Origin: a virus | Lineage: Duplodnaviria > Heunggongvirae > Uroviricota > Caudoviricetes | Length of the DNA: 51,015 nt | Reading direction: 5' to 3' (one strand) | Virus record (IMG/VR): IMGVR_UViG_2721755676_000003 | Location: 1 to 51,015 of that record | The notes under the pieces: generated by a model | The model's input: the letters and a program-made list of their open reading frames with translations, nothing else | The model's database searches: none | Told to the model about the DNA's origin: nothing | Translations under genes and position numbers: made by a program | In this document: positions 1 to 51,015 of the stretch, piece by piece | Numbering within the stretch: position 1 is the stretch's first letter | Layout: every line of letters begins with the position of its first letter

Positions 1-1140
1 CTACACCTTCACTTTCACCCATTCGAGACCGCGATCGTTATGATACTGCGCTGTCATCCTGTCTGATGAGTGACCTAGTAGTTGCCGGGTATTGATGCCT
101 TGCCCCTCATACAGACGCTCCGATAGAGAACGCTGCTCGTGAAAAGTCGGCATTGTTTTCCCATCCTCTACGGAAATGCCAGTACTATCGATCGCGAGTT
201 TGAAGGAGACGCTAAGGCTGTTCTCGCCAACCTGATCGCCTGCTTTCACATTACCGCTTGAGGTCACGTGATGGAGAAGCCAGGGGCTTACGACCCGATC
301 CCTGCATCGCTTGATCACCTGCGCCAGTGTAATATCCAACATCTCGCAGCGTAGCGAGAGCGGTATAGCCAGTTTCGCCCCGGTCTTTTGCTGCTCAACG
401 TGGAGATGACCGTCCCAGACATCAGAGAACTTCATTTTGGCTATATCGCCGCGCCGTTGCCCGGTGACAACTGCCAGAAGCATGGAGTTTTGGACGTAGG
501 GCGCCATATTGGAGGCCGCTTCAAATATCGCCTTCCACATCTCAAGGTTCAGTCGCGAACGACTTACCCGGACAACGACTTTTCTTGTGGCTAGCGCCGG
601 GTTATATCCCGGCTCAACTTCGCCTGCGTGCTGCGCTTCTTTGAACAGGTCAATCCAGACGCTGCGGAGCGTTTGCGCCATTCGTGCTTTGCCTCTGGCT
701 TTATATTCGTCTGTAATGGCTGCCAGCATTTTGGTAGTGACTTCCTGAATGCCAATGTCAGGCATCCTTTCAACCAGTACGTTTGTGCATGTCCTTCTTG
801 ATTTAAGCGTATTAATTTTTATCTCTTTATTGCTGAGCCGCTCCTCCTGAATTTTCAGATACCGTTCAATCCATACGCGCATTCGTATCGATTTCTTGGA
901 ATTAATCTTCTTATGGCTGACCATATCTATCAGGGCAAACGACTGGGCAGCTTCCTGCTGCGCCAGCAGACGATTCAGTTCAGTGGCGGCCAGACTGGCC
1001 GCCTCTTGATCGGTACCAAAACCAATAAACTGACCGGTTAAAGGGTGACGATATTGCCAGTAGGTTTTGCTGTTACGCTTATCCAGCTTGCAATAGAGAT
1101 TTGGTATATTAATCCGGTGATTACGAGGTCTGGCCGCCAT
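1..1140 (-). CDS. int: Phage tyrosine integrase (lambda Int family)
   Basis: 379-aa ORF; C-terminal region (LAVVTGQRRGDI...HEQRSLSERLY...LLGHSSDRMTAQYHNDRG) closely matches recalled lambda Int catalytic motifs (R..H..R..Y); terminal gene reading toward the left window edge. Confidence 0.92.
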   Translation of the reverse strand: MAARPRNHRINIPNLYCKLDKRNSKTYWQYRHPLTGQFIGFGTDQEAASLAATELNRLLAQQEAAQSFALIDMVSHKKINSKKSIRMRVWIERYLKIQEERLSNKEIKINTLKSRRTCTNVLVERMPDIGIQEVTTKMLAAITDEYKARGKARMAQTLRSVWIDLFKEAQHAGEVEPGYNPALATRKVVVRVSRSRLNLEMWKAIFEAASNMAPYVQNSMLLAVVTGQRRGDIAKMKFSDVWDGHLHVEQQKTGAKLAIPLSLRCEMLDITLAQVIKRCRDRVVSPWLLHHVTSSGNVKAGDQVGENSLSVSFKLAIDSTGISVEDGKTMPTFHEQRSLSERLYEGQGINTRQLLGHSSDRMTAQYHNDRGLEWVKVKV

Positions 1141-1378
1141 TAATTACTCTCTCCATAAGCGTCTTCACCGTTTTCGGCATGTGTGGTGGAAGAACCGGCG
1201 ATGCGAGTAAACCAATGAATTTGGCCTCTTCATCGATAACCCACCGTCGACCTTGTTTCAGCGCCCTAGGCATTGTTTGTCCTGTTTTTGCAATCCTGTG
1301 CAGTGCCGCTCTGGATGGTGGTTGCTTAAAGCCGTTTGGACCGGAAGCCCAATCCTCCAGGCTAACGAGCTGTCCCAT
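1121..1378 (-). CDS. xis: Excisionase-like small DNA-binding protein
   Basis: 85-aa ORF whose 3' end overlaps the int start by 20 nt (typical xis-int arrangement); resembles recalled lambda Xis pattern (LSLEDW...GRRWVIDEEAKF). Confidence 0.6.
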   Translation of the reverse strand: MGQLVSLEDWASGPNGFKQPPSRAALHRIAKTGQTMPRALKQGRRWVIDEEAKFIGLLASPVLPPHMPKTVKTLMERVINGGQTS

Positions 1379-1437
1379 GAAAACCTCCAGTTTGATAAAT
1401 ATGAGCTATTAAAGTCAGGTAGGGTGATATTTCAGTT

Positions 1438-1680
1438 TCAGTTTGCCTGGCCGGGCAGGGAACGCAGTCGGCGCATGCCGGTCATTGGTGTGGCCACGTA
1501 GCTTGCCTTGCAGTTGACCACTTCAACCCAGACCTTCACGCCTTCCACTCTCACCGTATAGGTCTCTTTCATCTTGCTGCGCCCATAGTCGCCGTATCTT
1601 TGCTGGTGGGCTGCGAGTGCGATTTCACATGCCTGGCGAGCCAAAGGGGATTGCTTACTGCCTCGATTAATCAGTCGCAT
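1438..1680 (-). CDS. Hypothetical small phage protein (early left operon)
   Basis: 80-aa ORF co-oriented between recT and xis; no recognisable motif. Confidence 0.4.
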   Translation of the reverse strand: MRLINRGSKQSPLARQACEIALAAHQQRYGDYGRSKMKETYTVRVEGVKVWVEVVNCKASYVATPMTGMRRLRSLPGQAN

Positions 1681-1718
1681 TTCTTCTCCTTGAGGGAGGG
1701 TTTCCCCTCCCGATCTCG

Positions 1719-2804
1719 TTAGTCCACGTATTCCGGTTTCATATCCGCCAGGATGATGCTGAACTGACCATGCAGTTCGTCGCCCAGATGGCGTTTCGAC
1801 GATGCAAGAACGCGCTCTACTTCTGCGAACCGCGCAGCTGCATCGGGCTCATCTGAAGGTGGCAAGGAATTGATGGCTGCTTCGACTTTGTTCCGTGCAT
1901 CAACCAGGTAATAACGCTTCACGGCCTTGTTTTTCAGCTCAGTGAACAGGGCAGAACCCAGCGTTGATTTCACGGTTTCAATATCTGCGCGCAGAGCTTT
2001 AGCGCTATCCACATCCTGAGCCGCCTCGATGCGATCACGGAAATCATCAGCAAGTGCATCGATGTTTTGAGCTGATTCCTGAGCCATTTGAGTCGTAGTT
2101 ACGTTGTCACCTGAAATGTCTGCAAGGCTAACGTGCTGCGCCGGTGCGGGGTTTACCTCTCGTTCTTCACGGCGATCATCGAGCTCATCCGGGGTGTAAA
2201 CACCCAGAATTACATCCGGGCAGAACAGTCTCGCCCAGCGTTTGACTGCCAGGTACGCCAGCTGCTGGCGAGGGTCGTCAGCCCAGAGGGTAGAATTTCG
2301 GGTACGGGCCTGAGCCAGCAGCAAATCGAGTTCTCTCGGCTGATCTTCGCCTTTAAGCGTTGCGCGGATAATGATGCCGATCCCGGCTTCGTCAGCCAGG
2401 GTCCAGCCCGGGACGCGGTACTCGCCTTTGTCGCCTTTACGGATATTGAATTTTCCAACGACCTTTTCCCATGGCCCGTACCATTCATATTCAAAGCGGC
2501 TGGCCAGCACGCCGCTTCGTGAAATGACGGCATTAACCAGCTGCGCTTCATACCCGAGCACACCGTTAATCAGGTGCGTTTTCTGCGCCACGGCAAAGGG
2601 ATTCATCTGCCACTGTGCTGCTTGCATCGCTACAGCCATGCAGTCGGCCTGGTTGCCCTGCAGGTGTTTAGGAACGGTCGCGGTGCCTTGCGCCATGATC
2701 TGCGCAAATGTGCTGATGGCGTTCAGATACTGGGAATCGAACAGAGCCACGTTGGAGTTAATAACGGTGTTCTGGTCAGCAACGGTAACGTTTGTGTTAT
2801 GCAT
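1719..2804 (-). CDS. recT: RecT-family single-strand annealing protein
   Basis: 361-aa ORF immediately downstream of a large RecE-like exonuclease gene on the same strand; N-terminal region resembles RecT/Bet-type annealing proteins; family assignment from recall, not a search. Confidence 0.6.
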   Translation of the reverse strand: MHNTNVTVADQNTVINSNVALFDSQYLNAISTFAQIMAQGTATVPKHLQGNQADCMAVAMQAAQWQMNPFAVAQKTHLINGVLGYEAQLVNAVISRSGVLASRFEYEWYGPWEKVVGKFNIRKGDKGEYRVPGWTLADEAGIGIIIRATLKGEDQPRELDLLLAQARTRNSTLWADDPRQQLAYLAVKRWARLFCPDVILGVYTPDELDDRREEREVNPAPAQHVSLADISGDNVTTTQMAQESAQNIDALADDFRDRIEAAQDVDSAKALRADIETVKSTLGSALFTELKNKAVKRYYLVDARNKVEAAINSLPPSDEPDAAARFAEVERVLASSKRHLGDELHGQFSIILADMKPEYVD

Positions 2805-2813
2805 ATATCCCCC

Positions 2814-5558
2814 TTATGCCTGAGCGCGCAGCGCTTCGAGGCGGCGCAGGTCGAAGTCGTTCAGTTCATCTGTGTAATCGGTAGTGATCGGCGCTGGCCA
2901 TTCGCCCGTATCGAATCCGGTTGCGATGGCGCGCATTGTTTTGCGGTACTCGAGCATGCCCAGTTCCAGCAGTTCTGCGGATGCCTCAATGATGGCAATC
3001 CAGTGGTAGTTCTCGTCTTTGTTGACGAAAATCCAGAAGAACTGGTCCAGCGCCGCGGTCTCGCAATACATAGCCGCGCTGAGGTGATAGTCACGGTCAA
3101 TGATTTCCCGGTGCAGCCTGGCGCGCAGGCTTTCCTGCTTAACGTTCCACATGCTGATGGTTTTCAGGTCAGCACCGATACGCACGCCGTCCAGTTCAAT
3201 CTCGAGGTCAGGGCGTACACGCACTTCTAAACCTGTTTCGTCGTCAAAGCCGAAGTAACTCACTTCAACAGCGCGGCTTGGATGTGTCAGCAGCATGCCA
3301 GCGGTCGGGTGCGCCAGTAGTGCTGACTGAATTGCCCGCGCTGTGGCCAGCTGCTGGCGGGTAACCAGAATCTTTTCGCCAGGGTTGTCGCGCCAGGAAT
3401 CCAGCAGTTCGTCTGCGAACACTGCATCGGGCTTAACTGATTTAACCGCCTGGATCATGTCTGCTTTGCTGCCGGAGACTTTCAGCGGCGTTGGTTTCTG
3501 CGCATCCTGTGCGACCAAATCAGGATTGATGATCGCTAATTGCTCGATTAGCGCATCACGGCTGCCGCTGGTTTTAACCGGCACGGGCAGGGTGGCGTTG
3601 TACTCTTTAATGCATGCCTTCATTGCAGCTGCTGTCTGCTTCTGGCCTTCTTCAATACGCTGGTACTCAGCTGGGAGAGCCATATAGCTTTGAGCCGTTT
3701 CTTCCAGGCTCGCGCCAAGCGGCACTGGAGCGGGAAGGGCTGCGTTATGTTCTTCAAGCAACGCTTTAATCTCGTCAGCGCTCAGCAGTGCCGGCAGGCT
3801 GGCGTTGTACCCGTCGATGAACTCACGCAGAGTAGCGGTGGTAGTGAAAGCTCCCTCCGGGATCTCAGGTTCTACGCTGAACTCTGCTTCGAGGTTTTCC
3901 GGTTGCAGTGCAAGGGCGTGCACCAGATTTCCCATATCCAGCACTTTGGATGCTGTGCGCGGGATGGTTTTAGCCACATGGCGTGCGTTGAAGTACATCA
4001 GGCTGACGCGGGCATCTTTCACCTGGGTTGAGCTGATACCGTTTGCTGCGTGATAAACATCATTCGGCAGACCTTCGTAGCGGCCAGGTTCGAAGTATGC
4101 AGGGAACTCCACTTCTGGGTTCGATTCCTGAACGTCAATTGTTGTTTCCGGCAACTGGTCTGCTTCTACGGAATCTGTCTGCGAATTAGCTGCATCAGTG
4201 CCTTCGCCTGGTTGTACCGGATCAGTATTTTCGACTTTCTCTGGCTGAGTCGTTTCCATCTGCACATCGCTGGTGGTCTCCGCTGTAACCGGTGAACGGT
4301 CATCGTTCTGTGTTTGTTTTTCGTTCATCAGGTTATCGATAGTGAACATGCCATCGCCACGGTTCGTGACCTGCGGCTGCGTTGCTAACGATGCTTTTTC
4401 CGCTTCAATCTGCTCGTTAACTTCACTTTCCCAGCTCACCTCTGGATTGTGCCGCGCTGCAGCCAACGTTTCGGCTGTTGGTTTTCCATGATCGCTTTCA
4501 GTCAGATTGGCACTGATGTATCCGCTGAGGCGCCCCGGGTTTTTGTAATATTCCGGGTGTGCGCTTCTGATAAGCGCGAAGATTGATGCGCGTGAATAGT
4601 CGAGAATGCCAGGGGTATTGCGAAGAGCGGCAGACCACTCCTTGAATGGACTTTCTTTAGCTGCGACGATTTCTTTCGCCCTACGGTAAACATATCCGGG
4701 GATATCGTAGACATTGAAATCATCAGGCAGGGTGGCCAGAGCTATTTCACTGTCGAGTGTATCGAGCGTGTGTGTGTAGCCTGAATTACGATCTGTTTCA
4801 TTTCCGCCACCTGCATTTGTGCCGACGTCAGTACGCTGCACGCTGCTAATTCGGTTTCCGGCAGCCCATTCGCGAACGAGAATGCCGCGATCGATATGCT
4901 CGGTGTTGAACCAGGTCTTAAAGAAATGAATGACAAGAGACAGCTCTGTCCGCTTCCCGTCTAACGGGAAGATAGTCTTCAGAGCCTCAACAACCCTGGC
5001 AATTTCGAATTCAGTCGCTTTTTTGAACGCATCGACGTTCTCTGCAGCGAGCAGCATGTTTTGAACGTAGCTGTTATCGACATCCATCTCGAGCTGTTGA
5101 ATTTCATTCTTCTGCTCAGTGTCGATGTGATAGGCGTACTCGTCAGAAATGAACTGAGCCAGAATGCGCTGACGCAGTGGGAGCTTAGCAACCGTGATCA
5201 GCTCAGGCATCTTTGTGTCTTTGGTATCAGTAATACTGCAAGTCGACTGCTCAGAAGAGTTCTGGTAAGAATCTTCATGCTGTAACTTCTCTTTCCACGT
5301 ACGCTGGTCTTCGTCCAGTTCGTAGCGTTTGCACCAGGTGTAATCCACGGTGCTTTCTTCAGGTAGATCGTTGTAAACAGGGAAATCGGTGCGAACCGGT
5401 TTTGAGTAATCCTTACCGCGGCCGGTTTCAATACCAGCATCTTCCAGCTCGACATCGAGCTGCAGGTTGGCGCGGGCTTCAGATTTCGCAGTGAACCAAA
5501 TCACTGCATCTTCTTTGCCAGATTTCTGCGTAGCCTTAACTACATAGAAAAATTCCAT
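2814..5558 (-). CDS. recE: RecE-like exonuclease VIII (large protein with C-terminal PD-(D/E)xK nuclease domain)
   Basis: 914-aa ORF with acidic low-complexity central region and C-terminal D...ExK-like motif (RPDLEIELDGVRIGADLKT); paired with recT as in Rac-type prophages; RBS AGAGGA upstream of ATG. Confidence 0.6.
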   Translation of the reverse strand: MEFFYVVKATQKSGKEDAVIWFTAKSEARANLQLDVELEDAGIETGRGKDYSKPVRTDFPVYNDLPEESTVDYTWCKRYELDEDQRTWKEKLQHEDSYQNSSEQSTCSITDTKDTKMPELITVAKLPLRQRILAQFISDEYAYHIDTEQKNEIQQLEMDVDNSYVQNMLLAAENVDAFKKATEFEIARVVEALKTIFPLDGKRTELSLVIHFFKTWFNTEHIDRGILVREWAAGNRISSVQRTDVGTNAGGGNETDRNSGYTHTLDTLDSEIALATLPDDFNVYDIPGYVYRRAKEIVAAKESPFKEWSAALRNTPGILDYSRASIFALIRSAHPEYYKNPGRLSGYISANLTESDHGKPTAETLAAARHNPEVSWESEVNEQIEAEKASLATQPQVTNRGDGMFTIDNLMNEKQTQNDDRSPVTAETTSDVQMETTQPEKVENTDPVQPGEGTDAANSQTDSVEADQLPETTIDVQESNPEVEFPAYFEPGRYEGLPNDVYHAANGISSTQVKDARVSLMYFNARHVAKTIPRTASKVLDMGNLVHALALQPENLEAEFSVEPEIPEGAFTTTATLREFIDGYNASLPALLSADEIKALLEEHNAALPAPVPLGASLEETAQSYMALPAEYQRIEEGQKQTAAAMKACIKEYNATLPVPVKTSGSRDALIEQLAIINPDLVAQDAQKPTPLKVSGSKADMIQAVKSVKPDAVFADELLDSWRDNPGEKILVTRQQLATARAIQSALLAHPTAGMLLTHPSRAVEVSYFGFDDETGLEVRVRPDLEIELDGVRIGADLKTISMWNVKQESLRARLHREIIDRDYHLSAAMYCETAALDQFFWIFVNKDENYHWIAIIEASAELLELGMLEYRKTMRAIATGFDTGEWPAPITTDYTDELNDFDLRRLEALRAQA

Positions 5559-5698
5559 GTGAGATCCTCTTTTTTGGATGTAAGATCCCCGGGCCAGAGA
5601 TAGCGCCCATTGGGTGAACTTTGGTTTTTTAAGTAGTTTTCCGGTGTAACTTTGGTCGGGAGCACCGGACGTACGGGCCGCCTTGCGCGGCTTTTACG

Positions 5699-5863
5699 TT
5701 ATGCCTCGTGCGCCATTTGGTCGTACGAAGAACAACGTTCAGAGCAGTATTCTTTTTCTTTGCGCGCCAGCTGTGAGCCGTTGCGATAGAGAAGGATACT
5801 TTTGACTACTTCCTCCGGTTTAACCGGATTGCCGCAGTACCCGCATTTCGTTGAGTTACACAT
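5699..5863 (-). CDS. Small Cys-rich (zinc-ribbon-like) protein, 54 aa
   Basis: Hand-translated ORF MCNSTKCGYCGNPVKPEEVVKSILLYRNGSQLARKEKEYCSERCSSYDQMAHEA, below the ORF-track size cutoff; CxxxxCxxC...CxxxC pattern; sits where Rac-type prophages carry small early genes. Confidence 0.3.
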   Translation of the reverse strand: MCNSTKCGYCGNPVKPEEVVKSILLYRNGSQLARKEKEYCSERCSSYDQMAHEA

Positions 5864-5972
5864 CTGGATTCCCCTTTTGCGCCAGCAGGTAGCACAAGCG
5901 GCGAAGAATCACCTCGAAGAAGTTCAGCTTTACAGCCTGCTGCCGTCCTGGTTTGCGTGCGAAATCAATCAT
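5856..5972 (-). CDS. Small ORF (38 aa), translationally coupled to the Cys-rich ORF
   Basis: Hand-found ORF MIDFARKPGRQQAVKLNFFEVILRRLCYLLAQKGNPDV with RBS GAGGGTGAG 5 nt upstream; stop overlaps the next ATG by 8 nt. Confidence 0.2.
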   Translation of the reverse strand: MIDFARKPGRQQAVKLNFFEVILRRLCYLLAQKGNPDV

Positions 5973-6123
5973 TCTCACCCTCGTTTGCCTTATCGCCGGC
6001 CAGCGGAACGTTTACACCTGATGCGCGTTAATCTCTCCACCTCATCCGACTGTTCGTATGCCGTCGGCGGCTACTTCGTGGGCTCCATGCCTTGGTGGTT
6101 CGTAGTGCGTCTTGGTGATCTTG

Positions 6124-6152
6124 ATTAAATCACTGGTTTATGTTCGTGTCAA
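6124..6152 (-). promoter_or_regulatory. PL-like early leftward sigma70 promoter (-35 TTGACA, 17-nt spacer, -10 TTTAAT)
   Basis: Read on minus strand: TTGACA-cgaacataaaccagtga-TTTAAT; lies just downstream of the cargo-operon terminator and upstream of the small ORFs/recE/recT/xis/int. Confidence 0.4.
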
Positions 6153-6166
6153 TGTGTGGTTGATGT

Positions 6167-6190
6167 TAATTGTAAATCTGAGGTTTATAT
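6167..6190. promoter_or_regulatory. Putative operator (OL-like), motif TAAAT-N4-GGTTTA shared with the repressor/cro intergenic region
   Basis: taaatctgaggttta here versus taaatctgtggttta and taaatatttggttta near 8255-8319; additional ACTGGTTT half-motifs at about 6131 and 6191. Confidence 0.4.
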
Positions 6191-6302
6191 GACTGGTTTT
6201 TGTGACGTGCCTGCCGAATCGCAGGCAAAAAAAATCCCGACACAAAGGTCGAGATCGAAAAGTTTGGAGCGGCGGCTTGGAGGTGGAACAGATGTATGAG
6301 TT

Positions 6303-6328
6303 ATTAAAAACCCGGCACGGAGGCCGGG
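6303..6328 (-). terminator. Rho-independent terminator ending the repressor-downstream cargo operon
   Basis: Minus-strand reading: stem CCCGGC, loop CUCCGU, stem GCCGGG, then UUUUUAAUAA, beginning 5 nt after the stop of the 310-aa ORF. Confidence 0.55.
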
Positions 6329-6332
6329 TCGG

Positions 6333-7265
6333 TTAGTTAAGACTTTTAATCATATAGTTACGTCTAGAGATCTTTAATCTGTCATTATGAATTTCTGTAA
6401 CGCTAGCAACCATTGATACGTGTGAGCCTACTTTAAATCTTGACTGTATTTCACTAAGCATATCAATAGGATATGATGCCTTTATCTTTCCGTCAGCGTT
6501 CACCACTTCGAGTTTGCCATACATAGAGAGCAGTGATAGCTCACCTGTGATAATTTCATTCCACGGTTTGGATATTTCCGTGAAAGCTAACCTTTTTGTG
6601 AGCCTATCAATAGCTTCTTTGTTTAAGGAAACCGAACGCCTACCTTCACTTAACGGTCCGATCCAAGATAATTCTAGTGCTAAGCCATTTCGCTCGCACT
6701 CTTCTACAATGTTTTTAAGGTTATGCGTTGAATTCGACCCAATTTCAGCAAGTTTAGAAATAAATGAATCTTCGTCAGTGGCCTCTAGTACTGAGAAAAT
6801 TTCTTTTACAGCATGGCTAGAAACCGTATCAACCAGTTCACATGCCCCTGTGGAGAACGTTACGGCTAGCTTTGTTGAACCAGGCCTCAAATCAGCCAGT
6901 CTCATATCTAGAGACTGCTTTATCCCTACAGGTACCTTGCGTGAGTCTTTTCCTGATGAAATCCGATGTACGGCTTTTTGAACTAGGCCAGCAAGGTTTC
7001 CAGAAATGACAGAAAGTAATTCCAGAGGCATAGTTCCTGCGTCAACAAGAAAACCTTTGAACCTTAACTCCATGAAATCTTGGAGCGGGTGCTCTATCTC
7101 AGCAGATCTCAGTTCAGCCCTCAAATCGCTTAAATGGGAATCTAAGCTGCGCGCTAAAATTCTGTCGGCAAGAGTCATTTCATGAGCAGGGCCGATTTTG
7201 TTCATACGATCCTGAATGAACGCAATCCTTTGTTTTAATGGTATAAATTTTGGCTCTGTGCTCAT
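6333..7265 (-). CDS. Uncharacterised 310-aa protein, second gene of NTase-led operon
   Basis: 310-aa ORF; start ATG overlaps upstream gene stop (ATGA coupling); no motif I can assign; soluble. Confidence 0.6.
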   Translation of the reverse strand: MSTEPKFIPLKQRIAFIQDRMNKIGPAHEMTLADRILARSLDSHLSDLRAELRSAEIEHPLQDFMELRFKGFLVDAGTMPLELLSVISGNLAGLVQKAVHRISSGKDSRKVPVGIKQSLDMRLADLRPGSTKLAVTFSTGACELVDTVSSHAVKEIFSVLEATDEDSFISKLAEIGSNSTHNLKNIVEECERNGLALELSWIGPLSEGRRSVSLNKEAIDRLTKRLAFTEISKPWNEIITGELSLLSMYGKLEVVNADGKIKASYPIDMLSEIQSRFKVGSHVSMVASVTEIHNDRLKISRRNYMIKSLN

Positions 7266-7735
7266 ACTACAACCCTCGCTAAACCTTTTGGCGTTTCCTC
7301 TCTATCGTATCCAAAGCACCCTCGCCAATACATCCTGTCGTTTGTATAATCAGACTTTGGATCCCCTTTGAAAAGAGGTAAAAGGTCAATATGATAATTT
7401 AACTTTATAAAATCCCTATCCAAGAGACTTTCAACCTGAGGGGCAAACATTATAGGAATGGCATTTATAGCATCAAAATCCATAACAACTAGTATATCGA
7501 CATCATCGGGATCTAGTTTTTCAGTTGTAAATGAGCCGTCTACCCAAATTTCCAGAAAGCAATTAAATTGCTTATTAAGAACGCGCAAGTTGGTAATTAA
7601 CTGTATGAAATTACAGTATAGCATGGATCTACGAGTTGACTTAGGAAAACTATCAACACATATTTTTTTCAACTGGTTGTCATCAATATCATGAAAACCT
7701 GGTGTGAAGAGTGGCGGATAGCATTTCTTAGACAT
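7262..7735 (-). CDS. Small nucleotidyltransferase-fold protein (Pol-beta/minimal NTase signature)
   Basis: 157-aa ORF containing hG[GS]-x9-DxD-hhhh signature (IWVDGSFTTEKLDPDDVDILVVMDFD) typical of minimal nucleotidyltransferases. Confidence 0.5.
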   Translation of the reverse strand: MSKKCYPPLFTPGFHDIDDNQLKKICVDSFPKSTRRSMLYCNFIQLITNLRVLNKQFNCFLEIWVDGSFTTEKLDPDDVDILVVMDFDAINAIPIMFAPQVESLLDRDFIKLNYHIDLLPLFKGDPKSDYTNDRMYWRGCFGYDREETPKGLARVVV

Positions 7736-7860
7736 AAGAAGCGTAATCCCTTACATGTTTTAATTGAGTATGTACCAACGATTTCGGCGATACAGCCGCT
7801 CTATCTAAATCTTTTGATAACTACAAATGTTCTATGCCGCAAAAAGCCTTAAACGAAGCA

Positions 7861-8244
7861 TTAATCTTCTTGAGTACGAATCCGTCCCTTCATGTACTTC
7901 TCATACAGGTCATCTAGTTCTTTCAGACGAATCGCGAAGATGCGGAGCATGTTCTGCTGCTCTTCTTCCGGTAACTGGCGGTAGAGCTCCAGCAAGCGCT
8001 GTTCGTCCGGCTTAAGTCCATCTTTTTCACCAACGTCCTCACCGAGTAACCAGGCGACAGAAATGCCTACAGCGTCGGCTATGGCCAGTGCCGATTTCTT
8101 ACTAATCACGCCTTTTTTGAACCAGCCGTTTACGGCCTGAGGAGTGACTCCAGCTATTCGTGCCAAGTCTGCTTTTGTAACGCCGCGATCAGTGATCTCA
8201 GTAAGGCGCTCTACCAGAACGAGGTTGGGTTCTTCTTTTCTCAT
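7861..8244 (-). CDS. Prophage repressor, HTH (XRE/Cro-CI family, RacR-like, no peptidase domain)
   Basis: HTH segment GVTKADLARIAGVTPQAVNGWFKKG; divergent from cro-like gene across an operator-rich intergenic region; start chosen at MRKEE (alternative ATG at 8274); the ORF-track start at 8346 is implausible because it abuts the cro start. Confidence 0.7.
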   Translation of the reverse strand: MRKEEPNLVLVERLTEITDRGVTKADLARIAGVTPQAVNGWFKKGVISKKSALAIADAVGISVAWLLGEDVGEKDGLKPDEQRLLELYRQLPEEEQQNMLRIFAIRLKELDDLYEKYMKGRIRTQED

Positions 8245-8250
8245 AGGGTC

Positions 8251-8319
8251 ATTGTAAATATTTGGTTTATACATACAATAAATCCAAGATTTGCATGAAA
8301 TATAAATCTGTGGTTTACT
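8251..8319. promoter_or_regulatory. OR-like operator/promoter region (two TAAAT-N4-GGTTTA repeats; PR candidate -35 TTGCAT, -10 TTTACT)
   Basis: Repeats at about 8255-8269 and 8304-8318; the second overlaps the candidate PR spacer/-10 upstream of the cro-like gene RBS AGGAG. Confidence 0.4.
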
Positions 8320-8346
8320 TTTGCTGTTAATAAGCAGGAGAAGCAC

Positions 8347-8574
8347 ATGTCCGCACTCGATAAAGCAATTAAAGCCGCTGGCTCAGCCAGAAAGCTCAGC
8401 ATCGCGCTTGGTGTGACGAGTATGTCTGTAAGTCATTGGAAGAATCGTGACCAAGGGATCGTCCCGCCAAGTTATATATTCCCGATTTTCAAAATGACAG
8501 GCGTAACTCCCCATGAGCTGCGCCCCGATCTCTATCCAAACCCAACAGACGGTTTACCTAAACAGGAGCCCTAA
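8347..8574 (+). CDS. Cro/YdaS-like HTH protein
   Basis: 75-aa ORF, divergent from repressor, strong RBS; HTH-like SARKLSIALGVTSMSVSHW. Confidence 0.6.
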   Translation: MSALDKAIKAAGSARKLSIALGVTSMSVSHWKNRDQGIVPPSYIFPIFKMTGVTPHELRPDLYPNPTDGLPKQEP

Positions 8575-8576
8575 CA

Positions 8577-9128
8577 ATGCAAACTGTTTCATTTCAACAG
8601 AGTAGCAGAGCTTCCTCTAATCCACTGATATTCCCATGTCATCAAAGCGAATCTGCAACGCAGGATATTGATCATCGCGATATTTGTTCTGCAGTCCGGG
8701 CGTGGGCAGCGGCAGAAGGGCGCTTAGCTGTTGCGCTTCATATCCAAGAAGCGGCGGAAGAACTTCAACTTGATGGCGTGGATTTCTCAGGCCAGGCAGA
8801 TGTCTGGAACGTGAAGCTGTTCCGTTGGTTGGACAATAAAGACGATTCCGCATCCTACCGTAGAAACGTCGAGCAACTGTTACCCGCGATCATGTCTGTA
8901 TTGCCGCTTCGATACCGCGACCGTGTCGTAAAGAACGACTCGTTTGCTTACCGAATGGCACGGCTGGAAAAAGAGGTTAGTGAGGCGAAGCAAGCGCTGA
9001 TGCTCGATGCACCAAAGAAGGAAAAGCTGAAGGAGTTAGGCGAGGGGATTTTCGAAATGTTCAGAGTCGACCCTGACCTAACGGCGCCTTTACTGGCGAT
9101 GGTCACAACCATGCTGGGGGCAATGTGA
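8577..9128 (+). CDS. YdaT-like protein (cII-position regulator)
   Basis: 183-aa ORF between cro-like and O-like genes; segment QLLPAIMSVLPLRYRDRVV resembles recalled Rac YdaT (LIPAILAILPRELRHRL). Confidence 0.45.
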   Translation: MQTVSFQQSSRASSNPLIFPCHQSESATQDIDHRDICSAVRAWAAAEGRLAVALHIQEAAEELQLDGVDFSGQADVWNVKLFRWLDNKDDSASYRRNVEQLLPAIMSVLPLRYRDRVVKNDSFAYRMARLEKEVSEAKQALMLDAPKKEKLKELGEGIFEMFRVDPDLTAPLLAMVTTMLGAM

Positions 9129-9212
9129 AGACTTCAGAAAAGGCGAAAGCCGGTCTGCGCTAACAGAACCGACTTTCAGGTGCAAAAACGGAGTGTAATT
9201 GCGGAGCTAAGT

Positions 9213-10130
9213 ATGTCAAACACAGCTGAAATTATCAATTTCCCCCACAGAACCGAACAACCGGGAGGTCGTATGGCCGAACTGTCGAACGGGTATACCA
9301 AGGTCGCAAACGAGATCCAACAGCTCAAGCCTCGTCTGAGAATGTCAGGCCGGGAGTGGCAGTGTTTTGAGGCGGTGATCTGGCTTACCTACGGCTGGAA
9401 CAAGAAACAGGACCGCGTTACGAATACAGTGATCGCCGAGCTTACTGGGCTGAGTGATTCCCACGTTTCTGATGCGCTCAAATCGCTCGCAGAACGCAAA
9501 ATTATCTTCAGTCAGAAGCAGGGTGTGATGAAAACGGTCGGTATAAATACTGACCTTTCCGCCTGGATTTTAGACAAACCGAAAACGGGAAAAGTCTTCC
9601 CGAAATCGGGAAAAGTGTTACCGAAAACGGGAAAAACCTTCCCGGAAACGGTAGACACCCAAGACTATAACAAGAACAATATTAAAATATCCTCGTCTCG
9701 GAATTCTGACGAATCCCGAAACCAGAAAACTCAAAAGTTTCTCTCACGCCATCCAGAAGCTGCCGCCGGGATATACACCCCGGCAGGTAAATCATGGGGA
9801 TCCGCTGACGACCTCAAGGCCGCTCACTGGATTTACGACAGGCTTCTCACCGTCAACGCATCGCTATCGGAACCCAACTGGGCTGAATGGGCAAACACCA
9901 TCAGGCTGATGCGTGTCCAGGACAAACGTACTCACTACGAAATCTGTGACCTGTTCCAGTGGGCCAACCGGGACGAGTTCTGGAAAGACAACATCCTGAG
10001 CCCTTCGAGTCTGCGCAAACAGTGGGATCAACTCACTACCAAGCGGCTGCGTGCAACCGCAGCGGTAAAACCATCCCGGGGCGGCATCGACCTGCACAAT
10101 ACCGACTGGATTGACGGGGTGCTGGAATGA
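9213..10130 (+). CDS. Replication initiator, lambda O-like (iterons inside gene)
   Basis: N-terminus MSNTAEIINFP...LTYGWNK resembles lambda O (MTNTAKILNF...KTYGWNK); start set at ATG 9213 with RBS GCGGAG; coding region contains iterons plus AT-rich tract. Confidence 0.7.
   Translation: MSNTAEIINFPHRTEQPGGRMAELSNGYTKVANEIQQLKPRLRMSGREWQCFEAVIWLTYGWNKKQDRVTNTVIAELTGLSDSHVSDALKSLAERKIIFSQKQGVMKTVGINTDLSAWILDKPKTGKVFPKSGKVLPKTGKTFPETVDTQDYNKNNIKISSSRNSDESRNQKTQKFLSRHPEAAAGIYTPAGKSWGSADDLKAAHWIYDRLLTVNASLSEPNWAEWANTIRLMRVQDKRTHYEICDLFQWANRDEFWKDNILSPSSLRKQWDQLTTKRLRATAAVKPSRGGIDLHNTDWIDGVLE
9581..9660. repeat. ori iterons: about 3.5 direct repeats of a 21-bp unit (GAAAACGGGAAAAGTCTTCCC-like), followed by AT-rich tract (about 9661-9693)
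   Basis: gaaaacgggaaaagtcttccc / gaaatcgggaaaagtgttacc / gaaaacgggaaaaaccttccc / ggaaacgg... read directly; encodes the KPKTGKVFPKSGKVLPKTGKTFPE peptide repeat. Confidence 0.6.
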
Positions 10131-10813
10131 AAAACATCGCAGAGAGCATTCGCGATTTTGACCGGGAACAGGCTCGCCGAATAGCGCACAACCTGCCTGA
10201 GCAGTACACCGAACGCGAGCAAACGCAACAGGTGGCCCAGATTATCAACGGGCTGTTTGTACAGCTGGCGGCCGCGTTTCCGGCAAGCCTGGTTAATCGC
10301 AGCCAAGAAGACGTGAACGAGATCCGCCGCCAGTGGGTGCTGGCCTTCAAAGAGAACGGGATCACGACCATGGATCAGGTTGAAGCGGGCATGCGCATGG
10401 TGCGCCGTCAGGAGCGACCATTCCTGCCTTCGCCAGGCCAGTTCATCAAGTGGTGCAGGGAAGGGCGCAGCGTGCTGGGGATCACCACCGCTGACGTTAT
10501 GGCTGAATACTGGAAGTGGCGCAAGCTGGTGTTCCGGTATCCGAGCAGTGAGCAGTATCCGTGGCCTAAGCCGGTCTATTATCACATCTGTCTGGAGCTG
10601 CGTCGCCGCGGAACTGATGGTCAGTTGTGTCAGAAAGAGCTTGAGCGTGAGGCTGGAGATATACTGGGTATGTGGGAAAAGCGGGTGCTGGCCGGGAAGC
10701 CGATTCCGCCCGTTCGAAGGGCTCTGGCAGCGCCGGTATCGCCGAAGGGGCCGACACCGGCAGAGCTTTTGAAAGCTAAATATCAGCGGATGAAAGCTGA
10801 TGGCAGGGCATAG
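10127..10813 (+). CDS. Replication protein P-like (helicase loader)
   Basis: 228-aa ORF, ATGA-coupled to the O-like gene; size and position match lambda P; weak recalled similarity. Confidence 0.55.
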   Translation: MKNIAESIRDFDREQARRIAHNLPEQYTEREQTQQVAQIINGLFVQLAAAFPASLVNRSQEDVNEIRRQWVLAFKENGITTMDQVEAGMRMVRRQERPFLPSPGQFIKWCREGRSVLGITTADVMAEYWKWRKLVFRYPSSEQYPWPKPVYYHICLELRRRGTDGQLCQKELEREAGDILGMWEKRVLAGKPIPPVRRALAAPVSPKGPTPAELLKAKYQRMKADGRA

Positions 10814-10875
10814 GGATGAAATGGTCAGCTATGAGCAAAGTGCGGCCACGCGGGAGCATGTTTTATCTATGAAAA

Positions 10876-11712
10876 CTAATGATGATAAATACCATCGTCT
10901 AAAGGGGGACCTTCAGCAGTAACCCCCGTGATTCTACTTGGCGGTTCAAAGATGGCCTCACCAAATATCGCATCAAACTCTGCTTTGGTGACTGATAAGT
11001 ATTGCAAGATGAGCTCTAGCAGCTCTCTGTACGTATCACAATGCCATTCAATGTGAGGACATATTTGGGAGAGAACTCTGGTCTTAAAATCATCCAGATT
11101 TTTTGGGACTTCCAGCAAGTTACCAGTGTTTAATGCTTTCGACATAAACTTGTAATTGAGCATGGAGAGAACCATTACTGATACACCTTTCTCTTGCCTT
11201 AACTGATCGAACTTCTCTTGTGCTTGAAGGCTTAGCTTGGCGTATTCGCGATCTCGTTTTGAGTTGACTGGTTCGACGTACTGAAGCGGTTCGTCTGCAG
11301 CATCACCGATACGTGGACAAAAGTATCTATTCCACCAAGCCTCAAAATACCTTTTTTGGAACTCTAGGTATGTCATCCCAATAATATTGGTGTTTTGAGT
11401 GTACTGTTTAGCACCCTGCTGAAGCCCGTGCTTTGAAATAATAAATCCAATGTTAGCCCCGGTTTCATGCATTACCGTGGTGAACGAATGGACCACCGTC
11501 TGAGGTATAGAACTACCCCAGTTTTTGCATTCCACAATGTATCTGATTTTGTCCACGCTCCTAACATCTGTAGCTAGAACATCCACATTCACCGAGCCAC
11601 GCGGTGTTTCTAAATCGACCTCGACTTCTGCAAACAAGCCAACATTACGGAATATACGTTGGACCCCTGTCTGGAGGTCTTGCCAGTTTTCTGGTAATGG
11701 GTCATCGATCAC
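10876..11712 (-). CDS. Mrr-like restriction-endonuclease-fold protein (PD-(D/E)xK) with unknown C-terminal domain
   Basis: N-terminal VDVLATDVRSVDKIRYIVECKNW (D...ExK) typical of Mrr_cat nucleases; opposite strand to the replication genes. Confidence 0.5.
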   Translation of the reverse strand: MIDDPLPENWQDLQTGVQRIFRNVGLFAEVEVDLETPRGSVNVDVLATDVRSVDKIRYIVECKNWGSSIPQTVVHSFTTVMHETGANIGFIISKHGLQQGAKQYTQNTNIIGMTYLEFQKRYFEAWWNRYFCPRIGDAADEPLQYVEPVNSKRDREYAKLSLQAQEKFDQLRQEKGVSVMVLSMLNYKFMSKALNTGNLLEVPKNLDDFKTRVLSQICPHIEWHCDTYRELLELILQYLSVTKAEFDAIFGEAIFEPPSRITGVTAEGPPLDDGIYHH

Positions 11713-12046
11713 TTTTACTTTTCCTATGCACTATCCGCATGCTTTTAAGACTACTTGAAGACACAAACGTCGTCATCCACTAAAAGGTTCAAATTTGAGA
11801 TGATAGTTCGTTTCTGGTATGAAACGAACCGTTTGAAGAGCCGAGTGCTCTGCTAAGAGCCAGGAGTGGACGTTCTCAAAGCATTGCTTACATCGAGGAT
11901 GTATTAATCAACGGGGTGCAGGTCAATTGATCCATAAAAGGTTGAATGCTCTATACTAAGCACTAGTAAAAAACATTGCACAACATACACTTAAGGTTTA
12001 AATTGCTTATCACCAAAACATAAATTTAATCATAGGCTGATGGCGT

Positions 12047-13510
12047 ATGCTAAAGGTAATTAAAAAAGGTATTGGCTTCAATAAAACAGAAAAAAGATTG
12101 ATTGAATTAGCTAATAATGCCTTTATAGGTTTGTGGTCATATCCTAATGTTTATAGTGATGAGGGTTTTGCAAAAAATAAATCGGGTAAAGAAGTGTGTG
12201 ATTTATTAGTGGTTTTTGAAAATAATGTAATTTTGTTTTCTGATAAAGACATTAAGTTTAATGATGAAATTGATATCCATATTGCATGGAAAAGATGGTT
12301 TAGGAGAGCAGTAATCGAATCAGCGACTCAACTGCATGGAGCTGAAAAATTTCTAAAAGAGCAAAGTGACAGATTATTTCTTGATAAAGAGTGTAAGGAG
12401 AGGTTTCCAATAACAATTGACAATAAGATGCGCTTTTTTTTGATCGCAGTAACTAGCAATAGCGCAATTCCAGCTTTCAATTACTTTGGTCGTATCGCGG
12501 AAGGAAGTTCTGGAACTTTAGTAAATTGCTTTCCCTTTGGAATAAAGGAAAGTATGGAGCAACCTTTTACTGTTGGAGATTTGTATCCTGATAAGACATT
12601 TATCCATGTTTTAGATGAACTATCGTTAAAATTACTATTCTCTGAGCTGGATACAATTACTGACTTCGTTGACTATTTAAAAGAGAAAGAACGAGTCGTG
12701 AGGACAGGTTTTCTTGGATTAAGTCCTGGTGAGGATGACACACTGGGTGCCTACTTGATCGGGCATGGATTAATAGTAGATGAAAAGAAGGTGCCAAAAA
12801 ACTCGTTTGTTCGAATTGCAGAGCATGAATGGACTGAACTAAAAAAATCGCAATTATATGAATATTATACAGCTCTAAAAAAAGGTAGCTATTTTTGGGA
12901 TGAAACAGTACAACGTTTTTCCGATTCCATATTAAATGCAACTGTTGGTCTAGGTAAGGAAAATGACTTTCTTAGTCATGAGGAAACATTAAGACAATTA
13001 GCCTCTGAAAGCAGAGAATCAAGATATTATTTATCTAAATCATTCTTGGATAAATTCAAGCAAGTTCCTTCTGACAGAAGAAGCTCCAGAATCGTAGAGT
13101 CTTTAGATGAAAAAGGAAAGTTTTATATTTTTTTGTTTTTTCCGCGTGAAAAACATTTATCATATGAGGAATATAGAAACGAACGTTTTTCTTGCATTCA
13201 AATGTATGCGTTAACAGCTAAATATAAATACCCACAAATAAAAAAACTCATAGTCATTGCTACTGAAAGTAAAGACTCCGAAGGTCGTTCAGAGGATGTG
13301 GTATTTTGTCGATTTGATAACCCCCTTTCAAAAGGCGAACGTCTGTTTGTACAATCAGTGATGCACGAATATAGCATACTTACTGATTTCATTCCAAAAC
13401 CGAACAATAAATTAAATTTGTCACCGATAGTTAAAAGTGACAAGAAACCTGGAAGGAATGAACCTTGTTTTTGTGGATCTGGTATAAAATATAAAAAATG
13501 CCATGGATAG
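12047..13510 (+). CDS. SEC-C motif protein of unknown function (AT-rich cargo)
   Basis: 487-aa ORF ending in CFCGSGIKYKKCHG (SEC-C metal-binding motif); strongly AT-rich relative to phage backbone. Confidence 0.6.
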   Translation: MLKVIKKGIGFNKTEKRLIELANNAFIGLWSYPNVYSDEGFAKNKSGKEVCDLLVVFENNVILFSDKDIKFNDEIDIHIAWKRWFRRAVIESATQLHGAEKFLKEQSDRLFLDKECKERFPITIDNKMRFFLIAVTSNSAIPAFNYFGRIAEGSSGTLVNCFPFGIKESMEQPFTVGDLYPDKTFIHVLDELSLKLLFSELDTITDFVDYLKEKERVVRTGFLGLSPGEDDTLGAYLIGHGLIVDEKKVPKNSFVRIAEHEWTELKKSQLYEYYTALKKGSYFWDETVQRFSDSILNATVGLGKENDFLSHEETLRQLASESRESRYYLSKSFLDKFKQVPSDRRSSRIVESLDEKGKFYIFLFFPREKHLSYEEYRNERFSCIQMYALTAKYKYPQIKKLIVIATESKDSEGRSEDVVFCRFDNPLSKGERLFVQSVMHEYSILTDFIPKPNNKLNLSPIVKSDKKPGRNEPCFCGSGIKYKKCHG

Positions 13511-13955
13511 AAAATTAGCATAATTCTATTAACTCATTGCCATTATCTTGACAAAACTAAATGGAAACTTGTCATATTTATTTCTTGAAAATATTTAATT
13601 ACTGGCTGTAGCAACTTTAACTTAGTGCGGGCATAGCTATGAATCTCCGATTGTACTGGCAGGGGGCTACAACTTTAGATGACTCACTCCCATCTTCAAC
13701 AAGCTAGCTGGCTGCCTTGTGTTGCGAGGATTCGTAATGATGATGTCAGTTTTGTCCGCTTCTGGCAAGAGGCGGACGAGATGGCTAGGCTTAAGACCTG
13801 CTGAAAGCCAGGAGCTGACATCACTACAACTTTTAATGCTAACTTCACTTAAAATAATTTTGGAATTTGCACATATGGGTTATATAAGTAAATCATCGCA
13901 ATGAGTTCTATGCGATAATTTTATATTTAGTCCCCATCTTTATCGGATGGTTCAT

Positions 13956-14729
13956 CTAAGCTTTAACTCGCCTGACAAGAGTTTTACTGCAACCTATACT
14001 GAGAAGGTGGCGTCGAAGATTTTTATCAATATGACTATCCAACGTGGTAATTAAAAACACTATATCCTCAATAACCTTAACAACATCCGAGCTTGATATT
14101 TTAGTGAGGCTTACCTTTGGTCTGTCACAATTATGGATACAATCATGTCTCCTCTGAATTAGCGAAGTATATCTGTTAGTTAGCTTTTCTAACATAGATT
14201 TCCGTTTTTTTTCTTTATCCTCTTTGGATAACTTTTTGTAAGCTGTTGGAGTGGTTCCCATAAGACGATGCTTCGCTGACTTATTTATCAACCAGTCCTC
14301 CATCATCGGCTTTGTTAATATTTTGTTTTTTTCATCCATGATATGATTGAACAAATCCTTAATTTTATCGATTGAAAGTACGTTATCTTTTTCAATCAAG
14401 TCACGTGCTGCATTTCGCCATTTCCAATTCGAAGTTGTATTCTGAGCATTCACGATAGAATTTATAGGTAACTTCAATGACCTTATCTTTGGGCTTAATT
14501 TGACATTGCTGTCAATGCTTTTTGCAATTAGGATTTTTGATAACACATCTGCAAATGCATCACAAAAATATGCATCAAGTGCTCCAATCGCAATCATCCA
14601 AGAGGCTCTATATATATCATCCTTTAGAGTCGATATAGGTAATGAATCAGCATGAGCTATAAGGTCTTTTGCTCTATTAATATCCTGATTAAAATGACTT
14701 AACGCTGTGCTTGGCATATAACACCTCAA
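13956..14729 (-). CDS. HEPN-like protein (candidate abortive-infection RNase)
   Basis: 257-aa ORF with C-terminal R-x4-H motif (LIQRRHDCIHNCDRPK) in a helical, lysine-rich protein; AT-rich. Confidence 0.4.
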   Translation of the reverse strand: MRCYMPSTALSHFNQDINRAKDLIAHADSLPISTLKDDIYRASWMIAIGALDAYFCDAFADVLSKILIAKSIDSNVKLSPKIRSLKLPINSIVNAQNTTSNWKWRNAARDLIEKDNVLSIDKIKDLFNHIMDEKNKILTKPMMEDWLINKSAKHRLMGTTPTAYKKLSKEDKEKKRKSMLEKLTNRYTSLIQRRHDCIHNCDRPKVSLTKISSSDVVKVIEDIVFLITTLDSHIDKNLRRHLLSIGCSKTLVRRVKA

Positions 14730-15040
14730 AATAAATGATTTATATGGTTAATTGGAAATGCAAAACTTAAATTTTAGTTTATACCGTTTGTTGCCAGAAT
14801 ACGATATATTCACAGATTCTAGACCATTAACATTGGCACTACAGCCAGATAATGAGTTTGAACGTACACCGTAGTATACTTTCTGATCTGCCCACCCCAA
14901 AAAAATTAGTACTATCTGGATTACCACAGTCCGCTCTTGTCACCCAAATGTTATTTTACCTTAATGACATTAGATTTCATTTGGATCAGATTGCCGCAAC
15001 TATCAGTGTGCGGCAAGTAGCTGAAGCATTCATAGAGTAT

Positions 15041-16285
15041 TTATGGGTCAAGGAGGGATTTAAACTGAGATATGGGATAGTCATATCGTTCGTTATAGAA
15101 TGCCGCAAGCTTGCAGTATTCTGCTAGGTGAGCATCTGGCCTGTATGGGACAATCGCTCCTTCAATCGATAGCTCAATACTATTAGTGACAATCAACATC
15201 AAGGCATGATCTTTAGTAAATAGTTGTTCTGAAAGTAAACGATATTTATTTTTAGGCTCGGAAATAGTTTTGAATGATTCGAACGTGTCATTAATAAACT
15301 GAAGTGCCAATGCTCCAGGTCGTTTTCCTGTCAGTTGTTTTTTTAACGCCCGCTTAGATACTTTCTCAACCTCTTTCCAAATTTGTACATCACCTGCGGA
15401 TACGACCCGAATTCCCTTTAATCGATGCTCAGAGTCATGGCAGGCCACTAACGCTGCTGTGGAGCCATGGAGTGTTTGTGCTGCATTGAAGACTACATTC
15501 TCATCAGTTTTATCTCCCAATAATGGGCAAAATTCTTCAACAACAGAAAACTTTTCGCTGTGTATATCGTTGCCTTGAGTTTCAATCTCGTCTACTAGGC
15601 GAGCCATAAATTCTTTGAAGCTTTTATCGTTCTTAGGCACAGGTTCCGTCAAAATGATGGTCAAGATACTTGCGAATCCTTCCTTTGCAGTGAGAAGTCT
15701 GTCGAGCGAGATTTTTTCCAGCAAAGCACCAATCAAGCGATGCCCATCTGCAAGACTAACAGCAAAACCTTTATCACCTGCGAAGGATTTGCACTCAAGC
15801 TCAAATGGAGGAAGCCCTTGAGGTGGGTAGACTAGAAGGTCAAAGGTCTCCTCGCCTTTACTTTCCTCTGGCCATTCAATGGAGCACCCCCTGGAGATTA
15901 GTGTTTTGGCCATATATAACTCGTACTGCAAAGCGCGCATGTCGCTGGCAAGCTTGAACGCACCCTCGAAACGTTTTTTGAGTTCCCTGGGGCCTGGTTC
16001 ACCTCTTTCCACTGCTTCACACAGTTCCACCACTCGCTGCACAAATAACATTGTCTGGAACATTGTATTCCATTCGTATCCCGCATTTAATGCATACTGA
16101 TTTCTATCCCAAAACGTCAAACCGAATGCTACTGAGTTTTCTAATTCTTCCTGTCCACCACGTCCAGCAAATTGATTTGAAAGTAACTTTATGTCCTGAA
16201 CGACCTTCAGCCAAGGCTTTAAAGGGAAAAGCTTGACTAAACGGTTATAAATATCAGGGAAGCTAAGCATAATGAGGGGCATCAA
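15041..16285 (-). CDS. Hypothetical 414-aa protein with PD-(D/E)xK-like motif
   Basis: ETFDLLVYPPQGLPPFELECKSF (D...E-x-K) suggests a nuclease fold; otherwise unrecognised. Confidence 0.45.
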   Translation of the reverse strand: MMPLIMLSFPDIYNRLVKLFPLKPWLKVVQDIKLLSNQFAGRGGQEELENSVAFGLTFWDRNQYALNAGYEWNTMFQTMLFVQRVVELCEAVERGEPGPRELKKRFEGAFKLASDMRALQYELYMAKTLISRGCSIEWPEESKGEETFDLLVYPPQGLPPFELECKSFAGDKGFAVSLADGHRLIGALLEKISLDRLLTAKEGFASILTIILTEPVPKNDKSFKEFMARLVDEIETQGNDIHSEKFSVVEEFCPLLGDKTDENVVFNAAQTLHGSTAALVACHDSEHRLKGIRVVSAGDVQIWKEVEKVSKRALKKQLTGKRPGALALQFINDTFESFKTISEPKNKYRLLSEQLFTKDHALMLIVTNSIELSIEGAIVPYRPDAHLAEYCKLAAFYNERYDYPISQFKSLLDP

Positions 16286-16790
16286 ATATTATCTCCTTAG
16301 GTCAGCGCTTAAACAAAACTCCATCTTTAATACAACGTTTAATCTGCAAGAGCATACTACAGTGAATATCTGGGCGTCATATGCCCAATGCCCGAAAGCA
16401 TAATATGTATGCCTTTTAGCTGAAACTGGCCTTCACTCTGCAGACCTGAATACGTCACAAGCAAGGACCAGAGTAGTATCGGCATTGGTTGTGAAATCTT
16501 TAATTCACATGATGAGAGCATTATGCAACGGGTACTTTAACGATGATACCGAAGCGAGAACCTTTCTTGCAGGTTCTCGCTATAGGGCTTGGTAATAGCA
16601 TGTTGCTTGTCAGTCATGCCACATACCCAAACGTTCATTCTTGCTTCCGCTTTAAAACACTCAATCCACAGAAACTACAAGTCTTCACGCTGGAAGTAAC
16701 CTGTTGTTTGTTTGGGGGGCACATAATCTCAGTAAGTTACATTGTGATCTCATAAAACGTTGCAAAATCCGTTACATAAGTTTATAAAAG

Positions 16791-16810
16791 CACTGTACAT
16801 GCATACAGTG
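16791..16810. promoter_or_regulatory. LexA (SOS) box upstream of dinI-like gene
   Basis: Perfect palindrome CACTGTACATGCATACAGTG (CTGT-N8-ACAG) about 20 nt upstream of the dinI-like ATG. Confidence 0.55.
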
Positions 16811-16828
16811 ATTCGTTGCGGAGGGAAA

Positions 16829-17053
16829 ATGAAAATCGAGCTAACCATTGATCGCATGAAGAAACTTCCTGATGGAGCTATACCTGCGCTCGAGTCAGAA
16901 CTGCTCGAAAGACTCAGCAAGCAGTTTGATGATTGCCAGCTTACGATTAGGCGTGCCAGTAATGATGGTTTGACTGTTTTCTGGGGCGACAAGAAAGAGG
17001 TCGAACATATCGTGCAGGAGACCTGGGAAAGCGCGGACGAGTGGTTTTATTAA
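16829..17053 (+). CDS. dinI: DinI-family protein
   Basis: MKIELTIDR...VQETWESADEWFY matches recalled E. coli DinI (MRIEVTIAK...LQETWESADDWF); start at internal ATG with RBS GAGGGA. Confidence 0.8.
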   Translation: MKIELTIDRMKKLPDGAIPALESELLERLSKQFDDCQLTIRRASNDGLTVFWGDKKEVEHIVQETWESADEWFY

Positions 17054-17159
17054 TCGCGTGAATTTCACTGGAGCAGTTTCAAAGAGTATCGCTGTTTGCG
17101 TTCCCCTGGCTGTTCCCGATTACTGTTTACCGCGTCATTAAGTCGCTCTGGGGGAAATA

Positions 17160-17402
17160 GTGTGTAGTGCAGATGCCTTTAATGCAGATGATCAATGGTA
17201 CGACGTGGTCAGAAGGGCCGATAAAGCAGTTATCTATAGCTTCCCGGCTGAAGGGAGATATCTGGTTTATCGAGTAAATGGAATAGTTTCATTACGACCG
17301 TTACTCGAAGAGGAAGAAATCTTCACTCTCAACGGGTTCATGCAATTTGCAAAACGGCTTGGGTACCGAATTACACCACCGTCTGATATTATTCTTTCAT
17401 AG
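17160..17402 (+). CDS. Hypothetical nin-region protein
   Basis: 80-aa ORF with GTG start and RBS GGGGGA; no motif recognised. Confidence 0.35.
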   Translation: MCSADAFNADDQWYDVVRRADKAVIYSFPAEGRYLVYRVNGIVSLRPLLEEEEIFTLNGFMQFAKRLGYRITPPSDIILS

Positions 17403-17441
17403 GCCTGAACAACCTATACCTGATGCGCCACGGAGAGAACC

Positions 17442-18044
17442 ATGGCGCTAGAATTACAACTTATCAAACACCACTCAGGAATACTGATCCCGGCTACGCC
17501 CGAGACCAGCGATATTCTGCAATCCAAAACCCGGCTCGGCGATGTTCTTGTTGCCGAGTTCAAGCGGGTACGAAACCCGGCATTTCACCGGCGCTTTTTC
17601 GCGCTTCTCAATCTCGGTTTTGAATACTGGGAACCAACCGGCGGGGCTATTTCTAGCAACGAGCGAAAGCTGATTACCGGCTACGCCAAATTCCTGGCTT
17701 CTTATGGCGGGAATGAGGGCGCGCTAATCGATGCTGCTGAGCAGTATCTGGAACAGGTTGCTTACCGGCGCGTCACGAATGGTATTAGCCTGTGCAAATC
17801 CTTCGATGCTTACCGCTCCTGGGTGATCGTCGAGGCAGGGCACTTTGATGCCATTCAGCTGCCAGACGGAACACTCAAGAAGCATCCTCGCAGCATCTCG
17901 TTTGCCAATATGGACGAGCTCGAGTTTCAACAACTCTATAACGCTGCGCTCGATGTCCTCTGGCGCTGGGTCCTGTCGCGTTCATTTCGCAGCCGTGACG
18001 AGGCCGAAAACGTCGCCGCACAGCTGCTTGGCTTTGCGGGGTGA
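17442..18044 (+). CDS. Conserved lambdoid nin-region protein (possibly YbcN/DUF1367-like)
   Basis: 200-aa ORF positioned as in DLP12-type nin regions, upstream of rusA; family assignment by weak recall only. Confidence 0.45.
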   Translation: MALELQLIKHHSGILIPATPETSDILQSKTRLGDVLVAEFKRVRNPAFHRRFFALLNLGFEYWEPTGGAISSNERKLITGYAKFLASYGGNEGALIDAAEQYLEQVAYRRVTNGISLCKSFDAYRSWVIVEAGHFDAIQLPDGTLKKHPRSISFANMDELEFQQLYNAALDVLWRWVLSRSFRSRDEAENVAAQLLGFAG

Positions 18045-18250
18045 TGGGGATGAAGAAGACCTGGTTCCACCACACCGATTGCAGCACCGAACAGGCCGAC
18101 GAACTGGTCAAGCGTTACAAAGCGCGCGGCGTGCGCGTTGAGCGCAGCCTTAACCAGGATTACGTGACCTGGACTGTCAGTGCGTTCCTTCCGACATCTA
18201 ACACACCAGCGCGCCCGGACAGCCGCTGGCGAAACCGGATGTGGGGGTGA
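18041..18250 (+). CDS. Hypothetical small nin-region protein
   Basis: 69-aa ORF, ATGA-coupled to the upstream gene, ending at the rusA start. Confidence 0.4.
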
Positions 18251-18252
18251 AC

Positions 18253-18615
18253 GTGAATACATATCAAATCACTTTGCCCTGGCCGCCGAGCAATAACCGG
18301 TATTACCGGCACAACCGCGGGCGTACACACATTAGCGCTGATGGCGTTGCGTACCGTTATGCGGTCGCAAGTGTCATTCGAAGCGCCCGACTTAATATCC
18401 GCACGGCCGCACCACTCAAAATCCGTATTGAATGTCACATGCCCGACCGCCGGCGCCGCGATCTGGATAACCTGCAGAAGGCAGCTTTTGACGCTTTAAC
18501 CAGGGCGGGATTCTGGCTGGATGACAGCCAGGTTGTGGATTATCGCGTTGTGAAAATGCCTGTAGTTAAGGGCGGGAAGTTAGAACTCACCATCACCGAG
18601 CTGGAGATCGCATGA
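18253..18615 (+). CDS. rusA: Holliday-junction resolvase RusA
   Basis: [30 protein letters not shown]...[27 protein letters not shown]...[16 protein letters not shown] is near-identical to recalled E. coli RusA; GTG start chosen to match MNTY. Confidence 0.9.
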
Positions 18616-19445
18616 ACCTTGAAAACACCCTCAAATATCACTTCGCCAAATCGACAATGATTAGCGACTCTCCGCGTGCAACGGCGTCAGACTCATTAAC
18701 CGGAACGGATATCATGGCTGCGATGGGCATGACGCAGGAACGGGCAGCCTTGGGGTACAGTGCTTTTCTTGGGAAGATGGGTATCAGCAACAATGACCGG
18801 GAGAGGGCGATTGAGTTGCTGGCCCATTACGCGCTGACTAAGTGCGACCGGGTGGCTGCGCTGCGCAAACTGGATGCCGGGGTTAAGCCACTGGTGATGC
18901 ACCAGCTGGCCACCTTCGCGTTTGAGGACTATTCCCGCAGCGCCGCCAGCGTGAAGCAGTGCGATGGCTGCAATGGGGAAGGGTTTATTGACGCTGAGGT
19001 ATTCAGCATGAAGTCTCACACTCCGGCAAAAGATAAGAAGTTCGTGAAGATGTCTTTGCACATGGGCGCGGAGGATATTCGACCTTCTGAGTATGAGGTG
19101 CGTAGGCAGGTCATGGAGGTAGCGCGCGTTCTCTGCCCTCAGTGCAAGGGTAAGAAGGTTGTAAGTTGTGCCTGTAAAGATTGCCATGGACGCGGGAAAA
19201 CCGTTAATCAGGTTCTTACTGAACAGCAGGGTGTGCCGGTTCTGGCTGATTGCAAGCGCTGCAGTGGGCGGGGGTTTGAGCGAATTCCATCAACTGAGGC
19301 TTACGCAGCTTTAAGGGAGATAACGGATGCAATCAGCATCGATACATGGAAGAAATCTGTTAAGCCATTCTACGATCAGCTCATCACAAAGTTTGACATC
19401 GAAGAGGCCTGGGCTGATGCGCAGCTGAAGCAGATAACAAAATAG
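18612..19445 (+). CDS. Late antiterminator Q (Phage_antitermQ-type, zinc-binding)
   Basis: 277-aa ORF; N-terminus ([33 protein letters not shown]) and Cys cluster (CPQCKGKK...[10 protein letters not shown]) match recalled lambdoid Q proteins; followed by PR'/qut-like sequence. Confidence 0.8.
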
Positions 19446-19467
19446 GGCGTGAATTTATCGTGAACTA

Positions 19468-19515
19468 TTTACTTTTCCCGAATCTGTGGTAATTTTGCTC
19501 TAACGATGGGTTATT
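19468..19515 (+). promoter_or_regulatory. PR'-like late promoter with qut-like region
   Basis: -35 TTTACT, 16-nt spacer, -10 TAATTT, then CTCTAACGATGGGTTATTGCCTTCGTT, resembling recalled lambda PR' (TTGACT...TAAATT TGACTCAACGATGGGTTAATTCGCTCGTTG). Confidence 0.5.
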
Positions 19516-19525
19516 GCCTTCGTTT

Positions 19526-19558
19526 AAAGCCCTGCGGTTAACCCCGTGGGGCTTTTTG
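19526..19558 (+). terminator. Intrinsic terminator downstream of PR' (tR'-like, target of Q antitermination)
   Basis: AGCCCTGCGG-ttaacc-CCGTGGGGCT followed by TTTTT; stem includes two G:U wobble pairs. Confidence 0.5.
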
Positions 19559-19636
19559 CTTCTGGCGATTTAAGAATTATTGAAGAGTTAGCGCTGTAAC
19601 GGAAAAAAAAGTGATGCTTCGCCAGCTGCGAGCCTT

Positions 19637-19930
19637 TTAGTATCCATGGAAGAAGTAGCGAATCTTCAAGCCGATAAACTTCAACACTGGCCAGACATAA
19701 TGCTGGATTAAATATAGGACCGGTGGAACAACTAATGTCGCACCAGTTGCGCAGAGTGCGTATACCGCCGAGTCCTTTGCGATTAATGAGTAATTTAGGT
19801 TAAGTGTTTCAAGATTAATTACATTGGCTGTACTCGAACCTACAAATCCAGAGCCAAAAACAACCAGAAACACATAAAGTGATACTGTTATGAGCCTTAA
19901 AATTAACCGAATGTATTTCACGATGAACAC
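19637..19930 (-). CDS. Hypothetical small membrane protein (antisense to late leader)
   Basis: 97-aa hydrophobic ORF with GTG start and no clear RBS; could be spurious. Confidence 0.25.
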   Translation of the reverse strand: MFIVKYIRLILRLITVSLYVFLVVFGSGFVGSSTANVINLETLNLNYSLIAKDSAVYALCATGATLVVPPVLYLIQHYVWPVLKFIGLKIRYFFHGY

Positions 19931-20161
19931 CTGCTGATTGATTCATCGTTTTACACAAATGCCATCTGTTTAGCTAGCTTCTAGGTCGCTTGGTTCTAAA
20001 TAATATCCTGTTCATTGCCTTACCCTCACATCGCCAGCCTGTCGCTGGCTTTTTAATTTCAGGCTCCAGGAACCATCATCGACACGCCTTCTTGTTAAAT
20101 CGTCCCGACGGACAGACCCTTTTCAAACACACAGCACCCGCTAACTACGCGAGGTGAGAGT

Positions 20162-20386
20162 ATGTATCGCATGGACAAACTAACCACCGGTGCTGCTTAC
20201 GGCGCTTCAGCCGGTAGCATCCTAAACGGTATGCTGAATGCCTACAGTCCCGAGCAGTGGAACGCTATCGGCGTGCTGGTGGGCATCATCATCGCTGTAC
20301 TGACGTATCTGACGAATCTCTATTTCAAAATCCGCGAAGACAACCGCCGCAGCAGGAGCCGAGATGAACCCGACACTCCGAAATAA
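20162..20386 (+). CDS. Class II holin (phage 21 S21-type pinholin) with dual-start motif
   Basis: [19 protein letters not shown]...[17 protein letters not shown] closely resembles recalled S21; two Met codons (M1, M4) suggest antiholin/holin dual start. Confidence 0.8.
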
Positions 20387-20858
20387 GCTGGTGGGCGCCG
20401 TTGTTGGCGGAGCCAGCGCAATCACTATTGCAGCTGTGATGCTGGGCAATGCGGATGGACTTGAAGGAAGACGCTATTACGCTTATCAAGACGTCGTTGG
20501 TGTCTGGACTGTTTGCGATGGCCACACCGGCGCTGACATTCGCCGCGGTCACCGCTACACAGATAAAGAATGTGACGCTTTGCTGCAGTCTGATTTGCAA
20601 CAAGTAGCTAACGCCATTGACCCGCTGATCAATGTTCACATCCCTGAGCCAACCCGCGCCGCGCTTTACTCTTTCACCTACAACGTAGGAGCTGGAGCGT
20701 TTAGCAGATCGACGCTGCTGAAAAAATTAAATTCCGGCGACGTTCCGGGTGCATGCAAAGAACTGCAGCGCTGGACGTATGCCGGTGGCAAACAGTGGAA
20801 GGGGCTTATCACCCGGCGCGAGATTGAGCGCGAAGTCTGCGAGTGGGGCCAGAAATGA
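20364..20858 (+). CDS. SAR endolysin (signal-anchor-release lysozyme, GH24/T4-lysozyme fold)
   Basis: N-terminal Gly/Ala-rich weak TM ([20 protein letters not shown]) followed by lysozyme E...D...T catalytic region ([22 protein letters not shown]); start overlaps holin 3' end. Confidence 0.8.
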
Positions 20859-21316
20859 GTCGAATAACAGCCATCATCTGCGCTGTCGTTATCTGCCTGC
20901 TGGTTTCTATGACATGGGCGATTAACCACTACCGTAGCAACGCCATCACCTACAAAGAACAACGCGATAAAGCCACTGAGAAACTCAGCCTGGCGAACGC
21001 CACCATCAAAGATATGCAGACCCGGCAGCGAGATGTCGCTGCACTGGATGCTAAATACACGAAGGAATTAGCTGATGCGAAATCTCAGCTTGAAGATCTG
21101 CAGCGTTGTGTTAGCTATGGCAAGTGTGGGCTGCACGTCAACGCAAGATGTCCCGCGAACGGAACGGCCAGCGCCACCGGCCTGGATGATGCAACCGGCC
21201 CCCGACTTACTGAAGCCGCTGAACGGGATTATTTCACCCTCAGAGAGCGAATCGAAACCAGCGGGAAAATGATTGCTGGGTTGCAGGATTACATAAAGCA
21301 GCAGTGCTTAAATTGA
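20855..21316 (+). CDS. Rz-like inner-membrane spanin (i-spanin)
   Basis: N-terminal TM, coiled-coil body; ATGA overlap with endolysin stop; contains embedded Rz1 in the +1 frame. Confidence 0.7.
21075..21272 (+). CDS. Rz1-like outer-membrane lipoprotein spanin (o-spanin), embedded in Rz
   Basis: Lipobox LAMASVGC and Pro-rich [24 protein letters not shown] resembling recalled lambda Rz1. Confidence 0.7.
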
Positions 21317-21392
21317 TTTTCATGCTGGCATTCAAGATCGTATGATTAAAGGGATTATTAATCATGCAAATGCGAAGTCAGAGGGACTGAAG

Positions 21393-21827
21393 ATGTCAAA
21401 CTACAGGATAAAAGCCGCTGGAAGCCATAGCGGTAACTTGAGCGCAGTGATAGACAAAGTGATTCAGGTTGCATCAGCAAAAGAAAACAAGGATGTGTTG
21501 GTTTTAGTGTCGCAAATCAACTTAGCGAAGGATGACAATAGAATTGAGCAAATCTTTGGCGAGCTTATGTTTGATCTCTTGGTGAAAAAAAGAGAAAACA
21601 TTGTTGGTATTGGGGATGTGAACTTTGAGGTCCAGCCTTATTCCTATGTCAAAAACAATACTCACCGAGCATTCGGCCGAACTGTCGTTGTTTTGAACCC
21701 TAGCACGCAAGACATGGATGCTTTTTTGCAGAAAGGTGATTCTACGGTTGATTGGATCGCTGTTGAAATACATTTGGACGGAGAACTCGATAGTTGGGTG
21801 CAGGCAAACCAAGCCTCCGACATTTAA
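21393..21827 (+). CDS. Hypothetical protein (moron between lysis and packaging modules)
   Basis: ORF with RBS GAGGGA before the internal ATG at 21393 (ORF-track start 21342); followed by a strong terminator; no motif recognised. Confidence 0.4.
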   Translation: MSNYRIKAAGSHSGNLSAVIDKVIQVASAKENKDVLVLVSQINLAKDDNRIEQIFGELMFDLLVKKRENIVGIGDVNFEVQPYSYVKNNTHRAFGRTVVVLNPSTQDMDAFLQKGDSTVDWIAVEIHLDGELDSWVQANQASDI

Positions 21828-21842
21828 GTGCAATGCATATAC

Positions 21843-21867
21843 AAACCGCCTCTGGGCGGTTTTTTAT
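21843..21867 (+). terminator. Rho-independent terminator
   Basis: AAACCGCC-tctg-GGCGGTTT followed by TTTTATT. Confidence 0.65.
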
Positions 21868-21960
21868 TGCTATCACGATGGGTAGGCTCATCATAATGGC
21901 AATATCCCCTACAGCGGATAATCAACAAAATATCCCCGAAAGCGGATAAAGAGGCTCTCA

Positions 21961-22164
21961 ATGTCCGACATCTACATCATCAAACTGACTACGAACGACG
22001 GCGGCGAGTACATGGGCACGATGTCACGACGTCAACCTGAGTTGGTTAACGGCTTTGTGCCGCTGGCGACGGAAACGGGCGAGTGGCTGTATTTCGCTCC
22101 GGCCGATGTGAAGCGTGTGCAGTTCAGTCCCTTGGAAGAGAGCATTGAAGAAAAGGGCGAATGA
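21961..22164 (+). CDS. Hypothetical small protein
   Basis: 67-aa ORF with RBS AGAGG; no motif recognised. Confidence 0.35.
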   Translation: MSDIYIIKLTTNDGGEYMGTMSRRQPELVNGFVPLATETGEWLYFAPADVKRVQFSPLEESIEEKGE

Positions 22165-22176
22165 TCGCCCTATGCA

Positions 22177-22449
22177 TTAACCGCGGGCCTCTCGGCCTTC
22201 TTCATCCTCAGGAACGCGGTATCGCCAGTATTTTTCAGGTTTAACCCAAACGACATCATCCCCGCTATCAACTCTAAATTTATTGATGACTCTGGTTGAT
22301 AGCGCTTGGTTGCCATCCGCATTTTCTTTGAGATGCTGCTCGTTATTTTGTTTAACGAGGTAATCGACAACATCTTGCTGATAAAGGCAACCATCTTTTG
22401 CTAGGGTTGACATCATCCAAGATGAAACATCATCTAAAGACAGCGCCAA
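22177..22449 (-). CDS. Hypothetical small protein (antisense to late operon)
   Basis: 90-aa ORF, acidic C-terminus; no motif recognised. Confidence 0.35.
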   Translation of the reverse strand: MALSLDDVSSWMMSTLAKDGCLYQQDVVDYLVKQNNEQHLKENADGNQALSTRVINKFRVDSGDDVVWVKPEKYWRYRVPEDEEGREARG

Positions 22450-22460
22450 TGTGCTTGGGT

Positions 22461-22682
22461 TTATGGCTTTGGGTTATTTGATGTCAGGGATTCTTCAGGG
22501 AATACTCCATGATCGAGTTTTTTCCCAGAGAACCATTGGCACTTGTATTCACCAGTGTAATACCAGCCTTTTGCAGATGTAAAGTCCTTAATCTGCTCGG
22601 CAACGGACATGCTTGGACCACCGCTAACCAAGTAAACGATATCGCCAACTTTAAATTTGAGCTTATTAGCACTATTAGACAT
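22461..22682 (-). CDS. Small conserved protein, YodC/DUF2158-like (tentative)
   Basis: Last 73 codons of ORF-track 22461..23183: MSNSANKLKFKVGDIVYLVSGGPSMSV...KGWYYTGEYKCQWF with RBS AGGA; the upstream part of the long ORF is antisense read-through of terS. Confidence 0.4.
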   Translation of the reverse strand: MSNSANKLKFKVGDIVYLVSGGPSMSVAEQIKDFTSAKGWYYTGEYKCQWFSGKKLDHGVFPEESLTSNNPKP

Positions 22683-22710
22683 ACAACATCCTTTTAAAAA
22701 AAAGAAAACC

Positions 22711-23274
22711 ATGGCACTCACAGACAAACAAGAAATGTTCTGTCGCGAGTACCTCATCGATTTAAACGCCACGCAAGCGGCTATTCGGGCGGGGTACAGC
22801 GCAAAGACAGCTAACCGCACCGCGTCCGAAAACCTGTCAAAACCTGACATCCAGTCCAGAATTGCCGAACTTAAAGCGCAACGCAATGATCTGGTTGGCA
22901 TAAATGCGACATACGTCCTGAATCGTCTCGTTGAAATCGACCAGATGGACGTGCTCGACATTCTGACATCGACCGGAGATCTGAAGCCGGTTTCTGAGTG
23001 GCCGAAGGTCTGGAGGACGACGCTATCCGGGCTTGATGTCGTTGAGATATCAGCCGAAGGAAACACAGCCGCGCTGCTTAAGAAGATTAAGTGGCCTGAT
23101 AAGGTGAAGAACCTTGAGCTTCTCGGGAAGCACGTTCGCGTGCAGGCTTTCAAAGAGCAGGTCGAGCAAAAGGTCACTGCCACTCACAGCATCATGCCGG
23201 TGCCGTCCTGCGATAACGTAGACGAGTGGGAAGCAGCAGCACAGAAGCAGCAGAGCGAGGTTCTTGGTGGATGA
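22711..23274 (+). CDS. Terminase small subunit
   Basis: MALTDKQEMFCREYLIDLNATQAAIRAGYS matches the recalled Terminase_2-type small-subunit N-terminus; immediately upstream of the large subunit. Confidence 0.75.
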   Translation: MALTDKQEMFCREYLIDLNATQAAIRAGYSAKTANRTASENLSKPDIQSRIAELKAQRNDLVGINATYVLNRLVEIDQMDVLDILTSTGDLKPVSEWPKVWRTTLSGLDVVEISAEGNTAALLKKIKWPDKVKNLELLGKHVRVQAFKEQVEQKVTATHSIMPVPSCDNVDEWEAAAQKQQSEVLGG

Positions 23275-24845
23275 ATTACAAAGTCGTCTGGAAACCTTTG
23301 CCGGGATCCCAATCTCTCTCCCTGAGTTGCCCATGCAACGAAATTCTCTACGAGGGTACACGTGGGCCAGGTAAAACCGCTGCGCAGCTGGCACGCTTTC
23401 GTCGTCTTGTTGGGCTGGGATATGGCTCGTTCTGGCGTGGCGTGATATTTGATACCGAATATAAAAACCTCACAGACATCATTACTCAGTCGAAGCGTAT
23501 GTACCGCCTTTTTAACGACGGTGCGCGCTATCTGGCGTCAGCATCTGAGCTACGCTGGGTGTGGCCGACTGGCGAAGAACTGCTGTTCCGCTTCGGGAAA
23601 GAAGAGGGTGATTACTGGGACTACCACGGTCAGGAGTTCCCGTTCATAGGTTTTAACGAGCTGACCAAGCAGCAGTCATCTGAGTTTTACGAGATGATGT
23701 TCTCGTGTCGGCGATCGTCGTTCCGGCCTGAGAACTATCCTCGTGAGGATGGCTCTCTGCTTAAGCCGATTCCCTTGGAGACTTTCAGCACGACCAACCC
23801 TTTCGGCATCGGTCACGCTTGGGTGAAGAAGCGCTTTATCGAGCCGGCTCCGCGCGGCACCATCATTCGCGAAACGCAGAAGGTGTTCAACCCGCAGACC
23901 GAGCGTGAAGAAGACGTCACGCTTACCCGTGTTGCGATTCACGGCTCGTTCAAAGAGAACCCGTTCCTAGATCCGCAATACATCGCAACGCTGATGGCCA
24001 TCAAAGACCCGAATCGCCGAAAAGCCTGGGTCGAGGGTTCTTGGGACGTAACCAGCGGTGGACGCTTTGACCATCTGTGGAATGCCTCACATCACGTCAT
24101 CAAGCCGTTCCGCATACCGGACAGTTGGGTGGTTGACCGCTCTCACGACTGGGGAGAATCGAAGCCGTTCTCAAACCTGTGGTGGGCATGCGCCGATGGC
24201 ACCGCGGCTGAGCTACAGGATGGTCGTCAGTTTTGCCCGCCCGCAGGGTCGCTGATCCTGATTGGTGAGTGGTACGGTTGCCCCCCGGATGAGTTGAACA
24301 AAGGTCTTAATATGTCCTCCACCAACGTCGCCAAAGGCGTTGCGTGGGTTGATAGGCGACTGGCTGGCGAAGAACTTGCCGAACCCGAAGAGATCAAACT
24401 CAACAGCGTCACTCAGGGGCAGCTGAACATCATGCCCGGAATTTGTAAGAAGGTTGTTCCCGGTCCGGCTGATGGCGCAATTTACAACACCGGCGATGAC
24501 GAGTTATCTATTGCTCAGAAGATGGAGGCTCAGGGTGTTAAGTGGCTTGAAGCAAACAAAAAACCGGGTTCGCGCGTTAACGGCGCAGCCCTGTTTGCCG
24601 ATATGCTCGAAGCCGTCATTGAAGGTATAAAGCTAGAGTCGGGTTTGCCTGAGAAGCCAGCATTCTACGTCTTTGACTACTGCCGAGGCTGGATAAGCCG
24701 TGTTCCGGTGCTGGTTCGAGACAGTAAGAACCCCGATGACGTTGACACCCAGCAGGAAGACCATGACTGGGACAGCACTCGTTATCGTGTACTGCATAAT
24801 CCATCCAGACCTGCATACTCAATCACAATGGACACCACTTTCTGA
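23271..24845 (+). CDS. Terminase large subunit
   Basis: About 525 aa from the ATG overlapping the terS stop; size and position; ATPase/nuclease family assignment by context. Confidence 0.75.
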   Translation: MNYKVVWKPLPGSQSLSLSCPCNEILYEGTRGPGKTAAQLARFRRLVGLGYGSFWRGVIFDTEYKNLTDIITQSKRMYRLFNDGARYLASASELRWVWPTGEELLFRFGKEEGDYWDYHGQEFPFIGFNELTKQQSSEFYEMMFSCRRSSFRPENYPREDGSLLKPIPLETFSTTNPFGIGHAWVKKRFIEPAPRGTIIRETQKVFNPQTEREEDVTLTRVAIHGSFKENPFLDPQYIATLMAIKDPNRRKAWVEGSWDVTSGGRFDHLWNASHHVIKPFRIPDSWVVDRSHDWGESKPFSNLWWACADGTAAELQDGRQFCPPAGSLILIGEWYGCPPDELNKGLNMSSTNVAKGVAWVDRRLAGEELAEPEEIKLNSVTQGQLNIMPGICKKVVPGPADGAIYNTGDDELSIAQKMEAQGVKWLEANKKPGSRVNGAALFADMLEAVIEGIKLESGLPEKPAFYVFDYCRGWISRVPVLVRDSKNPDDVDTQQEDHDWDSTRYRVLHNPSRPAYSITMDTTF

Positions 24846-24846
24846 T

Positions 24847-26235
24847 ATGGCAAACGACGACATCACCTGGGTTCGACCAGAACACCGGGCGGCTTCTGCT
24901 GCCTGGCGGAAATACAGGGACTTCTGCAAAGGAGCTGAGGCCGTAAAGGCGGCGGGTAATAAGTATCTGCCTTATCTCGACCCAACCGATAAATCCACCC
25001 GCAATCGCAAACGCAACGAAGACTATCTGAGTCGCGCGGTGTTCTATGCCATTGCCAGCAACACGAAGATCGGCATGCTTGGGATGGCATATCGCAAGGA
25101 CCCCACGTTTAACGGCCCTGAAAAGCTCAATTACCTGTTGGACAATGCTGACGGTGCCGGCACCAGTATTTATCAGCAGTCGCAGTTGGTGACCGAGAAC
25201 GTGCTGGAGGTTGCCCGAGAGGGGCTTTATGTCGATTACGCAGAAGCCTCCGATGAGGCGATCATTCTCCGCTATCCGGCAGAGAACATTATCAACTGGC
25301 GTACAAAGCGAATTAACGGGCGCGATCAACTGGTGCTGGTGGTCCTTCGCGAATGCGTAGAAGAGCCGGATGGTTACGCTTACAAGGACGAAATACAGTA
25401 CCGTGAGCTGGCGCTGGAAGAAGGGCGGTTCATCTGCCGGGTATGGCGCCGGGCTGGTGGCACAGCAAGCGGAACCTACACCGTTGACAGTGAGTACCAC
25501 CCTAAGCCGAAAGGAAAGGACTACTGGGACGAAATTCCGTTCACCTTTGTCGGGGCCCAGAACAACGATCCCACTATCGATGATTCACCGCTGGCTGCGC
25601 TAGTGGAGATAAACCACGGACATTACCGAAACAGCGCTGATTATGAGGACAGCGTGTGGTTCTGTGGCCAGGTGCAGCCGTACATGACTGGGCTCGATAC
25701 CAACTGGCGCGACCACCTCGAGAAGAAGGGCGTGAAAATTGGTTCCCGATCACCGCTTTTGCTTCCCAAGGAGGGCTCGTTTGGCTATGCCCAGGCGCAG
25801 CCGAACATGCTGGCTAAAGAGGCCATGGACAGTAAGCGCGATTACATGGTGCAGCTGGGCGCCCGACTGATTGAGCAGAACGCCACGGCGAAGACTGCGA
25901 CGCAGGCGAGTGGTGAGCAAACATCCTCAACATCAGTGCTCGGTATCTGCGTCTCAAACGTTTCTGAAGCCTATACGCTGGCGCTTGGCTGGTGTGCGAA
26001 ATACCTCGGCATCAAGGGCGAAACGACGAGTTACACCATCAATCAGGAATTCATCGCGAAAATTGCCGAGTCGGGCATGGTGACGGCAATCGTCAACGCC
26101 TGGCAGTCCGGTGCGCTGCGCGATAGCGATATGATTCGCGCGCTGCAGAAGCTCGATCTCATTGATCCGGCCGACAGCCCGGACGAGGTTATTGATGCGC
26201 TTCGCAATCAGGCTCCAACGTTGACGGGAGGCTGA
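24847..26235 (+). CDS. Portal protein
   Basis: About 463-aa ORF between terminase large subunit and a Mu-F-like head morphogenesis gene. Confidence 0.6.
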   Translation: MANDDITWVRPEHRAASAAWRKYRDFCKGAEAVKAAGNKYLPYLDPTDKSTRNRKRNEDYLSRAVFYAIASNTKIGMLGMAYRKDPTFNGPEKLNYLLDNADGAGTSIYQQSQLVTENVLEVAREGLYVDYAEASDEAIILRYPAENIINWRTKRINGRDQLVLVVLRECVEEPDGYAYKDEIQYRELALEEGRFICRVWRRAGGTASGTYTVDSEYHPKPKGKDYWDEIPFTFVGAQNNDPTIDDSPLAALVEINHGHYRNSADYEDSVWFCGQVQPYMTGLDTNWRDHLEKKGVKIGSRSPLLLPKEGSFGYAQAQPNMLAKEAMDSKRDYMVQLGARLIEQNATAKTATQASGEQTSSTSVLGICVSNVSEAYTLALGWCAKYLGIKGETTSYTINQEFIAKIAESGMVTAIVNAWQSGALRDSDMIRALQKLDLIDPADSPDEVIDALRNQAPTLTGG

Positions 26236-26236
26236 T

Positions 26237-27334
26237 ATGGCCACCATCAACGAAAGCCTGCGTGATGAATCGATCGCACATTCAGTCTGGTTAAGCCGCT
26301 ACGCCACCGGCGTGGCAAACCGGATGGTGAAGTTGCTTAACGAGGCGGACGCGGACCTGTCGGCTCGTCTACTGGATGCGCTGGACAAATTGCCGCCGGA
26401 GAGCTTCACCGTTAATCGTCTGGAGAGTTTACTGGGCAGCGCGCGCGAACTTAACCATCAAGCCGTAGCGTCCATGCAGGCAGGGCTCGAAAATGAGTTG
26501 TTGGCGCTGGCAAAGAACGAAGCCAGTTATCAGCTGAGCCTGTTCGATTCCCTTCTGCCATCACAGGTCTTGTCTCACTATCCGCTGCAGGGCATCACCG
26601 CCGATATGGTGTATGCCGCGGCGATGGCGCAACCCTTTCAGGGGAGGCTGCTGAGTGAATGGGCGGAGAATCTGGAATCGGACAGGCTGGCGCGGATAGT
26701 GAACGCCGTTCGAAGGGGGTATCTTGCCGGCGACACGGTAGAAACAATCGCGCGCAGTGTTCGCGGCCACGCCAATAAAGGTTATCGCGACGGCGCGCTG
26801 CAGATGAGCAGGGCAAACGCCGCCAGCATAGCTAAAACAGCTGTGAATCATCTGGCTGCTACAGCGCGCAACAGCTTCACCAGTGCCAACAGCGATATCG
26901 TGAAAGGCAAACAGTGGCTGTCTACGCTGGACAATAAAACCAGCCATGACTGCATTATTCGTGACCTGCTGCGCTACACCATGGATAACAAACCGGTCGG
27001 GCATAAGGTGCCTTACCTACAGGGACCCGGGAAAATTCATTTTTGCTGTCGTTCTACTGAAACCCTGATCCTCAAGTCGTGGCGCGAACTCGGCATTGAT
27101 ATTGATGAGATGGACGAGGGCACTCGTGCCAGCATGGATGGACAGGTACCGGGGAAAACTTCGTATCTGGAATGGCTCGCGCGCCAGCCAGCACAACGCC
27201 AGGATCAGGTTCTGGGTGCCGAGCGTGGCCGTTTGTTCCGCGCGGGTGAAATCAACCTGGCTGATATGTTTACTGACAAAGGCGAATGGATATCCCTGGA
27301 ACGTCTTAAGCAGTTATCAGGTACTGACTACTAA
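26237..27334 (+). CDS. Head morphogenesis protein (Mu gpF / SPP1 gp7-like minor head protein)
   Basis: 365-aa ORF following portal; recalled Phage_Mu_F-like features. Confidence 0.6.
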   Translation: MATINESLRDESIAHSVWLSRYATGVANRMVKLLNEADADLSARLLDALDKLPPESFTVNRLESLLGSARELNHQAVASMQAGLENELLALAKNEASYQLSLFDSLLPSQVLSHYPLQGITADMVYAAAMAQPFQGRLLSEWAENLESDRLARIVNAVRRGYLAGDTVETIARSVRGHANKGYRDGALQMSRANAASIAKTAVNHLAATARNSFTSANSDIVKGKQWLSTLDNKTSHDCIIRDLLRYTMDNKPVGHKVPYLQGPGKIHFCCRSTETLILKSWRELGIDIDEMDEGTRASMDGQVPGKTSYLEWLARQPAQRQDQVLGAERGRLFRAGEINLADMFTDKGEWISLERLKQLSGTDY

Positions 27335-27414
27335 CAACCATTAATTTCTTAACGCCCTGGCACCCGCCGGGGCTTTTTTATGGGCGAGGCCCGGCAAAAT
27401 CCCGAGGGGAAAAT

Positions 27415-28185
27415 ATGTTAATTCGAAACATACTTCTGAAATTCTATGCACCAGAAAGCGGCGGCGAGGGCAGCGGTGGCGTTGGTATCGAAATCACCCC
27501 TGAAATCCAGAAGCTGATTGATGAGCGCGTGACCAGCGAAGTCACTGGCTTGAAATCCAAAAACTCTGAGCTGCTGGGCACCATTAAGCAGCAAAAAGAA
27601 ACCCTGTCTCGCTTTGATGGTATCGATCCTGATGCAGTGCGCGGGATCCTCCAGCGTTTTTCCGACGACGAAGAGGCCAAGCTGATTGCCGCCGGAAAAA
27701 TCGATGAGGTGCTCGATAAGCGCACCGAGCGTCTGCGTGCTGACGTCGATAAGCAAATCAAAGCCGCAAATGAACGCGCGGACAAAGCCGAAGCGTTCTC
27801 CAACAAATTCCGGGATCGAGTTCTGGGCGATGCAATCCGAGCAGCAGCCTCAAAAGCTGGCGCGCTGCCGGAAGCATCCGACGATCTGATTCTGCGTGCC
27901 AAAGGCACATTCCAGCTCAACGACGAAGGCGAGGCCGTAGCAGTTGATGCAAATGGCGATGTTCTGTTCGGTAAAGACGGCAAAACTCCACTAAGCCCGC
28001 TTGAGTGGGCGGAGTCTCTTAAGGAGACGGCTCCGCATCTGTTCCCACGCGCAGAAGGCACCGGCGCGGGCGGACACAAACCAAACGGCGGTGGCAGCCT
28101 GAAACGTTCCGAAATGAGCGCCAGCGACAAAGCGGACTACATCCGCAAGCATGGCCAGCAGGCCTTCCTCAAACTTCCGAAATAA
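27415..28185 (+). CDS. Scaffolding protein
   Basis: 256-aa helical, charged, Ala/Lys/Glu-rich ORF immediately upstream of the major capsid gene. Confidence 0.55.
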   Translation: MLIRNILLKFYAPESGGEGSGGVGIEITPEIQKLIDERVTSEVTGLKSKNSELLGTIKQQKETLSRFDGIDPDAVRGILQRFSDDEEAKLIAAGKIDEVLDKRTERLRADVDKQIKAANERADKAEAFSNKFRDRVLGDAIRAAASKAGALPEASDDLILRAKGTFQLNDEGEAVAVDANGDVLFGKDGKTPLSPLEWAESLKETAPHLFPRAEGTGAGGHKPNGGGSLKRSEMSASDKADYIRKHGQQAFLKLPK

Positions 28186-28197
28186 GGGATTTAAACC

Positions 28198-29151
28198 ATG
28201 GCAACGACTGTTAATACCGACCTGGTTATTTATGACGACCTGGCGCAGACTGCTTTTCTTGAGCGCCGCCAGGACAATCTGGAAGTATTCAACGCTTCCT
28301 CCAACGGTGCGATTTTGCTGGATAACGAACTGATCGAAGGCGATTTCCGCAAGCGAGCCTTCTACAAAGTGGGCGGCTCAATCGAATCGCGTGACGTTAA
28401 CTCCACCGAAAAGGTGACGGGTAAAAAGATTGGCGCCGGTGAAGCCGTATCCGTCAAAGCGCCGTGGAAATACGGTCCATACGAAACTACTGAAGAAGCG
28501 TTCAAACGCCGCGGCCGCTCGGTTGACGAGTTCTCCGAAGTGATCGGCACTGATGTGGCTGACGCTACGCTGGAAGGCTACGTGAAATACGGCTTGAAGG
28601 CCCTGACGGCAGCAATTGGTGCCAACGCGGATATGGTGGTCACCGCCGATATCGAAACAGACGGCAAGAAGACCCTGACACGCGGTCTGCGTAAGTACGG
28701 CGACAAGTTCAACCGTGTCGTGCTCTTCGTTATGCACTCCGCCACTTACTTCGACATCGTGGATGAGGCGATCGCCAACAAAATCTACGAAGAAGCAGGC
28801 GTGGTGGTCTACGGTGGCCAGCCAGGTACGCTGGGTAAACCTGTGCTGGTGACCGACACCATGGACGCGGATGCGATTCTCGGGCTGGTGACCGGGGCGG
28901 TGACTGTTACTGAGTCTCAGGCTCCGGGGTTCCGTTCCTACGACATCAACGACCAGGAAAACCTGGCGATCGGATATCGTGCAGAAGGCGTTGTGAATGT
29001 CGATTTGCTGGGTTACAGCTGGGATACCTCCAAAGGCGACAACCCGGACCTGACCAAAATCGGCACTGCAGGTAACTGGAAGAAGCACTTCACCAGCAAC
29101 AAATCTACGGCTGGTGTACTGATTAAACTGGGATCCGCAGCGGGGGAGTAA
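28198..29151 (+). CDS. Major capsid protein
   Basis: 317-aa ORF after scaffold, strong RBS; position and size typical. Confidence 0.7.
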   Translation: MATTVNTDLVIYDDLAQTAFLERRQDNLEVFNASSNGAILLDNELIEGDFRKRAFYKVGGSIESRDVNSTEKVTGKKIGAGEAVSVKAPWKYGPYETTEEAFKRRGRSVDEFSEVIGTDVADATLEGYVKYGLKALTAAIGANADMVVTADIETDGKKTLTRGLRKYGDKFNRVVLFVMHSATYFDIVDEAIANKIYEEAGVVVYGGQPGTLGKPVLVTDTMDADAILGLVTGAVTVTESQAPGFRSYDINDQENLAIGYRAEGVVNVDLLGYSWDTSKGDNPDLTKIGTAGNWKKHFTSNKSTAGVLIKLGSAAGE

Positions 29152-29432
29152 CGCTGTCAGCGGATAAAATCTCCGCAACCGCTGACAGCACCGATGCGGT
29201 CACCATTTCCCTGAAGTACATGCTAAACGGCGCAGGTGTTTCCGGCAAAACCGTTGCCTGGAATTCAACCGGCGGCACGCTCAGCACTGCCAGTTCTCAA
29301 ACCGGCTCTGCTGGTGGGGCGACGGTCAAACTTACCTCTGATACGGCAGGTACTTTCACAGTCACTGGTACTGTTGATGGTATTGCTAAATCGAGTGAGG
29401 AAATCACCTTCACCGCACCAGCAGCTGGCTAA
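29127..29432 (+). other. Ig-like (Big_2-type) domain ORF in -1 frame overlapping capsid 3' end; possible frameshift extension of the capsid protein
   Basis: Open frame from 29127 encodes ...ADKISATADSTDAVTISLKY...TVKLTSDTAGTFTVTGTVDGIAKSSEEITFTAPAAG, typical of bacterial Ig-like domains; a G5 run (about 29142-29146) lies in the overlap. Confidence 0.35.
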
Positions 29433-29435
29433 TCG

Positions 29436-29951
29436 ATGGGGCGTAAGCCCCATTCAACGGATGCTCAGATGATTATTACTGATATCACCGCCGCTGACGT
29501 TAACAGTTACGCCAGCGAAGATGAACTGGCGTCATTTGCCACGCTGAGAGGAGTTGAGCTGCCTGAAAAGCTCGCACCGTTACTGATTAAGGCGATGGAC
29601 TACCTGGAAGGGCTTGATTGGGTAGGTTACAAAGCAGACCCCCGACAGCCGCTGGCCTGGCCACGCGCAAATGTCATTCTGGATGGACACGACTTCCCAT
29701 CCGACCAGGTGCCGCGGCAGGTTATCACCGCACAATGCATGCTGGCTATCGAGGCGATTGAGGGCGATTTGCTTTCAAGCGTTCGTGAGGCCGCGGTTAA
29801 AACCGAACGTGTCGAAGGCGCCGTAACCATGACCTATGCAGTTGCCGATGGTGAGGTGTTCACACCATCCTACCCGGCGGTAATGGCTATTCTCGGCGAC
29901 CTGGCTGGTGGGCGTGGATATGCAATCAATGCTTTCGCGGAGCGCGCGTAA
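29436..29951 (+). CDS. Putative head-tail connector/adaptor protein
   Basis: 171-aa ORF; position after capsid; no specific motif. Confidence 0.4.
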   Translation: MGRKPHSTDAQMIITDITAADVNSYASEDELASFATLRGVELPEKLAPLLIKAMDYLEGLDWVGYKADPRQPLAWPRANVILDGHDFPSDQVPRQVITAQCMLAIEAIEGDLLSSVREAAVKTERVEGAVTMTYAVADGEVFTPSYPAVMAILGDLAGGRGYAINAFAERA

Positions 29952-30301
29952 TGGCCATCAACTATCAGCGAATGCAGGCGACAACGACTCGGATGCTCAA
30001 GCAGAACGGCATTGCATACAACGTCACGCGTAAGGGCTCGTTAATCGTCATCGGTGGTGTGGAGCATCGTTCCGAGGATATCCAGTTCACCGCCACAGGA
30101 GTGAAGACGGATTACGCGCCAGGCGAAATTGACGGAACCGTCATTGAAAACGGTGATGTACGGATTGTCTTCACTGCTGAGAAGGAAATTAAAACCGGCG
30201 ATCTGATCGTCGTGGACGGCGTAATGCATCGCGTGGTTAAGCCTAATCCGGTGAAACCGGGCGGTGTGGTGCTCTGCTACAAATCTCAGTTTAGGGCATA
30301 G
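29951..30301 (+). CDS. Putative head-tail joining protein
   Basis: 116-aa ORF, ATGA-coupled in the structural operon. Confidence 0.4.
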   Translation: MAINYQRMQATTTRMLKQNGIAYNVTRKGSLIVIGGVEHRSEDIQFTATGVKTDYAPGEIDGTVIENGDVRIVFTAEKEIKTGDLIVVDGVMHRVVKPNPVKPGGVVLCYKSQFRA

Positions 30302-30302
30302 C

Positions 30303-30887
30303 ATGAGCGATAACAAGGCGTTCACGGCTGCCATCACCGCGTTTGTGGACAAAGCCAAAGCGAATCAGGAAGCAGTCGTACGTGCTGTCGGCATTCGGAT
30401 CCTTAATCAACTGGTGATGATGTCACCTGTCGGCAACCCCGAACTCTGGGGCATCAATCAGACGGCAGCTTCTTACAATCAGGCGGTATACGACCATAAC
30501 GAAGCGCAAAAATCGGACCCTGCCAACCTGACTAAAACCCGACGACTTAAGAAGAAGGCTCGACTGGTGGATGGGATGGATATCAAAGCGCCGCCCGGAT
30601 ATACCGGTGGACGGTTTCGTGGAAACTGGCAGGTTTCTTTTGATGCACCGGCCACAGATGAAACGGGACGTGTAGATAAAACCGGAAATCTGACAAAAGC
30701 CGCAGGGAATTACACGCTGTCGCTGTTCAAAGTCGGGATGAAGGCTATTTATTTCTGCAACAACGTCCCTTACGCGTATCGACTGGAGATGGGGCACTCT
30801 TCCCAGGCTCCGGGAGGGATGGTACGCATTACTACTGCTGAGTTTCAGCGATTTTTTGAGGAAGCAGTAAGGGAGGTGACTAAATGA
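30303..30887 (+). CDS. Putative tail-completion / neck protein
   Basis: About 194-aa ORF in structural operon (start at internal ATG 30303). Confidence 0.4.
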   Translation: MSDNKAFTAAITAFVDKAKANQEAVVRAVGIRILNQLVMMSPVGNPELWGINQTAASYNQAVYDHNEAQKSDPANLTKTRRLKKKARLVDGMDIKAPPGYTGGRFRGNWQVSFDAPATDETGRVDKTGNLTKAAGNYTLSLFKVGMKAIYFCNNVPYAYRLEMGHSSQAPGGMVRITTAEFQRFFEEAVREVTK

Positions 30888-31294
30888 TTCCCGATATCGC
30901 GGCGGCGCTGGCCGCCAGGCTCGGCGAGTGGGCTGATGCAGAAGGTATCCCAGTAGCCTGGGAAAATGTTCCTTTTACACCGCCGTCTGAGGGGCTCTAT
31001 CTTGCAGTCCATGACATGCCCGCCACGCCGCGTACGCTGGACCTTGGATTGCGCTGCCGCATTTATTCAGGTGTATACCAGATTAACGTTGTGGCCCCAG
31101 CAGGCACAGGCCGTAACGATGTTGTGGCCCTGGCAGACCGTGTGGCTGAATTGTTCCCCGAGGGGCAGGAGATTGAAGGCAGAGGTTTTACATGCTGGAT
31201 AGATCAAACGCCTGGTGTTTTCCGCGGTATCACTACATCTGTCTCTTATACCGTTCCCGTTAGTCTCAATTATCGAGCTGATATCTCCAGCTAA
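30884..31294 (+). CDS. Putative tail terminator/completion protein
   Basis: 136-aa ORF, ATGA-coupled, immediately upstream of the major tail protein gene. Confidence 0.4.
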   Translation: MIPDIAAALAARLGEWADAEGIPVAWENVPFTPPSEGLYLAVHDMPATPRTLDLGLRCRIYSGVYQINVVAPAGTGRNDVVALADRVAELFPEGQEIEGRGFTCWIDQTPGVFRGITTSVSYTVPVSLNYRADISS

Positions 31295-31360
31295 TCCTTG
31301 CAACCTTCTAAACCTGACCGGCTCTTTGCCGGTTTTCCCGTTTCTAAAGGAGTAACCAAT

Positions 31361-32032
31361 ATGGGCTTTGCATTGCCTAACGGCGCTCACGTCTATCTGG
31401 CATCGGGTTATGGCCCAGCCATTACTTTCACCGGGGCGACGAACGCCGAAAATATGGTGATTACCGTGAGTGAAGCGGGCGCACTCAAGGTGGGTGATAT
31501 TGTTCATGTGAACTGCAACTGGTCCGGTGTTGATAACGTCATTGCAAAAATTGATGCGATTGCAGAAAGCGCCGTAACCCTTCGCAATATCAATACCACC
31601 AACAAGAACAAATATGCCGCTGGTGGCGGTGCCGGTTCGATCCGAAAGGTGCTTGAATGGACCGAGCTGCCGCAAATAACTGAGGTGTCGAAATCTGGTG
31701 GCGATCAGAACACCACACAGATTCAGTTCCTCAGCGATGATCGCCAGCGCAACCTGAATACCTATAAATCCGCAGTCTCCCAGACCTACTCGATCGCGCA
31801 TGACTCCACTCTCCCCGTATATCCGCTGCTTCGCCAGTTGGATGAAGATGAAGAGACGGTTGCGGTTTACATGTACGTACCGAAGGCGAAGGAAAACCGT
31901 TACTGGGCGGCCACGGCGTCCTTTGACGATACGCCAACTACTGCAGTTAACGAGGTAGAGACAGTGAGTGTGGTGCTGAACCTGCAGTCACCGGCGATGA
32001 CGTTCTACAAGGTGACTGACGCTGCCGCCTGA
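31361..32032 (+). CDS. Major tail tube protein (lambda V-position)
   Basis: About 223-aa ORF with RBS AAGGAG, directly upstream of the G/G-T chaperone pair and tape measure. Confidence 0.6.
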   Translation: MGFALPNGAHVYLASGYGPAITFTGATNAENMVITVSEAGALKVGDIVHVNCNWSGVDNVIAKIDAIAESAVTLRNINTTNKNKYAAGGGAGSIRKVLEWTELPQITEVSKSGGDQNTTQIQFLSDDRQRNLNTYKSAVSQTYSIAHDSTLPVYPLLRQLDEDEETVAVYMYVPKAKENRYWAATASFDDTPTTAVNEVETVSVVLNLQSPAMTFYKVTDAAA

Positions 32033-32097
32033 CCCGTCAGTGCTTTCACCAATCCATGCCTCCCATCACGGAGGCTTTTTTTCGTTAAGAGGTATCG

Positions 32098-32409
32098 ATG
32101 GCGACCAAATTCACCCTTCAGCCCAAACCAACATTTAAGGCCAATGTCTCGATCCCCCGAGCCGGCGATGAGGATGGCGTGCTGACCTTCACGTTTAATC
32201 ACAAGCCACTTAAAGAGCTGGCTGACCTGGAAAAACTGGAAGGCAAAACCGCCACTGATTTTCTGATGGAAATCATTGCTGGCTGGGCACTTCCCGATGC
32301 ATTCAACGCGGAAAACCTGTCGGTGCTGCTGGAAAACTATCCGGCGGCAATTAAGGCAATCCCAGAAACCTACTACCGCGAGCTGATGGGGCAGCGCGAA
32401 AAAAACTGA
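32098..32409 (+). CDS. Tail assembly chaperone (lambda G-like)
   Basis: 103-aa acidic ORF ending at a slippery A_AAA_AAC heptamer directly before its stop; upstream of tape measure. Confidence 0.7.
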   Translation: MATKFTLQPKPTFKANVSIPRAGDEDGVLTFTFNHKPLKELADLEKLEGKTATDFLMEIIAGWALPDAFNAENLSVLLENYPAAIKAIPETYYRELMGQREKN

Positions 32410-32720
32410 TAGCGGTTGCCTCTGCGTTCTATACGCCTGAACCCACAGCGGCAGACCTGGCGCCTTACGGGCTTACGCCTGATGACTATGACGATAAGTT
32501 CGTAGATGTCTGGCCCGATATCTGGCCTTTATTCCTGGTGTTTCAGGCTGTTAGTACGCAGTGGCGCACAGGCATTGGAGGTGCATCAGGGCTTGATTAC
32601 AACGTGCTGCCTTGGGTAATGCGCCTGCACCACGTCGAGGATGAGGCAACCGCGCTTTTGGACATCCGAATCATGGAGAGCGCCGCACTAAAAGTTATGC
32701 ATAAAGAGAGGGCGGAATGA
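32098..32720 (+). CDS. Tail assembly chaperone G-T fusion via programmed -1 frameshift (slip at about 32400-32406)
   Basis: Heptamer A AAA AAC at 32400-32406; the -1 frame stays open to 32720 (...KKLIAVASAFYTPEP...MHKERAE), ending where the tape-measure ATG starts. Confidence 0.6.
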
Positions 32721-35629
32721 GTAACGATATCGCCACGATTTCCCTGCGAGTAAATACCAGTGAGCTGGAGCGTGGTAACCAGGCACTGGATCGCTTTCAG
32801 GAGACCGCGTCCGCTGCGGCAGGTAAAGCGGATGATTTGAACAGTACGTTCCGCACCGGTATCGATAACCAAAAGAAAAACAGAGAAAGTCTCAAGCAAC
32901 AGCGCCAGGAGCTGCAGAACCTGCTGAATAAAATTAGCCCGGTAAACAAGGCGCTGGATGAACTGGACACTATCCAGGAGAGCCTGGCGAAGTTTCGCGG
33001 CAAAGGGCTGGTAGGGGATGAAGACTTTACTCGCTACAACAGCGTGCTTGAGACGACCCGAGTTAAACTGGCGCAGGTCATGGAGTCTGAGACTGCAGAG
33101 GGGCGGGCTCGCATTGAACAGGCACAGGCAGCGCAACGTGCAGCTGCAGCGGGCAAAACCTTTATCGATTCGCTGGAAGAGCAGGTCACAGCAATCGGAA
33201 AAACGCGCGTAGAATTGTTAGAGCTAAAAGCAGCCCAACTTGGCGTGTCCGATCGTGCTGCACCGATGATCGCCCGACTGAAAGAGCAGGAGGACGCGTG
33301 GAAGTCAGGAGCGATCAGCGCGGGGCAATACCGCAACGCGATGCGTTATCTACCAATGCAAATGACCGACATCGTAACTTCATTGGCGTCCGGTATGCCG
33401 GTTTATATGGTAGCCATTCAGCAGGGCGGCCAGCTGCGCGATTCGTTTGGCGGTGTAGGCAATGCTCTGAAAGCGATGTTGTCGATGGTGACTCCTGCCC
33501 GAGTGGCCATTGGTGGCCTGGCCGGTGCTGTTCTGATTGCTGCAAAAGCGGGGGCGGACTACTTTACCGCCTACGACGAAATCAACAAGGCCATTATCAG
33601 GACTGGCAACATTGCCAGCACGTCAGCGCTCCAGATTATGGCTTCCTCCCAGTCTATTGCTGCCTCTACTGGCGCGACTGTAGGAACCGTTCAGAGTTTG
33701 ATGATTGAGCTGGTTGGCATGGGATCGCTGACACAGCAGCAACTTGAAAAAGCAGCGGGCTCCACGGCGCTGGCGGTTCAGACCGGTATAGTCTCGGCGC
33801 AGGACATCACCAAAGCCTATAAGGACATCGAAAAAGACCCAGTTAAAGCGCTGCAAAGTCTCAACGAACAATATAATTTCCTGACCGTTTCACAACTTAA
33901 GCATGTTGACGATCTGATAAAGCAAAAGGACCAGACCGCGGCCGTTACGCAGGCTATGGACCTGTTTGGCGACACAATGGCTGAGCGCGGAGAGCAGGCT
34001 TATGACTCGCTGACACCGTTTGGTCGCCTGTGGCTGGATATCAAAGACTGGGCATCTGAGGCCATGCAGAATATCGGTCAGTGGGTAGCAGAGCTGGCAT
34101 CAAACACACTGAAGGAATTCAACGCAATTTATTACAGCGTAGCGATCGTTTTCCAGAAGCTGAACCAGATCATTTCTTCCTCTATCGCGGCTGCGATTAA
34201 TCTCATTCCTGACTGGGCGAAAACGGATACTTTGCAGGCATGGCAGGACTATAACGAACAAATGGCCGGCGCTTATGGCGACAGCGTCTCTCAGCTGAAA
34301 AAAGACTGGGATGCCGCTGATATCAGTGCAGGTAAATACCTTGATACGGCCAGAAAGATAAGTACCGCAACCACCCAGAAGGATCGTGAAGGGGTCGCTT
34401 CTTTCGGTAAAAAGACTAAAACCGGAAAGCAGGGTACTTTATCGGCTGGCGATCGCAGCACGGATGCTGCCCAGGCCGAGTTGCTGGCGCTTCAGGCTCA
34501 GTTACGCGCGCTGCAGCAGCATAAAGGGCTGAACGACACTATCAGCCAGCAGCGCAAAGATCTGTGGATGACTGAAGCGAAATTTCAGGTGTTGGAGGAG
34601 GCCTCGCGTTCACGTTCACTGACAAAGCAGGAGCAATCCCTGCTGGCGAGTAAAGACCAGGTGCTGCAGTTAGCGCGGCAGAAAGCCCTGTTGGGTGATC
34701 AGATTTCCGCGCAGGAACTGCTGAACAAACGTATGGATACCTCGCAGAAATACGTCACGCAGATGGCTGAGAAACAGGCCGCATTACTGGGTGGCGCAGG
34801 GATGAGTGACCGCCAGGCGCAGCGAGAGCTGGCAAAAAGTCAGCTCGCCGCTGGCTGGAAAAATACGGGTGGTTCGCTGGATGAAGATGGATATCAGAAA
34901 CAGCTTAAGGCAGCTAACGATTACTATGATGCTGAGGATAAGCTACGCGGTGACTGGCTGACCGGCGCGAAAAAGGGCTGGGCTGATTTCGAAGACAGCG
35001 CGACCAATGTGTATTCCCAGGTGCAGACGGTTACCAGCAACGCATTCACCGACATGGCCAGCACCCTGACTGATTTCTTCACAACAGGTAAATCTAACTT
35101 CTCAGATTTCCTTTCCACTTTCCTCAAGGGTATCGCCCAGATGCTGACCCAACTGGCTCTGGTTAATGGAATGAAATCAGCGTTTGGTGGAACCGGTATC
35201 GGCGCGTTCTTTGGTTTTTCAGGTGGTGGTTTGGTCCCTGGTTTTGATGGAGGCGGCTACACGGGAGATGGGGGTAAGCACCAACCCAAAGGAGTGGTAC
35301 ACGGCGGTGAGTTTGTGTTTACGAAGGAAGCGACCCGCGCACTGGGTGTCGGTAATCTGTATGCGCTTATGCGTGGAGCTCAAGGGTATGCAAACGGCGG
35401 TTATGTTGGCCGCGCCCCGATGTATGGGCTGCAATCTTCGACAACTGATGGCGTAACCGTTCAAACGTCCGTGATCGTTCATAACCAGAACACTCAGCAG
35501 CAGGCATATGGTGACAATGACGCTATTTCTCGGGCTTACAAGCAGACCATTGATCAGTCAGTACGCGCAGGTATAGCCAAACAGCTCCAGCCTGGAGGTC
35601 TCATCTGGAATGCAACGAAATCAAGATAA
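32717..35629 (+). CDS. Tail tape measure protein (lambda H-like)
   Basis: 970-aa helical ORF with internal hydrophobic segments, downstream of G/G-T. Confidence 0.85.
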   Translation: MSNDIATISLRVNTSELERGNQALDRFQETASAAAGKADDLNSTFRTGIDNQKKNRESLKQQRQELQNLLNKISPVNKALDELDTIQESLAKFRGKGLVGDEDFTRYNSVLETTRVKLAQVMESETAEGRARIEQAQAAQRAAAAGKTFIDSLEEQVTAIGKTRVELLELKAAQLGVSDRAAPMIARLKEQEDAWKSGAISAGQYRNAMRYLPMQMTDIVTSLASGMPVYMVAIQQGGQLRDSFGGVGNALKAMLSMVTPARVAIGGLAGAVLIAAKAGADYFTAYDEINKAIIRTGNIASTSALQIMASSQSIAASTGATVGTVQSLMIELVGMGSLTQQQLEKAAGSTALAVQTGIVSAQDITKAYKDIEKDPVKALQSLNEQYNFLTVSQLKHVDDLIKQKDQTAAVTQAMDLFGDTMAERGEQAYDSLTPFGRLWLDIKDWASEAMQNIGQWVAELASNTLKEFNAIYYSVAIVFQKLNQIISSSIAAAINLIPDWAKTDTLQAWQDYNEQMAGAYGDSVSQLKKDWDAADISAGKYLDTARKISTATTQKDREGVASFGKKTKTGKQGTLSAGDRSTDAAQAELLALQAQLRALQQHKGLNDTISQQRKDLWMTEAKFQVLEEASRSRSLTKQEQSLLASKDQVLQLARQKALLGDQISAQELLNKRMDTSQKYVTQMAEKQAALLGGAGMSDRQAQRELAKSQLAAGWKNTGGSLDEDGYQKQLKAANDYYDAEDKLRGDWLTGAKKGWADFEDSATNVYSQVQTVTSNAFTDMASTLTDFFTTGKSNFSDFLSTFLKGIAQMLTQLALVNGMKSAFGGTGIGAFFGFSGGGLVPGFDGGGYTGDGGKHQPKGVVHGGEFVFTKEATRALGVGNLYALMRGAQGYANGGYVGRAPMYGLQSSTTDGVTVQTSVIVHNQNTQQQAYGDNDAISRAYKQTIDQSVRAGIAKQLQPGGLIWNATKSR

Positions 35630-35704
35630 AGTGTCTCCGCAGATTTTGCCGTTATGCCAATTCCTGATAGGATTAATCTCAATTTTTACTGATGGAATAG
35701 GGAC

Positions 35705-36508
35705 ATGAAAAAAATTGTAGGTGTGTTATTTCTTTCCTTCTTATTAGCTGGGTGCGATAAACCTAAAATTGACTCATCAACTGATGAAGCAATGAAATCA
35801 TCTATAGCCAAGGTCAGAGAATCACTTCCGGAAAATAAACGGGAGGAATTTGATAGCGCTTTAAAGGTCGTAGCGTTCAGTAACATTAATATGGCTGACC
35901 TAATGCGAGCATCGTCAGAAAGTGACAAAGAAGATCTAAGCAAGAAGATGCGCGAGCCCCTGTCAGGCAAAACTGGAGAGGAAATCATCTCTTATGCTCA
36001 GCAAGTAACTGCCGAGAGGGAACTTAAGCAGAAAGAGCAGGCAATTCAGGAAATCAAAGAGCTTGAACAGAAAAAAGCTGACTCTGAGAAGGCTAAAGAA
36101 GAACTCAAAAAAGTACAGGTTCTATCATCTCGATTTAGCCTGGAACCTGAAGAGTATGGGAAGCCACAACCTATTATTCGCCTTGTTGTGAAAAACAATA
36201 CTGATAAAGCTATTTCCCGTGTGTACTTCAATGGAGTGATAGCCAGCGATGGACGTTCAGTTCCATGGCTGGAAAAAGATTTTAACTACGAAATTGCTGG
36301 CGGGCTTGAACCGGGTGAAGAAGCTACTTGGGCATTGGCTCCGAATAAGTTTTCTGAATGGGGTCAGGTTGATGCTCCAGCTGATGCGGTCTTCACAGTT
36401 ACAGTAACGAGAGTCAATGGGGCAAATAAAGAAGCGATGTTTGATGCTTCCGGCTTTACAGAGCAAGAAAACAGCAGGCTTGAAGATTTAAAGAAAAGAT
36501 ACCTTTGA
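35705..36508 (+). CDS. Lipoprotein of unknown function (moron inserted between tape-measure and M genes)
   Basis: Signal peptide plus lipobox (MKKIVGVLFLSFLLAGC); Lys/Glu-rich coiled region; AT-rich; own terminator. Confidence 0.6.
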   Translation: MKKIVGVLFLSFLLAGCDKPKIDSSTDEAMKSSIAKVRESLPENKREEFDSALKVVAFSNINMADLMRASSESDKEDLSKKMREPLSGKTGEEIISYAQQVTAERELKQKEQAIQEIKELEQKKADSEKAKEELKKVQVLSSRFSLEPEEYGKPQPIIRLVVKNNTDKAISRVYFNGVIASDGRSVPWLEKDFNYEIAGGLEPGEEATWALAPNKFSEWGQVDAPADAVFTVTVTRVNGANKEAMFDASGFTEQENSRLEDLKKRYL

Positions 36509-36526
36509 GCTGACGTATCTACTTAA

Positions 36527-36547
36527 CCCGCTTCGGCGGGTTTTTTT
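36527..36547 (+). terminator. Rho-independent terminator after lipoprotein moron
   Basis: CCCGC-ttcg-GCGGG followed by TTTTTTT. Confidence 0.65.
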
Positions 36548-36562
36548 ATGCCCGGGGGAAAC

Positions 36563-36910
36563 ATGGCGATCGAAATATTTACCTGGCGAACCCAGATTCA
36601 GGCGGGAATGGAAGGGGAGCTTACTTACGCAACACGCTCTGCATCCTTCGGAGACGGATTTGAACAGATCGCCGGTGAAGGCATCAACCCTGAAAAACAG
36701 TCATGGCCGATGACCTTAACAGGGAAAAAAGCTGAGATGCTCGATGCGCTGAGGTTTTGCCGCAAGCACATTACAAAATCCTTTATTTGGACGTCTCCTG
36801 TCGGCGAAACCGGTTTATACCGGATTGAAGCTGATTCCATTAAAGTCCAGCCGCTATCCAGCAAAGTGATGACCATAAAAGCAACCTTCAAACAGGCATA
36901 CGCACCATGA
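36563..36910 (+). CDS. Minor tail protein M (lambda gpM-like)
   Basis: FTWRTQIQAGMEGELTYATRSASFGDGFEQIA resembles recalled lambda M (FRWKVKPGMDVASVPSVRKVRFGDGYSQRA). Confidence 0.8.
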   Translation: MAIEIFTWRTQIQAGMEGELTYATRSASFGDGFEQIAGEGINPEKQSWPMTLTGKKAEMLDALRFCRKHITKSFIWTSPVGETGLYRIEADSIKVQPLSSKVMTIKATFKQAYAP

Positions 36911-37662
36911 TTACTGAAGATTATCAACGCCTCGAACCTGGTGAAAAAATACGTCTTCTTGAGGTAGACGGTTCTGCATTTGGCTTGGACGACGTTCTGC
37001 GCTTTCACGCTTATAACCTCCCGCATACTGAAGAAGAGATTGCGGCTGCTGGTGGCGACGAATCAAAGTTAAAGGCGAAGAGTATCTGGTGGCAGGGCGA
37101 AGAGTATGGTGCCTGGCCATATAAGCTCGAGGGACTGGAAGCGTCAACCGATGGCAGTAGCGCCCAGCCGACACTCACCGTTGCCAACATTGACAGCTCT
37201 ATCACTGCGCTCTGTCTGGCCTATGACGATATGCTGCAGGCCAAAGTTACGATTCATGACACTTTTGCGCATTACCTGGATGCGCGTAATTTCCCTGATG
37301 GAAATCCAACAGCAGATCCCTTGCAGGTGAGAAAGCGGGTTTTCTACATCGACGGTAAAAATAGCGAGCTTCCCGGTGAAAGTATCGAGTTTGTTCTTAC
37401 CAGCCCGATGGATCTGCAGGGGTTGATGATCCCGACCAGACAGCTGCATTCCCTTTGCACATGGTGCATCCGGAACAAGTACCGCACCGGCGATGGGTGC
37501 GATTATGCCGGCACGCTTTACTTCGACAAAAACAACAATCCGGTAAGCGATCCCTCATTGGATGAATGTAATGGCACGCTCACCGCCTGCAAGCTTCGGT
37601 TTGGTGAACACAATGAACTTCCTTTCGGTGGTTTTCCGGGAACATCTTTGATCAGGAGCTAA
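36907..37662 (+). CDS. Minor tail protein L (lambda gpL-like)
   Basis: 251-aa ORF, ATGA-coupled after M; Cys cluster near C-terminus (CTWC...C...C) as in lambda L. Confidence 0.8.
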   Translation: MITEDYQRLEPGEKIRLLEVDGSAFGLDDVLRFHAYNLPHTEEEIAAAGGDESKLKAKSIWWQGEEYGAWPYKLEGLEASTDGSSAQPTLTVANIDSSITALCLAYDDMLQAKVTIHDTFAHYLDARNFPDGNPTADPLQVRKRVFYIDGKNSELPGESIEFVLTSPMDLQGLMIPTRQLHSLCTWCIRNKYRTGDGCDYAGTLYFDKNNNPVSDPSLDECNGTLTACKLRFGEHNELPFGGFPGTSLIRS

Positions 37663-37663
37663 T

Positions 37664-38401
37664 ATGCGTCAGAAAACGATTCAGGCGATCCTGGCGCATG
37701 CAGCGAAAGAATATCCCCGCGAATGCTGTGGTGTGATAGCGCAGAAAAGCCGGGTGGAACGCTATTTCCCATGCCGTAACCTGGCTGCTGAACCAACGGA
37801 ACAGTTTCACCTTTCGCCAGAGGACTACGCTGCTGCTGAAGACTGGGGGACGATAACGGGAATCGTACATAGCCACCCCGACGCGACGACCCAACCAAGC
37901 GAACTGGACAAGGCTCAATGCGATGCAACGTTGCTTCCCTGGTATATTGTCAGTTGGCCGGAAGGAGACTTTTGTACCATTACCCCCCGCGGCGAATTGC
38001 CGCTAATCGGGCGCCCGTTTGTGCTCGGACACTATGACTGTTGGGGGCTGGTGATGAGCTATTTCCGGCAGGAGCACGGGATCGAGCTTAAGGATTACCG
38101 GGTGGATTATCCTTGGTGGGAGAATGACTACCCGGACAACTTCTATCAGGATTGCTGGTACGAGTGTGGTTTCCGTGAATTCGACGGACCGCCGAAACCA
38201 GGCGATATGGTGATTATGCAGGTTCAGGCCGACAAGTGGAATCACGCCGGAATACTGCTGGAAGGCAATATGTTGCTGCACCACCTGTATGGTCACCTAA
38301 GCCAGCGAGTGCCTTATGGTGGATACTGGATGGATAGAACAATAAAGATTTTGCGGTTTAAAAAATTTGCTATCCGACCACATCCGTATGTAAAAAATTA
38401 A
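37664..38401 (+). CDS. Tail assembly protein K (JAB/MPN metalloprotease plus NlpC/P60-like domain)
   Basis: ECCGVI...GIVHSHPD (JAMM-like H-x-H-x-D context) and C-terminal Cys/His region; position after L. Confidence 0.8.
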   Translation: MRQKTIQAILAHAAKEYPRECCGVIAQKSRVERYFPCRNLAAEPTEQFHLSPEDYAAAEDWGTITGIVHSHPDATTQPSELDKAQCDATLLPWYIVSWPEGDFCTITPRGELPLIGRPFVLGHYDCWGLVMSYFRQEHGIELKDYRVDYPWWENDYPDNFYQDCWYECGFREFDGPPKPGDMVIMQVQADKWNHAGILLEGNMLLHHLYGHLSQRVPYGGYWMDRTIKILRFKKFAIRPHPYVKN

Positions 38402-38449
38402 TGTGGGGTTGTATCATATAGCACCTGATTTTTTTTGTAAGGTTATTCT

Positions 38450-39127
38450 GTGAGGCGAGTACCAAATACTAGTTCTAACTATATAAATAGTGATGAATAC
38501 AATGATTTATTTCATGATCATATGGACAAGGCTTTAGAGCGAGCTCTTGATACTAGAAAGTTTGAAATTGATCTATATTGGCGTCGCGCCACCTATTTTT
38601 GGACGTTCATAGGTGCTACATTCGGTGGGTTCTTTGTCGCATACGCTTCAACCTCACCTAAAAGGCAAGACTTATTAGTTATTCTTTGTTGTTTGGGGGT
38701 GGCTTTCTCGTTTGCATGGTTTTGTGTTAATAAAGGCAGTAAATACTGGCAAGAGAACTGGGAGAAGCACGTCGATCTTCTTGAAAATAAGTCGATTGGT
38801 CCATTGTATAAAATTGTCCTAACAAGAAATGAAGATATGACACTCCGGCAAAAAGCTTTTGATGTAATAACGGGTCCTGCAGCTTTATCAGTCTCGAAAA
38901 TTAATCAATTGATTAGCCTGTTTGTGTTAATGCTTTGGGTTGTGTTGCTTGTGAATTCCTTACTTCCGTTGGATTTCAACCTTCCATTTAAATGGTTTTA
39001 TATCATTCTTGTATTTACAACTATTCTTTTTTGCGGATTGGTAATGCTGCTAGGACGTACATATCATGGAGGGCATTATCATTTGGCAACGCTGAGGCAA
39101 TCTCGAATAAAACCTGAATCGGAATAG
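38450..39127 (+). CDS. Multi-pass membrane protein of unknown function (moron between K and I; candidate abortive-infection or exclusion effector)
   Basis: AT-rich ORF with several predicted TM helices (YFWTFIGATFGGFFVAYAS; LLVILCCLGVAFSFAWFCV; LISLFVLMLWVVLLV; FYIILVFTTILFCGLVMLL); start uncertain (GTG 38450 or ATG 38522); own terminator. Confidence 0.5.
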   Translation: MRRVPNTSSNYINSDEYNDLFHDHMDKALERALDTRKFEIDLYWRRATYFWTFIGATFGGFFVAYASTSPKRQDLLVILCCLGVAFSFAWFCVNKGSKYWQENWEKHVDLLENKSIGPLYKIVLTRNEDMTLRQKAFDVITGPAALSVSKINQLISLFVLMLWVVLLVNSLLPLDFNLPFKWFYIILVFTTILFCGLVMLLGRTYHGGHYHLATLRQSRIKPESE

Positions 39128-39136
39128 TTAACTACA

Positions 39137-39156
39137 CCCGCTTAGGCGGGTTTTTT
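39137..39156 (+). terminator. Rho-independent terminator after membrane-protein moron
   Basis: CCCGC-ttag-GCGGG followed by TTTTTT; near-identical to the hairpin at 36527. Confidence 0.65.
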
Positions 39157-39168
39157 GGTGGTGACATT

Positions 39169-39768
39169 ATGTTTCCCATAAATAATGAATTGACAAGGGT
39201 TGTGCGATTATATGGTGTTCTTGGTGCAACGTTTGGTAGAGAATATAAATTATCCGTAGCATCACCAAAAGAAGCTATCCGCGCATTATGTATGGTCGTC
39301 CCGGGTTTTGAGCGTTTTTTGAATACCAGCAAGCAGCGTGGGCTTACTTATGCCGTGTTCAGCGGTAAGCGTAACCTGAACAATGATGAACTCCGCATGG
39401 ATCAGAGCTCAGCTGATATTCGCATCGCACCAGTTATCGTTGGTAGTAAGCGAGGTGGTATTTTCCAGACCATCCTCGGCGTGGCACTTGTCGCTTCTGC
39501 AATCTGGATGCCAGGTGTTGGTATCGCCGCGAGTAACATCATGTTCCAGATCGGTGGTGCAATGGCTTTAGGCGGCATAGTGCAGATGCTCTCACCGCAG
39601 ACAACCGGACTTGCCAGCAAGCAATCATCGGACAACAAAGCCAGTTATGCTTTTGGTGGAGTAACAAATACGACAGCTCAGGGCAATCCGGTACCACTCT
39701 TGTACGGTCGGCGCCGTATAGGTGGCGCGATTATCTCCGCAGGTATCTACGTAGAAGACCAGCAGTAA
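39169..39768 (+). CDS. Tail assembly protein I (lambda gpI-like)
   Basis: 199-aa ORF with Gly-rich hydrophobic C-terminal half, immediately upstream of J. Confidence 0.8.
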   Translation: MFPINNELTRVVRLYGVLGATFGREYKLSVASPKEAIRALCMVVPGFERFLNTSKQRGLTYAVFSGKRNLNNDELRMDQSSADIRIAPVIVGSKRGGIFQTILGVALVASAIWMPGVGIAASNIMFQIGGAMALGGIVQMLSPQTTGLASKQSSDNKASYAFGGVTNTTAQGNPVPLLYGRRRIGGAIISAGIYVEDQQ

Positions 39769-39783
39769 ATACTTTCTCCATTA

Positions 39784-39807
39784 AGCCACCTCAGGGTGGC
39801 TTTTTTT
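39784..39807 (+). terminator. Hairpin plus T-run between I and J (terminator/attenuator-like)
   Basis: AGCCACC-tcag-GGTGGCT followed by TTTTTTT. Confidence 0.45.
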
Positions 39808-39818
39808 ATGAGAGCAAT

Positions 39819-42800
39819 ATGGCTACACCTACCCCGATTAGAGGCCGCAAGGGCGGCAGCTCCAGTTCCCGAACCCCTACCGAACAGCCAGATGATCTGC
39901 AGTCAGTAGCCAAGGCAAAAATCCTTCTCGCCCTGGGAGAGGGGGAGTTTGCTGGTGGCCTTACTACGCGCGATATTTATCTCGATGGCACCGCACTTGA
40001 GAACGCAGATGGTTCACAGAACTTCAGCGGTGTGGCATGGGAGTTTCGTTCTGGAACTCAGGCGCAAAAATACATTCAAGGGATCCCGGGTACCGAAAAT
40101 GAAATCAATGTAGGTTCCGAAGTTTCCAGCACCACCGCATGGACGCGCACGTTCACCAATACGCAGCTATCAGCTGTTCGCCTGCGTCTAAAATGGCCTT
40201 CTCTCTTTAAACAGGAGAACAATGGCGATCTGGTTGGTTACTCGGTTAATTATGCGATTGACCTGCAGACAGATGGCGGCACCTGGCAGACAGTGCTGAA
40301 TACCAGCGTGACCGGGAAAACTACCTCAGGTTATGAACGCAGCCACCGTATTGATTTACCTCAGGCTGGCAGCACCTGGACAATCCGACTGCGTAAGATT
40401 ACCACTGACGCAAATAGCGCGAAGATTGGCGACACGATGACGCTGCAAAGCTTCACAGAAGTAATCGACGCCAAACTGCGCTATCCGAACACCGCGCTAC
40501 TGTACATCGAATTTGATTCGAGCCAGTTCAATGGCTCAATACCGCAAATTTCCTGCGAGCCTCGCGGGCGTGTTATTCGTGTGCCCGATAACTATGACCC
40601 GGAAACACGAACGTACAGCGGCACCTGGACGGGCGCATTTAAGTGGGCATGGACGGATAACCCTGCGTGGATATTTTACGATCTGGTGGTCACTGACCGC
40701 TTCGGCCTCGGTAATCGGCTAACGGCAGCCAATATCGACAAATGGACGCTTTATCAGGTCGCTCAGTACTGTGATCAATCGGTACCGGACGGTAAGGGGG
40801 GGAGCGGAACTGAACCGCGTTACACCTGCAACGTTTACATTCAGGATCGGAATGACGCTTACACCGTCCTGCGTGATTTTGCTGCAATCTTCCGTGGGAT
40901 GACCTACTGGGGCGACGACCAGATTGTTGCCCTTGCAGACATGCCCAGAGATGTCGATTTTACCTACACGCATGCAAACGTTGTTGACGGCAAATTTGTG
41001 TATTCCAGCAGCACAACCAAAAGTCGCTACACGAACGCTCTTGTATCCTGGTCTGATCCGGCAAATGGGTATGCTGATGCAATGGAGCCTATCTTCGAAC
41101 AGGAGCTGGTGGCGCGCTATGGTTTCAACCAGCTTGAGATCACCGCCATCGGTTGCACCAGACAGTCTGAGGCTAACAGGAAAGGGCGCTGGGGGATCCT
41201 GACTAACAATAAAGACAGGGTTGTAACGTTTGACGTTGGCTTGGACGGCAATATTCCTCAGCCGGGCTACATAATTGCTGTTTCTGACCGAAATCTTTCA
41301 GGGAGAGATTTAGGCGGTCGATTATCCGCGGTTAATGGTCGCGTCCTTAAGCTTGACCGGGTGCCAAGTGCTAAGGCCGGTGACAGGATAATGGTAAACC
41401 TGCCGTCGGGTATTACCCAATCCCGGACGATTCAGTCCCAGTCCGGTGAAATGGTCACCGTAACAACTTCCTTTAGTGAACTTCCGCAGGCTGAGGCTGT
41501 ATGGGTAATTGAATCTTATGAACTCTATGCGCAGCAGTACAGGGTAATTAGTGTCACCGATAACAATGACGGGACATATACCATCACGGGGGCAAATCAC
41601 GATCCGGATAAATATGCCCGAATCGATACGGGTGCCATCATTGATCAGCGGCCGGTAAGTGTCATCCCTCCAGGTAATCAGTCGCCGCCAGCCAACATCG
41701 CGATCAGCTCGTTTTCTGTAGTGCAGCAAAATATCAGCGTCGAAACGATGCGCGTGAGCTGGGACCAGGCGCAGAACGCTATCGCCTATGAAGCGCAATG
41801 GCGCCGCAACGACGGGAACTGGGTTAACGTACCGCGCAGCTCCACCACGTCATTCGACGTCTCGGGGATTTATGCCGGGCGCTACTTGGTGCGCGTGCGC
41901 GCAATCAATGCCGCAGAAATTTCATCCGGATGGGGCTATTCAGAAGAGAAAACGCTGACGGGTAAAGTGGGCAATCCACCGAAGCCGGCCGGCTTCATTG
42001 CGTCTGAAAACGTGGTATTCGGCATCGAGCTGAATTGGGGATACCCGGCGAATACCGATGATACGCTGAAGACGGAAATCCAGTACAGCCTGACAGGTAC
42101 CGAAGACGATGCGATGCTGCTGGCCGATGTGCCTTACCCGCAGCGCAAATATCAGCAGATGGGTCTTAAGGCTGGGCAGATTTTCTGGTACCGCGCGCAG
42201 CTGGTGGACCGCAGCGGCAACGAATCAGGTTACACAGAATGGGTGCGCGGTCAGGCCAGTATCGATGTGTCCGACATCACCGATGTGATCCTGGAAGAGA
42301 TTAAAGACTCGGATACCTTCAAGGACCTGATCGAGAACGCGGTGGACAGCAACGAAAAAATTGCTGGCATGGCTGACGAAATCAAAAACCATGCCGACGA
42401 ACTCGAGCAGCAGGCGAAAGACATCCAGGAGAACGCTGACGGGTTGGCGCAGGCCGAAGTGAAGATCGACGAGATTTCTGTGTCTATGGACGGCATGACG
42501 GGAGGCGTGAAAAACTCGGCAATCGCGATTATCCAGAATGGGCTGGCGCAGGTTGTCAGTCGTCGTTCCCAGACAGCAACAAACGCCGGGAATAGCGCCA
42601 GTATAGACCGTGTTGATACGACGATTGCCGATGCCAGCCAGGCGGTAGCACGCGCGCTGGTCACTCTGGATGCAGAAGCTGGTAGCAATATTTCTAACTC
42701 AACAGACCTGACAGAAACACTTGCTGATTTCACACAGGCATCGGCGACAAAAATTAACTCCCTGACGGTTAAATCTGGCGAAAACAGTGCCGCGATAAAC

Positions 42801-43259
42801 GTCAACGCACAGGCTATCGCAGATGTAAACGGTAACCTAAGTGCGATGTACAACATCAAGGTTGGTGTCTCCAGCAATGGGCAGTATTACGCCGCGGGGA
42901 TGGGGATCGGCGTTGAGAACACGCCATCCGGCATGCAGTCGCAGGTTATCTTCCTGGCTGATCGCTTCGCCGTCACCACGGCAGCCGGAAATAGCGTGGC
43001 TTTGCCGTTCGTGATCCAGAGCGGGCAGACATTCATCCGAGCCAGCTTCATCCAGGACGGCACCATTGAGAACGCCAAAATCGGCAACTATATCCAGTCG
43101 AATAACTATGTGGCTGGTTCTGCTGGCTGGAAGCTTGATAAAGGGGGAACGTTCGAAATCAACGGCGTGGCCGGGGGCGGGAGGATGCTGATATCGAGCA
43201 CTCTCATTCGTATCTATGACAGCAACAACGTGCTGCGCGTCAGAATGGGGTTATGGTAA
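39819..43259 (+). CDS. Host-specificity / central tail fibre protein J
   Basis: 1146-aa ORF after I; lambda J-like N-terminal region; FN3-like middle; divergent C-terminus. Confidence 0.85.
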   Translation: MATPTPIRGRKGGSSSSRTPTEQPDDLQSVAKAKILLALGEGEFAGGLTTRDIYLDGTALENADGSQNFSGVAWEFRSGTQAQKYIQGIPGTENEINVGSEVSSTTAWTRTFTNTQLSAVRLRLKWPSLFKQENNGDLVGYSVNYAIDLQTDGGTWQTVLNTSVTGKTTSGYERSHRIDLPQAGSTWTIRLRKITTDANSAKIGDTMTLQSFTEVIDAKLRYPNTALLYIEFDSSQFNGSIPQISCEPRGRVIRVPDNYDPETRTYSGTWTGAFKWAWTDNPAWIFYDLVVTDRFGLGNRLTAANIDKWTLYQVAQYCDQSVPDGKGGSGTEPRYTCNVYIQDRNDAYTVLRDFAAIFRGMTYWGDDQIVALADMPRDVDFTYTHANVVDGKFVYSSSTTKSRYTNALVSWSDPANGYADAMEPIFEQELVARYGFNQLEITAIGCTRQSEANRKGRWGILTNNKDRVVTFDVGLDGNIPQPGYIIAVSDRNLSGRDLGGRLSAVNGRVLKLDRVPSAKAGDRIMVNLPSGITQSRTIQSQSGEMVTVTTSFSELPQAEAVWVIESYELYAQQYRVISVTDNNDGTYTITGANHDPDKYARIDTGAIIDQRPVSVIPPGNQSPPANIAISSFSVVQQNISVETMRVSWDQAQNAIAYEAQWRRNDGNWVNVPRSSTTSFDVSGIYAGRYLVRVRAINAAEISSGWGYSEEKTLTGKVGNPPKPAGFIASENVVFGIELNWGYPANTDDTLKTEIQYSLTGTEDDAMLLADVPYPQRKYQQMGLKAGQIFWYRAQLVDRSGNESGYTEWVRGQASIDVSDITDVILEEIKDSDTFKDLIENAVDSNEKIAGMADEIKNHADELEQQAKDIQENADGLAQAEVKIDEISVSMDGMTGGVKNSAIAIIQNGLAQVVSRRSQTATNAGNSASIDRVDTTIADASQAVARALVTLDAEAGSNISNSTDLTETLADFTQASATKINSLTVKSGENSAAINVNAQAIADVNGNLSAMYNIKVGVSSNGQYYAAGMGIGVENTPSGMQSQVIFLADRFAVTTAAGNSVALPFVIQSGQTFIRASFIQDGTIENAKIGNYIQSNNYVAGSAGWKLDKGGTFEINGVAGGGRMLISSTLIRIYDSNNVLRVRMGLW

Positions 43260-43555
43260 TGCCACAGGGTTTGCAGTGCTGGGACAGTGCAGGTCGGGTT
43301 GCAGTGGATTTAAGCGATTACGCGATCCGTTACATGGGCAGCGCAACGGTTTCGCTTGCTTCAGGAGAGACGTCAAAAAATGTCGCCTTTTCTGGCGCAA
43401 CGCAGGACGGGACGTTTGTCACCATCGTTTCCACTGGCGTGACTGTAAACGAGTATTTTTGCCGCGCTTATAATGGCGGCTTTACTCTCTACTATCTCCC
43501 CACGGGTGGAAGTGCCGCAATCACTCTCAATGTTGAGGTTTATAACTTTCAATGA
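43253..43555 (+). CDS. Hypothetical tail-associated protein
   Basis: 100-aa ORF overlapping the J stop. Confidence 0.4.
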   Translation: MVMPQGLQCWDSAGRVAVDLSDYAIRYMGSATVSLASGETSKNVAFSGATQDGTFVTIVSTGVTVNEYFCRAYNGGFTLYYLPTGGSAAITLNVEVYNFQ

Positions 43556-44193
43556 GCGGATTCGAAGTTTACAACAGCGACGGAAAACTGCTGGTGGATT
43601 CACAAAACAGATCGACCCTTTTTTATGATCAGCGCACGCTGAGTGGCGTCACCGATAAAGGCGCCTACCGCGTTAACAGCCCGTTTGGTGATGGTAGTAC
43701 GCTCGGCTTTACGCAGCAGTCATTCTGGAATGACGGCCGTTTAAGGTGGCTGCAGCTGGGCACGAACAAATACGGTTTTCCTGGTGCTGATATGCTTGAA
43801 GATAATGCTGGTAGCATGATCCGAACTGCGCGAAATATTGGCTTGCAGAGTGGTTATCTCGATGTGTTTGACAGTGCCGGCAGCCTTATCTGGAGCGCTG
43901 CATCAGCCTCAAAGATGCCGAGAGTTGTTGGGTTCTTTGACGTACCAGCTAACTATGACCTGCAGAACAATACCTTTTCAGTCAGTTTAAGCTTCAACCC
44001 TTGGATTCTGGTAAACAACTGCCCGGGAAACCTCAGCGATGATGGTACGGTTGTCGGGTATTCTGGTGTGGTGCTCAAATGGACTGGCTCTCAACTGCAG
44101 GGCAGATACATTTCAAATAACCAGCGCAGCTGGAGCCAGACGTTTCAGGGGCGGGGCCTAAGAATCCCCATCGCTCAGTTTGTTGGCATTTGA
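43552..44193 (+). CDS. Hypothetical tail-associated protein
   Basis: 213-aa ORF, ATGA-coupled. Confidence 0.45.
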   Translation: MSGFEVYNSDGKLLVDSQNRSTLFYDQRTLSGVTDKGAYRVNSPFGDGSTLGFTQQSFWNDGRLRWLQLGTNKYGFPGADMLEDNAGSMIRTARNIGLQSGYLDVFDSAGSLIWSAASASKMPRVVGFFDVPANYDLQNNTFSVSLSFNPWILVNNCPGNLSDDGTVVGYSGVVLKWTGSQLQGRYISNNQRSWSQTFQGRGLRIPIAQFVGI

Positions 44194-44520
44194 GACGGGA
44201 GGAACGTGCGGATAATGAGTCGCGATCATATCTTGTTTTACGCCCTTTGCTGAATTGAAGCGATAAACCACATCCAGCTTATCCGTTTTTTTATAACAAA
44301 TATTACTTAACCGTTTTTTAATATGTCGGCTGAATATTCCGTTGCTGCTGTCTAAAATAACTTCCACCTCTCTGGTGGCACAGTCGATATTAACGTGAAT
44401 ATCGCCACCCAGCGATAAACGAGCGGCATCAACGGGATAGTCCATCTGGAATGCGTTATCTGTGTGTTTGTTCGTACATCCAGCCAACAGCAAAAGCGCT
44501 GCAGCAAATAAAAGTTTCAT
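44158..44520 (-). CDS. Lipoprotein (candidate receptor-blocking / superinfection-exclusion moron)
   Basis: Signal peptide plus lipobox MKLLFAAALLLLAGC; opposite strand; AT-rich; 3' end overlaps the upstream convergent ORF by 36 nt. Confidence 0.5.
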   Translation of the reverse strand: MKLLFAAALLLLAGCTNKHTDNAFQMDYPVDAARLSLGGDIHVNIDCATREVEVILDSSNGIFSRHIKKRLSNICYKKTDKLDVVYRFNSAKGVKQDMIATHYPHVPPVSNANKLSDGDS

Positions 44521-44646
44521 TTCAACATTCCTGTTTATGCGGGAACTTCCATTTTATTTGAGTTTAAAAAATAGTCAGATTGGTATGAGCGATCAATTTT
44601 AAATGATTGATCGCTTTTAACGATCTTTATTATCGTGAGGTAGTTT

Positions 44647-45912
44647 ATGCTTTATAACACCGGCACCATCGCAATTAACGGAAATACCGCAACCGGTACT
44701 GGCACAAACTGGACGGCACCAGTCAGCCAGGTTCGCGCTGGCCAGACGATTATCGTGATGTCTAACCCGGTGCAGCTGTTCCAGATTTCATCTGTGGACA
44801 GCGCCACGTCAATGACGGTTACGCCTGCCGCTTCCCCGGCGCTGAGCGGCCAGAAGTACGGCATTCTGATATCAGACAATATCTCTGTAGACAGCCTGGC
44901 GCAGGCGATGTCGCAGCTCATCAAAGAGTATGATGAGAATATCGGCGCCTGGGAGACGTTCGCTACCACATCCGCAAATCAGACTATCACCGTTACTATC
45001 AACGGATCTTCCGTAAATATTCCGGGCATAGGTGCACTTGCCAGAAAGGGGGCGAATAGCGATATCACGGAGCTGAAAGGGCTCACTACTGCGCTTTCTA
45101 TTGCACAGGGTGGCACCGGGGCAACGAAGGCAGAAGACGCTCGCACAAACCTCGGTTTAGGAAGTAGCGCGACGAAGGACGTCGGAACTGCCTCCGGGAA
45201 TGTCATGCAAGTTGGGGCGGGCGGTTTTTTGGTTAGTACGCCTACATTGATAGCAGAAAACAACAGCCGCTATCCTTCAAGCTTTATGCGATCTGGTGGA
45301 GGGAGTGGGAAAATTGGATTCGGCTCTGGTATTTATTGCTCCTACGATGACTCCATTTGCTTTCATCTCCATATTCAGGGTAATGGTGAACTCCATTATA
45401 GATATTTGAATGCTGGCCTTATTACCTATGACTACGTTGCTTACTCTACAGGAAACACCACAAAGGCGAGCGATGGCACCCTAAAAGCTGCGTCCCCGGT
45501 TGCCCGTATCGTAGCGAGCCAGGAAGCCTGCCAGCGCGTTGATATAGCGGAGGATGGATTCGCATGGTGCGGCTGTGGAACGGCGAACTCTGAGGCGGAG
45601 GGAATAACTCTTTCTCGCCTCGACGTAGGTGTTTACGTGATCGCGGGTTCGGCAGGTCTGGCGTCAGAGGGATGGCAACTGCTGCCGCCAATGGACCCTG
45701 GCGGAATGGGAGAGCTGGGTGTAGTTGAGGCAGAGCAAACCGAGAACGGCGAGCTGACAATCCGCCTGTTTAAGCGCAGATACATGCTGAGCGATGACGG
45801 AGAGATGATCAAAACCAAAGGAGAGCTGATGGATGTTCCGGCGAACAGCTGGATCGATGTTCGCCTGGATATGCCCGCAGATTCACTGTTTAACCAGCGA
45901 ATGAGTCAGTAG
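44647..45912 (+). CDS. Side tail fibre protein (constant N-terminal part plus currently fused variable C-terminal segment)
   Basis: 421-aa ORF, RBS GAGGT; Gly/Thr/Ser-rich fibre repeats; internal gix-like recombination site at about 45140-45165. Confidence 0.7.
   Translation: MLYNTGTIAINGNTATGTGTNWTAPVSQVRAGQTIIVMSNPVQLFQISSVDSATSMTVTPAASPALSGQKYGILISDNISVDSLAQAMSQLIKEYDENIGAWETFATTSANQTITVTINGSSVNIPGIGALARKGANSDITELKGLTTALSIAQGGTGATKAEDARTNLGLGSSATKDVGTASGNVMQVGAGGFLVSTPTLIAENNSRYPSSFMRSGGGSGKIGFGSGIYCSYDDSICFHLHIQGNGELHYRYLNAGLITYDYVAYSTGNTTKASDGTLKAASPVARIVASQEACQRVDIAEDGFAWCGCGTANSEAEGITLSRLDVGVYVIAGSAGLASEGWQLLPPMDPGGMGELGVVEAEQTENGELTIRLFKRRYMLSDDGEMIKTKGELMDVPANSWIDVRLDMPADSLFNQRMSQ
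45140..45193. repeat. Left inverted repeat with gix/hix-like crossover site (..CACAAACC TC GGTTTAGGAAGT..)
   Basis: Matches recalled gix consensus AAACC-TC-GGTTTACAGGAA; inverted partner at about 46539-46580; inner arms about 18/20 identical (gcgacgaaggacgtcggaac versus gcaacgaaggacgttggaac). Confidence 0.5.
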
Positions 45913-46578
45913 GCTGAGGCTTAGTGTTTCCCTCTAATGCGCTGACGCGGGTTGCCAGCGCTTTGATTGCCGCCAGCCCATCGAGCAACATTGGTGTCTG
46001 ATCGAGATGCAGCAGACCGCCAATTTGCTTTACATATTCTGGGTCGATTTTCTCTATTTGCTGAGAGATAACCCCGCGCCGTGGGGGTTGAGTTTCATCA
46101 TCTTTAAAGGTGAAGTGCTTGAATTCCATCCGGCAGATATTCAGCAATGCCTCTTCCAGATCGAGGTCATCACCGATGTTTTTCATAGTTCTGTCGGACA
46201 CCGCCGAAGTTAAAATTTCTTTCCACGGTGCCCAGGCATTGGTATTAAAACCTCTGTAAAAGAACCGCCCGGCATCTGTTTGCGTGGCATAAGGCAAGAT
46301 AAATTGAGTCGATGCACCGCTGCTGCCTACAATTCGGACATAGTTTTGAATATACCCGTATCCGCTTGCCGCTGGTGGGTTTACAGCGGTAGTGAAATTG
46401 ATGAGGTTAGGAAAAACACCAGGGTTCCGCGCATCATTCAAATTGATGGTGTTTGAAGGTAAAGCCGAGTCAATCTGGAAGAACCTGTAGGCGTCCACCG
46501 GCCCCCCAAGTCCACCGACAACCTGAACGTTTCCTTCGCTCGTTCCAACGTCCTTCGTTGCTGATGTTCCTAAACCTA
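45890..46578 (-). other. Alternative tail-fibre C-terminal segment (S'v-like), promoterless, within invertible segment
   Basis: Minus-strand ORF whose 5' end begins at the right inverted repeat with ...LGLGTSATKDVGTSEGNV..., paralleling the plus-strand ...LGLGSSATKDVGTASGNV...; the ORF-track N-terminal extension is antisense to the invertase remnant. Confidence 0.5.
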
Positions 46579-46580
46579 GA
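46539..46580. repeat. Right inverted repeat / gix-like site
   Basis: Reverse complement of ..GTTCCTAAACC TA GAGGGAGTTG.. gives GGTTTAGGAAC plus the shared inner arm. Confidence 0.45.
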
Positions 46581-46792
46581 GGGAGTTGATTGTGGAGCGC
46601 ACCCGGGCAGGTCTGGCTGCAGCTCGTGAGAAATGGCGAATCGGCGGCAGGCGTCCGAAGCTTACCCAGGAACAATGGGATCAGGCGGGCCGACTTATTG
46701 CGAACGGCCTGGACAGGAATCAGGTAGCGATAATTTATGACGTTGCTGTATGCACGCTTTATAAAAAATTCCCTCCTTCAAAAAAGGCTTAA
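46580..46792 (+). pseudogene. DNA invertase (Gin/Pin/Hin serine recombinase) remnant: C-terminal HTH domain only
   Basis: RELIVERTRAGLAAAREKWRIGGRRPKLTQEQWDQAGRLIANGLDRNQVAIIYDVAVCTLYKKFP matches the C-terminal roughly 70 aa of Gin/Pin; the frame opens exactly at the right gix-like site; no N-terminal catalytic domain upstream. Confidence 0.6.
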
Positions 46793-46929
46793 ATCTGCTC
46801 ACATAGAGTTTAGGCAATAAAATTTACAAAACTCGTAATCCGAAGCGACATAGAAACTTATAAACGAAACGGCGAAGCTTTAAACAATCAGGATAGGTCC
46901 TCTGTCTTGCATGCATACCCAAATGAAAC

Positions 46930-46949
46930 TACTGTATATAAAGACAGTA
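46930..46949. promoter_or_regulatory. LexA (SOS) box upstream of umuD
   Basis: TACTGTATATAAAGACAGTA (CTGT-N8-ACAG) about 15 nt upstream of the umuD ATG. Confidence 0.7.
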
Positions 46950-46964
46950 CAAAAGGTGTGCACT

Positions 46965-47384
46965 ATGGAATTTATCAGGCCTGCGGAACTGCGTGAAATT
47001 CTCGCTCTCCCGCTTTTCAGTGACTTAGTTCAGTGTGGTTTCCCAAGTCCAGCAGCTGATTACGTTGAACAACGTATCGATCTCAATGAGTTACTTGTCG
47101 CTCACCCGAGCTCAACGTATTTCGTCAAAGCCGCGGGCGATTCTATGATCGAAGCCGGGATCAGCGACGGTGATCTGCTGGTAGTGGACAGTTCCAGGAC
47201 TGCTGAGCATGGTGACATTGTCATCGCTGCGGTGGAAGGGGAGTTCACTGTTAAACGCCTGCAGCTGCGCCCGACCGTGCAACTCAATCCTATGAACAGC
47301 GCCTACAGTCCGATTGTTGTTGGCAGTGAAGACACACTGGACGTGTTTGGCGTTGTTACTTTCATCGTTAAATCTGCGAGCTGA
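46965..47384 (+). CDS. umuD: UmuD (Pol V accessory subunit, LexA-like S24 self-cleaving peptidase)
   Basis: [72 protein letters not shown]... near-identical to recalled E. coli UmuD; includes the Cys-Gly cleavage site and Ser/Lys dyad. Confidence 0.9.
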
Positions 47385-47386
47385 AC

Positions 47387-48655
47387 ATGTTTGCGCTCTG
47401 TGATGTGAATTCGTTTTACGCATCATGCGAGACGGTGTTTCGGCCCGATTTGAGAGGGCGGCCAGTAGTTGTTCTCTCGAATAATGACGGCTGCGTAATC
47501 GCGCGCAGCGCCGAGGCCAAAGCCGCCGGAATTACCATGGGAGAGCCTTTCTTTAAGCAAAAGGATCTATTCCGGCGCGCTGGTGTTGTTTGCTTCAGCA
47601 GTAACTACGAGCTGTACGCAGACATGTCGAACCGGGTAATGACGACGCTTGAGGAAATGAGCCCCCGCGTCGAAATTTACAGTATCGATGAAGCTTTTTG
47701 CGACCTGACTGGCGTTCGCAACTGCCGGGACCTGACTGACTTCGGCAAAGAAATTCGTTCTACGGTTCTAAAGCGTACGCACCTGACGGTTGGGGTTGGA
47801 ATTGCGCAGACAAAAACGCTCGCTAAGCTGGCCAATCACGCCGCGAAGAAGTGGCAGAGGCAGACGGGTGGAGTTGTTGATTTGTCCAATATCGATCGCC
47901 AGCGTCGGTTATTGGCAATTGTGCCTGTGGAGGATGTCTGGGGCGTCGGCAGGCGCATCAGTAAGAAGCTAAACGCCATGGGCATCAAAACGGCTCTGGA
48001 TCTCTCAGAACAAAGCACATGGATTATCCGTAAACATTTTAACGTGGTACTCGAGCGAACGGTCCGGGAGTTGCGCGGAGAGCCTTGTCTTGAGCTGGAG
48101 GAGTTTGCGCCGGCAAAGCAGGAAATCGTCTGCAGCCGATCGTTCGGCGAGCGCGTCACGGACTATGAGCAGATGCGTCAGGCTATCTGCAGCTATGCGG
48201 CGCGTGGCGCCGAAAAGCTTCGCGGCGAGCATCAGTATTGCCGTTTTATCTCGGCGTTCGTTAAGACGTCACCTTTTGCCCTGAATGAGCCATATTACGG
48301 TAATAGTGCGTCCATGAAGCTTCTTACTCCCACTCAGGATTCCCGCGACATCATCAACGCCGCGGTAAAGTGCCTGAACAAAATCTGGAAGGACGGCCAC
48401 CGCTATCAAAAAGCAGGAATCATGCTTGGGGATTTTTTCAGCCATGGTGTGGCTCAGCTCAACTTGTTCGATGAGAACGCGCCGCGCGAAGACAGCGCGC
48501 AACTGATGCAGATCCTTGACCAGCTCAATGCCAAAGGAGGAAAGGGCACACTCTACTTTGCAGGGCAGGGAATTCAGCAACAATGGCAGATGAAGCGAGA
48601 AATGCTTTCTCCGCGGTATACGACCCGCTTCCAGGATTTATTAATTGTTAAATAA
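47387..48655 (+). CDS. umuC: UmuC (Y-family translesion DNA polymerase V catalytic subunit)
   Basis: [41 protein letters not shown]... canonical UmuC N-terminus; 422 aa. Confidence 0.92.
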
Positions 48656-48723
48656 ATGCAGGACATTATGGTCAAAATAAAGTATCTTATTCAGGCACTT
48701 ATAAATACTTAAATGGAATTGAT

Positions 48724-49131
48724 ATGTTAAAACCTATTCTCGCATTAGCAGTTCTTACCTTATCTGGGTGTGCAATTATCCAAGAGCCTCCAAAACATGG
48801 CACTCCTGACGCTGTATATACGACTAAGAGCGATGCAAAAAGCGTTGCATTATGCATTGCTGATGTCTTTGCAGATTACGACCCTTACATCAAAGCTCGC
48901 TATAAAGAAGAATTCTGGGGTTATAAAATTAATTATTCCGCCGGGCAATATGGCGAAGCTGAAATTTACAAGAAAAATAACGTTACCACTGTGAATTATT
49001 TTGGTCAGAATAATTCAGACAAGAAAATGGTAAAGCATCTTAAAGACGGCATCCAAAAATGTGTAAATAAGGTGTACGACATGTCTCCAGTGGGTGGTAA
49101 GCAGCCAGATGGAAGCGTAAAACTCTGGTAA
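48724..49131 (+). CDS. Lipoprotein of unknown function
   Basis: Signal peptide plus lipobox (LAVLTLSGC); AT-rich. Confidence 0.55.
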   Translation: MLKPILALAVLTLSGCAIIQEPPKHGTPDAVYTTKSDAKSVALCIADVFADYDPYIKARYKEEFWGYKINYSAGQYGEAEIYKKNNVTTVNYFGQNNSDKKMVKHLKDGIQKCVNKVYDMSPVGGKQPDGSVKLW

Positions 49132-49145
49132 TATCTGTCAGGATA

Positions 49146-49817
49146 TCACTGAATATTATCAATCAATTCAGCACCCTGATTTTTTGGATTATCAACGGCA
49201 CGCGACACTGCGTGCCAGATAAACTTGTCGGCGTCCACTGTGCCGTCGGCCGCTATCTCTTCAGCTTCTTTCCCGCCTATATCCTGCCGCATCCATTCGC
49301 GAGCTGCTTCCGGCGACAGAACCAGTGGCCGGCGGTCGTGAATTTCGACCAGTCCTTTGTCAGCTGCAGACGTCACTATCAGAAAACCTTCTGCTTCATC
49401 GCCGCGCTCAAACGGTGTGCTGCCGATCGCCGCCATGAAAATCGGCTGTCCGTCGGCGCGGTGAATGAAGTAGGGCTGCTTCTTGTCACCTTCCTTCTTC
49501 CATTCGAACCATCCATCCGCAAAGCAGATCGCCCGGCCATGCTGCCAGAGGGGCTTAAACATTCGACTGGTGGCCGCAGTCTCGACACGCGCGTTAATCA
49601 GTGGTGGTTTATCCCACCACCCGGGCGCGTAACCCCAGAAAACCGGATCAAGATGCAGTTGCTCGTCGCGTTCGCTCAGCAACAGAACTTTGGTACCGGG
49701 CGCGACGTTGTACCGGCCAATCGGCTCAGGGTCATATGCTATGTCGCGATCGGCTTCATCGGCCAGGTAAGCAAGATATTCTTCACGGGTTTGGGCTTGT
49801 GCAAAACGTCCACACAT
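49146..49817 (-). CDS. SOS-response-associated peptidase (SRAP, YedK/HMCES family)
   Basis: Begins MCGRF (catalytic Cys2), 223 aa; family hallmarks recalled. Confidence 0.8.
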   Translation of the reverse strand: MCGRFAQAQTREEYLAYLADEADRDIAYDPEPIGRYNVAPGTKVLLLSERDEQLHLDPVFWGYAPGWWDKPPLINARVETAATSRMFKPLWQHGRAICFADGWFEWKKEGDKKQPYFIHRADGQPIFMAAIGSTPFERGDEAEGFLIVTSAADKGLVEIHDRRPLVLSPEAAREWMRQDIGGKEAEEIAADGTVDADKFIWHAVSRAVDNPKNQGAELIDNIQ

Positions 49818-50194
49818 AGAAACCTCCAGTCAGTAAGACTGAAAGTATAGGGCAGGGAGAAAAAACAGGTGCGCACCGAAACATCATGATTTTGAAACAG
49901 GGGCATGATGATGGAAGTCAGAGTGCCGGTAAAGCGGGTCGTTGAGAAACTGGAAAGAGCTACGCAAAGTTAAAGTGTTAGGCTATTTACGTTCCGAAGC
50001 GGTTATCGTTTATTAATTGAGCGAAATACGAATATTTAGAGGGAGTGATGGGGCATTTTTGAGAGATAACCTTCCCCAAAACGATACGCAACCTACTGAA
50101 TAGCATAAGGTTCTAGTAAGGGTGAAAATGGTGCAAATCAACGCCTCGATTATAGGTTAACTTATTGTATATAAAGAATAAAAACGGTAGTTGA

Positions 50195-50452
50195 ATAGTA
50201 TGCTTCGCCCATATTTTTGGTGGCGGATATGCTGCAGGTTATTACGCTTATCTGTGGACGCAAATGTTGGCCGATGATGGTTACCAGTGGTTTGTTGAGC
50301 AGGGCGGATTAACGCGTGAAAATGGGCAGCGTTTTCGCGAGGCGATCCTTTCCAGAGGTAACAGCGAAGATCTGGAACGCCTGTATCGACAATGGCGCGG
50401 TAAGGCTCCTCAAATTATGCCGATGCTGCAACATCGTGGCTTGAACATATAA
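50195..50452 (+). pseudogene. dcp: Orphan 3' fragment of dcp (peptidyl-dipeptidase, M3 family)
   Basis: Frame open only from about 50195, encoding ...HIFGGGYAAGYYAYLWTQMLADDGYQWFVEQGGLTRENGQRFREAILSRGNSEDLERLYRQWRGKAP..., the conserved M3-peptidase C-terminus; preceded by an in-frame stop and AT-rich non-coding DNA. Confidence 0.65.
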
Positions 50453-50496
50453 ACACCACCAATGGCTGTCCTGGAGATATCGCCAGGCCAGCCTGG

Positions 50497-51015
50497 TTAT
50501 AGCAGTAATTGCAGCAGCTGGGCGAGGGCAAACCTCACCGCTAAAGCTAATACCGTTTCGCAGTCGCCAGCAAAATGCATAACCGCAGTATAGGTCTGGC
50601 CTTTAATATGCCACGCGAACCAGACGGTACCCGCTGGCGTACCATCTTCACCGCCCTCCGGTCCGCCGTAGCCGGTAATGGCAATACTGACATCAGCTTC
50701 CGCACGCTCTATGGCACCGGTTGCCATTTCTGCTGCCACTTTCTCACTCACCGCAGAATATCGTTCAAGAGATTGCTGGCTTACGCTGAGGATTTTCATC
50801 TTTGCCTGATCGGTGAAAGTAACAAAGCCTGCACCGTAAAATTTGGGTGTATCTTCAGCTGCACACAGGGCGCTAGCCAACTTACCGCCGGTGCATGATT
50901 CGGCGGTAGTTAAGCGTAATTGATCCGCGATAAGTCTTTGACTCAACGCGGATGTCAGGTTTTCAATAGTGTCGGTATCTGCAAGTTGTACAATTTTATC
51001 GCTATTAATGTTCAC
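50497..51015 (-). CDS. CinA C-terminal-domain / PncC-like protein (YdeJ-like); start at or beyond window edge
   Basis: ATAESCTGG motif and overall CinA-C pattern; ORF reaches the window end with a GTG at the last codon, so the 5' end may be truncated. Confidence 0.65.
   Translation of the reverse strand: MNINSDKIVQLADTDTIENLTSALSQRLIADQLRLTTAESCTGGKLASALCAAEDTPKFYGAGFVTFTDQAKMKILSVSQQSLERYSAVSEKVAAEMATGAIERAEADVSIAITGYGGPEGGEDGTPAGTVWFAWHIKGQTYTAVMHFAGDCETVLALAVRFALAQLLQLLL

Follow-up and report, generated by a model that had tools for sequence, protein, structure and literature searches.

The window, that is, the whole 51,015-nt stretch of DNA analysed here, is a lambdoid prophage in which a CII-like gene, O, P, a low-GC cargo island, a non-coding gap, dinI, a phrog_340 gene, ninB, rusA and Q follow one another in that order. 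The cargo island (10876–16285, GC 0.28–0.45) lies between P and dinI, where it occupies the slot held by an lprI-family gene in related prophages. It encodes an Mrr_cat nuclease (- strand), a 487-aa SEC-C-motif protein (phrog_18195, + strand) and two proteins of 257 aa and 413 aa that belong to no family. The island is possibly an anti-phage defence cluster; its PADLOC matches were weak. At the left end of the gap, the last island gene starts on the - strand at ATG 16282 or TTG 16285, giving a protein of 413 or 414 aa. Measured from this start to the dinI ATG at 16829, the gap spans 543–546 nt, not the roughly 470 bp of non-coding DNA reported in the initial annotation. The flanking genes and signals are as follows:

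15041–16282, - strand: gene for the 413-aa cargo protein, without a family match, now in the place of lprI
16760–16810, + strand: dinI promoter (TTGCAA, 17 nt, TATAAA) with a LexA box, CTGT-N8-ACAG (16793–16808)
16829–17053, + strand: dinI, 74 aa (PF06183, 3.3e-21)

The LexA box, CACTGTACATGCATACAGTG (16791–16810), is strong and overlaps the start region of the dinI promoter; our terminator scan falsely flagged it on the - strand. Homologues of umuD and umuC are encoded at 46911–48655, near the right end of the window and beside the prophage tail region.

Proteins identical to the 413-aa product and to DinI were found mainly in genomes of the Enterobacter cloacae complex, and a search for relatives of the 413-aa protein in viral contigs found none. 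Some NCBI records with exact copies of these proteins, including one 5.0-Mb contig, are labelled Escherichia coli. Yet none of 5,426 complete RefSeq E. coli genomes matched the intergenic DNA, and Enterobacter accounts for all remaining carriers of the exact proteins, which suggests that the E. coli labels reflect either a mislabelled assembly or rare transfer.

The feature under study is a perfect palindrome within the gap, to which no strand applies:

16553–16563: 5' arm of the palindrome, AGCGAGAACCT, 100% complementary to the 3' arm
16564–16570: loop of 7 nt, TTCTTGC, in the opposite orientation to that of all imperfect variants (consensus GCAAGGC)
16571–16581: 3' arm of the palindrome, AGGTTCTCGCT, at whose 3' edge lprI-derived DNA meets phage backbone

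It had been described as a perfect hairpin at 16553–16580 with a 9-bp stem. The quoted sequence and its perfection were confirmed, but the length and span were not: an outer pair (A16553–T16581) and an inner pair (T16563–A16571) extend the stem to 11 bp over 16553–16581. Six of the 11 pairs are G-C. Folded as RNA, each strand reaches approximately −18 kcal/mol; for DNA the value is −11.8 kcal/mol (z = −6.1). We also confirmed the lack of a T-run after the stem: the + strand continues with ATAGGGCTTGG and the - strand with TCGGTATCATCG, and the terminator scan flagged nothing at this position.

This is the longest perfect hairpin of the window. In Markov-simulated windows, stems of at least 11 bp with a loop of 3–12 nt were expected 0.105 times and were present in 10.5% of windows. 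Stems of at least 9 bp occurred four times in the window against 1.8 expected, and the 9-bp version is unremarkable. Judged from the window alone, the significance of the palindrome is therefore mild. Because relatives of the window carry the same perfect or imperfect palindrome, the site is inherited and not a chance match. The other perfect hairpins lie at 44588–44615 (10-bp stem, also starting with AGCGA and ending with TCGCT), at 11806–11829 (9 bp, between the divergent Mrr_cat and SEC-C genes) and at 48992–49017 (9 bp).

Relatives of the locus were retrieved from viral and metagenomic contigs using patterns from the dinI promoter and from the conserved block to the left of the hairpin. 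The retrieved loci, many of them Enterobacter prophages, are ~85% identical to window positions 16446–16848. In all of these loci the DNA further left differs from the cargo of the window and encodes, on the - strand, a 317-aa lipoprotein of the lprI family (PF07007/DUF1311). The gap and its right flank comprise the following segments:

16446–16581: segment A, which ends with the hairpin
16446–16552, - strand: segment A without the hairpin, a remnant of the lprI upstream region (promoter/5' leader), ~85% or ~73% identical to DNA preceding lprI
16586–16748: segment B, phage backbone
from ~16749: segment C, the dinI promoter and gene

The segments occur in different combinations. Loci L179–L187 have segment C only and are prophage remnants beside host genes, so the dinI module is conserved on its own; in one of them, L187, a Peptidase_S24/IMS pair lies immediately 3' of dinI. 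Phage PHB10 has segments B and C without the hairpin, its homology beginning at ~16586. Conversely, L175 and L177 carry lprI and segment A followed by unrelated DNA directly after the hairpin (homology ends at ~16581). Further joints fall at ~16640 (a homology break in L168 and L173) and at ~16515 (L209). When the intergenic DNA was compared by megablast and blastn with a phage collection and complete E. coli genomes, the only match was to PHB10, and only over 16700–16827. The PHB10 record (L150; MK524177.1, ‘Escherichia phage’) encodes a gluconolactonase, an aromatic alcohol reductase and a transcriptional regulator at its positions 1–3549, in the slot upstream of dinI; these metabolic-looking genes are either unusual phage cargo or host DNA inside the record. 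Seventeen contigs with exactly the same island as the window are 99.6–100% identical to it in the gap, too alike to carry comparative information.

Segment A and the hairpin site also precede lprI well outside the Enterobacter prophages. They do so, at ~73% identity, in Klebsiella plasmids of ~110 kb that are non-mobilizable and of phage-plasmid type, and before the chromosomal lprI of Citrobacter and Yersinia rohdei (~73%). The same arrangement was found in three IMG/VR contigs of about 87–111 kb and in one E. coli contig, where the neighbouring gene is of phage type. The hairpin site lies about 190–220 nt upstream of the lprI start. After the 3' arm, the Klebsiella, Citrobacter, Yersinia and E. 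coli copies go on with TGAACTTAA..., whereas the Enterobacter prophages diverge to segment B. Since homology runs past the hairpin in these four non-lambdoid contexts and not in the Enterobacter prophages, the hairpin is the last lprI-derived piece at the backbone joint. The unit common to the Enterobacter prophage and the Klebsiella plasmid measures ~1.23 kb (6320–7549 in locus L157) and ends inside the 3' arm. A second, imperfect hairpin (GCTGGTG.CCAG ... CTGG.CACCAGC) follows directly on the lprI stop codon (L157 6320–6383), separated by 19 nt from the unit's left boundary, such that hairpins adjoin both unit ends.

These positions bear on the suggestion in the initial annotation that the palindrome is an insertion scar, which of its three readings comes nearest. 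It does sit exactly at the joint between captured DNA and backbone, but it was not created by the insertion, since an imperfect site already precedes chromosomal lprI in Citrobacter and Yersinia. On the reading that we favour, enterobacterial chromosomes were the source of an accessory unit (moron), an lprI-family (DUF1311) gene with ~215 nt of upstream DNA, which came to lie between the replication genes and dinI of lambdoid Enterobacter prophages, with a separate capture by the Klebsiella phage-plasmids. In the window, lprI was later exchanged for other cargo to the left of ~16446, leaving ~135 nt of its upstream DNA (16446–16581) as an orphan.

To compare the state of the site across copies, we tabulated 13 variant types and read two more by eye (L209 and L210–212). 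Eleven of the 13 tabulated types are imperfect, with 6–10 Watson–Crick pairs out of 11, and the two types read by eye are likewise imperfect and unflipped. A perfect stem (11/11) was found only in the window and in the Klebsiella allele K2. The same two carry an inverted loop (TTCTTGC in the window, GCCTTGC in K2), all others having a (G/A)CAAGGC-like loop. The perfect state and the flipped loop thus coincide in two of two cases, and no imperfect variant has a flipped loop. Read as its reverse complement, GCAAGAA, the window loop agrees with that of L176, GCAAGTA, at 6 of 7 positions; read forward, it agrees at 0 of 7. In the commonest Enterobacter clade the site has eight Watson–Crick pairs, one G-U pair and a 2 × 2 internal mismatch (−6 to −8 kcal/mol), and in Citrobacter and Yersinia 6 of the 11 pairs are Watson–Crick. 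The inner half-sites, AACCT and AGGTT, are nearly invariant across the Enterobacter, Klebsiella, Citrobacter, Yersinia and E. coli copies, in contrast to the outer arm sequence, which is not conserved. The arms of the window differ from its relatives at 3 of 22 positions and the loop with its immediate flanks at 16 of 33 (Fisher p ~0.007). Selection could produce this contrast, or it could be the conservation of arms that self-correction predicts, and part of it is the loop flip itself.

The two Klebsiella alleles point to how the perfect state arises. K1 and K2 differ at 14 of 1361 aligned columns, and five of these differences fall within 13 nt of the hairpin. The K2 loop and 3' arm together are the exact reverse complement of the K1 5' arm and loop, so that all five hairpin differences can be accounted for if the nascent strand switched once to the complementary strand and then returned. 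The window shows nearly the same relation: its loop and 3' arm match the reverse complement of the 5' arm plus an L176-type loop at 17 of 18 positions. Yersinia has hybrid arms, with a Klebsiella-like 5' arm and an Enterobacter-like 3' arm. For the matched changes that separate the arms of Enterobacter (GAGAACC/GGTTCTC) from those of Klebsiella (GGAAACC/GGTTTCC), the best account is therefore conversion running in opposite directions, not selected compensation.

We therefore consider it probable that the palindrome is the outermost relic of the lprI upstream region, perfected by a replication template switch and without a specific role for dinI or the present cargo. In the native setting and in most phage contexts the site is only an imperfect quasi-palindrome. 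During replication, a nascent strand would jump to the complementary strand within it and copy the 5' arm and loop as their reverse complement, and a single such event would both flip the loop and make the 3' arm an exact complement. A close relative of the window lineage with an unflipped, imperfect site was sought, and none was present among the 17 same-island contigs (99.6–100% identical); for the window's own lineage we accordingly infer the switch from more distant relatives and by analogy with Klebsiella. Parsimony within the Enterobacter group makes the arm sequences of the window look ancestral, and an old perfect palindrome that decayed elsewhere, with the loop alone flipping here, would fit the sequences equally well. 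The absence of a dedicated function is likewise inferred.

Template switching of this kind has precedents. It has been described as correcting imperfect inverted repeats to perfect ones over evolution in proteobacteria (PMC5941160), and quasi-palindrome template-switch mutation has been studied in E. coli (PMC7202029). The E. coli lacZ quasi-palindrome reporters and the proteobacterial comparison show the same one-step change from an imperfect to a perfect repeat, the same clustering of changes inside the repeat between near-identical flanks, and the same exact complementarity of the new arm. In contrast to those systems, ours would be a natural case in mobile DNA that appears to have arisen twice at one orthologous site. 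It also differs from the intramolecular fold-back of the lacZ reporters in that both events flipped the loop, which requires a switch to the complementary strand. Recurrent flips of hairpin loops between short inverted repeats are known from plastid DNA (PMC6824564), and for small inversions of this type in non-coding plastid DNA that paper cites Kelchner and Wendel 1996. Those ‘flip-flop’ minute loop inversions likewise recur independently among close relatives and introduce several apparent substitutions at once (PMC6824564), whereas here they are found in enterobacterial prophages and plasmids, and the flip coincides with homogenization of the arms.

A more active part for the same process is conceivable. 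The quasi-palindrome may act as a boundary element that renews itself and through which the lprI unit is captured and exchanged, with replication stalling and strand switching both maintaining the palindrome and creating joints to new backbones. Three breakpoints within ~5 nt of its 3' edge would fit this, as would the second hairpin, 19 nt from the opposite end of the unit. Were this so, hairpin-driven template switching would be a general entry route of accessory genes into phage genomes; we regard it as distinctly improbable.

Other readings give the site a function in RNA. The initial annotation proposed an sRNA element, which was not borne out: Rfam gives no match, neither a promoter nor a terminator was indicated, and most relatives have a weak stem. 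Rfam 15 returned no matches over the whole window at the gathering threshold, and at a permissive threshold the best score within 16200–16900 was 19.3 bits against a threshold of 51.5 (E = 0.56). This was to the plastid ccsA-ndhD hairpin, which we rejected as a homologue because the likeness is a sub-threshold coincidence of stem sequence. Among 12 distinct Enterobacter-type sequences, 82.6% of cells were paired compared with 81.9% in shuffles (192 of 500 shuffles as high), the covariation score was reached in 65 of 500 shuffles with one pair showing a double change, and the alignment fold had essentially no covariation term on either strand. Alternatively, the + strand stem-loop might lie in a rightward leader that continues into an ORF at 16600 and then dinI, acting as a 5' stabilizer or as a barrier to processing or exonucleases. 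The stem ends 18 nt before the ATG of this 40-codon ORF (dN/dS 0.04–0.08), and the + strand folds better than the - strand in most imperfect variants because their mismatches are G-U (−16.6 versus −9.0 kcal/mol for the alignment fold). One-sided changes in the first variant set gave G-U six times and A-C once (p = 0.06), but this bias became weaker after the addition of Yersinia and L210, which both have A-C mismatches. Moreover, the site and the putative leader occur apart: Klebsiella, Citrobacter and Yersinia have the site without ORF or dinI, the site travelling with lprI, and PHB10 and L179–L187 have dinI without the site. Variability is highest in the 18-nt spacer (15 of 18 columns), the stem of the commonest clade is weak (just −6 to −8 kcal/mol), and consensus and PWM scans of both strands near the hairpin, its upstream side included, found no convincing promoter. 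We consider a leader function unlikely. Three candidates were set aside in these searches: a −10 element GATGAT (16542–16547), which would start transcription at the stem base and has no −35; a CII-type reading of the loop and 3' arm (TTGC-N6-T(C)GC), which exists in the flipped state only; and an extended outer helix (TCYC/GRGA), which is not kept consistently.

The site might instead be read as DNA. A putative protein-binding palindrome, the third suggestion of the initial annotation, could regulate the lprI promoter from upstream, and here be an orphan or act on the replacement cargo. The near invariance of AACCT ... AGGTT over copies from five genera and the fixed position about 190–220 nt before the lprI start would suit such an operator, and the replacement (breakpoint ~16446) kept the upstream DNA, as expected if usable control signals lay inside it. 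However, the half-site centres are ~18 bp apart and so face opposite sides of the helix, the outer arms diverge, the loop flips without consequence and no candidate regulator is encoded within the unit; on balance the sequences make a binding site doubtful. The invariant half-sites could also belong to an RNA element in lprI regulation, but nothing in the data calls for a regulatory role of the quasi-palindrome. We judged it very unlikely that the palindrome is a terminator or an insulator bounding the accessory unit. Morons, the accessory units of lambdoid phages, typically have a promoter on one side and a terminator on the other, and are reportedly flanked by stem-loops and intrinsic terminators (Juhala et al. 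2000). The palindrome resembles these in being a stable G+C-rich stem-loop at the boundary of an accessory unit in the early-right operon, and the lprI unit has a hairpin at its other end too. Unlike moron terminators, it is followed by no U-tract on either strand, whichever variant is considered. It is found at the promoter-distal upstream edge, upstream and not downstream of the leftward gene, and pre-exists in the chromosomal source locus; no + strand gene ends just before it, and the stem is degenerate in most copies.

A dispersed element, either a REP-like or MITE copy or the footprint of an excised insertion sequence, would also be a short perfect palindrome in non-coding DNA adjoining an accessory island, and REP and BIME elements are similarly short intergenic palindromes of enterobacteria. 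REP-like recurrence, also raised in the initial annotation, was not seen: the window has one copy, even when up to 3 mismatches or any loop of 3–12 nt are allowed, and each related locus has one. The exact 29-mer was absent from viral contigs; an 18-mer of left flank and arm, tried in the same contigs, matched an unrelated phage coding region and was discarded. A scan of representative genomes for the stem with a variable loop was estimated to yield ~170 chance matches in 596 Gb; the matches obtained were about as frequent as chance predicts, and among the 80 listed all were isolated and in unrelated taxa, none of them Enterobacteriaceae and none with this loop. The flanks GATACCGA and ATAGGGCT share no direct repeat. 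In contrast to REP and BIME, the site is single-copy, has no copy family and is orthologous across genera, chromosomes included, at a fixed position before lprI. A dispersed origin is thus highly improbable, and a chance palindrome without history is barely conceivable. For the latter, a stem of at least 11 bp would be expected 0.1 times in a window of this size, but every homologous copy that we examined, across five genera, has a palindrome or quasi-palindrome here.

Most likely, then, the palindrome is ordinary, and nothing indicates a terminator, an sRNA or a repeated element. For annotation, the hairpin should not be labelled as any of these, and a link to dinI regulation is not evident. 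Under the template-switch reading, mutation, through arm conversion and loop flip, can leave a perfect palindrome in mobile DNA that is no functional signal. Template switching can also mimic compensatory changes between genera without structural selection, which calls for caution in covariation-based RNA discovery.

The comparison also orders the local history, with capture of lprI followed by the present cargo in its place, and exposes a candidate small ORF beside dinI:

16600–16755, + strand: candidate unannotated small ORF, 51 aa, MLLVSHATYPNVHSCFRFKTLNPQKLQVFTLEVTCCLFGG followed by a variable tail; the first 40 codons are conserved

Its ATG at 16600 follows the palindrome by 18 nt and belongs to the backbone segment B, not to lprI-derived DNA. 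Over the first 40 codons, the ORF differs from the main clade of relatives at 12–15 positions, of which 10–14 are third positions (dN/dS 0.04–0.08); compared with L210 and L176, dN/dS is 0.24–0.6. The tail is altered by a 1-nt indel near 16720. The ORF has decayed in some relatives, with stops in L166, a shortened form in L209 and complete loss in PHB10. Only three database proteins, all small, resemble it, and it is hardly ever predicted by gene callers. We rejected the idea that an antisense ORF causes the third-position bias, since the wobble-aligned antisense frame contains a TGA in 10 of 18 clade members. We also rejected a coding role of the hairpin itself within a longer ORF (16543–16755, KREP..QVLA): its hairpin part shows no purifying selection, and this ORF is interrupted in L154, L157 and L175 and lacking from Klebsiella. 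In L157 the small ORF is in frame with dinI and forms a 150-aa ORF (7571–8023), whose extension does not match the DinI PHROG profile; this fusion is an accident of that sequence, the two being out of frame in other clade members.

Follow-up and report, generated by a model that had tools for sequence, protein, structure and literature searches.

Morons, as defined in phages HK97 and HK022, are extra transcription units inserted in an operon, and one of them, located in the tail operon of HK97, encodes gp15, a small inner-membrane exclusion protein (PMC3594210). Along with T4 Imm and P22 SieA, HK97 gp15 is among the exclusion factors that are small integral proteins of the inner membrane and that have no enzymatic domains (PMC3594210, PMC10883804). 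Accessory genes are also found in the late region of lambdoid prophages, oriented against late transcription. Within prophage DLP12 of Escherichia coli K-12, nmpC occupies the gap between quuD, a homologue of Q, and the holin gene essD in that orientation, and borD is encoded just after Rz (rzpD), again on the opposite strand. Both nmpC/lc, carried by DLP12 and PA-2, and bor, carried by lambda and DLP12, are expressed in lysogens; the former encodes an outer-membrane porin and the latter a lipoprotein. The gene considered here has something in common with each of these systems. Like the morons of HK97 and HK022, it appears to be an additional, independently transcribable unit within an operon; unlike them, its candidate promoter is non-consensus and its sole candidate terminator is the reverse face of the late terminator tR'. 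Its product, like HK97 gp15, is a moron-encoded small protein predicted to reside in the inner membrane; however, gp15 is encoded in the tail operon and the present gene is in the late leader. With nmpC/lc and bor/borD it shares its accessory nature, its place in the late region and its opposite orientation, but the porin and the lipoprotein are unrelated to the 94-aa hairpin protein described below in both sequence and location. Finally, the protein resembles T4 Imm, P22 SieA and HK97 gp15 in being small, integral to the inner membrane by prediction and devoid of enzymatic domains, but it has no detectable homology to them, and the part of it that is conserved is a predicted cytoplasmic tail.

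The gene is located in the window (i.e. the whole stretch of viral DNA that was analysed, IMGVR_UViG_2721755676_000003, 51,015 nucleotides in length), where it occupies the late leader between a Q-type antiterminator gene and the lysis genes (Table 1). The original prediction, made from sequence alone, had pointed to a minus-strand ORF of 97 codons at 19637..19930 with GTG as its only start codon, and the ORF read-out confirms an ORF of that extent, with a GTG start and without an in-frame ATG. The leader between the terminator and the holin gene, given earlier as roughly 600 bp, measures 601 bp from tR' to the holin start at 20162. Two particulars are revised. The start codon shared by all homologues is the second GTG (19919-19921), giving a protein of 94 rather than 97 aa; moreover, in the Citrobacter copy an in-frame TAG, as read from the alignment, lies 4 codons upstream of this GTG. 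The ribosome-binding site, previously described as unclear, can be recognized in a Shine-Dalgarno (SD)-like AGGTG that sits 6 nt upstream of the GTG at 19921, and the GTG first proposed as the start (19928-19930) is the last three bases of that motif. The AGGT core is kept across all aligned upstream regions of homologues, and one homologue (L010) has AAGGAGG in place of the window's AGGTG. Across 76 loci, the start codon is GTG in 60 and ATG in 16, the latter representing the distant Pantoea and Yersinia clades, and these distant ATG-start members also have a better SD sequence.

Table 1. Features of the locus and of its predicted product. Nucleotide positions are those of the window; residues are those of the 94-aa protein.
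Feature	Position	Strand	Basis or remark
Q-type late antiterminator gene	18612..19445	+	PF03589 E=1.4e-42, phrog_127 E=1.8e-101; ORF convergent
Candidate late promoter PR'	19468..19495	+	TTTACT, 16 nt, TGgTAATTT (extended -10), read from sequence
tR', intrinsic terminator of short PR' transcript	19526..19560	+	12-bp stem then T-run
Exchangeable AT-rich cargo cassette	19558..20125		holds gene, promoter region and t2; ~550 bp
Gene	19637..19921	-	94 codons + stop, GTG start at 19921; two-transmembrane hairpin predicted
SD-like AGGTG	19928..19932	-	6 nt upstream of GTG start at 19921
Candidate gene promoter	19948..19976	-	TAGCTA (19976-19971), 17 nt, TAAAAC (19953-19948)
t2, late-strand terminator-like hairpin	20033..20054	+	GCCAGC-CTGTC-GCTGGC then TTTTT
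P21-type class II holin gene	20162..20386	+	PF04971 E=2.8e-25; divergent from ORF
Phage lysozyme gene	20364..20858		context
Strongly hydrophobic, poorly conserved segment	residues 4-30		Kyte-Doolittle 2.27
Polar, variable loop	residues 31-50		family alignment
Conserved second hydrophobic helix	residues 51-73		alignment + hydropathy
Amphipathic, basic + aromatic tail	residues 74-94		muH 1.5

The ORF is a genuine, conserved protein-coding gene under purifying selection. Its length alone is not beyond chance, as an ORF of at least 94 aa arose in 395 of 5000 shuffles of the leader (7.9 %), and the caution with which it had been put forward from the sequence by itself was justified; the significance of the gene comes from conservation and not from the ORF itself. 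Between the window and the Citrobacter copy there are 73 differences, 40 of which are at third positions (chi-square p=2e-4 for the third-position excess), with a dN/dS of 0.16, and in all comparisons of useful divergence dN/dS is 0.14-0.21. The frame is intact in 74 of the 76 loci, down to ~40 % amino-acid identity, the decayed copies being L060, which has a premature stop, and L053, which has lost its stop codon. At 44 % nucleotide divergence the frame is still open. Each of the other five frames contains 2-12 stops in six divergent homologues, leaving that of the gene as the only one that is stop-free. Based on 48 unique flanking segments, conservation is highest at the second codon position (0.946), followed by the first (0.925) and then the third (0.857). 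Additionally, the invariant residues of the C terminus are specified by differing synonymous codons in different lineages, and therefore the constraint acts on the protein. Coming from five genera and 48 unique flanking segments, the homologues are not assembly duplicates of one sequence. The conservation analysis that had been suggested as a check has thus yielded homologues and purifying selection on the reading frame, and of the two options that had been left standing, a real gene or a chance ORF, the second is contradicted by the dN/dS values, the third-position bias, the number of intact copies and the fact that this frame alone is open throughout.

There are ~75 homologues, and they are found in prophages of Enterobacter, Citrobacter, Kosakonia, Pantoea and Yersinia. 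A protein search returned 19 clusters, defined at 90 % identity, with E values from 4e-51 to 2e-22, identities from 97 % to 56 % and no indels, and nearly all of the members of these clusters are exactly 94 aa in length. When 1.84 billion representatives were searched exhaustively with a profile, only six clusters at 50 % identity emerged. Members from Pantoea and Yersinia are ~41 % identical to the window protein and are without indels in the core. Among 50,697 phage records, the only carrier is phage PHB10, where the gene is annotated as encoding a 94-aa hypothetical protein, and the gene was not found in 5,426 complete E. coli genomes, even in a distant search mode. A search of the literature on PHB10 or on the gene found nothing. 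The gene now has corrected coordinates, and a small and unnamed protein family, annotated everywhere as 'hypothetical', is defined.

Intact copies also exist outside functional prophages. In an Enterobacter chromosome, one copy (L015) lies beside genes for a DUF1294 protein, ttcA and dbpA; two others (L012 and L016) lie beside frmRA; another (L017) is in a remnant that also contains a gene for a porin and a fragment of Rz; and a Kosakonia copy (L018) is next to DinI-like, TolA-C-like and HSDR_N-domain genes. The dN/dS is 0.16-0.21 for L012, L015 and L016 and is relaxed to 0.6-0.9 in L017. Retention of the gene in such remnants fits a function that is independent of the phage's own lytic genes, although this is suggestive only. 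Given the survival of the gene in decayed prophages and the invariance of the protein's C-terminal tail, the family is a reasonable candidate for a functional test.

Within the leader, the regulatory elements can be read with varying assurance. The segment at 19451-19555, which spans PR', is 92-94 % identical in E. coli prophages having a related Q; we infer the PR' assignment from the sequence, the site being one that a strict consensus scan did not flag. As for tR', its hairpin folds with -21.5 kcal/mol (z=-4.1) on the plus strand and with -16.6 kcal/mol on the minus strand, where only UUU follows. For the transcript of the gene, this minus-strand face is the sole candidate 3' end, and in Citrobacter the stop codon of the ORF directly adjoins the corresponding hairpin. 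At the other end of the gene, the TAGCTA and TAAAAC blocks are conserved, and the 17-nt spacer between them varies in sequence and is constant in length; pairwise identity in this region is 0.89, vs 0.857 for third codon positions. The pattern may represent a -35/-10 pair of a non-consensus sigma-70 promoter, the proposed -10 being without the conserved final T. A scan found no consensus sigma-70 promoter in the window; a distant Yersinia homologue (L023) has one, TTACCA-18-TAAAAT, at the equivalent position. The plateau of conservation (0.87-0.95 pairwise identity) runs from 19632 to 19977 and comprises the ORF and 56 nt upstream, with identity falling to ~0.78 further upstream and to ~0.65 downstream, and in the L015 remnant, from Enterobacter adelaidei, homology to the window ends at 19979. 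The short 5' leader of the gene has no significant RNA structure (z=-0.2).

Between the promoter region of the gene and the holin gene is the second late-strand hairpin, t2, which folds with -11.1 kcal/mol (z=-3.7). It is kept in PHB10 and Citrobacter, and an analogue was flagged by the scan in L023. Because a tRNA cluster in E. coli M37H is likewise followed by this hairpin, t2 is regarded as a generic leader terminator. A t2-like hairpin was also seen by eye in L019, where the scan did not flag it. In 19380-20200, weak predictors detected neither a promoter-like site on the plus strand nor any Rfam family, and a plus-strand small RNA, which would be antisense to the 5' end of the gene and end at t2 in the manner of a type I toxin-antitoxin system, was considered and set aside on the same two counts. 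Beyond the holin and lysozyme genes are Rz/Rz1-like ORFs.

The gene is part of an exchangeable cassette. When the window is compared with phages that have the same Q and holin genes and other cargo, similarity is lost at 19557-19578 and regained at 20121-20132, and therefore these sharp breaks delimit an exchangeable unit of ~550 bp in which the gene lies together with its promoter region and t2. The ORF has a G+C content of 0.396 and the cassette (19561-20032) one of 0.405, as compared to values of 0.528 for Q and 0.536 for the lysis genes; along the sequence, G+C is 0.37-0.41 across 19700-20000 vs 0.53-0.59 on either side. Among 77 IMG/VR contigs with a Q that is at least 90 % identical to that of the window, 21 have the gene and the other 56 lack it. 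With this patchy presence among collinear phages and this deviant base composition, both of which mark a moron, the gene belongs to a large set of accessory (moron) genes that replace one another in related phages at the site between Q and the lysis genes. That other lambdoid phages carry morons at this site, as originally proposed, is borne out, since the gap between Q and the holin gene is a hot spot for cargo and DLP12 has its nmpC there, on the opposite strand. Where flanks are available, position and orientation are constant: in the 51 IMG/VR loci, Q is on the 3' side of the gene and on the opposite strand wherever there is a Q hit (47/47), and the lysis genes are on its 5' side, also on the opposite strand, wherever there is a lysis hit (49/49). 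The same layout occurs with Q proteins of families PF03589, PF06323, PF06530 and phrog_753 as well as with several endolysin types and at least four holin types. A moron in the lambdoid late region is a well-known type of element, and the current understanding of such elements is not overturned by this example.

The prediction of a hydrophobic, membrane-embedded product is upheld, as a prediction, by hydropathy and by modelling. The Kyte-Doolittle mean is 2.27 for the first transmembrane segment and 1.6 for the second, and the AlphaFold2 model built from the family alignment is a helical hairpin (helices at residues 2-36 and 44-91; mean pLDDT 80.3). Basic residues are located at both ends (K2, R5 and R9; K81, K86 and R88), and by the positive-inside rule both termini are probably cytoplasmic. 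The protein would accordingly be a 94-aa inner-membrane protein with a periplasmic loop of ~20 residues and a cytoplasmic tail. The variable N-terminal hydrophobic segment probably acts as a signal-anchor; possibly, it is a cleavable signal instead. The family signature is IAK-x-SA...WP-x-L-[KR]-x-x-G-LKIRYFFHGY-COOH, and it ends in an invariant C-terminal tail, which is WPxLKxxGLKIRYFFHGY-COOH. At an overall identity of 41 %, there are 12 invariant columns, all of them in the C-terminal half, and dN is 0.11 for the C-terminal half vs 0.25 for the N-terminal half.

Comparisons with known families gave no significant match. For the protein, nothing significant was obtained with sequence profiles from Pfam, PHROGs, NCBIfam, PADLOC and PDB. 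Within PHROGs, which include the known exclusion families, the best match had E=0.35 and fell in a family without an assigned function; when viral models and the PDB were searched with Foldseek, the only matches were generic helical hairpins (E>0.4). The precomputed Pfam annotation was empty for all matches of the protein search. An identity with DUF2523 (PF10734), the inovirus G6P/Ace family (10.1101/621433; 10.1101/2022.06.23.497286), had been suggested by two UniRef names. These inovirus proteins (G6P, pVI, Ace) are similar to the present family in being hydrophobic, helical phage proteins of ~93-97 aa, but the identity is rejected, there being no profile support for it: hmmscan of nine family members at E<=10 gave no PF10734 match, and hhalign of the family alignment against an alignment of Pf3 G6P gave a probability of 0.2 %. 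That alignment was Pfam-confirmed, and the Pf3 G6P itself, at 93 aa, matches PF10734. Class II holins, including the pinholin S21, share with the family their size, a basic C terminus and, by prediction, two transmembrane segments and cytoplasmic ends; unlike them, the family co-occurs with at least four holin types. An identity as a class II holin or pinholin was rejected on finding no holin match in Pfam or PHROGs and on the orientation of the gene, which is opposite to the lysis cassette, and hhalign against the adjacent S21-type holin gave a probability of 0.1 %. A type I toxin-antitoxin identity was likewise rejected, the protein being 94 aa in length vs the usual <60 aa for such toxins and the weak predictors applied to 19380-20200 having found no gene for an antisense RNA.

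Taking the anatomy and the family together, we consider it probable that this moron-cassette gene encodes a prophage-expressed accessory protein of the inner membrane. Transcription would start at the gene's own weak promoter, TAGCTA-17-TAAAAC, and translation would rely on a modest SD and a GTG start. The transcript would run towards Q and PR' and end at the back of the tR' hairpin. Expression in the lysogen is suggested by the orientation of the gene and its moron-like anatomy, and with a weak promoter, a modest SD, a GTG start and transcription directed towards Q, the repressed prophage would be expected to yield the product at a low level. Following induction, Q-antiterminated late transcription, which runs antisense through the gene, would be expected to shut it off, and t2, lying on the promoter side of the gene, would insulate the lysis genes. 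The most likely site of action for the product is the cytoplasmic membrane, where it would be of benefit to the lysogen. As to what it does there, superinfection exclusion, or some other membrane-level block to an incoming phage, is our tentative first guess, made by analogy with the small exclusion proteins and rather less likely to be right than wrong. The tail, predicted to be cytoplasmic, is conserved and the periplasmic loop is variable, a pattern that speaks somewhat against a periplasmic encounter with the tail of an incoming phage.

A close second to exclusion, and by itself a doubtful proposition, is that the protein modulates host physiology: its second helix and invariant tail would bind a conserved inner-membrane protein of the host, such as a transporter, a sensor kinase or a protease, and it would have no anti-phage role. 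Chromosomally encoded small membrane proteins of this kind include MgrB, SafA and AcrZ. The distribution of constraint, which peaks in the second transmembrane helix and the predicted cytoplasmic tail (dN 0.11 in the C-terminal vs 0.25 in the N-terminal half, with the 12 invariant columns in the former), is in keeping with such a partner, as is the presence of intact copies in chromosomal remnants from which all phage functions are gone; among the other cargo found at this site there is, moreover, a YdgH/BhsA-like stress protein. However, the family has no homology to any of the known modulators, and its distribution is patchy and tied to prophages rather than core-genomic.

It is unlikely, in our estimation, that the gene represents a new class of prophage membrane factor, the expression of which is tied to the lysogeny-lysis switch by the position of the gene. 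On that reading, a gene placed between two late-strand terminators and converging on PR' would be on in the lysogen and silenced after induction by Q-antiterminated antisense transcription, and the cytoplasmic tail of its product would interfere with incoming phages, by blocking either the entry of their genomes or their lysis machinery, or, alternatively, would guard the lysogen against a leaky holin. The mRNA might also be antisense to the late leaders of homologous superinfecting phages. The argument for a special design in position and orientation is weakened because the other cargo of the slot occurs in both orientations.

Less likely still is a membrane-damaging toxin, be it an abortive-infection effector, a type I toxin-like protein or a holin-like protein, that a weak promoter, a weak SD and a GTG start would keep nearly silent until its release under specific conditions. 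The protein is small, has two transmembrane segments, a basic C terminus and, by prediction, two cytoplasmic ends, as do class II holins, and its gene adjoins the lysis cassette and has a weak SD with, in 60/76 loci, a GTG start. However, in distant members of the family an ATG start is preceded by a stronger SD, neither holin families nor the neighbouring pinholin are similar to the protein, and 94 aa exceeds the length of typical type I toxins. Neither a plus-strand promoter for an antitoxin RNA nor an Rfam match was found, and in remnants the gene is alone, with no evident antidote. Finally, a tail that is invariant over 18 residues points to a specific partner rather than to generic membrane damage.

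We give very little weight to the notion that the transcript is the main actor, i.e. an RNA antisense to the late leader that would pair with late transcripts of the same cassette, whether leaky or incoming, and lower the expression of the lysis genes as a safety lock or in self-exclusion, with the protein being secondary. A precedent is STnc6030 of prophage BTP1, an antisense RNA within the late genes that mediates superinfection exclusion (PMC7067206), and the gene does lie opposite to the late operon in every IMG/VR locus with a Q hit (47/47) or a lysis hit (49/49) and is bracketed by two late-strand terminators. However, selection is on the protein (dN/dS 0.16, with third positions the least conserved), and the transcript would be complementary only to untranslated leader and not to the ribosome-binding site of the holin gene, which is >180 nt beyond the putative transcription start; furthermore, the gene is retained at sites that have lost the late operon. 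The least credible explanation, to the point of being negligible, is a chance open frame in an AT-rich leader, with the conservation due to a nucleic-acid element of the late leader, for although a frame of this length came up in 7.9 % of leader shuffles and the window has neither an ATG start for it nor a consensus promoter, that explanation is opposed by the dN/dS of ~0.16 and the third-position bias (p=2e-4), by a frame that is open at 44 % nucleotide divergence with the five others closed in every lineage, by the synonymous changes inside the invariant C-terminal motif and by the copies in chromosomal remnants, outside any late leader.

Beyond this one family, the 550-bp stretch from tR' to the ribosome-binding site of the holin gene is a slot for alternative small genes in this phage group. 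On the sense strand, its other occupants include a 63-65-aa ORF and membrane ORFs; those in antisense include several ORFs, one of which encodes a 123-aa hydrophobic protein. Also present in the slot are tRNA-like stretches, a gene for a YdgH/BhsA-like protein and a methyltransferase-like ORF. What the E. coli prophages have in common with the window is limited to the tR' segment and the part of the leader next to the holin gene, and one of them has three tRNA genes in the slot. The alternative cargo that was tested against PADLOC gave no match. Slots of this kind are a repeated source of genes for lysogenic conversion and anti-phage activity. The genes in the present one mostly encode unannotated membrane proteins and are located on either strand.

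The gap between the antiterminator gene Q and the holin gene (window 19558-20125) is a hypervariable cargo slot. In a comparison with loci L079-L158, covering 77 contigs in which Q is at least 90 % identical, the gap ranged in length from ~530 to 2150 nt and held many alternative small genes on both strands, the majority of them without a family match. Examples of slot cargo, along with other features of the window, are listed in the table. The tRNA trio of the Escherichia coli M37H prophage sits upstream of a holin leader that has the region of the second late-strand hairpin, t2, in common with the window (92.7 % identity to window 20013-20160).

Features of the window and cargo found in the Q-holin slot of related loci
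Feature	Location	Strand	Remark
Candidate PR' and tR'	window 19468-19560	+	TTTACT-16-TGgTAATTT
Low-G+C ORF, 161 aa	window 21342-21827	+	directly 3' of Rz/Rz1
Hydrophobic ORF, 123 aa	L115:2162-2533	antisense	slot cargo
ORF, 173 aa	L139:4586-5107	antisense	slot cargo
Membrane ORFs	L150, L089, L120	sense	slot cargo
YdgH/BhsA-like gene	L118		slot cargo
tRNA genes Asn, Thr, Arg	L003 2234-2466		slot cargo, E. coli M37H prophage

Many relatives carry, directly after tR', a conserved sense-strand ORF of 63-65 aa (e.g. L094:2440-2634, L129, L123 and L085) with the pattern MxEGFYWIQHNGRIQVAYY...GDDxCxNGEAEV, which had no match in Pfam or PADLOC. It is absent from the window, and in some relatives it co-occurs with the 94-aa gene, the minus-strand gene of the slot for a predicted membrane hairpin. 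Certain copies of the 94-aa gene seem to be decaying: the one in an Enterobacter chuandaensis remnant (L017 5001-5282) has a dN/dS of 0.6-0.9, in one viral contig (L060) the frame is broken by a premature stop at codon 8, and another copy (L053) has lost its stop codon. A stand-alone chromosomal homologue with 47 % identity occurs in Kosakonia pseudosacchari (L018 5612-7668). Its neighbours encode a DinI-like protein, a protein with an HSDR_N domain and a lipoprotein that ends in a TolA C-terminal domain; the locus may represent either a defence islet or what is left of a prophage.

Upstream of the slot, a constitutive short RNA of ~58 nt would run from the candidate late promoter PR' to the terminator tR', a segment kept at 92-94 % identity in E. 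coli prophages. Short RNAs transcribed from PR' can serve as regulatory sRNAs, StxS being an example (PMC7547250). An Rfam search of the segment gave a sole, insignificant match, to ncS54 (E=0.15). Q itself (18612-19445, +) contains, alongside its Antiterm domain, DnaJ-like CxxCxGxG zinc-finger repeats, matching PF00684 at E=1.4e-6 but under the gathering score.

The 161-aa ORF (G+C ~0.40), which was without a match in Pfam, PHROG and PADLOC, is probably another moron; it shares its site, just after Rz/Rz1, with bor of lambda and DLP12.

What the first reader, a model, noticed from the sequence alone, without database searches (positions are those of the whole stretch)
21317..21867. Moron with own terminator between lysis cassette and packaging genes
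Seen: an ORF of about 145 aa (start probably ATG 21393, RBS GAGGGA) with no recognisable motif, followed by a strong intrinsic terminator (AAACCGCC/GGCGGTTT plus T-run). The lysis/terS boundary is a frequent moron site (bor and lom-type genes). Function is unknown and may be expressed in the lysogen.
Basis: partly seen in the sequence, partly recalled or inferred. Interest (0 to 1): 0.4.

Follow-up and report, generated by a model that had tools for sequence, protein, structure and literature searches.

The report
Orphan cargo gene after phage lysis genes
This is a real, conserved 144-amino-acid gene of unknown function in a swap-in "cargo slot" between the lysis and DNA-packaging genes of a lambda-like prophage: an ordinary kind of phage accessory gene, but from a protein family nobody has described.

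Summary
ORF 21393-21827 (+), 144 aa, has Shine-Dalgarno GAGGGA and is followed by an intrinsic terminator (stem 21843-21850/21855-21862, T-run). It is a real gene: about 44 homologue clusters, codon-position divergence 3>1>2, and no match in Pfam, PHROGs, NCBIfam, PADLOC or PDB sequences.

The "moron" reading is partly supported. The gene is AT-richer than its neighbours. It is absent from close relatives: phage ENT1 carries rha plus another gene at the same place, and phi80 carries rha, tai and ati. In about 20 different prophage backbones examined it always follows the last lysis gene.

Two points need correction:
- **The terminator is not private to this ORF.** It belongs to a conserved terminator-plus-hairpin block found in at least 120 viral contigs. 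The ORF just upstream of that block falls into at least 50 unrelated families.
- **An independent promoter is not shown.** Promoter-like hexamers in the window are weak, and no terminator separates Rz from the ORF. The gene must therefore be read with the Q-dependent late transcript.

The predicted protein (pLDDT 91.5) is an acidic cytoplasmic alpha/beta domain. An earlier model of the same fold gave only generic RecA/ASCE-like matches, and there are no Walker motifs. It is most likely a binding protein used in phage-phage or phage-host conflict. That function is inferred, not shown.

The parts
20843..21316 (+). Rz i-spanin gene (Rz1 embedded at 21075-21272). It is the last lysis gene and the left, conserved flank of the cargo slot.
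   Evidence: Pfam PF03245 at 8e-39 and phrog_13. Homology to phage ENT1 ends at 21254, inside Rz.
21317..21346 (+). Weak sigma-70-like hexamers TTTTCA-18-TATGAT (alternative TTGATT-17-GATCGT). A candidate promoter, not shown to work.
   Evidence: 9 of 12 matches; 4 sites found in the region against 4.7 expected in shuffles; other loci have TTAACA-17-TATCGT/TATCTT at the same place.
21340..21367 (.). Inverted repeat GTATGATTAA / TTAATCATGC with an 8-nt loop. It overlaps the -10-like hexamer and lies 14 nt upstream of the Shine-Dalgarno sequence. It could be an operator or an mRNA hairpin; its function is unknown.
   Evidence: Unique in the window, 0 expected by chance. 5 of 10 pairs show changes on both sides, reached by 0 of 500 shuffles; 88% of cells paired against at most 60% when slid. 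dG -9.6 kcal/mol.
21381..21386 (+). Shine-Dalgarno sequence GAGGGA.
   Evidence: Sequence. A GAGG-type motif is conserved in all loci.
21393..21827 (+). The 144-aa orphan-family gene (16.0 kDa, pI 4.9, no transmembrane segment or signal peptide).
   Evidence: AlphaFold2 model with pLDDT 91.5 and pTM 0.88.
21843..21867 (+). Intrinsic terminator (8-bp stem with 5 G-C pairs, 4-nt loop, T-run). It is the first half of the conserved right-hand landmark of the slot.
   Evidence: Conserved.
21865..21904 (+). Second conserved element TATTGCTATCAC...ATAATGGCAATA, foldable as a two-tier hairpin (dG -15.3 kcal/mol). It is the second half of the landmark.
   Evidence: The sequence block is found in at least 120 IMG/VR contigs. 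Covariation could not be demonstrated.

Best explanation
ORF 21393-21827 is a genuine accessory (cargo) gene. It occupies a hypervariable slot that lambdoid prophages of Enterobacterales keep between their last lysis gene (Rz/Rz1) and a conserved terminator-plus-hairpin block ahead of the packaging genes.

**How it got there (inferred from break-points).** Cargo is exchanged by recombination between the conserved flanks, namely the 3' end of Rz on the left and the terminator block on the right.

**How it is expressed (partly read from the architecture, partly inferred).** No terminator separates Rz from the ORF. It is therefore transcribed on the Q-antiterminated late transcript together with the lysis genes. 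A weak sigma-70-like promoter overlapped by a conserved inverted repeat may add expression in the lysogen. In that case the downstream terminator would stop such unmodified transcripts before the packaging genes.

**What the protein does (inferred).** It is a 16-kDa acidic cytoplasmic single-domain alpha/beta protein with a RecA/ASCE-like three-layer fold and no nucleotide-binding motifs. The only residues invariant across all three subfamilies lie in the C-terminal ELxxW helix. It therefore most likely acts by binding a partner rather than by catalysis. It probably serves in phage-phage or phage-host conflict (defence or counter-defence), as do TaiEcA and AtiEcA, which occupy the equivalent region of phi80.
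For: - **Real gene.**
- **Constant position in different backbones.** The gene sits right after the last lysis gene (72-76 nt after Rz in most subfamily-A loci) in phages with different holins, endolysins and terminases: Terminase_2, Terminase_4 plus HNH, and lambda GpA.
- **Foreign composition.**
- **Alternative cargo between the same flanks.** ENT1 has rha plus a 184-aa protein, with homology ending at 21254 and resuming at 21844. phi80, whose lysis cassette is 86% identical, has rha, tai and ati (PMC11364771).
- **The terminator block is a landmark.** It occurs in at least 120 viral contigs. The upstream ORFs fall into at least 50 clusters among 112. 61 of 79 loci have a lysis gene upstream and 44 of 68 a terminase downstream. 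The slot measures 243-2832 nt and is never empty. Distant subfamilies B and C sit in the same slot.
- **Late transcription.** No terminator lies between Rz and the ORF.
- **Spread.** Copies at least 90% identical occur in E. coli, Klebsiella and Enterobacter.
Against: - No function was measured, and the conflict role rests on location alone.
- The fold matches are generic (TM about 0.5, at most 16% identity).
- The gene is absent from all 50,697 isolated-phage genomes. One copy is a frameshifted pseudogene (L015). It is therefore dispensable and rare.
- Promoter evidence in the window is at chance level.
- For pairs involving the window, the upstream intergenic region is no more conserved than third codon positions.
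Confidence: 0.6

Rival explanations
1. Classical moron. The gene is transcribed in the repressed prophage from its own promoter just after the Rz stop codon. The promoter is controlled through the inverted repeat acting as an operator, and transcription ends at the terminator. The product benefits the lysogen, for example by excluding or aborting other phages.
For: - In other loci, promoter-like hexamers keep the same position and 17-nt spacing: TTAACA-17-TATCGT/TATCTT, some with a TG extension.
- The inverted repeat spans the -10 and +1 region, is conserved and shows compensatory changes.
- A strong terminator is useful only against RNA polymerase that has not been modified by Q.
- The composition is foreign.
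- The gene is kept intact in a degraded Kosakonia prophage remnant.
- TaiEcA in the same region of phi80 is expressed in the lysogen (PMC11364771).
Against: - In the window the consensus hexamers are degraded (TTGATT / GATCGT). The best site is 9 of 12, at chance frequency.
- Compensatory changes with G-T wobbles fit an RNA hairpin better than a protein operator.
- The repeat has no second copy in the window, and none in the immunity region.
- TaiEcA is on the opposite strand to the late genes, whereas this ORF is co-directional with them.
Confidence: 0.3
2. A late-only gene that serves the phage's own lytic cycle, for example a lysis-timing or packaging helper, or a counter-defence protein made together with the structural proteins (AtiEcA-like logic).
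For: - It is co-oriented with the late operon and has no terminator upstream.
- It always sits directly after the last lysis gene.
- atiEcA in phi80 is a co-directional late gene in this region.
Against: - The family occurs with unrelated lysis and packaging modules and is absent from most relatives. It is therefore not a module component.
- One copy is a pseudogene.
- hhalign shows no relation to TerL or to the phi80 slot proteins.
Confidence: 0.3
3. A degenerate or atypical nucleotide-binding enzyme of the P-loop/ASCE class, for example a kinase-like or NTPase-like enzyme.
For: The top structural matches are thymidine kinase, PhoH, TerL ATPase domains and helicase RecA domains.
Against: - There is no GxxxxGK[ST] motif. 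Only two residues separate beta1 from alpha1.
- There is no hhhhD[DE] motif. The equivalent strands end in SQ and NP.
- No polar residue other than E131 is invariant across the family.
Confidence: 0.07

Closest known systems
Morons of lambdoid phages as defined by Hendrix, Juhala and colleagues (for example lambda bor, HK97 gp15); cited from my own knowledge plus reference 15 listed in PMC11364771
   Same: - A single extra gene is inserted between conserved modules.
- Its composition differs from the neighbours.
- A terminator follows it.
- It is patchily distributed among relatives, and bor sits at the same junction.
   Different: - A promoter is not demonstrated.
- The terminator is a shared landmark of the slot, not part of a self-contained cassette.
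- The gene is co-directional with late transcription, with no insulating terminator upstream.
- The product is cytoplasmic, not an envelope protein.
TaiEcA/AtiEcA defence and counter-defence pair of phage phi80 (PMC11364771)
   Same: - It lies in the same genomic region, between Rz and the packaging module, of a phage whose lysis cassette is 86% identical to the window's.
- The paper reports that Tai homologues lie 'predominantly upstream of the packaging module'.
   Different: - hhalign finds no sequence relation (probability 0.4%).
- TaiEcA is 204 aa and on the opposite strand.
- No activity data exist for this ORF.
RecA-like / ASCE P-loop NTPase core domains (TerL ATPase, PhoH, thymidine kinase 1, helicase RecA domains, HelD C-terminal domain)
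   Different: Walker A and Walker B motifs are absent. The protein is a single 144-aa domain, and sequence identity is 5-16%.

Membership tests
Moron (lambdoid accessory transcription unit) | Extra gene present in some phages but absent from close relatives that share the flanks | tested here: met
   ENT1 and phi80 share Rz and/or the terminator block but carry other genes. 443 complete E. coli genomes share the endolysin end but lack the E. coli homologue.
Moron (lambdoid accessory transcription unit) | Nucleotide composition different from the neighbouring genes | tested here: met
   GC 0.425 and GC3 0.469, against 0.52-0.55 and 0.56-0.64. The same holds in other loci.
Moron (lambdoid accessory transcription unit) | Own promoter immediately upstream | tested here: inconclusive
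   The window has TTTTCA-18-TATGAT (9 of 12) at chance frequency. Other loci have TTAACA-17-TATCGT/TATCTT. No transcript data are available.
Moron (lambdoid accessory transcription unit) | Factor-independent terminator immediately downstream | tested here: met
   Stem 21843-21862 plus T-run, dG -11.9 kcal/mol. The terminator is, however, shared by at least 50 other cargo families.
Moron (lambdoid accessory transcription unit) | Expressed from the repressed prophage | not testable with these tools
   This needs RNA-seq, 5'-RACE or a reporter in a lysogen.
P-loop (ASCE) NTPase | Walker A motif GxxxxGK[ST] between beta1 and alpha1 | tested here: not met
   Residues 8-17 are AAGSHSGNLS. Only G10 is conserved within subfamily A, and nothing is conserved across subfamilies. 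In the pLDDT 91.5 model, alpha1 starts two residues after beta1.
P-loop (ASCE) NTPase | Walker B motif hhhhD[DE] | tested here: not met
   The candidate strands read VLVLVSQ and VVVLNPS, with no acidic pair.
P-loop (ASCE) NTPase | Core alpha/beta fold | tested here: inconclusive
Tai/Ati system (PMC11364771) | Sequence homology to TaiEcA | tested here: not met
   hhalign of A8 against phi80 orf63 gives probability 0.4%. tblastn against all phage records, including phi80, finds nothing.
Tai/Ati system (PMC11364771) | [quoted passage not shown] | tested here: met
Tai/Ati system (PMC11364771) | Blocks tail assembly of incoming lambdoid phages | not testable with these tools
   Plaque assays and electron microscopy are needed.
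Bor/Lom-type envelope lysogenic-conversion proteins | Signal peptide, lipobox or membrane segment | tested here: not met
   The maximum 19-residue Kyte-Doolittle mean is 0.56, the N-terminus is MSNYRIKAAG, and the pI is 4.9.
Fur-regulated promoter | 19-bp Fur box GATAATGATAATCATTATC overlapping the promoter | tested here: not met
   The best match in the window is 11 of 19, reached by 203 of 500 shuffles. Some other loci reach 14-15 of 19.

The most novel reading that the evidence does not exclude
The 144-aa protein is a nucleotide-motif-less mimic of the terminase-ATPase/RecA fold. It would be made with the late genes just ahead of terS and terL, and would act as a decoy or inhibitor for host immunity that senses the large terminase (Avs-type sensors). 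The lysis-packaging slot, bounded by the conserved terminator-hairpin block, would then be a reservoir of such counter-defence cassettes.
Probability: 0.05. Interest if true: 0.8.

Novelty: new member of a known kind. Interest (0 to 1): 0.4.

Why it matters
The gene itself is one more uncharacterised phage accessory gene. It does define a small orphan family with three subfamilies, about 44 clusters, found only in Enterobacterales prophages, and it has a confident structure model.

The context is more useful. A sharply bounded slot, from the last lysis gene to a conserved terminator-hairpin block, holds at least 50 unrelated cargo families. In phi80 the same region carries an experimentally proven defence and counter-defence pair. 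The landmark sequence gives a simple handle for harvesting candidate defence and anti-defence genes from lambdoid prophages, and this ORF is one testable candidate.

Tried and rejected
- **161-aa start at ATG 21342.** Rejected. The homologues are 144 aa. In other loci the upstream ATG opens a short or out-of-frame reading frame. It has no Shine-Dalgarno sequence.
- **Opposite-strand ORF 21522-21833 as the real gene.** Rejected on the codon-position pattern of the + frame.
- **Family assignment.** Pfam, PHROGs, NCBIfam, PADLOC, PDB sequence profiles and Pfam scans of all 42 members gave nothing consistent.
- **Isolated phages.** Neither the ORF nor the E. coli homologue has a DNA or protein match in 50,697 phage records.
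- **Relation to phi80 TaiEcA, to the N15 gp59-like protein or to the window's own TerL.** None found.
- **Fur box at the inverted repeat.** Not supported in the window.
- **Inverted repeat as a repeated operator, for example of the immunity repressor.** There is only one copy in the window.
- **Known RNA families over 19400-22800.** None found.
- **RNA stability of the 5' region.** The z-score is -0.40, not significant.
- **Covariation in the terminator and second hairpin across 52 loci.** No better than shuffles, because the block is too conserved in sequence.

Full report
**1. What is in the sequence**

The window is a complete lambdoid prophage: integrase at the left end, then Q at 18612-19445, the lysis genes, the packaging genes, and the head and tail genes. 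Around the finding the order is:
- holin 20162-20386 (PF04971);
- lysozyme 20364-20858 (PF00959);
- Rz 20843-21316 (PF03245, phrog_13), with an embedded Rz1-type ORF at 21075-21272;
- the ORF in question;
- a 67-aa ORF at 21961-22164 (phrog_6581);
- two minus-strand genes, 22177-22449 (DUF6953) and 22461-22682 (DUF2158);
- terS 22657-23274 and terL 23226-24845.

The mechanical ORF is 21342-21827 (161 aa). Nearly all homologues are 144 aa and begin M-A/S-N-Y/F-R-I-K. GAGGGA (21381-21386) sits six bases before ATG 21393.

The intrinsic terminator is as described: AAACCGCC / TCTG / GGCGGTTT followed by a T-run, 21843-21867, dG -11.9 kcal/mol.

**2. Is it a real gene?**

Yes. A first search found 18 relatives. 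A profile search found 44 clusters. A full HMMER scan of 1.8 billion cluster representatives found nothing beyond this family, which is therefore small and isolated.

Among 12 orthologues the mean pairwise differences at codon positions 1, 2 and 3 are 0.316, 0.200 and 0.497. This is the signature of purifying selection on the + frame.

One copy (L015) is a frameshifted pseudogene, so the gene is dispensable.

Copies at least 90% identical occur in E. coli, Klebsiella pneumoniae, K. aerogenes, K. oxytoca and Enterobacter hormaechei. The window's exact protein is WP_278279774.1, annotated 'hypothetical protein [Escherichia coli]'.

**3. Where the family sits**

In every locus examined the gene follows the last lysis gene. 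In most subfamily-A loci the gap after Rz is 72-76 nt. The backbones are otherwise different:
- Serratia: holin_3_3, lysozyme and a DUF2570 spanin, with two small ORFs between the spanin and the gene;
- Salmonella: holin_3_1, GH19 endolysin and Rz;
- Cronobacter: two holins, GH19 endolysin and Rz, followed by an HNH/Terminase_4 packaging module;
- Cedecea, Enterobacter, Citrobacter and metagenomic contigs;
- a degraded Kosakonia remnant next to icd;
- a lambda-type E. coli prophage with GpA terminase, for the 47%-identical homologue.

No isolated phage genome among 50,697 carries the gene.

**4. A variable slot with conserved flanks**

The ORF is AT-richer than its neighbours: GC 0.425 and GC3 0.469, against 0.52-0.55 and 0.56-0.64.

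Enterobacter phage ENT1 matches the window up to 21254, inside Rz, and again from 21844, the first base pair of the terminator stem. Between those points it carries rha plus a 184-aa protein.

Phage phi80 has a lysis cassette 86% identical to the window's. Between Rz and cos it carries rha, a 204-aa minus-strand gene and a small plus-strand gene. PMC11364771 identifies genes in this region as the defence gene taiEcA and its antidote atiEcA, and states that Tai homologues lie 'predominantly upstream of the packaging module'.

The terminator is continuous with a second conserved element, ATTGCYATCAC...GTAATGGC (window 21865-21904). Together they form a block that stays 74-86% identical between most loci whose ORFs are only 62-84% identical. 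In the two loci where a second terminator replaces the hairpin, the figure falls to 0.53-0.72.

The results of that search were:
- the ORF immediately upstream of the block falls into at least 50 unrelated clusters among 112;
- 61 of 79 loci with enough sequence have a lysis gene within 3.5 kb upstream, and 44 of 68 a terminase within 3.5 kb downstream;
- the distance from Rz to the terminator ranges from 243 to 2832 nt and the slot is never empty, compared with 527 nt in the window;
- the Citrobacter locus L011 has two cassettes in tandem, each ending in the block;
- distant subfamilies of the 144-aa family (L038 and L117) occupy the same slot.

The terminator is therefore a fixed landmark of the slot, not a private part of this gene. 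Cargo exchange by recombination in the conserved flanks is the simplest reading. This is an inference from the break-points.

**5. Expression signals**

No terminator lies between Rz and the ORF. Q-modified polymerase coming from the late promoter must therefore transcribe it. This follows from the architecture and from established knowledge of lambdoid late transcription.

For independent transcription the evidence is weak. In the window the best hexamers are TTTTCA-18-TATGAT, 9 of 12, and such sites are no more frequent than in shuffles.

Other loci share a better-placed pair: TTAACA overlapping the Rz stop codon, 17 nt, then TATCGT or TATCTT, some with a TG extension. The window has TTGATT and GATCGT at those positions. 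For pairs involving the window, the 60 nt upstream are no more conserved than third codon positions.

A conserved inverted repeat overlaps the -10-like hexamer: GTATGATTAA 21340-21349 and TTAATCATGC 21358-21367.
- Across 13 loci, 5 of 10 pairs change on both sides. Examples are ATGATAAA/TTTATCAT, ATGGTAA/TTACCAT and ATAATAAA/TTTATTAT.
- No shuffle out of 500 reaches this count. 88% of cells are paired, against at most 60% when the partners are slid.
- The repeat is decayed in the pseudogene locus.
- It is unique in the window and is not a convincing Fur box here.

The repeat could be an operator or an mRNA hairpin. The G-T wobbles favour RNA, but this remains open.

**6. The protein**

It is 16.0 kDa with pI 4.9 and has no hydrophobic segment.

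AlphaFold2 with 17 sequences gave pLDDT 81. With 39 sequences it gave pLDDT 91.5 and pTM 0.88, with the same topology.

- Foldseek ranks TerL ATPase domains and PhoH first, at TM about 0.5.

These are generic fold-level matches.

There is no Walker A motif. Beta1 (residues 3-7) is followed after two residues by alpha1 (10-28). There is no Walker B motif either.

Across the three subfamilies only E131, L132, W135 and A141 are invariant, with I42, G56 and L63 nearly so. The invariant residues lie on the C-terminal helix. This pattern argues for a binding protein rather than an enzyme. That is an inference.

**7. Verdict**

The 'moron' label is partly right: position, composition, patchy distribution and a following terminator all fit.

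The promoter is unproven, the terminator is shared, and the gene is co-directional with late transcription. By analogy with phi80, that orientation is the one used by the counter-defence gene rather than by the lysogen-expressed defence gene.

The function is unknown by homology. My committed reading is a non-enzymatic binding protein used in phage-phage or phage-host conflict, with roughly equal weight on lysogen-expressed defence and late-expressed counter-defence or helper.

It is a new member of a known kind. The slot and its landmark are the more reusable result.

Noticed in passing
window 21843-21904; loci L030-L149: The terminator plus the ATTGCYATCAC...GTAATGGC block is a conserved island between two variable regions. 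It occurs in at least 120 IMG/VR contigs. The inner part of the second hairpin is replaced in some loci by other self-complementary sequences: ATTATTCATT...AGTGAATAG, TACTAT...ATAGTA in E. coli locus L152, or a second terminator AAAGGCCAC...GTGGCTTTTTT. Its function is unknown. It could be an RNA processing or stability element, a recombination joint or a protein-binding site.
   Followed up: partly
L011 6440-6520 and 7819-7892: In Citrobacter murliniae two cargo cassettes lie in tandem, the 144-aa gene and then a 67-aa ORF among others. Each ends with the same terminator-hairpin block, which resembles a small cassette array.
   Followed up: partly
window 21902-21949: Direct repeat ATATCCCCnAnAGCGGATAA in two copies, each internally palindromic (TATCC...GGATA), just ahead of ORF 21961-22164 (67 aa, phrog_6581). 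Phage ENT1 also has both copies. L006, L011 and L019 each have a single, partly diverged copy. It may be an operator or promoter region for the downstream gene.
   Followed up: no
window 22154-22682 (- strand): Two minus-strand genes, DUF6953 (22177-22449) and DUF2158 (22461-22682), run against the late transcription direction. They have low GC (0.44 and 0.41) and their own minus-strand terminator (22171-22154). This is the orientation of the lysogen-expressed taiEcA in phi80, so they are better candidates for prophage-expressed genes than the ORF in the finding.
   Followed up: partly
window 19600-20100: Another low-GC patch (0.40-0.42) lies between Q and the holin. It holds a minus-strand 97-aa ORF (19637-19930) rich in hydrophobic residues, and plus-strand terminator-like hairpins at 19526 and 20033. 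It may be a second accessory-gene site next to the late promoter region.
   Followed up: no
L015 6001-6432 and its upstream 60 nt: This copy of the gene is frameshifted, and in the same locus the right arm of the upstream inverted repeat has decayed (TTTTAAT instead of TTATCAT). The two features appear to be lost together.
   Followed up: partly
P0025: A 5077-aa protein matched the family profile weakly (E 2e-5) in three stretches, over profile positions 81-136. This is probably spurious and was not examined.
   Followed up: no
L152 6780-7560 versus RefSeq E. coli: 443 complete E. coli genomes share the end of the TIGR02594-type endolysin next to the E. coli homologue but lack the homologue itself. 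The same slot therefore carries other cargo in many E. coli prophages.
   Followed up: no

Follow-up and report, generated by a model that had tools for sequence, protein, structure and literature searches.

A Probable Programmed −1 Frameshift Appending a Big_1 Ig-like Domain to the Major Capsid Protein in a Group of Enterobacterales Prophages

Introduction

The 51,015-nt stretch of Caudoviricetes DNA analyzed here (the window; IMG/VR record IMGVR_UViG_2721755676_000003) contains a major capsid protein gene whose last codons are overlapped by a second open frame encoding an Ig-like domain. How is this domain produced: as an extension of the capsid protein, as a separate small protein, or not at all? 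A sequence-only reading of the locus proposed a −1 frameshift and named T7 10A/10B as the classic case of an Ig-like domain added in this way. The T7 10B extension, however, is not Ig-like, whereas that of T3 is (Atkins 2016, PMC5009743). Closer precedents are T3, Lactobacillus phage A2, the Listeria phages A118/A500 and PSA, and the archaeal virus MSTV1, for all of which capsid-Ig fusions produced by frameshifting have already been described. The extensions of T3 10A/10B and A2 gp5A/gp5B are Ig-like (Atkins et al. 2016, PMC5009743), and the Cps proteins of the Listeria phages are extended by a −1 shift in A118/A500 and a +1 shift in PSA (PMC5009743). These domains are mobile, and in-frame and out-of-frame versions coexist among relatives (PMC5009743). 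MSTV1 and its relatives add the Ig-like domain through a −1 shift within the major capsid gene, and one relative carries a direct fusion (PMC11375127).

Results

The major capsid protein gene (0 frame) was found in the ORF list at positions 28,198–29,151 on the plus strand, as are all features described below, downstream of the portal, MuF-like and scaffold genes. Its 317-aa product has an HK97 fold and belongs to the Gp13-like family (Pfam PF20036, E = 1.1e-105). Solved major capsid proteins were also matched, the closest being 8xb6_M (E = 2.6e-26). The gene ends in GCG GGG GAG TAA, with the stop at 29,149–29,151. The open −1 frame extends over 29,127–29,432 (101 codons plus stop), delimited by one TAA upstream at 29,124–29,126 and another at its end at 29,430–29,432, and it shares positions 29,127–29,151 with the capsid gene. 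The capsid end, the opening and end of the −1 frame and the overlap all lie where the earlier reading had placed them. Translation of the −1 frame is proposed only from the slip site onward. Counted from the capsid stop, the opening of this frame in relatives lies anywhere between −10 and −145 nt, a variability which argues that there is no conserved coding in the −1 frame upstream of the slip site. In Lelliottia-type loci (GTA_AAG) and some Proteus/Providencia-type loci (G_GGA_AAG) it opens only 10 nt ahead of the stop, so that any shift there is confined to the slip site. ATG, GTG and TTG are all absent from the −1 frame ahead of the domain start, and a scan of the junction between the capsid stop and the Ig ORF found no promoter-like or terminator-like site.

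The domain encoded by the −1 frame, at 29,148–29,429 (94 codons, VTLSADK...TAPAAG), was identified as Big_1, the intimin/invasin type of Ig-like domain. Pfam Big_1 (PF02369) matched with E = 9.4e-16 and a score of 58.1 bits (cut-off 34.9), spanning HMM positions 2–93 of 93 from ORF residue 8 (nt 29,148). The Ig-like character proposed from the letters alone was thereby upheld, while the label of Big_2 type has to be replaced: the Pfam search gave no match of the −1 ORF to Big_2 (PF02368), and aBig_2 scored 16.4 bits, below its cut-off of 27. Profile matches to intimin and invasin structures were also obtained. The AlphaFold2 model of the domain (pLDDT 96.4) superposed on intimin D0-D1 with a TM score of 0.89 and an rmsd of 0.9 Å, and Foldseek matched it to 6tpl, 1f00 and 1cwv. 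In this model V-T-L-S-A forms the first beta-strand, which starts at codons overlapping the capsid stop and lies upstream of every candidate start. Given the predicted Ig fold and a dN/dS of about 0.09, the −1 frame is not a chance ORF.

The arrangement was followed through 306 related loci, 256 of which carry Big_1. The domain lies in the −1 frame in 249 of these, is fused in frame in seven (all from Arsenophonus and Phlomobacter) and lies in the +1 frame in none. A separate, non-overlapping Ig gene was present in none of the loci inspected. The Arsenophonus capsid P0004 (405 aa) carries the orthologous Big_1 in frame and is 74% identical to the hypothetical fusion over 99% of its length; in its model, of moderate confidence (pLDDT 68), the last capsid strand and the first Ig strand are joined by a linker of only about four residues. 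Big_2 domains occupy the equivalent position in capsids of Yersinia, Ewingella and Sodalis (P0032, P0018, P0022), and also in P0039. Three other proteins annotated as fusions (P0091, P0007 and P0093) proved to be unrelated deletion chimeras. About 125 distinct sequences, drawn from many genera, preserve the Ig ORF intact, with a dN/dS of 0.09 in the window's class (class A) and in the Proteus/Providencia class and 0.22 in the Lelliottia class, at dS values of 0.3–1 (about 0.97 within class A). A megablast search of complete E. coli genomes returned no match to the locus.

The proposed shift site is G_GGG_GAG at 29,142–29,148, of which the G5 run covers 29,142–29,146. The earlier remark that this run forms no canonical X_XXY_YYZ heptamer was correct. 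The site stands in the same register as G_GGA_AAG of the Proteus/Providencia orthologues, and its 3' side abuts the 0-frame TAA (29,149–29,151), which is unchanged in all −1-type junctions and is followed by C in about 92% of sequences. Three motifs occupy this one register directly before TAA: G_GGG_GAG in 97 unique junctions, the window's among them (one is a G4 variant), G_GGA_AAG in 18 from Proteus/Providencia, and GTA_AAG in nine from Lelliottia. Across the 96 unique class A junctions G_GGG_GAG does not change; Gly is always GGG and Glu always GAG, and the codon before GGG is always NNG (GCG, GTG, ACG, ATG, TCG or CCG). The G5 run is broken in relative L070 and shortened to G4 in L313, which thereby has its Ig ORF in the +1 frame. 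Re-pairing on G_GGG_GAG would be perfect in the P site, and in the A site GAG to GGA leaves a middle-position G-U. In E. coli, G_GGA_AAG belongs to the top three heptamers in shift efficiency, and the top tetramer is A_AAG (PMC4066793; PMC5009743).

Downstream of the stop, a putative stimulatory hairpin was located at 29,153–29,189, with an 11-bp stem (29,153–29,163 paired to 29,179–29,189) and a 15-nt loop (29,164–29,178). It begins 4–5 nt past the heptamer, at the short end of the usual spacer range of 5–9 nt. The stem-loop has a dG of −21.2 kcal/mol, and the 52-nt segment folds at −23.5 kcal/mol (z = −4.9). All three motif types have this same hairpin, of 10–11 bp, at 4–5 nt after the motif, with a dG from −12.5 to −21 kcal/mol across relatives. 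Paired cells make up 96.7% over 76 distinct sequences. The changes are mostly G-C to G-U, as in L311 and L104, together with one compensatory change of a G-C pair to A-U in L293, where CTG becomes CTA. Most stem positions never vary, and covariation support for the hairpin is therefore modest. The first 14 Ig codons have a synonymous-site entropy of 0.18 and the remainder of the ORF one of 0.64 (p = 1.6e-6), and this low variation covers the slip site and the hairpin in spite of a dS of about 1 in the window's class. Conservation of the overlap and of the structure downstream had been proposed as a check; the shift site and the hairpin are both conserved at the nucleotide level. The in-frame fusions have a similar peptide (LSVDKTTATANNSD) but no hairpin.

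Other interpretations of the junction RNA were considered. An H-type pseudoknot, pairing loop CCGCA with a downstream UGCGG, is unsupported because the partner varies in Proteus/Providencia-type junctions (ACAG, GTTG, GCTG) while the loop stays constant. An alternative fold, the lower stem combined with a CGGA/UCCG upper stem, reached −12.1 versus −21.2 kcal/mol for the continuous stem, and both of its sides are invariant. An Rfam search gave nothing near any gathering score. The idea of a mobile hairpin-plus-Ig module was rejected: the exact hairpin 17-mer had 90 distinct matches in IMG/VR, and 86 of them fell in the same capsid family by a motif test. Among the other four, L428 is of the same family, with NWKRHF for NWKKHF, and three are unrelated.

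Public annotation of the locus was also reviewed. At least six deposited phage genomes and hundreds of Enterobacter, Klebsiella, Citrobacter, Cronobacter, Proteus and Providencia prophages have the gene split into a capsid ORF and an "Ig-like domain-containing" or "hypothetical" ORF; one record names the latter "cobalamin biosynthesis protein". No start codon is conserved, and the database products range from 54 to 118 aa, beginning at CTG, GTG, ATC or upstream starts. Ribosomal slippage at this junction was annotated in none of the public phage records examined. A literature search found no paper on Escherichia phage PHB10 or on the virion proteome of this prophage group.

Discussion

Comparative sequence evidence makes it probable (about 0.8) that the capsid gene carries at its 3' end a programmed −1 ribosomal frameshift which appends a Big_1 domain to the capsid protein. 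The frameshift proposed earlier is supported by the −1 position of the domain in 249 of 256 loci, the in-frame orthologues, the canonical motifs in orthologues, the conserved hairpin, the suppressed synonymous variation and the lack of a conserved start. Under this model, the majority of ribosomes would terminate at TAA 29,149 and release the 317-aa capsid protein. A minority would be stalled by the 11-bp hairpin at the mRNA entry channel, with GGG in the P site and GAG in the A site, would slip by −1 on G_GGG_GAG (29,142–29,148) and would then read GTA ACG CTG onward. The 94-residue Big_1 domain would be added in this way to give a capsid-Ig fusion of 411 aa, which would co-assemble into the head and place sub-stoichiometric Ig domains on its surface. 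A tandem slip would produce the junction ...LGSAAGE-VTLSADK, with tryptic peptide LGSAAGEVTLSADK, and a P-site slip on GGG would produce ...LGSAAGG-VTLSADK, with tryptic peptide LGSAAGGVTLSADK.

For the window's own non-canonical heptamer, both slippage and its efficiency are matters that we infer. G_GGG_GAG directly before a stop may be a genuine, previously uncharacterized bacterial −1 shift motif, interchangeable in evolution with G_GGA_AAG and GTA_AAG before one hairpin, a suggestion we make tentatively and at somewhat less than even odds. It would work because the tRNA-Glu carrying mnm5s2U34 reads GAG poorly, the same logic as for tRNA-Lys on A_AAG. As a weaker variant, the commonest junction type, to which the window belongs, could have switched in part to initiation at CTG driven by a Shine-Dalgarno (SD) sequence.

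A rival reading makes the domain the product of a separate small gene. The SD-like GGGGGAG (29,142–29,148) would capture terminating ribosomes or fresh 30S subunits for a start at CTG 29,154 (some relatives have GTG or ATG), yielding an unattached Ig protein of some 92 aa that would decorate the capsid non-covalently. The in-frame CTG is almost invariant and lies 5 nt downstream of GGGGGAG, a good SD-like sequence, and in a systematic E. coli study Sharma et al. ascribed the reporter signal of the G_GG.G tetramer to such SD-driven initiation on a downstream non-AUG codon, not to slippage (PMC4066793). NCBI pipelines also often call CTG-started MSADK... products. The CTG is, however, buried in a hairpin of about −21 kcal/mol, within its 5' arm, and in L293, where it is CTA, the compensating change keeps the stem and not the codon. 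The SD itself is missing from Lelliottia-type junctions and weak in several of the Proteus/Providencia type, yet these junctions keep their slip motif (A_AAG or G_GGA_AAG) together with the stop and the hairpin. The third-position G of the codon before GGG never changes, although an SD does not need it. Other start codons do occur, namely a GTG two codons past the CTG in Klebsiella and some Enterobacter relatives and a TAATG stop-start overlap in Cronobacter, Erwinia and Pantoea, but only in minorities, and the position of the ATG in the TAATG lineages is Thr (ACN) in 92% of sequences. The residues V-T upstream of the CTG fit the Big_1 profile and, in the model, belong to strand A, and orthologues join the domain covalently to the capsid. 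A stand-alone decoration gene with its own ribosome-binding site, a canonical start and a capsid-binding module is not what the locus contains: Big_1 is a lone domain with no such module, and the sole candidate start is the CTG in the stem. We consider a separate gene unlikely, at roughly one chance in eight.

Two further routes to an Ig product, a 70-aa protein from the first ATG of the Ig frame (29,220–29,222) and RNA polymerase slippage on the G5 run in place of a ribosomal shift, are together highly improbable. The 70-aa CDS is annotated in Escherichia phage PHB10, but a start at this ATG would drop about 24 residues of the domain (strands A-B), 92% of relatives have Thr (ACN) at this codon, and no SD is found in the preceding sequence tcaccatttccctgaagtac, in line with the earlier remark that this ATG has no ribosome-binding site. 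Although the G5 run is homopolymeric, transcriptional slippage needs long A/T runs, and the Proteus/Providencia- and Lelliottia-type junctions retain the same architecture with no homopolymer longer than 3 nt. An RNA hairpin 4–5 nt downstream is also a hallmark of ribosomal and not of transcriptional shifting. Finally, the −1 ORF could be the unexpressed, decaying remnant of an ancestral in-frame fusion hit by a frameshift mutation, as in-frame fusions in Arsenophonus, Yersinia and others and the 1-nt change in the G run of L313, which changes how the two frames relate, might suggest, but the pattern of selection counts strongly against this very remote reading, with the low dN/dS in all three classes, the intact ORF throughout and a junction and hairpin conserved above the surrounding coding sequence.

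The proposed frameshift resembles the T3, A2 and Listeria systems in that the extension lacks its own start codon and in-frame and out-of-frame relatives exist side by side. Unlike them, the window has a Gp13-like capsid, a setting in Enterobacterales prophages, a Big_1 domain and a non-canonical G_GGG_GAG directly before the stop; those cases rest on protein evidence, whereas the window's fusion is predicted from sequence. MSTV1 is similar in that most members frameshift and a minority is fused in frame, but its host is an archaeon, its slippery sequence is A_AAG_GAA and its capsid lineage is unrelated. In lambda, G_GGA_AAG is the slip site between G and T. The Proteus/Providencia orthologues use the same heptamer, and both systems would share a low-level −1 shift close to the 0-frame stop; the window's product, however, would be a virion component and not an assembly chaperone like gpGT, and a conserved downstream hairpin is present here. 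The window also contains its own G/GT-type shift at 32,400–32,406.

Bacillus phage phi29 gp8 has an in-frame C-terminal BIG2 domain. It shares with the Arsenophonus, Yersinia, Ewingella and Sodalis capsids, and with the fusion proposed here, an HK97-fold capsid with a C-terminal Ig-like domain, but in-frame capsids carry the domain on every subunit, whereas in the window only the frameshifted fraction would do so. T4 Hoc and T5 pb10 likewise expose Ig-like domains on the capsid surface, where these have been proposed to serve adhesion. They are, however, encoded by separate genes with their own starts and have a dedicated capsid-binding domain, in contrast to the single 94-aa domain with no canonical start in the window. 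In the window, the Ig domain would be displayed on the head surface and may help the phage to adhere weakly to glycans or cell surfaces.

A better annotation of these loci would be one joined CDS with ribosomal slippage. Three slip motifs before one conserved hairpin constitute a natural experiment on motif strength, in which one of the motifs is a G-rich, non-canonical heptamer beside the stop. If G_GGG_GAG does act as a shift motif, the prophage family would offer a natural allelic series relating slip motif to capsid-Ig stoichiometry. The Ig domains mark the capsid C-terminus as a natural display site, and an intimin/invasin-type Ig carried on the head by temperate phages that infect gut Enterobacterales would bear on the proposed adherence of phages to mucus or cell surfaces.

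Capsid gene and proposed Ig-like extension

A standard siphovirus head module lies on the + strand of the window, in the order terminase, portal, MuF-like protein (26237-27334), scaffold (27415-28185) and major capsid protein (28198-29151; 317 aa; Pfam Gp13-like, E=1.1e-105). The capsid gene ends in ...GCA GCG GGG GAG TAA, with a G5 run at 29142-46 (+ strand) and its stop at 29149-51. In the −1 frame, a TAA at 29124-26 is followed by 101 open codons to the TAA at 29430-32, and the first ATG of this frame (29220, + strand) has no SD upstream. The sequence-only reading, which proposed that a −1 frameshift appends a Big_2-type Ig-like domain to the capsid protein, had placed the open −1 frame, the G5 run and this ATG correctly. 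The domain itself was misassigned: Big_2 was unmatched, and the ORF instead matched Pfam Big_1 (PF02369; E=9.4e-16, 58.1 bits against a cut-off of 34.9 bits) over profile positions 2-93 of 93, starting at ORF residue 8 (nt 29148), which overlaps the capsid stop codon. Its Ig-like character was nevertheless borne out. A homologue-built profile matched Ig domains from intimin and invasin structures (6tpl, 1f00, 1cwv), and the AlphaFold2 model was all-beta (pLDDT 96.4), with V-T-L-S-A as strand one, and superposed on intimin D0-D1 with a TM of 0.89 and an rmsd of 0.9 Å.

The next gene is a DnaT_2-like head-tail connector (29436-29951), whose ATG is enclosed by a 7-bp hairpin with a GUAA loop (ATGGGGC-GTAA-GCCCCAT; 29436-29453, + strand). 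In relatives without the Ig ORF (L102, L111-L115, L122), a similar GGGGC...GCCCC hairpin directly follows the capsid stop, often with a T run after it; this places the Ig ORF between the capsid stop and a conserved post-capsid hairpin.

Frame relationship and slip motifs

A programmed −1 frameshift is the best reading of the capsid/Ig junction, with a probability of about 0.8, and is supported by comparative evidence from the frame relationship, slip motifs, a hairpin and synonymous constraint. The predicted products would be the 317-aa capsid protein and a minor 411-aa capsid-Ig fusion, with the hairpin acting as stimulator and the 0-frame stop lying directly 3' of the shift site.

Related loci (306) were gathered from IMG/VR, species-representative genomes and GenBank phages, and 256 contained a Big_1 domain. 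The overlap with the capsid stop in the −1 frame is kept in 249 of the 256; the other seven are in-frame fusions, and none has the domain in the +1 frame. No separate, non-overlapping Ig gene was found among the loci inspected.

Junctions were compared using 126 distinct 130-nt sequences fitting the TAA-plus-hairpin pattern. Apart from one unrelated match and one variant with a broken G5 run (L070, IMG/VR 2507262057_000001; GTG GTG GAG TAA, retaining G_GAG), these form three classes in one shared register directly before TAA. Class A (NNG GGG GAG) comprises 97 unique junctions from Enterobacter, Klebsiella, Citrobacter, Cronobacter, Pantoea and others, counting the window and a G4 variant (L313; Mangrovibacter sp. 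SLW1, JBDIYA010000020.1). Class B (NNG GGA AAG) comprises 18 from Proteus, Providencia and Moellerella, and class C (GTA AAG) nine of Lelliottia type, in which the capsid C-terminal tail differs (323 aa). The G4 variant has six additional capsid codons and a +1 Ig ORF, which could reflect either a defective prophage or an error in sequencing the homopolymer.

G_GGA_AAG fits the canonical X_XXY_YYZ pattern and ranks among the three most efficient heptamers in E. coli; of the tetramers, A_AAG performs best there by a wide margin (PMC4066793; PMC5009743). The class B and C junctions read as the textbook frameshift arrangement, and the −1 frame of class C and of some class B junctions opens just 10 nt before the stop, which confines the shift to that motif. 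The class A heptamer, G_GGG_GAG, is non-canonical, as the sequence-only reading had stated. On slipping, the P-site GGG re-pairs perfectly and the A-site change from GAG to GGA leaves a middle-position G-U. The slip would perhaps be aided by a tRNA-Glu with mnm5s2U34 that reads G-ending codons poorly, in likeness to tRNA-Lys on A_AAG. Across class A, Gly is always GGG and Glu always GAG, and the codon before GGG varies in residue (Ala, Val, Thr, Met, Ser, Pro) with an invariant third-base G, which fits the need for G_GGG re-pairing.

Downstream hairpin and nucleotide-level constraint

Homologues of all three classes also share a downstream structure, in which CTGTCAGCGG begins 2 nt after TAA and is separated from CYGCTGACAG by a 15-nt loop. 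In the window, the 11-bp stem pairs 29153-63 with 29179-89 (+ strand; dG −21.2 kcal/mol), and the 52-nt segment containing it folds at −23.5 kcal/mol (z=−4.9). Pairing holds in 96.7% of pair cells across 76 distinct sequences and drops to 23-60% when the partner is slid. Nearly all stem substitutions are G-C to G-U or U-A to U-G. Two adjacent bases altered in an Erwinia locus (L311) both still pair by wobble, a stem G-U becomes A-U in a Cronobacter locus (L308), and one locus (L293) has a single fully compensatory change from G-C to A-U, which also converts the conserved CTG to CTA. Since most of the stem never varies, formal covariation is limited. The Rfam search of the locus gave no matches. 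The loop (29164-29178) is invariant even at synonymous sites (GAU AAA, UCC; entropy 0 in 128 sequences, alignment A2 columns 31-45), and an alternative CGGA/UCCG pairing is possible but weaker (−12.1 vs. −21.2 kcal/mol).

The Ig frame is under purifying selection, with a dN/dS of 0.09 within class A and class B and 0.22 within class C; class A synonymous divergence is ~0.97, near saturation. Normalised entropy at synonymous sites was 0.18 across the first 14 Ig codons, below both the remainder of the domain (0.64; Mann-Whitney p=1.6e-6) and the capsid tail (0.51; p=2.7e-4). The codons CTG, TCA, GCG, GAT, AAA, TCC, GCT and GAC are essentially invariant. Nucleotide-level constraint is a stronger argument than hairpin covariation. 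Arsenophonus in-frame fusions encode a similar peptide, LSVDKTTATANNSD, and lack an equivalent hairpin (other folds, dG −5.6 to −10.9 kcal/mol).

Start codons and independent initiation

The Ig ORF has no consistent start codon. Database calls span 54-118 aa and start at CTG (MSADK...), GTG, ATC, upstream TTG/CTG inside the capsid gene or internal ATGs, and some gene callers leave the ORF uncalled. The main rival to a frameshift, which we consider unlikely, is independent initiation, because GGGGGAG lies 5 nt upstream of CTG 29154 and could act as an SD-like element driving a start there; Sharma et al. ascribed a G_GG.G signal to just such initiation on a downstream non-AUG codon (PMC4066793). 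That CTG, however, is buried inside the hairpin stem and is given up in L293, which retains the stem. Class C junctions have no SD, and the NNG constraint is left unexplained by one. A free product would also be a single Big_1 domain without a capsid-binding module, whereas orthologues carry the Ig domain covalently fused to the capsid. Decay, transcriptional slippage and a start at ATG 29220 are very improbable even jointly; the last would cost ~24 residues including the first strands, since the model and profile begin upstream, and this position is Thr in 92% of relatives.

In four loci (L308, Cronobacter; L311, Erwinia; L104, Pantoea; L053), a T after the stop creates TAATG, an Ig-frame ATG overlapping the capsid stop. 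Such stop-start overlap is a classic coupling arrangement. These lineages still keep G_GGG_GAG and the hairpin, and their phages could make both free and fused Ig protein.

Relatives and in-frame fusions

The closest deposited phage, Escherichia phage PHB10 (95% nt identity), annotates the Ig region as a separate 70-aa hypothetical protein from ATG. The region also occurs in five Klebsiella phage records, some calling a GTG-started 91-aa ORF, in one case named 'cobalamin biosynthesis protein'; none of these six records annotates ribosomal slippage. Naming is erratic in the GenBank and NCBI annotations of relatives (MK448234, MW862109, many RefSeq proteins): besides the 'cobalamin biosynthesis protein' label on the Ig ORF, capsid-only proteins are 'Ig domain-containing protein', 'major tail protein V' or 'YjdB', names probably propagated from fused homologues.

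Querying the protein collection with the hypothetical fusion returned hundreds of capsid-only matches and natural in-frame fusions. An Arsenophonus protein (P0004; 405 aa, Gp13-like + Big_1) showed 74% identity over 99% of the query. Capsids of Ewingella, Sodalis and Yersinia (401-402 aa) carry Big_2 in frame where Big_1 stands (P0018, P0022, P0032, P0039; also L121). This pattern points to an exchange of Ig domains at the C-terminus of the capsid protein, with Big_2 in some orthologues and Big_1 in the window's clade. Because natural in-frame fusions exist, a covalent capsid-Ig protein is one functional form in the lineage. In more distant relatives (Pseudomonas, Acinetobacter, Vibrio, others), the place downstream of the capsid gene is taken by an unrelated gene that starts at its own ATG. 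In L086-L089 and L126-L146 (Pseudomonas, Acinetobacter, Halomonas, Neisseria, others), the protein encoded 3' of the homologous capsid gene is 95-230 aa long, begins with a conserved stretch (MELIYT...GDYP..AYE) and frequently ends in a coiled-coil or charged tail; it may serve as another kind of head decoration or accessory protein.

Comparison with known systems

The same prophage carries a second −1 frameshift signal (32098-32720, + strand). A tail assembly chaperone ORF (32098-32409; Pfam Phage_TAC_4, E=1e-29) ends in ...GAA AAA AAC TGA, with the slippery heptamer A_AAA_AAC (32400-32406) abutting the stop. Its −1 frame extension (DUF1799, E=5e-21) runs to TGA 32718-20, overlapping the tape-measure ATG at 32717, and the locus is a classic G/GT arrangement.

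Phage capsid and tail proteins are well known to gain Ig-like C-terminal extensions by frameshifting, as in T3, Lactobacillus phage A2, Listeria phages A118 and A500 (−1) and PSA (+1), and mobile Ig domains are held to land in or out of frame by chance (PMC5009743). T7, which the sequence-only reading took as precedent, does not serve as one: its extension is not Ig-like, whereas that of T3 is (PMC5009743). The pattern recurs in archaeal virus MSTV1, one relative of which carries a direct fusion (PMC11375127). The literature search found no paper on the window's phage group. Within this established kind, the capsid-Ig locus is apparently undescribed and unannotated, and is characterised by a Gp13-like capsid with a Big_1 domain, and by three slip motifs that are interchangeable ahead of one conserved hairpin. 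The locus is of value chiefly for annotation and as a natural series of slip motifs.

Follow-up and report, generated by a model that had tools for sequence, protein, structure and literature searches.

A DUF6694-family lipoprotein gene at the tape-measure junction of a lambda-like tail module: very likely a moron cassette, with a candidate anti-phage role

Introduction

A moron is a promoter-gene-terminator unit of deviating composition that separates genes found side by side in related phages, and the lambda gene bor, like the gene described here, encodes a lipoprotein. Cor (phi80, N15, HK022) and Llp (T5) are small outer-membrane lipoproteins that bind FhuA. They resemble the protein studied here in being phage-encoded lipoproteins carried as accessory genes, and their role is superinfection exclusion. 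To our knowledge, neither the junction between the lambda-type tail genes H and M nor the junctions flanking tape-measure genes in general are standard moron positions. PMC3594210 characterizes morons as transcription units in their own right that are disseminated by horizontal transfer.

Three further systems bear on the present locus. The exclusion lipoprotein Ltp of Streptococcus thermophilus phage TP-J34 is tethered to the membrane, and the tape-measure protein has been identified as its target, according to PMC3952083, citing Bebeacua 2013; the same source describes it as expressed from the prophage, located on the outer face of the cytoplasmic membrane and blocking genome entry. In P2-like prophages, the interval between gpQ and gpA is a hotspot of anti-phage systems, including old/tin (PMC9122126), and the main text of the article does not contain the word lipoprotein. 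Experiments have verified SadB as an inner-membrane lipoprotein with Asp at position +2 (PMC3953254).

Here, we analyze a lipoprotein gene in a 51,015-nucleotide stretch of Caudoviricetes DNA (IMG/VR record IMGVR_UViG_2721755676_000003), the whole of which is referred to below as the window. An original prediction made from the sequence had described the gene as a lipoprotein moron that might act in superinfection exclusion or host interaction. A literature search for DUF6694, PF20404 or phrog_7468, the families to which the protein belongs, found no paper. New in this work are the mobile one-gene cassette, its conserved promoter element, its spread across phyla, its adjacency to tape-measure genes, its placement in defense loci, the Asp at position +2 and the structural match to SadB.

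Results

The lipoprotein gene occupies positions 35705 to 36508 of the window on the plus strand and encodes 267 amino acids plus a stop codon (N-terminus MKKIVGVLFLSFLLAGC, followed by DKPK). Immediately upstream lies a tail tape-measure gene of the lambda H type (32717 to 35629, plus strand; Pfam TMP_2, E = 2e-53; Tape_meas_lam_C, E = 4e-20), the product of which is near-identical to a protein at locus L093 that matched the tape-measure family phrog_24 at E = 7e-250. Downstream, the junction TGCCCGGGGGAAAC, which holds the ribosome-binding site for the M gene, leads into the gene for minor tail protein M (junction and gene together, 36548 to 36910, plus strand; Pfam Phage_min_tail, E = 1e-25), whose true start is likely the ATG at 36563. 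H and M are contiguous in phi80, a junction that the lipoprotein gene splits in the window, and the match to M extends into the preceding gene in mEp043, mEp213 and phage Eeyore. In mEp043 and mEp213 that gene encodes the tape-measure protein, so that H and M abut there, and the 933 bp from 35630 to 36562 represent an insertion. The interruption of a normally contiguous H-M junction was thus correctly read in the original prediction. In Cronobacter phage phiES15, this slot is filled by another cargo gene.

The inserted DNA is AT-rich, as had been noted earlier: GC content is 0.40 to 0.45 over 35550 to 36450 versus 0.51 to 0.56 upstream, and the gene lies about 10 GC points below its flanks. 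The same tendency holds for the family, with GC below that of the flanks at 118 of 170 DUF6694 loci (median, -7.5 points). Ahead of the gene lies a candidate sigma-70 promoter (35646 to 35673, plus strand) composed of a -35 element TTGCCG (35646 to 35651), a 16-nt spacer and an extended -10 element TG-A-TAGGAT (TG at 35665 to 35666; hexamer at 35668 to 35673). It scores 8 out of 12, below the threshold of the strict consensus promoter scan, which therefore reported none. The pattern TGnTAnnnT was found in 59 of 124 distinct upstream regions of the family versus 1.8% of control windows, and 43 of these matches sit 36 to 40 nt upstream of the start codon. The dedicated terminator that had been claimed for the gene is an intrinsic hairpin, AACCCGC-TTCG-GCGGGTT, followed by a T run (36525 to 36547, plus strand; stem AACCCGCTTCGGCGGGTT at 36525 to 36542), and the same type of hairpin lies 3' of most phage-borne copies (47 of 131 distinct downstream regions).

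Limits of the transferable segment (35591 to 36555, plus strand) were obtained by blastn against a chromosomal copy in Enterobacter quasihormaechei (locus L005, positions 7886 to 8851; 86% DNA identity), which lies downstream of prlC and where similarity ends at both sides of the segment. The final ~10 codons of the tape-measure gene (..IWNATKSR*) fall within the stretch common to this chromosomal copy. Insertion sites vary among relatives: the gene lies between H and M in the window, before the tail and tape-measure genes in Pseudomonas phage OQ658367, between K and I in PseuP_222, and beside an integrase in Marinobacter AS1. At the 3' side, Pseudomonas phages have junctions of the same form ahead of the next tail gene, and in phiES15 such a junction comes after the unrelated cargo gene. 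We had considered the terminator plus the TGCCYGGAGRAAA junction, common to Enterobacter and Pseudomonas phages, as a 3' end specific to the lipoprotein cassette, and dropped this idea because the same junction follows the unrelated gene in phiES15; terminator and junction look like a general slot or linker feature. Taken as a whole, the stretch is very likely an autonomous moron cassette that occupies a cargo slot between H and M in a lambda-like tail module, and the earlier moron assignment is upheld by the foreign composition, the terminator, the conserved promoter element, the varied insertion sites and the alternative cargo in the phiES15 slot. The cassette moves among phages, prophage hotspots, defense islands and chromosomal variable regions. 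Its architecture is common to lambda bor and lom, which differ in belonging to other protein families and in being outer-membrane proteins implicated in host-cell interactions.

The homology search that the original prediction had proposed as a check placed the protein in the DUF6694 lipoprotein family (PF20404, PHROG 7468). The match to PF20404 covers residues 4 to 101 (96.7 bits against a cut-off of 24.3; E = 1.2e-27) and was the sole Pfam match above the curated cut-off, while that to phrog_7468 spans residues 1 to 267 (E of about 5e-112); the exact protein sequence carries the label "DUF6694 family lipoprotein" at NCBI and UniRef. About 490 cluster representatives matched the window protein at E ≤ 1e-30, and most of the 150 best were 260 to 290 aa long and aligned to positions ~1 to 267. 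Other DUF6694 members are colinear with it over the full length (N-terminal domain, long helix, beta-sandwich and C-terminal helix), and an alignment of 48 members holds 26 invariant positions distributed along the entire length. The family occurs in many phyla at 45 to 55% identity, with a patchy distribution (121 of ~185,000 species representatives), and comparison of the gene with its relatives gave a dN/dS of 0.02 to 0.14, indicating strong purifying selection. Purifying selection marks the ORF as a real gene; a chance ORF or a functionless decaying remnant, for which nothing speaks beyond the absence of an assigned function, is refuted by the conservation data (the low dN/dS, hundreds of full-length homologues, the 26 invariant residues and a confident predicted fold), and we give it practically no credence.

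Longer DUF6694 relatives carry added domains sporadically (SH3_3, GmrSD_C, radical SAM), and some of these fusions are probably merged gene calls; because the extras are sporadic, they were dropped as a clue to function. Searches of NCBIfam, PDB sequences and BFVD with the window protein gave nothing informative. Against the defense models of PADLOC-DB 2.0 there was no significant match; marginal matches to LmuB and GajB (E of about 1e-3) are at chance level and due to the charged helix described below. Identity with the lipoprotein defense gene of the Vassallo screen is excluded if PADLOC includes that gene, as the window protein had no significant match there. The region was not found in the complete E. 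coli genome collection; NCBI nonetheless lists the exact window protein under E. coli.

The signal peptide with lipobox in the original prediction is readily recognized. The N-terminus has a basic n-region, a hydrophobic core and a canonical lipobox L-A-G-C (LLAGC), with the signal peptide at residues 1 to 16, Cys17 at 35753 to 35755 and Asp18, the +2 residue, at 35756 to 35758 (whole element, 35705 to 35758, plus strand). The lipobox was recognized in 243 of 255 unique DUF6694 sequences, and all 12 of the exceptions listed keep Gly-Cys at this place. The precursor would accordingly be expected, from these sequence features, to be exported and lipidated at Cys17. The residue at +2 is Asp (motif DKP) in Enterobacterales copies, Gly in Pseudomonas copies and Ser in marine copies. 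In E. coli, Asp at +2 is an inner-membrane retention signal (the +2 rule), and Lys at +3 may weaken retention by Asp at +2; a literature search on the role of position +3 in lipoprotein sorting yielded nothing usable. By the E. coli rule, which is the basis of this prediction, Enterobacterales copies would be held on the periplasmic face of the inner membrane via Asp at +2.

In the AlphaFold model (pLDDT of 89, falling below 50 over residues 1 to 16), the protein, 251 aa in its mature form, has three parts. The first is an N-terminal four-helix domain (residues 27 to 86; 35783 to 35962, plus strand; helices 27 to 40, 43 to 58, 63 to 68 and 72 to 86; pLDDT of 82 to 93), which forms the core of the Pfam DUF6694 match. 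It is followed by a long Lys/Glu-rich helix (residues 91 to 134; 35975 to 36106, plus strand; pLDDT above 90), about 65 Å long if straight, which the model suggests is probably a stalk, and by a beta-sandwich domain (residues 137 to 247; 36113 to 36445, plus strand), which holds most of the invariant residues (P187, W188, F193, Y195, G200, P203, E205, W209, P213, S217, P225 and A228). The chain ends in a C-terminal amphipathic helix (residues 253 to 266; 36461 to 36502, plus strand) with conserved R258, L259, L262 and Y266 in the column analysis. The Lys/Glu-rich coiled segment described earlier was only partly sustained. Lys and Glu make up 18 of the 37 residues from 100 to 136 as read from the sequence, and residues 102 to 112 are nearly all charged, while the column analysis gave conserved hydrophobic positions without a clean heptad core; a long charged helix therefore stands, and a coiled coil in the oligomeric sense finds no support in this conservation pattern.

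The best structural match was SadB, and the top matches as a group were SadB and Ig-like sandwiches. The similarity to SadB is modest (TM-scores of 0.25 to 0.33), and a PDB-sequence profile search did not find the SadB structure (4c47) at E ≤ 1, giving no solved homologue by sequence. The predicted layout resembles that of the inner-membrane lipoprotein SadB (SadB/YajI); beyond the low TM-scores, the two share no sequence similarity, the N-terminal four-helix DUF6694 domain has no counterpart in SadB, and the helix of the window protein shows poor heptads.

To establish the genomic company of the family, neighboring genes were compared across phages, prophages and chromosomes. At least 15 of 30 distinct phage contexts have a tape-measure gene as the immediate neighbor, upstream or downstream, and the tape-measure genes concerned fall into five lineages (defined by the absence of clustering at 30% identity over half the length). 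In P2-like prophages, 12 DUF6694 loci lie in the gpQ-gpA hotspot, exactly the locus that holds old and tin, whereas the window gene lies in a lambda-like tail module instead. Among 149 immediate neighbors in 80 species were WYL/BrxR (9), BrxA (4), type I methylase (2) and AriA (2), and within two genes on either side of the DUF6694 gene were BrxB (4), integrases, Methylase_S and Cas1. In Alcanivorax, a divergent brxR is followed by the lipoprotein gene and then by hsdR-RmuC-hsdM-hsdS, and a marine island with a DUF6694 relative carries DUF4145, SymE, ThsB_TIR and SocA genes. Many chromosomal neighbors are ordinary metabolic genes. A second small exported protein is often encoded after the DUF6694 gene, one relative is extended at its C-terminus by a wall-binding bacterial SH3 domain, and copies persist in Enterobacter chromosomes (L005, L092) from which the rest of the phage is gone.

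Discussion

The genomic association with defense loci points, somewhat better than evenly, to an anti-phage or exclusion role, and to this extent the exclusion or host-interaction factor of the original prediction finds support in gene neighborhoods, while its analogy with Cor and Llp is not supported. As a whole, the observations are best explained by a moron lipoprotein that is expressed from a prophage or island and is protective against phages, a reading to which we assign a probability of roughly 0.55. In Enterobacterales, the exported and Cys17-lipidated protein would stay on the periplasmic face of the inner membrane and display the four-helix domain, the ~65-Å charged helical stalk and the conserved beta-sandwich head into the periplasm, and its expression by the prophage or island may, judging from the genomic company, shield the cell from incoming phages.

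How such protection would work is a more tentative matter. The favored mechanism is a periplasmic block at the genome-entry step, with the tape-measure or ejection proteins of the infecting tailed phage, or the cell-wall passage that these need, as the putative target. An entry block at the tape-measure step is possible, with the odds against it. The closest functional model, by analogy, may be Ltp (and the Sie2009 type), from which the window protein differs in several respects: Ltp acts in a Gram-positive host, has another fold and no detectable sequence relation to the window protein, and its gene lies in the lysogeny module and not beside the tape-measure gene. The search returned no match to a characterized Ltp-type exclusion lipoprotein, DUF6694 being the sole Pfam match above cut-off. 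Adjacency to tape-measure genes may reflect co-inheritance of an exclusion factor with the tape-measure variant that it does or does not recognize; alternatively, it could reflect tolerated insertion points in late operons. Strong purifying selection and 45 to 55% identity across phyla are unusual for an arms race with variable phage proteins, and fit a conserved cellular target equally well. More doubtful still is the broadest version, in which DUF6694 would be a widespread, cross-phylum, single-gene envelope defense, carried as a plug-in cassette with a functional link to the tape measure, whose inner-membrane stalk and head intercept the ejection complex or its passage through the wall.

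The same conservation across phyla and purifying selection also suit an envelope housekeeping or fitness factor carried for the benefit of the host, be it a factor aiding the assembly of a surface or periplasmic structure, in the way that SadB aids SadA, or a lipoprotein related to the cell wall or to stress. The SadB-like layout, the Enterobacter copies (L005, L092) kept without the rest of the phage, the relative with a wall-binding SH3 extension, the second small exported protein that often follows and the metabolic genes common among neighbors are all in keeping with such a role. However, sadB lies in an operon with the adhesin gene sadA and no adhesin gene accompanies DUF6694: no adhesin family was among the top 25 families for 298 neighboring ORFs, and no conserved partner, such as a trimeric autotransporter, was evident. 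The patchy distribution of the family and its repeated placement in anti-phage cargo loci (the P2 hotspot and the BrxR-headed islands) likewise weigh against a housekeeping role, which we regard as unlikely.

Orientation with the late operon and contact with tape-measure genes of five lineages might instead indicate that the protein serves the lytic cycle of the phage itself as a late periplasmic helper (for example, to time lysis, disrupt the envelope or shield progeny from debris), linked to the tape measure for co-expression. The 3' junction that gives the next tail gene its ribosome-binding site would agree with this, as would a weak PHROG match to Rz-like spanins (E = 0.018). That match is limited to the signal peptide, and the protein lacks the C-terminal membrane segment of a unimolecular spanin, so the spanin idea was rejected. 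Furthermore, the gene has its own candidate promoter element and terminator, is absent from the tail-module relatives phi80 and mEp043, is replaced by another gene in phiES15, and has relatives in non-phage islands and chromosomes, while tail assembly in the cytoplasm is closed to an exported lipoprotein. We see only a slim chance for a lytic helper.

Slimmer again is the prospect that the protein acts as proposed for it at the outset by comparison with Cor and Llp, that is, as an outer-membrane lipoprotein that binds the receptor of its own phage and stops adsorption of the same and related phages. A phage-borne lipoprotein gene in the tail region recalls the small exclusion lipoproteins of mEpimmI (PMC11893012), and the Ser or Gly at +2 of non-enteric copies would permit outer-membrane sorting under the E. 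coli rule. The mEpimmI proteins were dropped as a lead, being short lipoproteins. Unlike Cor and Llp, the window protein has Asp at +2, conserved in Enterobacterales copies, and a three-part mature form of 251 aa that is about four times larger and no small compact plug, and it belongs to a family spread across phyla and beyond phages. None of the Pfam, PHROG or NCBIfam matches is to a Cor or Llp family; DUF6694 genes occur in phages with unrelated tail tips, in hosts of several phyla and in non-phage defense islands; and the low dN/dS and cross-phylum identity are unexpected for a blocker of one variable receptor. A receptor block in the manner of Cor and Llp is therefore unlikely.

Whatever its function, the gene marks the tape-measure-flanking junctions and the K-I junction as exchangeable cargo slots in lambda-like tail modules. 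Envelope blocks to phage genome entry in Gram-negative bacteria are far less catalogued than cytoplasmic defenses. If a protective role is true, the DUF6694 lipoprotein, which is present in prophages of Enterobacter, Salmonella, Klebsiella, Citrobacter, Pectobacterium and Pseudomonas, would act as a compact resistance determinant that travels as one gene and is of relevance to the failure of phage therapy, and it would open a way into the periplasmic step by which siphophages deliver their DNA, which is poorly understood. A domain of unknown function is thereby turned into a directly testable candidate.

A DUF6694 lipoprotein gene at the H-M junction

The lipoprotein ORF (35705-36508, +; 267 aa, N-terminus MKKIVGVLFLSFLLAGC-DKPK) has a canonical signal peptide and lipobox (LAGC, with Cys17), as read from the sequence. 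It lies in a 933-bp gap extending from the stop of the upstream gene (35629) to the likely downstream start (36563), between genes for a lambda-type tape-measure protein (H, 32717-35629, +) and a lambda M-type minor tail protein. GC content in the gap is 0.40-0.45 vs 0.51-0.56 upstream, and the gap ends in a terminator (hairpin plus T run) at 36525-36547. H and M normally abut, since the M match runs into the tape-measure gene in both mEp043 and mEp213. The original prediction of a lipobox-bearing, AT-rich gene with its own terminator interrupting this junction was borne out, and its reading as a phage moron encoding a lipoprotein is secure. The coiled segment also predicted stands as a long Lys/Glu-rich helix (18 of 37 residues at 100-136), but the conservation pattern does not support an oligomeric coiled coil.

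The first 100 residues score 96.7 bits against Pfam DUF6694 (cut-off 24.3), PHROG 7468 (function unknown) matches over the full lipoprotein, and the exact sequence is named “DUF6694 family lipoprotein” in NCBI and UniRef; its 90% cluster comprises mostly Enterobacter cloacae complex members. Searches against NCBIfam models, PADLOC models and PDB sequences returned no significant match, and a literature search for the DUF6694 family found no paper. An AlphaFold model built on a 48-sequence alignment (mean pLDDT 89, pTM 0.69) predicts a four-helix domain (aa 27-86), a single long helix (aa 91-134), a beta-sandwich (aa 137-247) and a short C-terminal helix (aa 253-266). Some relatives (P0121 [660 aa], P0122, P0128, P0130, P0136 and P0154) have two or three tandem helix plus beta-sandwich modules behind one single N-terminal domain. 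The family numbers about 490 cluster representatives at E ≤ 1e-30 and is present in 121 species representatives (42-57% identity) across Gamma- and Betaproteobacteria, Desulfobacterota, Acidobacteriota, Bacteroidota and Planctomycetota; patchy distribution combined with high identity points to horizontal spread. dN/dS between the window gene and its relatives was 0.02-0.14.

Cargo exchange in tail modules

Relatives were found on 100 IMG/VR viral contigs, 22 of which share the H-lipoprotein-M order of the window. Near-identical phage contexts were collapsed to 30, and neighbouring genes, here and outside tail modules, were called with a crude custom ORF picker; the tape-measure gene was the immediate neighbor in at least 15 of these 30 contexts. 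Phylogenetically, the contexts compared are only partly independent of one another. In the window's group and in two diverged phages (L141 and L151), the tape-measure gene is upstream of the cassette. In several Pseudomonas-type phages it is downstream, with the tail chaperone genes on the other side of the cassette. At a threshold of 30% identity over half their length, the adjoining tape-measure proteins remain as five separate groups. Other phage positions are the K-I junction (PseuP_222), beside the integrase (Marinobacter AS1) and ahead of the tail and tape-measure genes (a P. aeruginosa phage).

The H-M junction is an exchangeable slot, because in Cronobacter phage phiES15 it is occupied by another cargo gene (gp43, for a zinc-ribbon membrane protein; L179 3367-3936). 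Between gp43 and M lie a terminator of the same type and a TTGCCCGGAGGAAAC junction. The 3′ junction of the window (36525-36562), made up of AAACCCGC-loop-GCGGGTTTTTT followed by YGCCYGGAGRAAA and the next tail gene's start, recurs in near-identical form downstream of the lipoprotein gene at nine related loci (L025, L030, L035, L079, L132, L142, L148, L161 and L168). It is common to phages of Enterobacter and Pseudomonas, between which the lipoproteins share only about 50% identity, and may be a linker for cargo exchange. The terminator-plus-RBS junction was dropped as a part of the cassette, as it also stands behind the unrelated cargo gene of phiES15, and is more readily taken for a feature of the slots themselves.

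A second AT-rich moron (38450-39151; GC 0.37-0.40), with a terminator at 39136-39151, lies between tail genes K and I. Its product is a 225-aa membrane protein matching Pfam 8xMP (E = 1.5e-41), named “RipA family octameric membrane protein” in UniRef; a literature search for 8xMP, or for RipA in that sense, found no paper. Among IMG/VR relatives of the window (L093-L114), at least five different spacings separate the lipoprotein gene from gene I (+2678, +3244, +3441, +3848 and +4094), and the K-I slot is therefore empty or holds different cargo in close relatives.

A mobile one-gene cassette

The lipoprotein gene is a mobile one-gene cassette. Downstream of prlC in the Enterobacter quasihormaechei chromosome, a segment 86% identical to window 35591-36555 (L005 7886-8851) holds the last tape-measure codons and the terminator, and similarity stops sharply at either end. 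The same spot in E. asburiae has a copy 44% identical to the window protein, then unrelated DNA; an E. ludwigii copy at another location has the opening codons of an M-like gene behind it. Such codons (GTGGCGACAGATATATTCACC) are kept at about 8805-8870 of the chromosomal locus L092. These Enterobacter copies look like remnants of phage H-lipoprotein-M segments, and in L005 and L092 the lipoprotein gene appears to have been retained while the rest of the prophage was lost.

In 118 of 170 loci, the gene had a lower GC content than the flanking DNA (median, −7.5 points). TGnTAnnnT, an extended −10 element, occurred in 59 of 124 distinct upstream regions; its frequency was 1.8% in control windows and 6.9% in shuffles. 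Of the 59 matches, 43 sit 36-40 nt upstream of the start codon. In the window, the candidate promoter TTGCCG-16 nt-TGaTAGGAT (35646-35673) was too weak to be reported by a strict promoter scan. A collection of complete E. coli RefSeq genomes contained no match to window 35500-36700; the exact lipoprotein is listed by NCBI under E. coli (ANQ00925.1, 5.0-Mb contig). The closest isolated phage is named Escherichia phage PHB10, and nearly all other carriers are Enterobacter.

Association with defence loci

At 12 loci (Salmonella, Citrobacter and ten viral contigs), the gene lies between portal gpQ and replication gpA of P2-like prophages, a hotspot for old, tin and other anti-phage systems (PMC9122126), and is followed by a gene for a second, 99-aa lipoprotein. 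A second small exported protein is often encoded behind the DUF6694 gene (L172 7988-8287; L011 8920-9219; L003 6818-7174; L089 9075-9440): besides the 99-aa lipoprotein of the P2-like hotspots, Pseudomonas phage PseuP_222 encodes a lipoprotein of 118 aa and Pectobacterium a secreted protein of 121 aa, with no Pfam family for any of the three.

Alcanivoracaceae copies have a divergent brxR (WYL) on one side and, on the other, a BREX operon or a type I restriction system with RmuC. Across these loci (L013-L015, L020, L064 and L085-L088), the brxR-lipoprotein gene pair is constant and the downstream system varies; the 130-nt intergenic region looks partly palindromic by eye (ATGACA...TGTCAT) and might be an operator. 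Another marine lineage has the gene within an island of DUF4145, SymE, ThsB-TIR and SocA genes. The 149 immediate neighbours, from 80 species, belong most often to the WYL (9), tape-measure (7) and BrxA (4) families, with AriA and type I methylases at 2 each; many others are unrelated metabolic genes, the expected outcome when a cassette can land at any site.

Membrane location and possible function

Of 255 unique family sequences, 243 had a recognisable lipobox; the 12 listed exceptions all carry Gly-Cys at the same place. At position +2, directly behind the Cys, essentially every Enterobacterales copy has Asp (C-DKP); Pseudomonas copies have Gly there, and those of marine gammaproteobacteria have Ser. 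An Asp in this position retains a lipoprotein in the inner membrane according to the sorting rule of E. coli, so a periplasm-facing inner-membrane tether is predicted for the window lipoprotein. The rule was confirmed for SadB, an enterobacterial inner-membrane lipoprotein (PMC3953254).

We put the probability of an anti-phage role at roughly 0.55-0.6, by guilt by association. The association recurs independently: in the P2 hotspot, in islands headed by BrxR, in small defence islands and in cargo slots of prophages. The main rival, an envelope function unrelated to phage, would fit the high conservation of the family and the copies retained in chromosomes, and we consider it rather unlikely. 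A receptor plug like Cor or Llp, the analogy first proposed, is unlikely given Asp at +2, a size and architecture unlike theirs, cross-phylum conservation and low dN/dS. For an anti-phage role, the most economical mechanism, which we rate below even odds, would be a block of genome entry in the periplasm by an inner-membrane-tethered, stalk-and-head lipoprotein; it is favoured by the predicted tether, this layout and the recurrent tape-measure linkage. A precedent is Ltp of Streptococcus phage TP-J34, an exclusion lipoprotein that is tethered to the membrane and targets the tape-measure protein, as stated where PMC3952083 cites Bebeacua 2013. The object is of an ordinary kind, a phage moron with a lipoprotein, from an uncharacterised family, and the genomic behaviour of the DUF6694 lipoprotein cassette is unusually suggestive.
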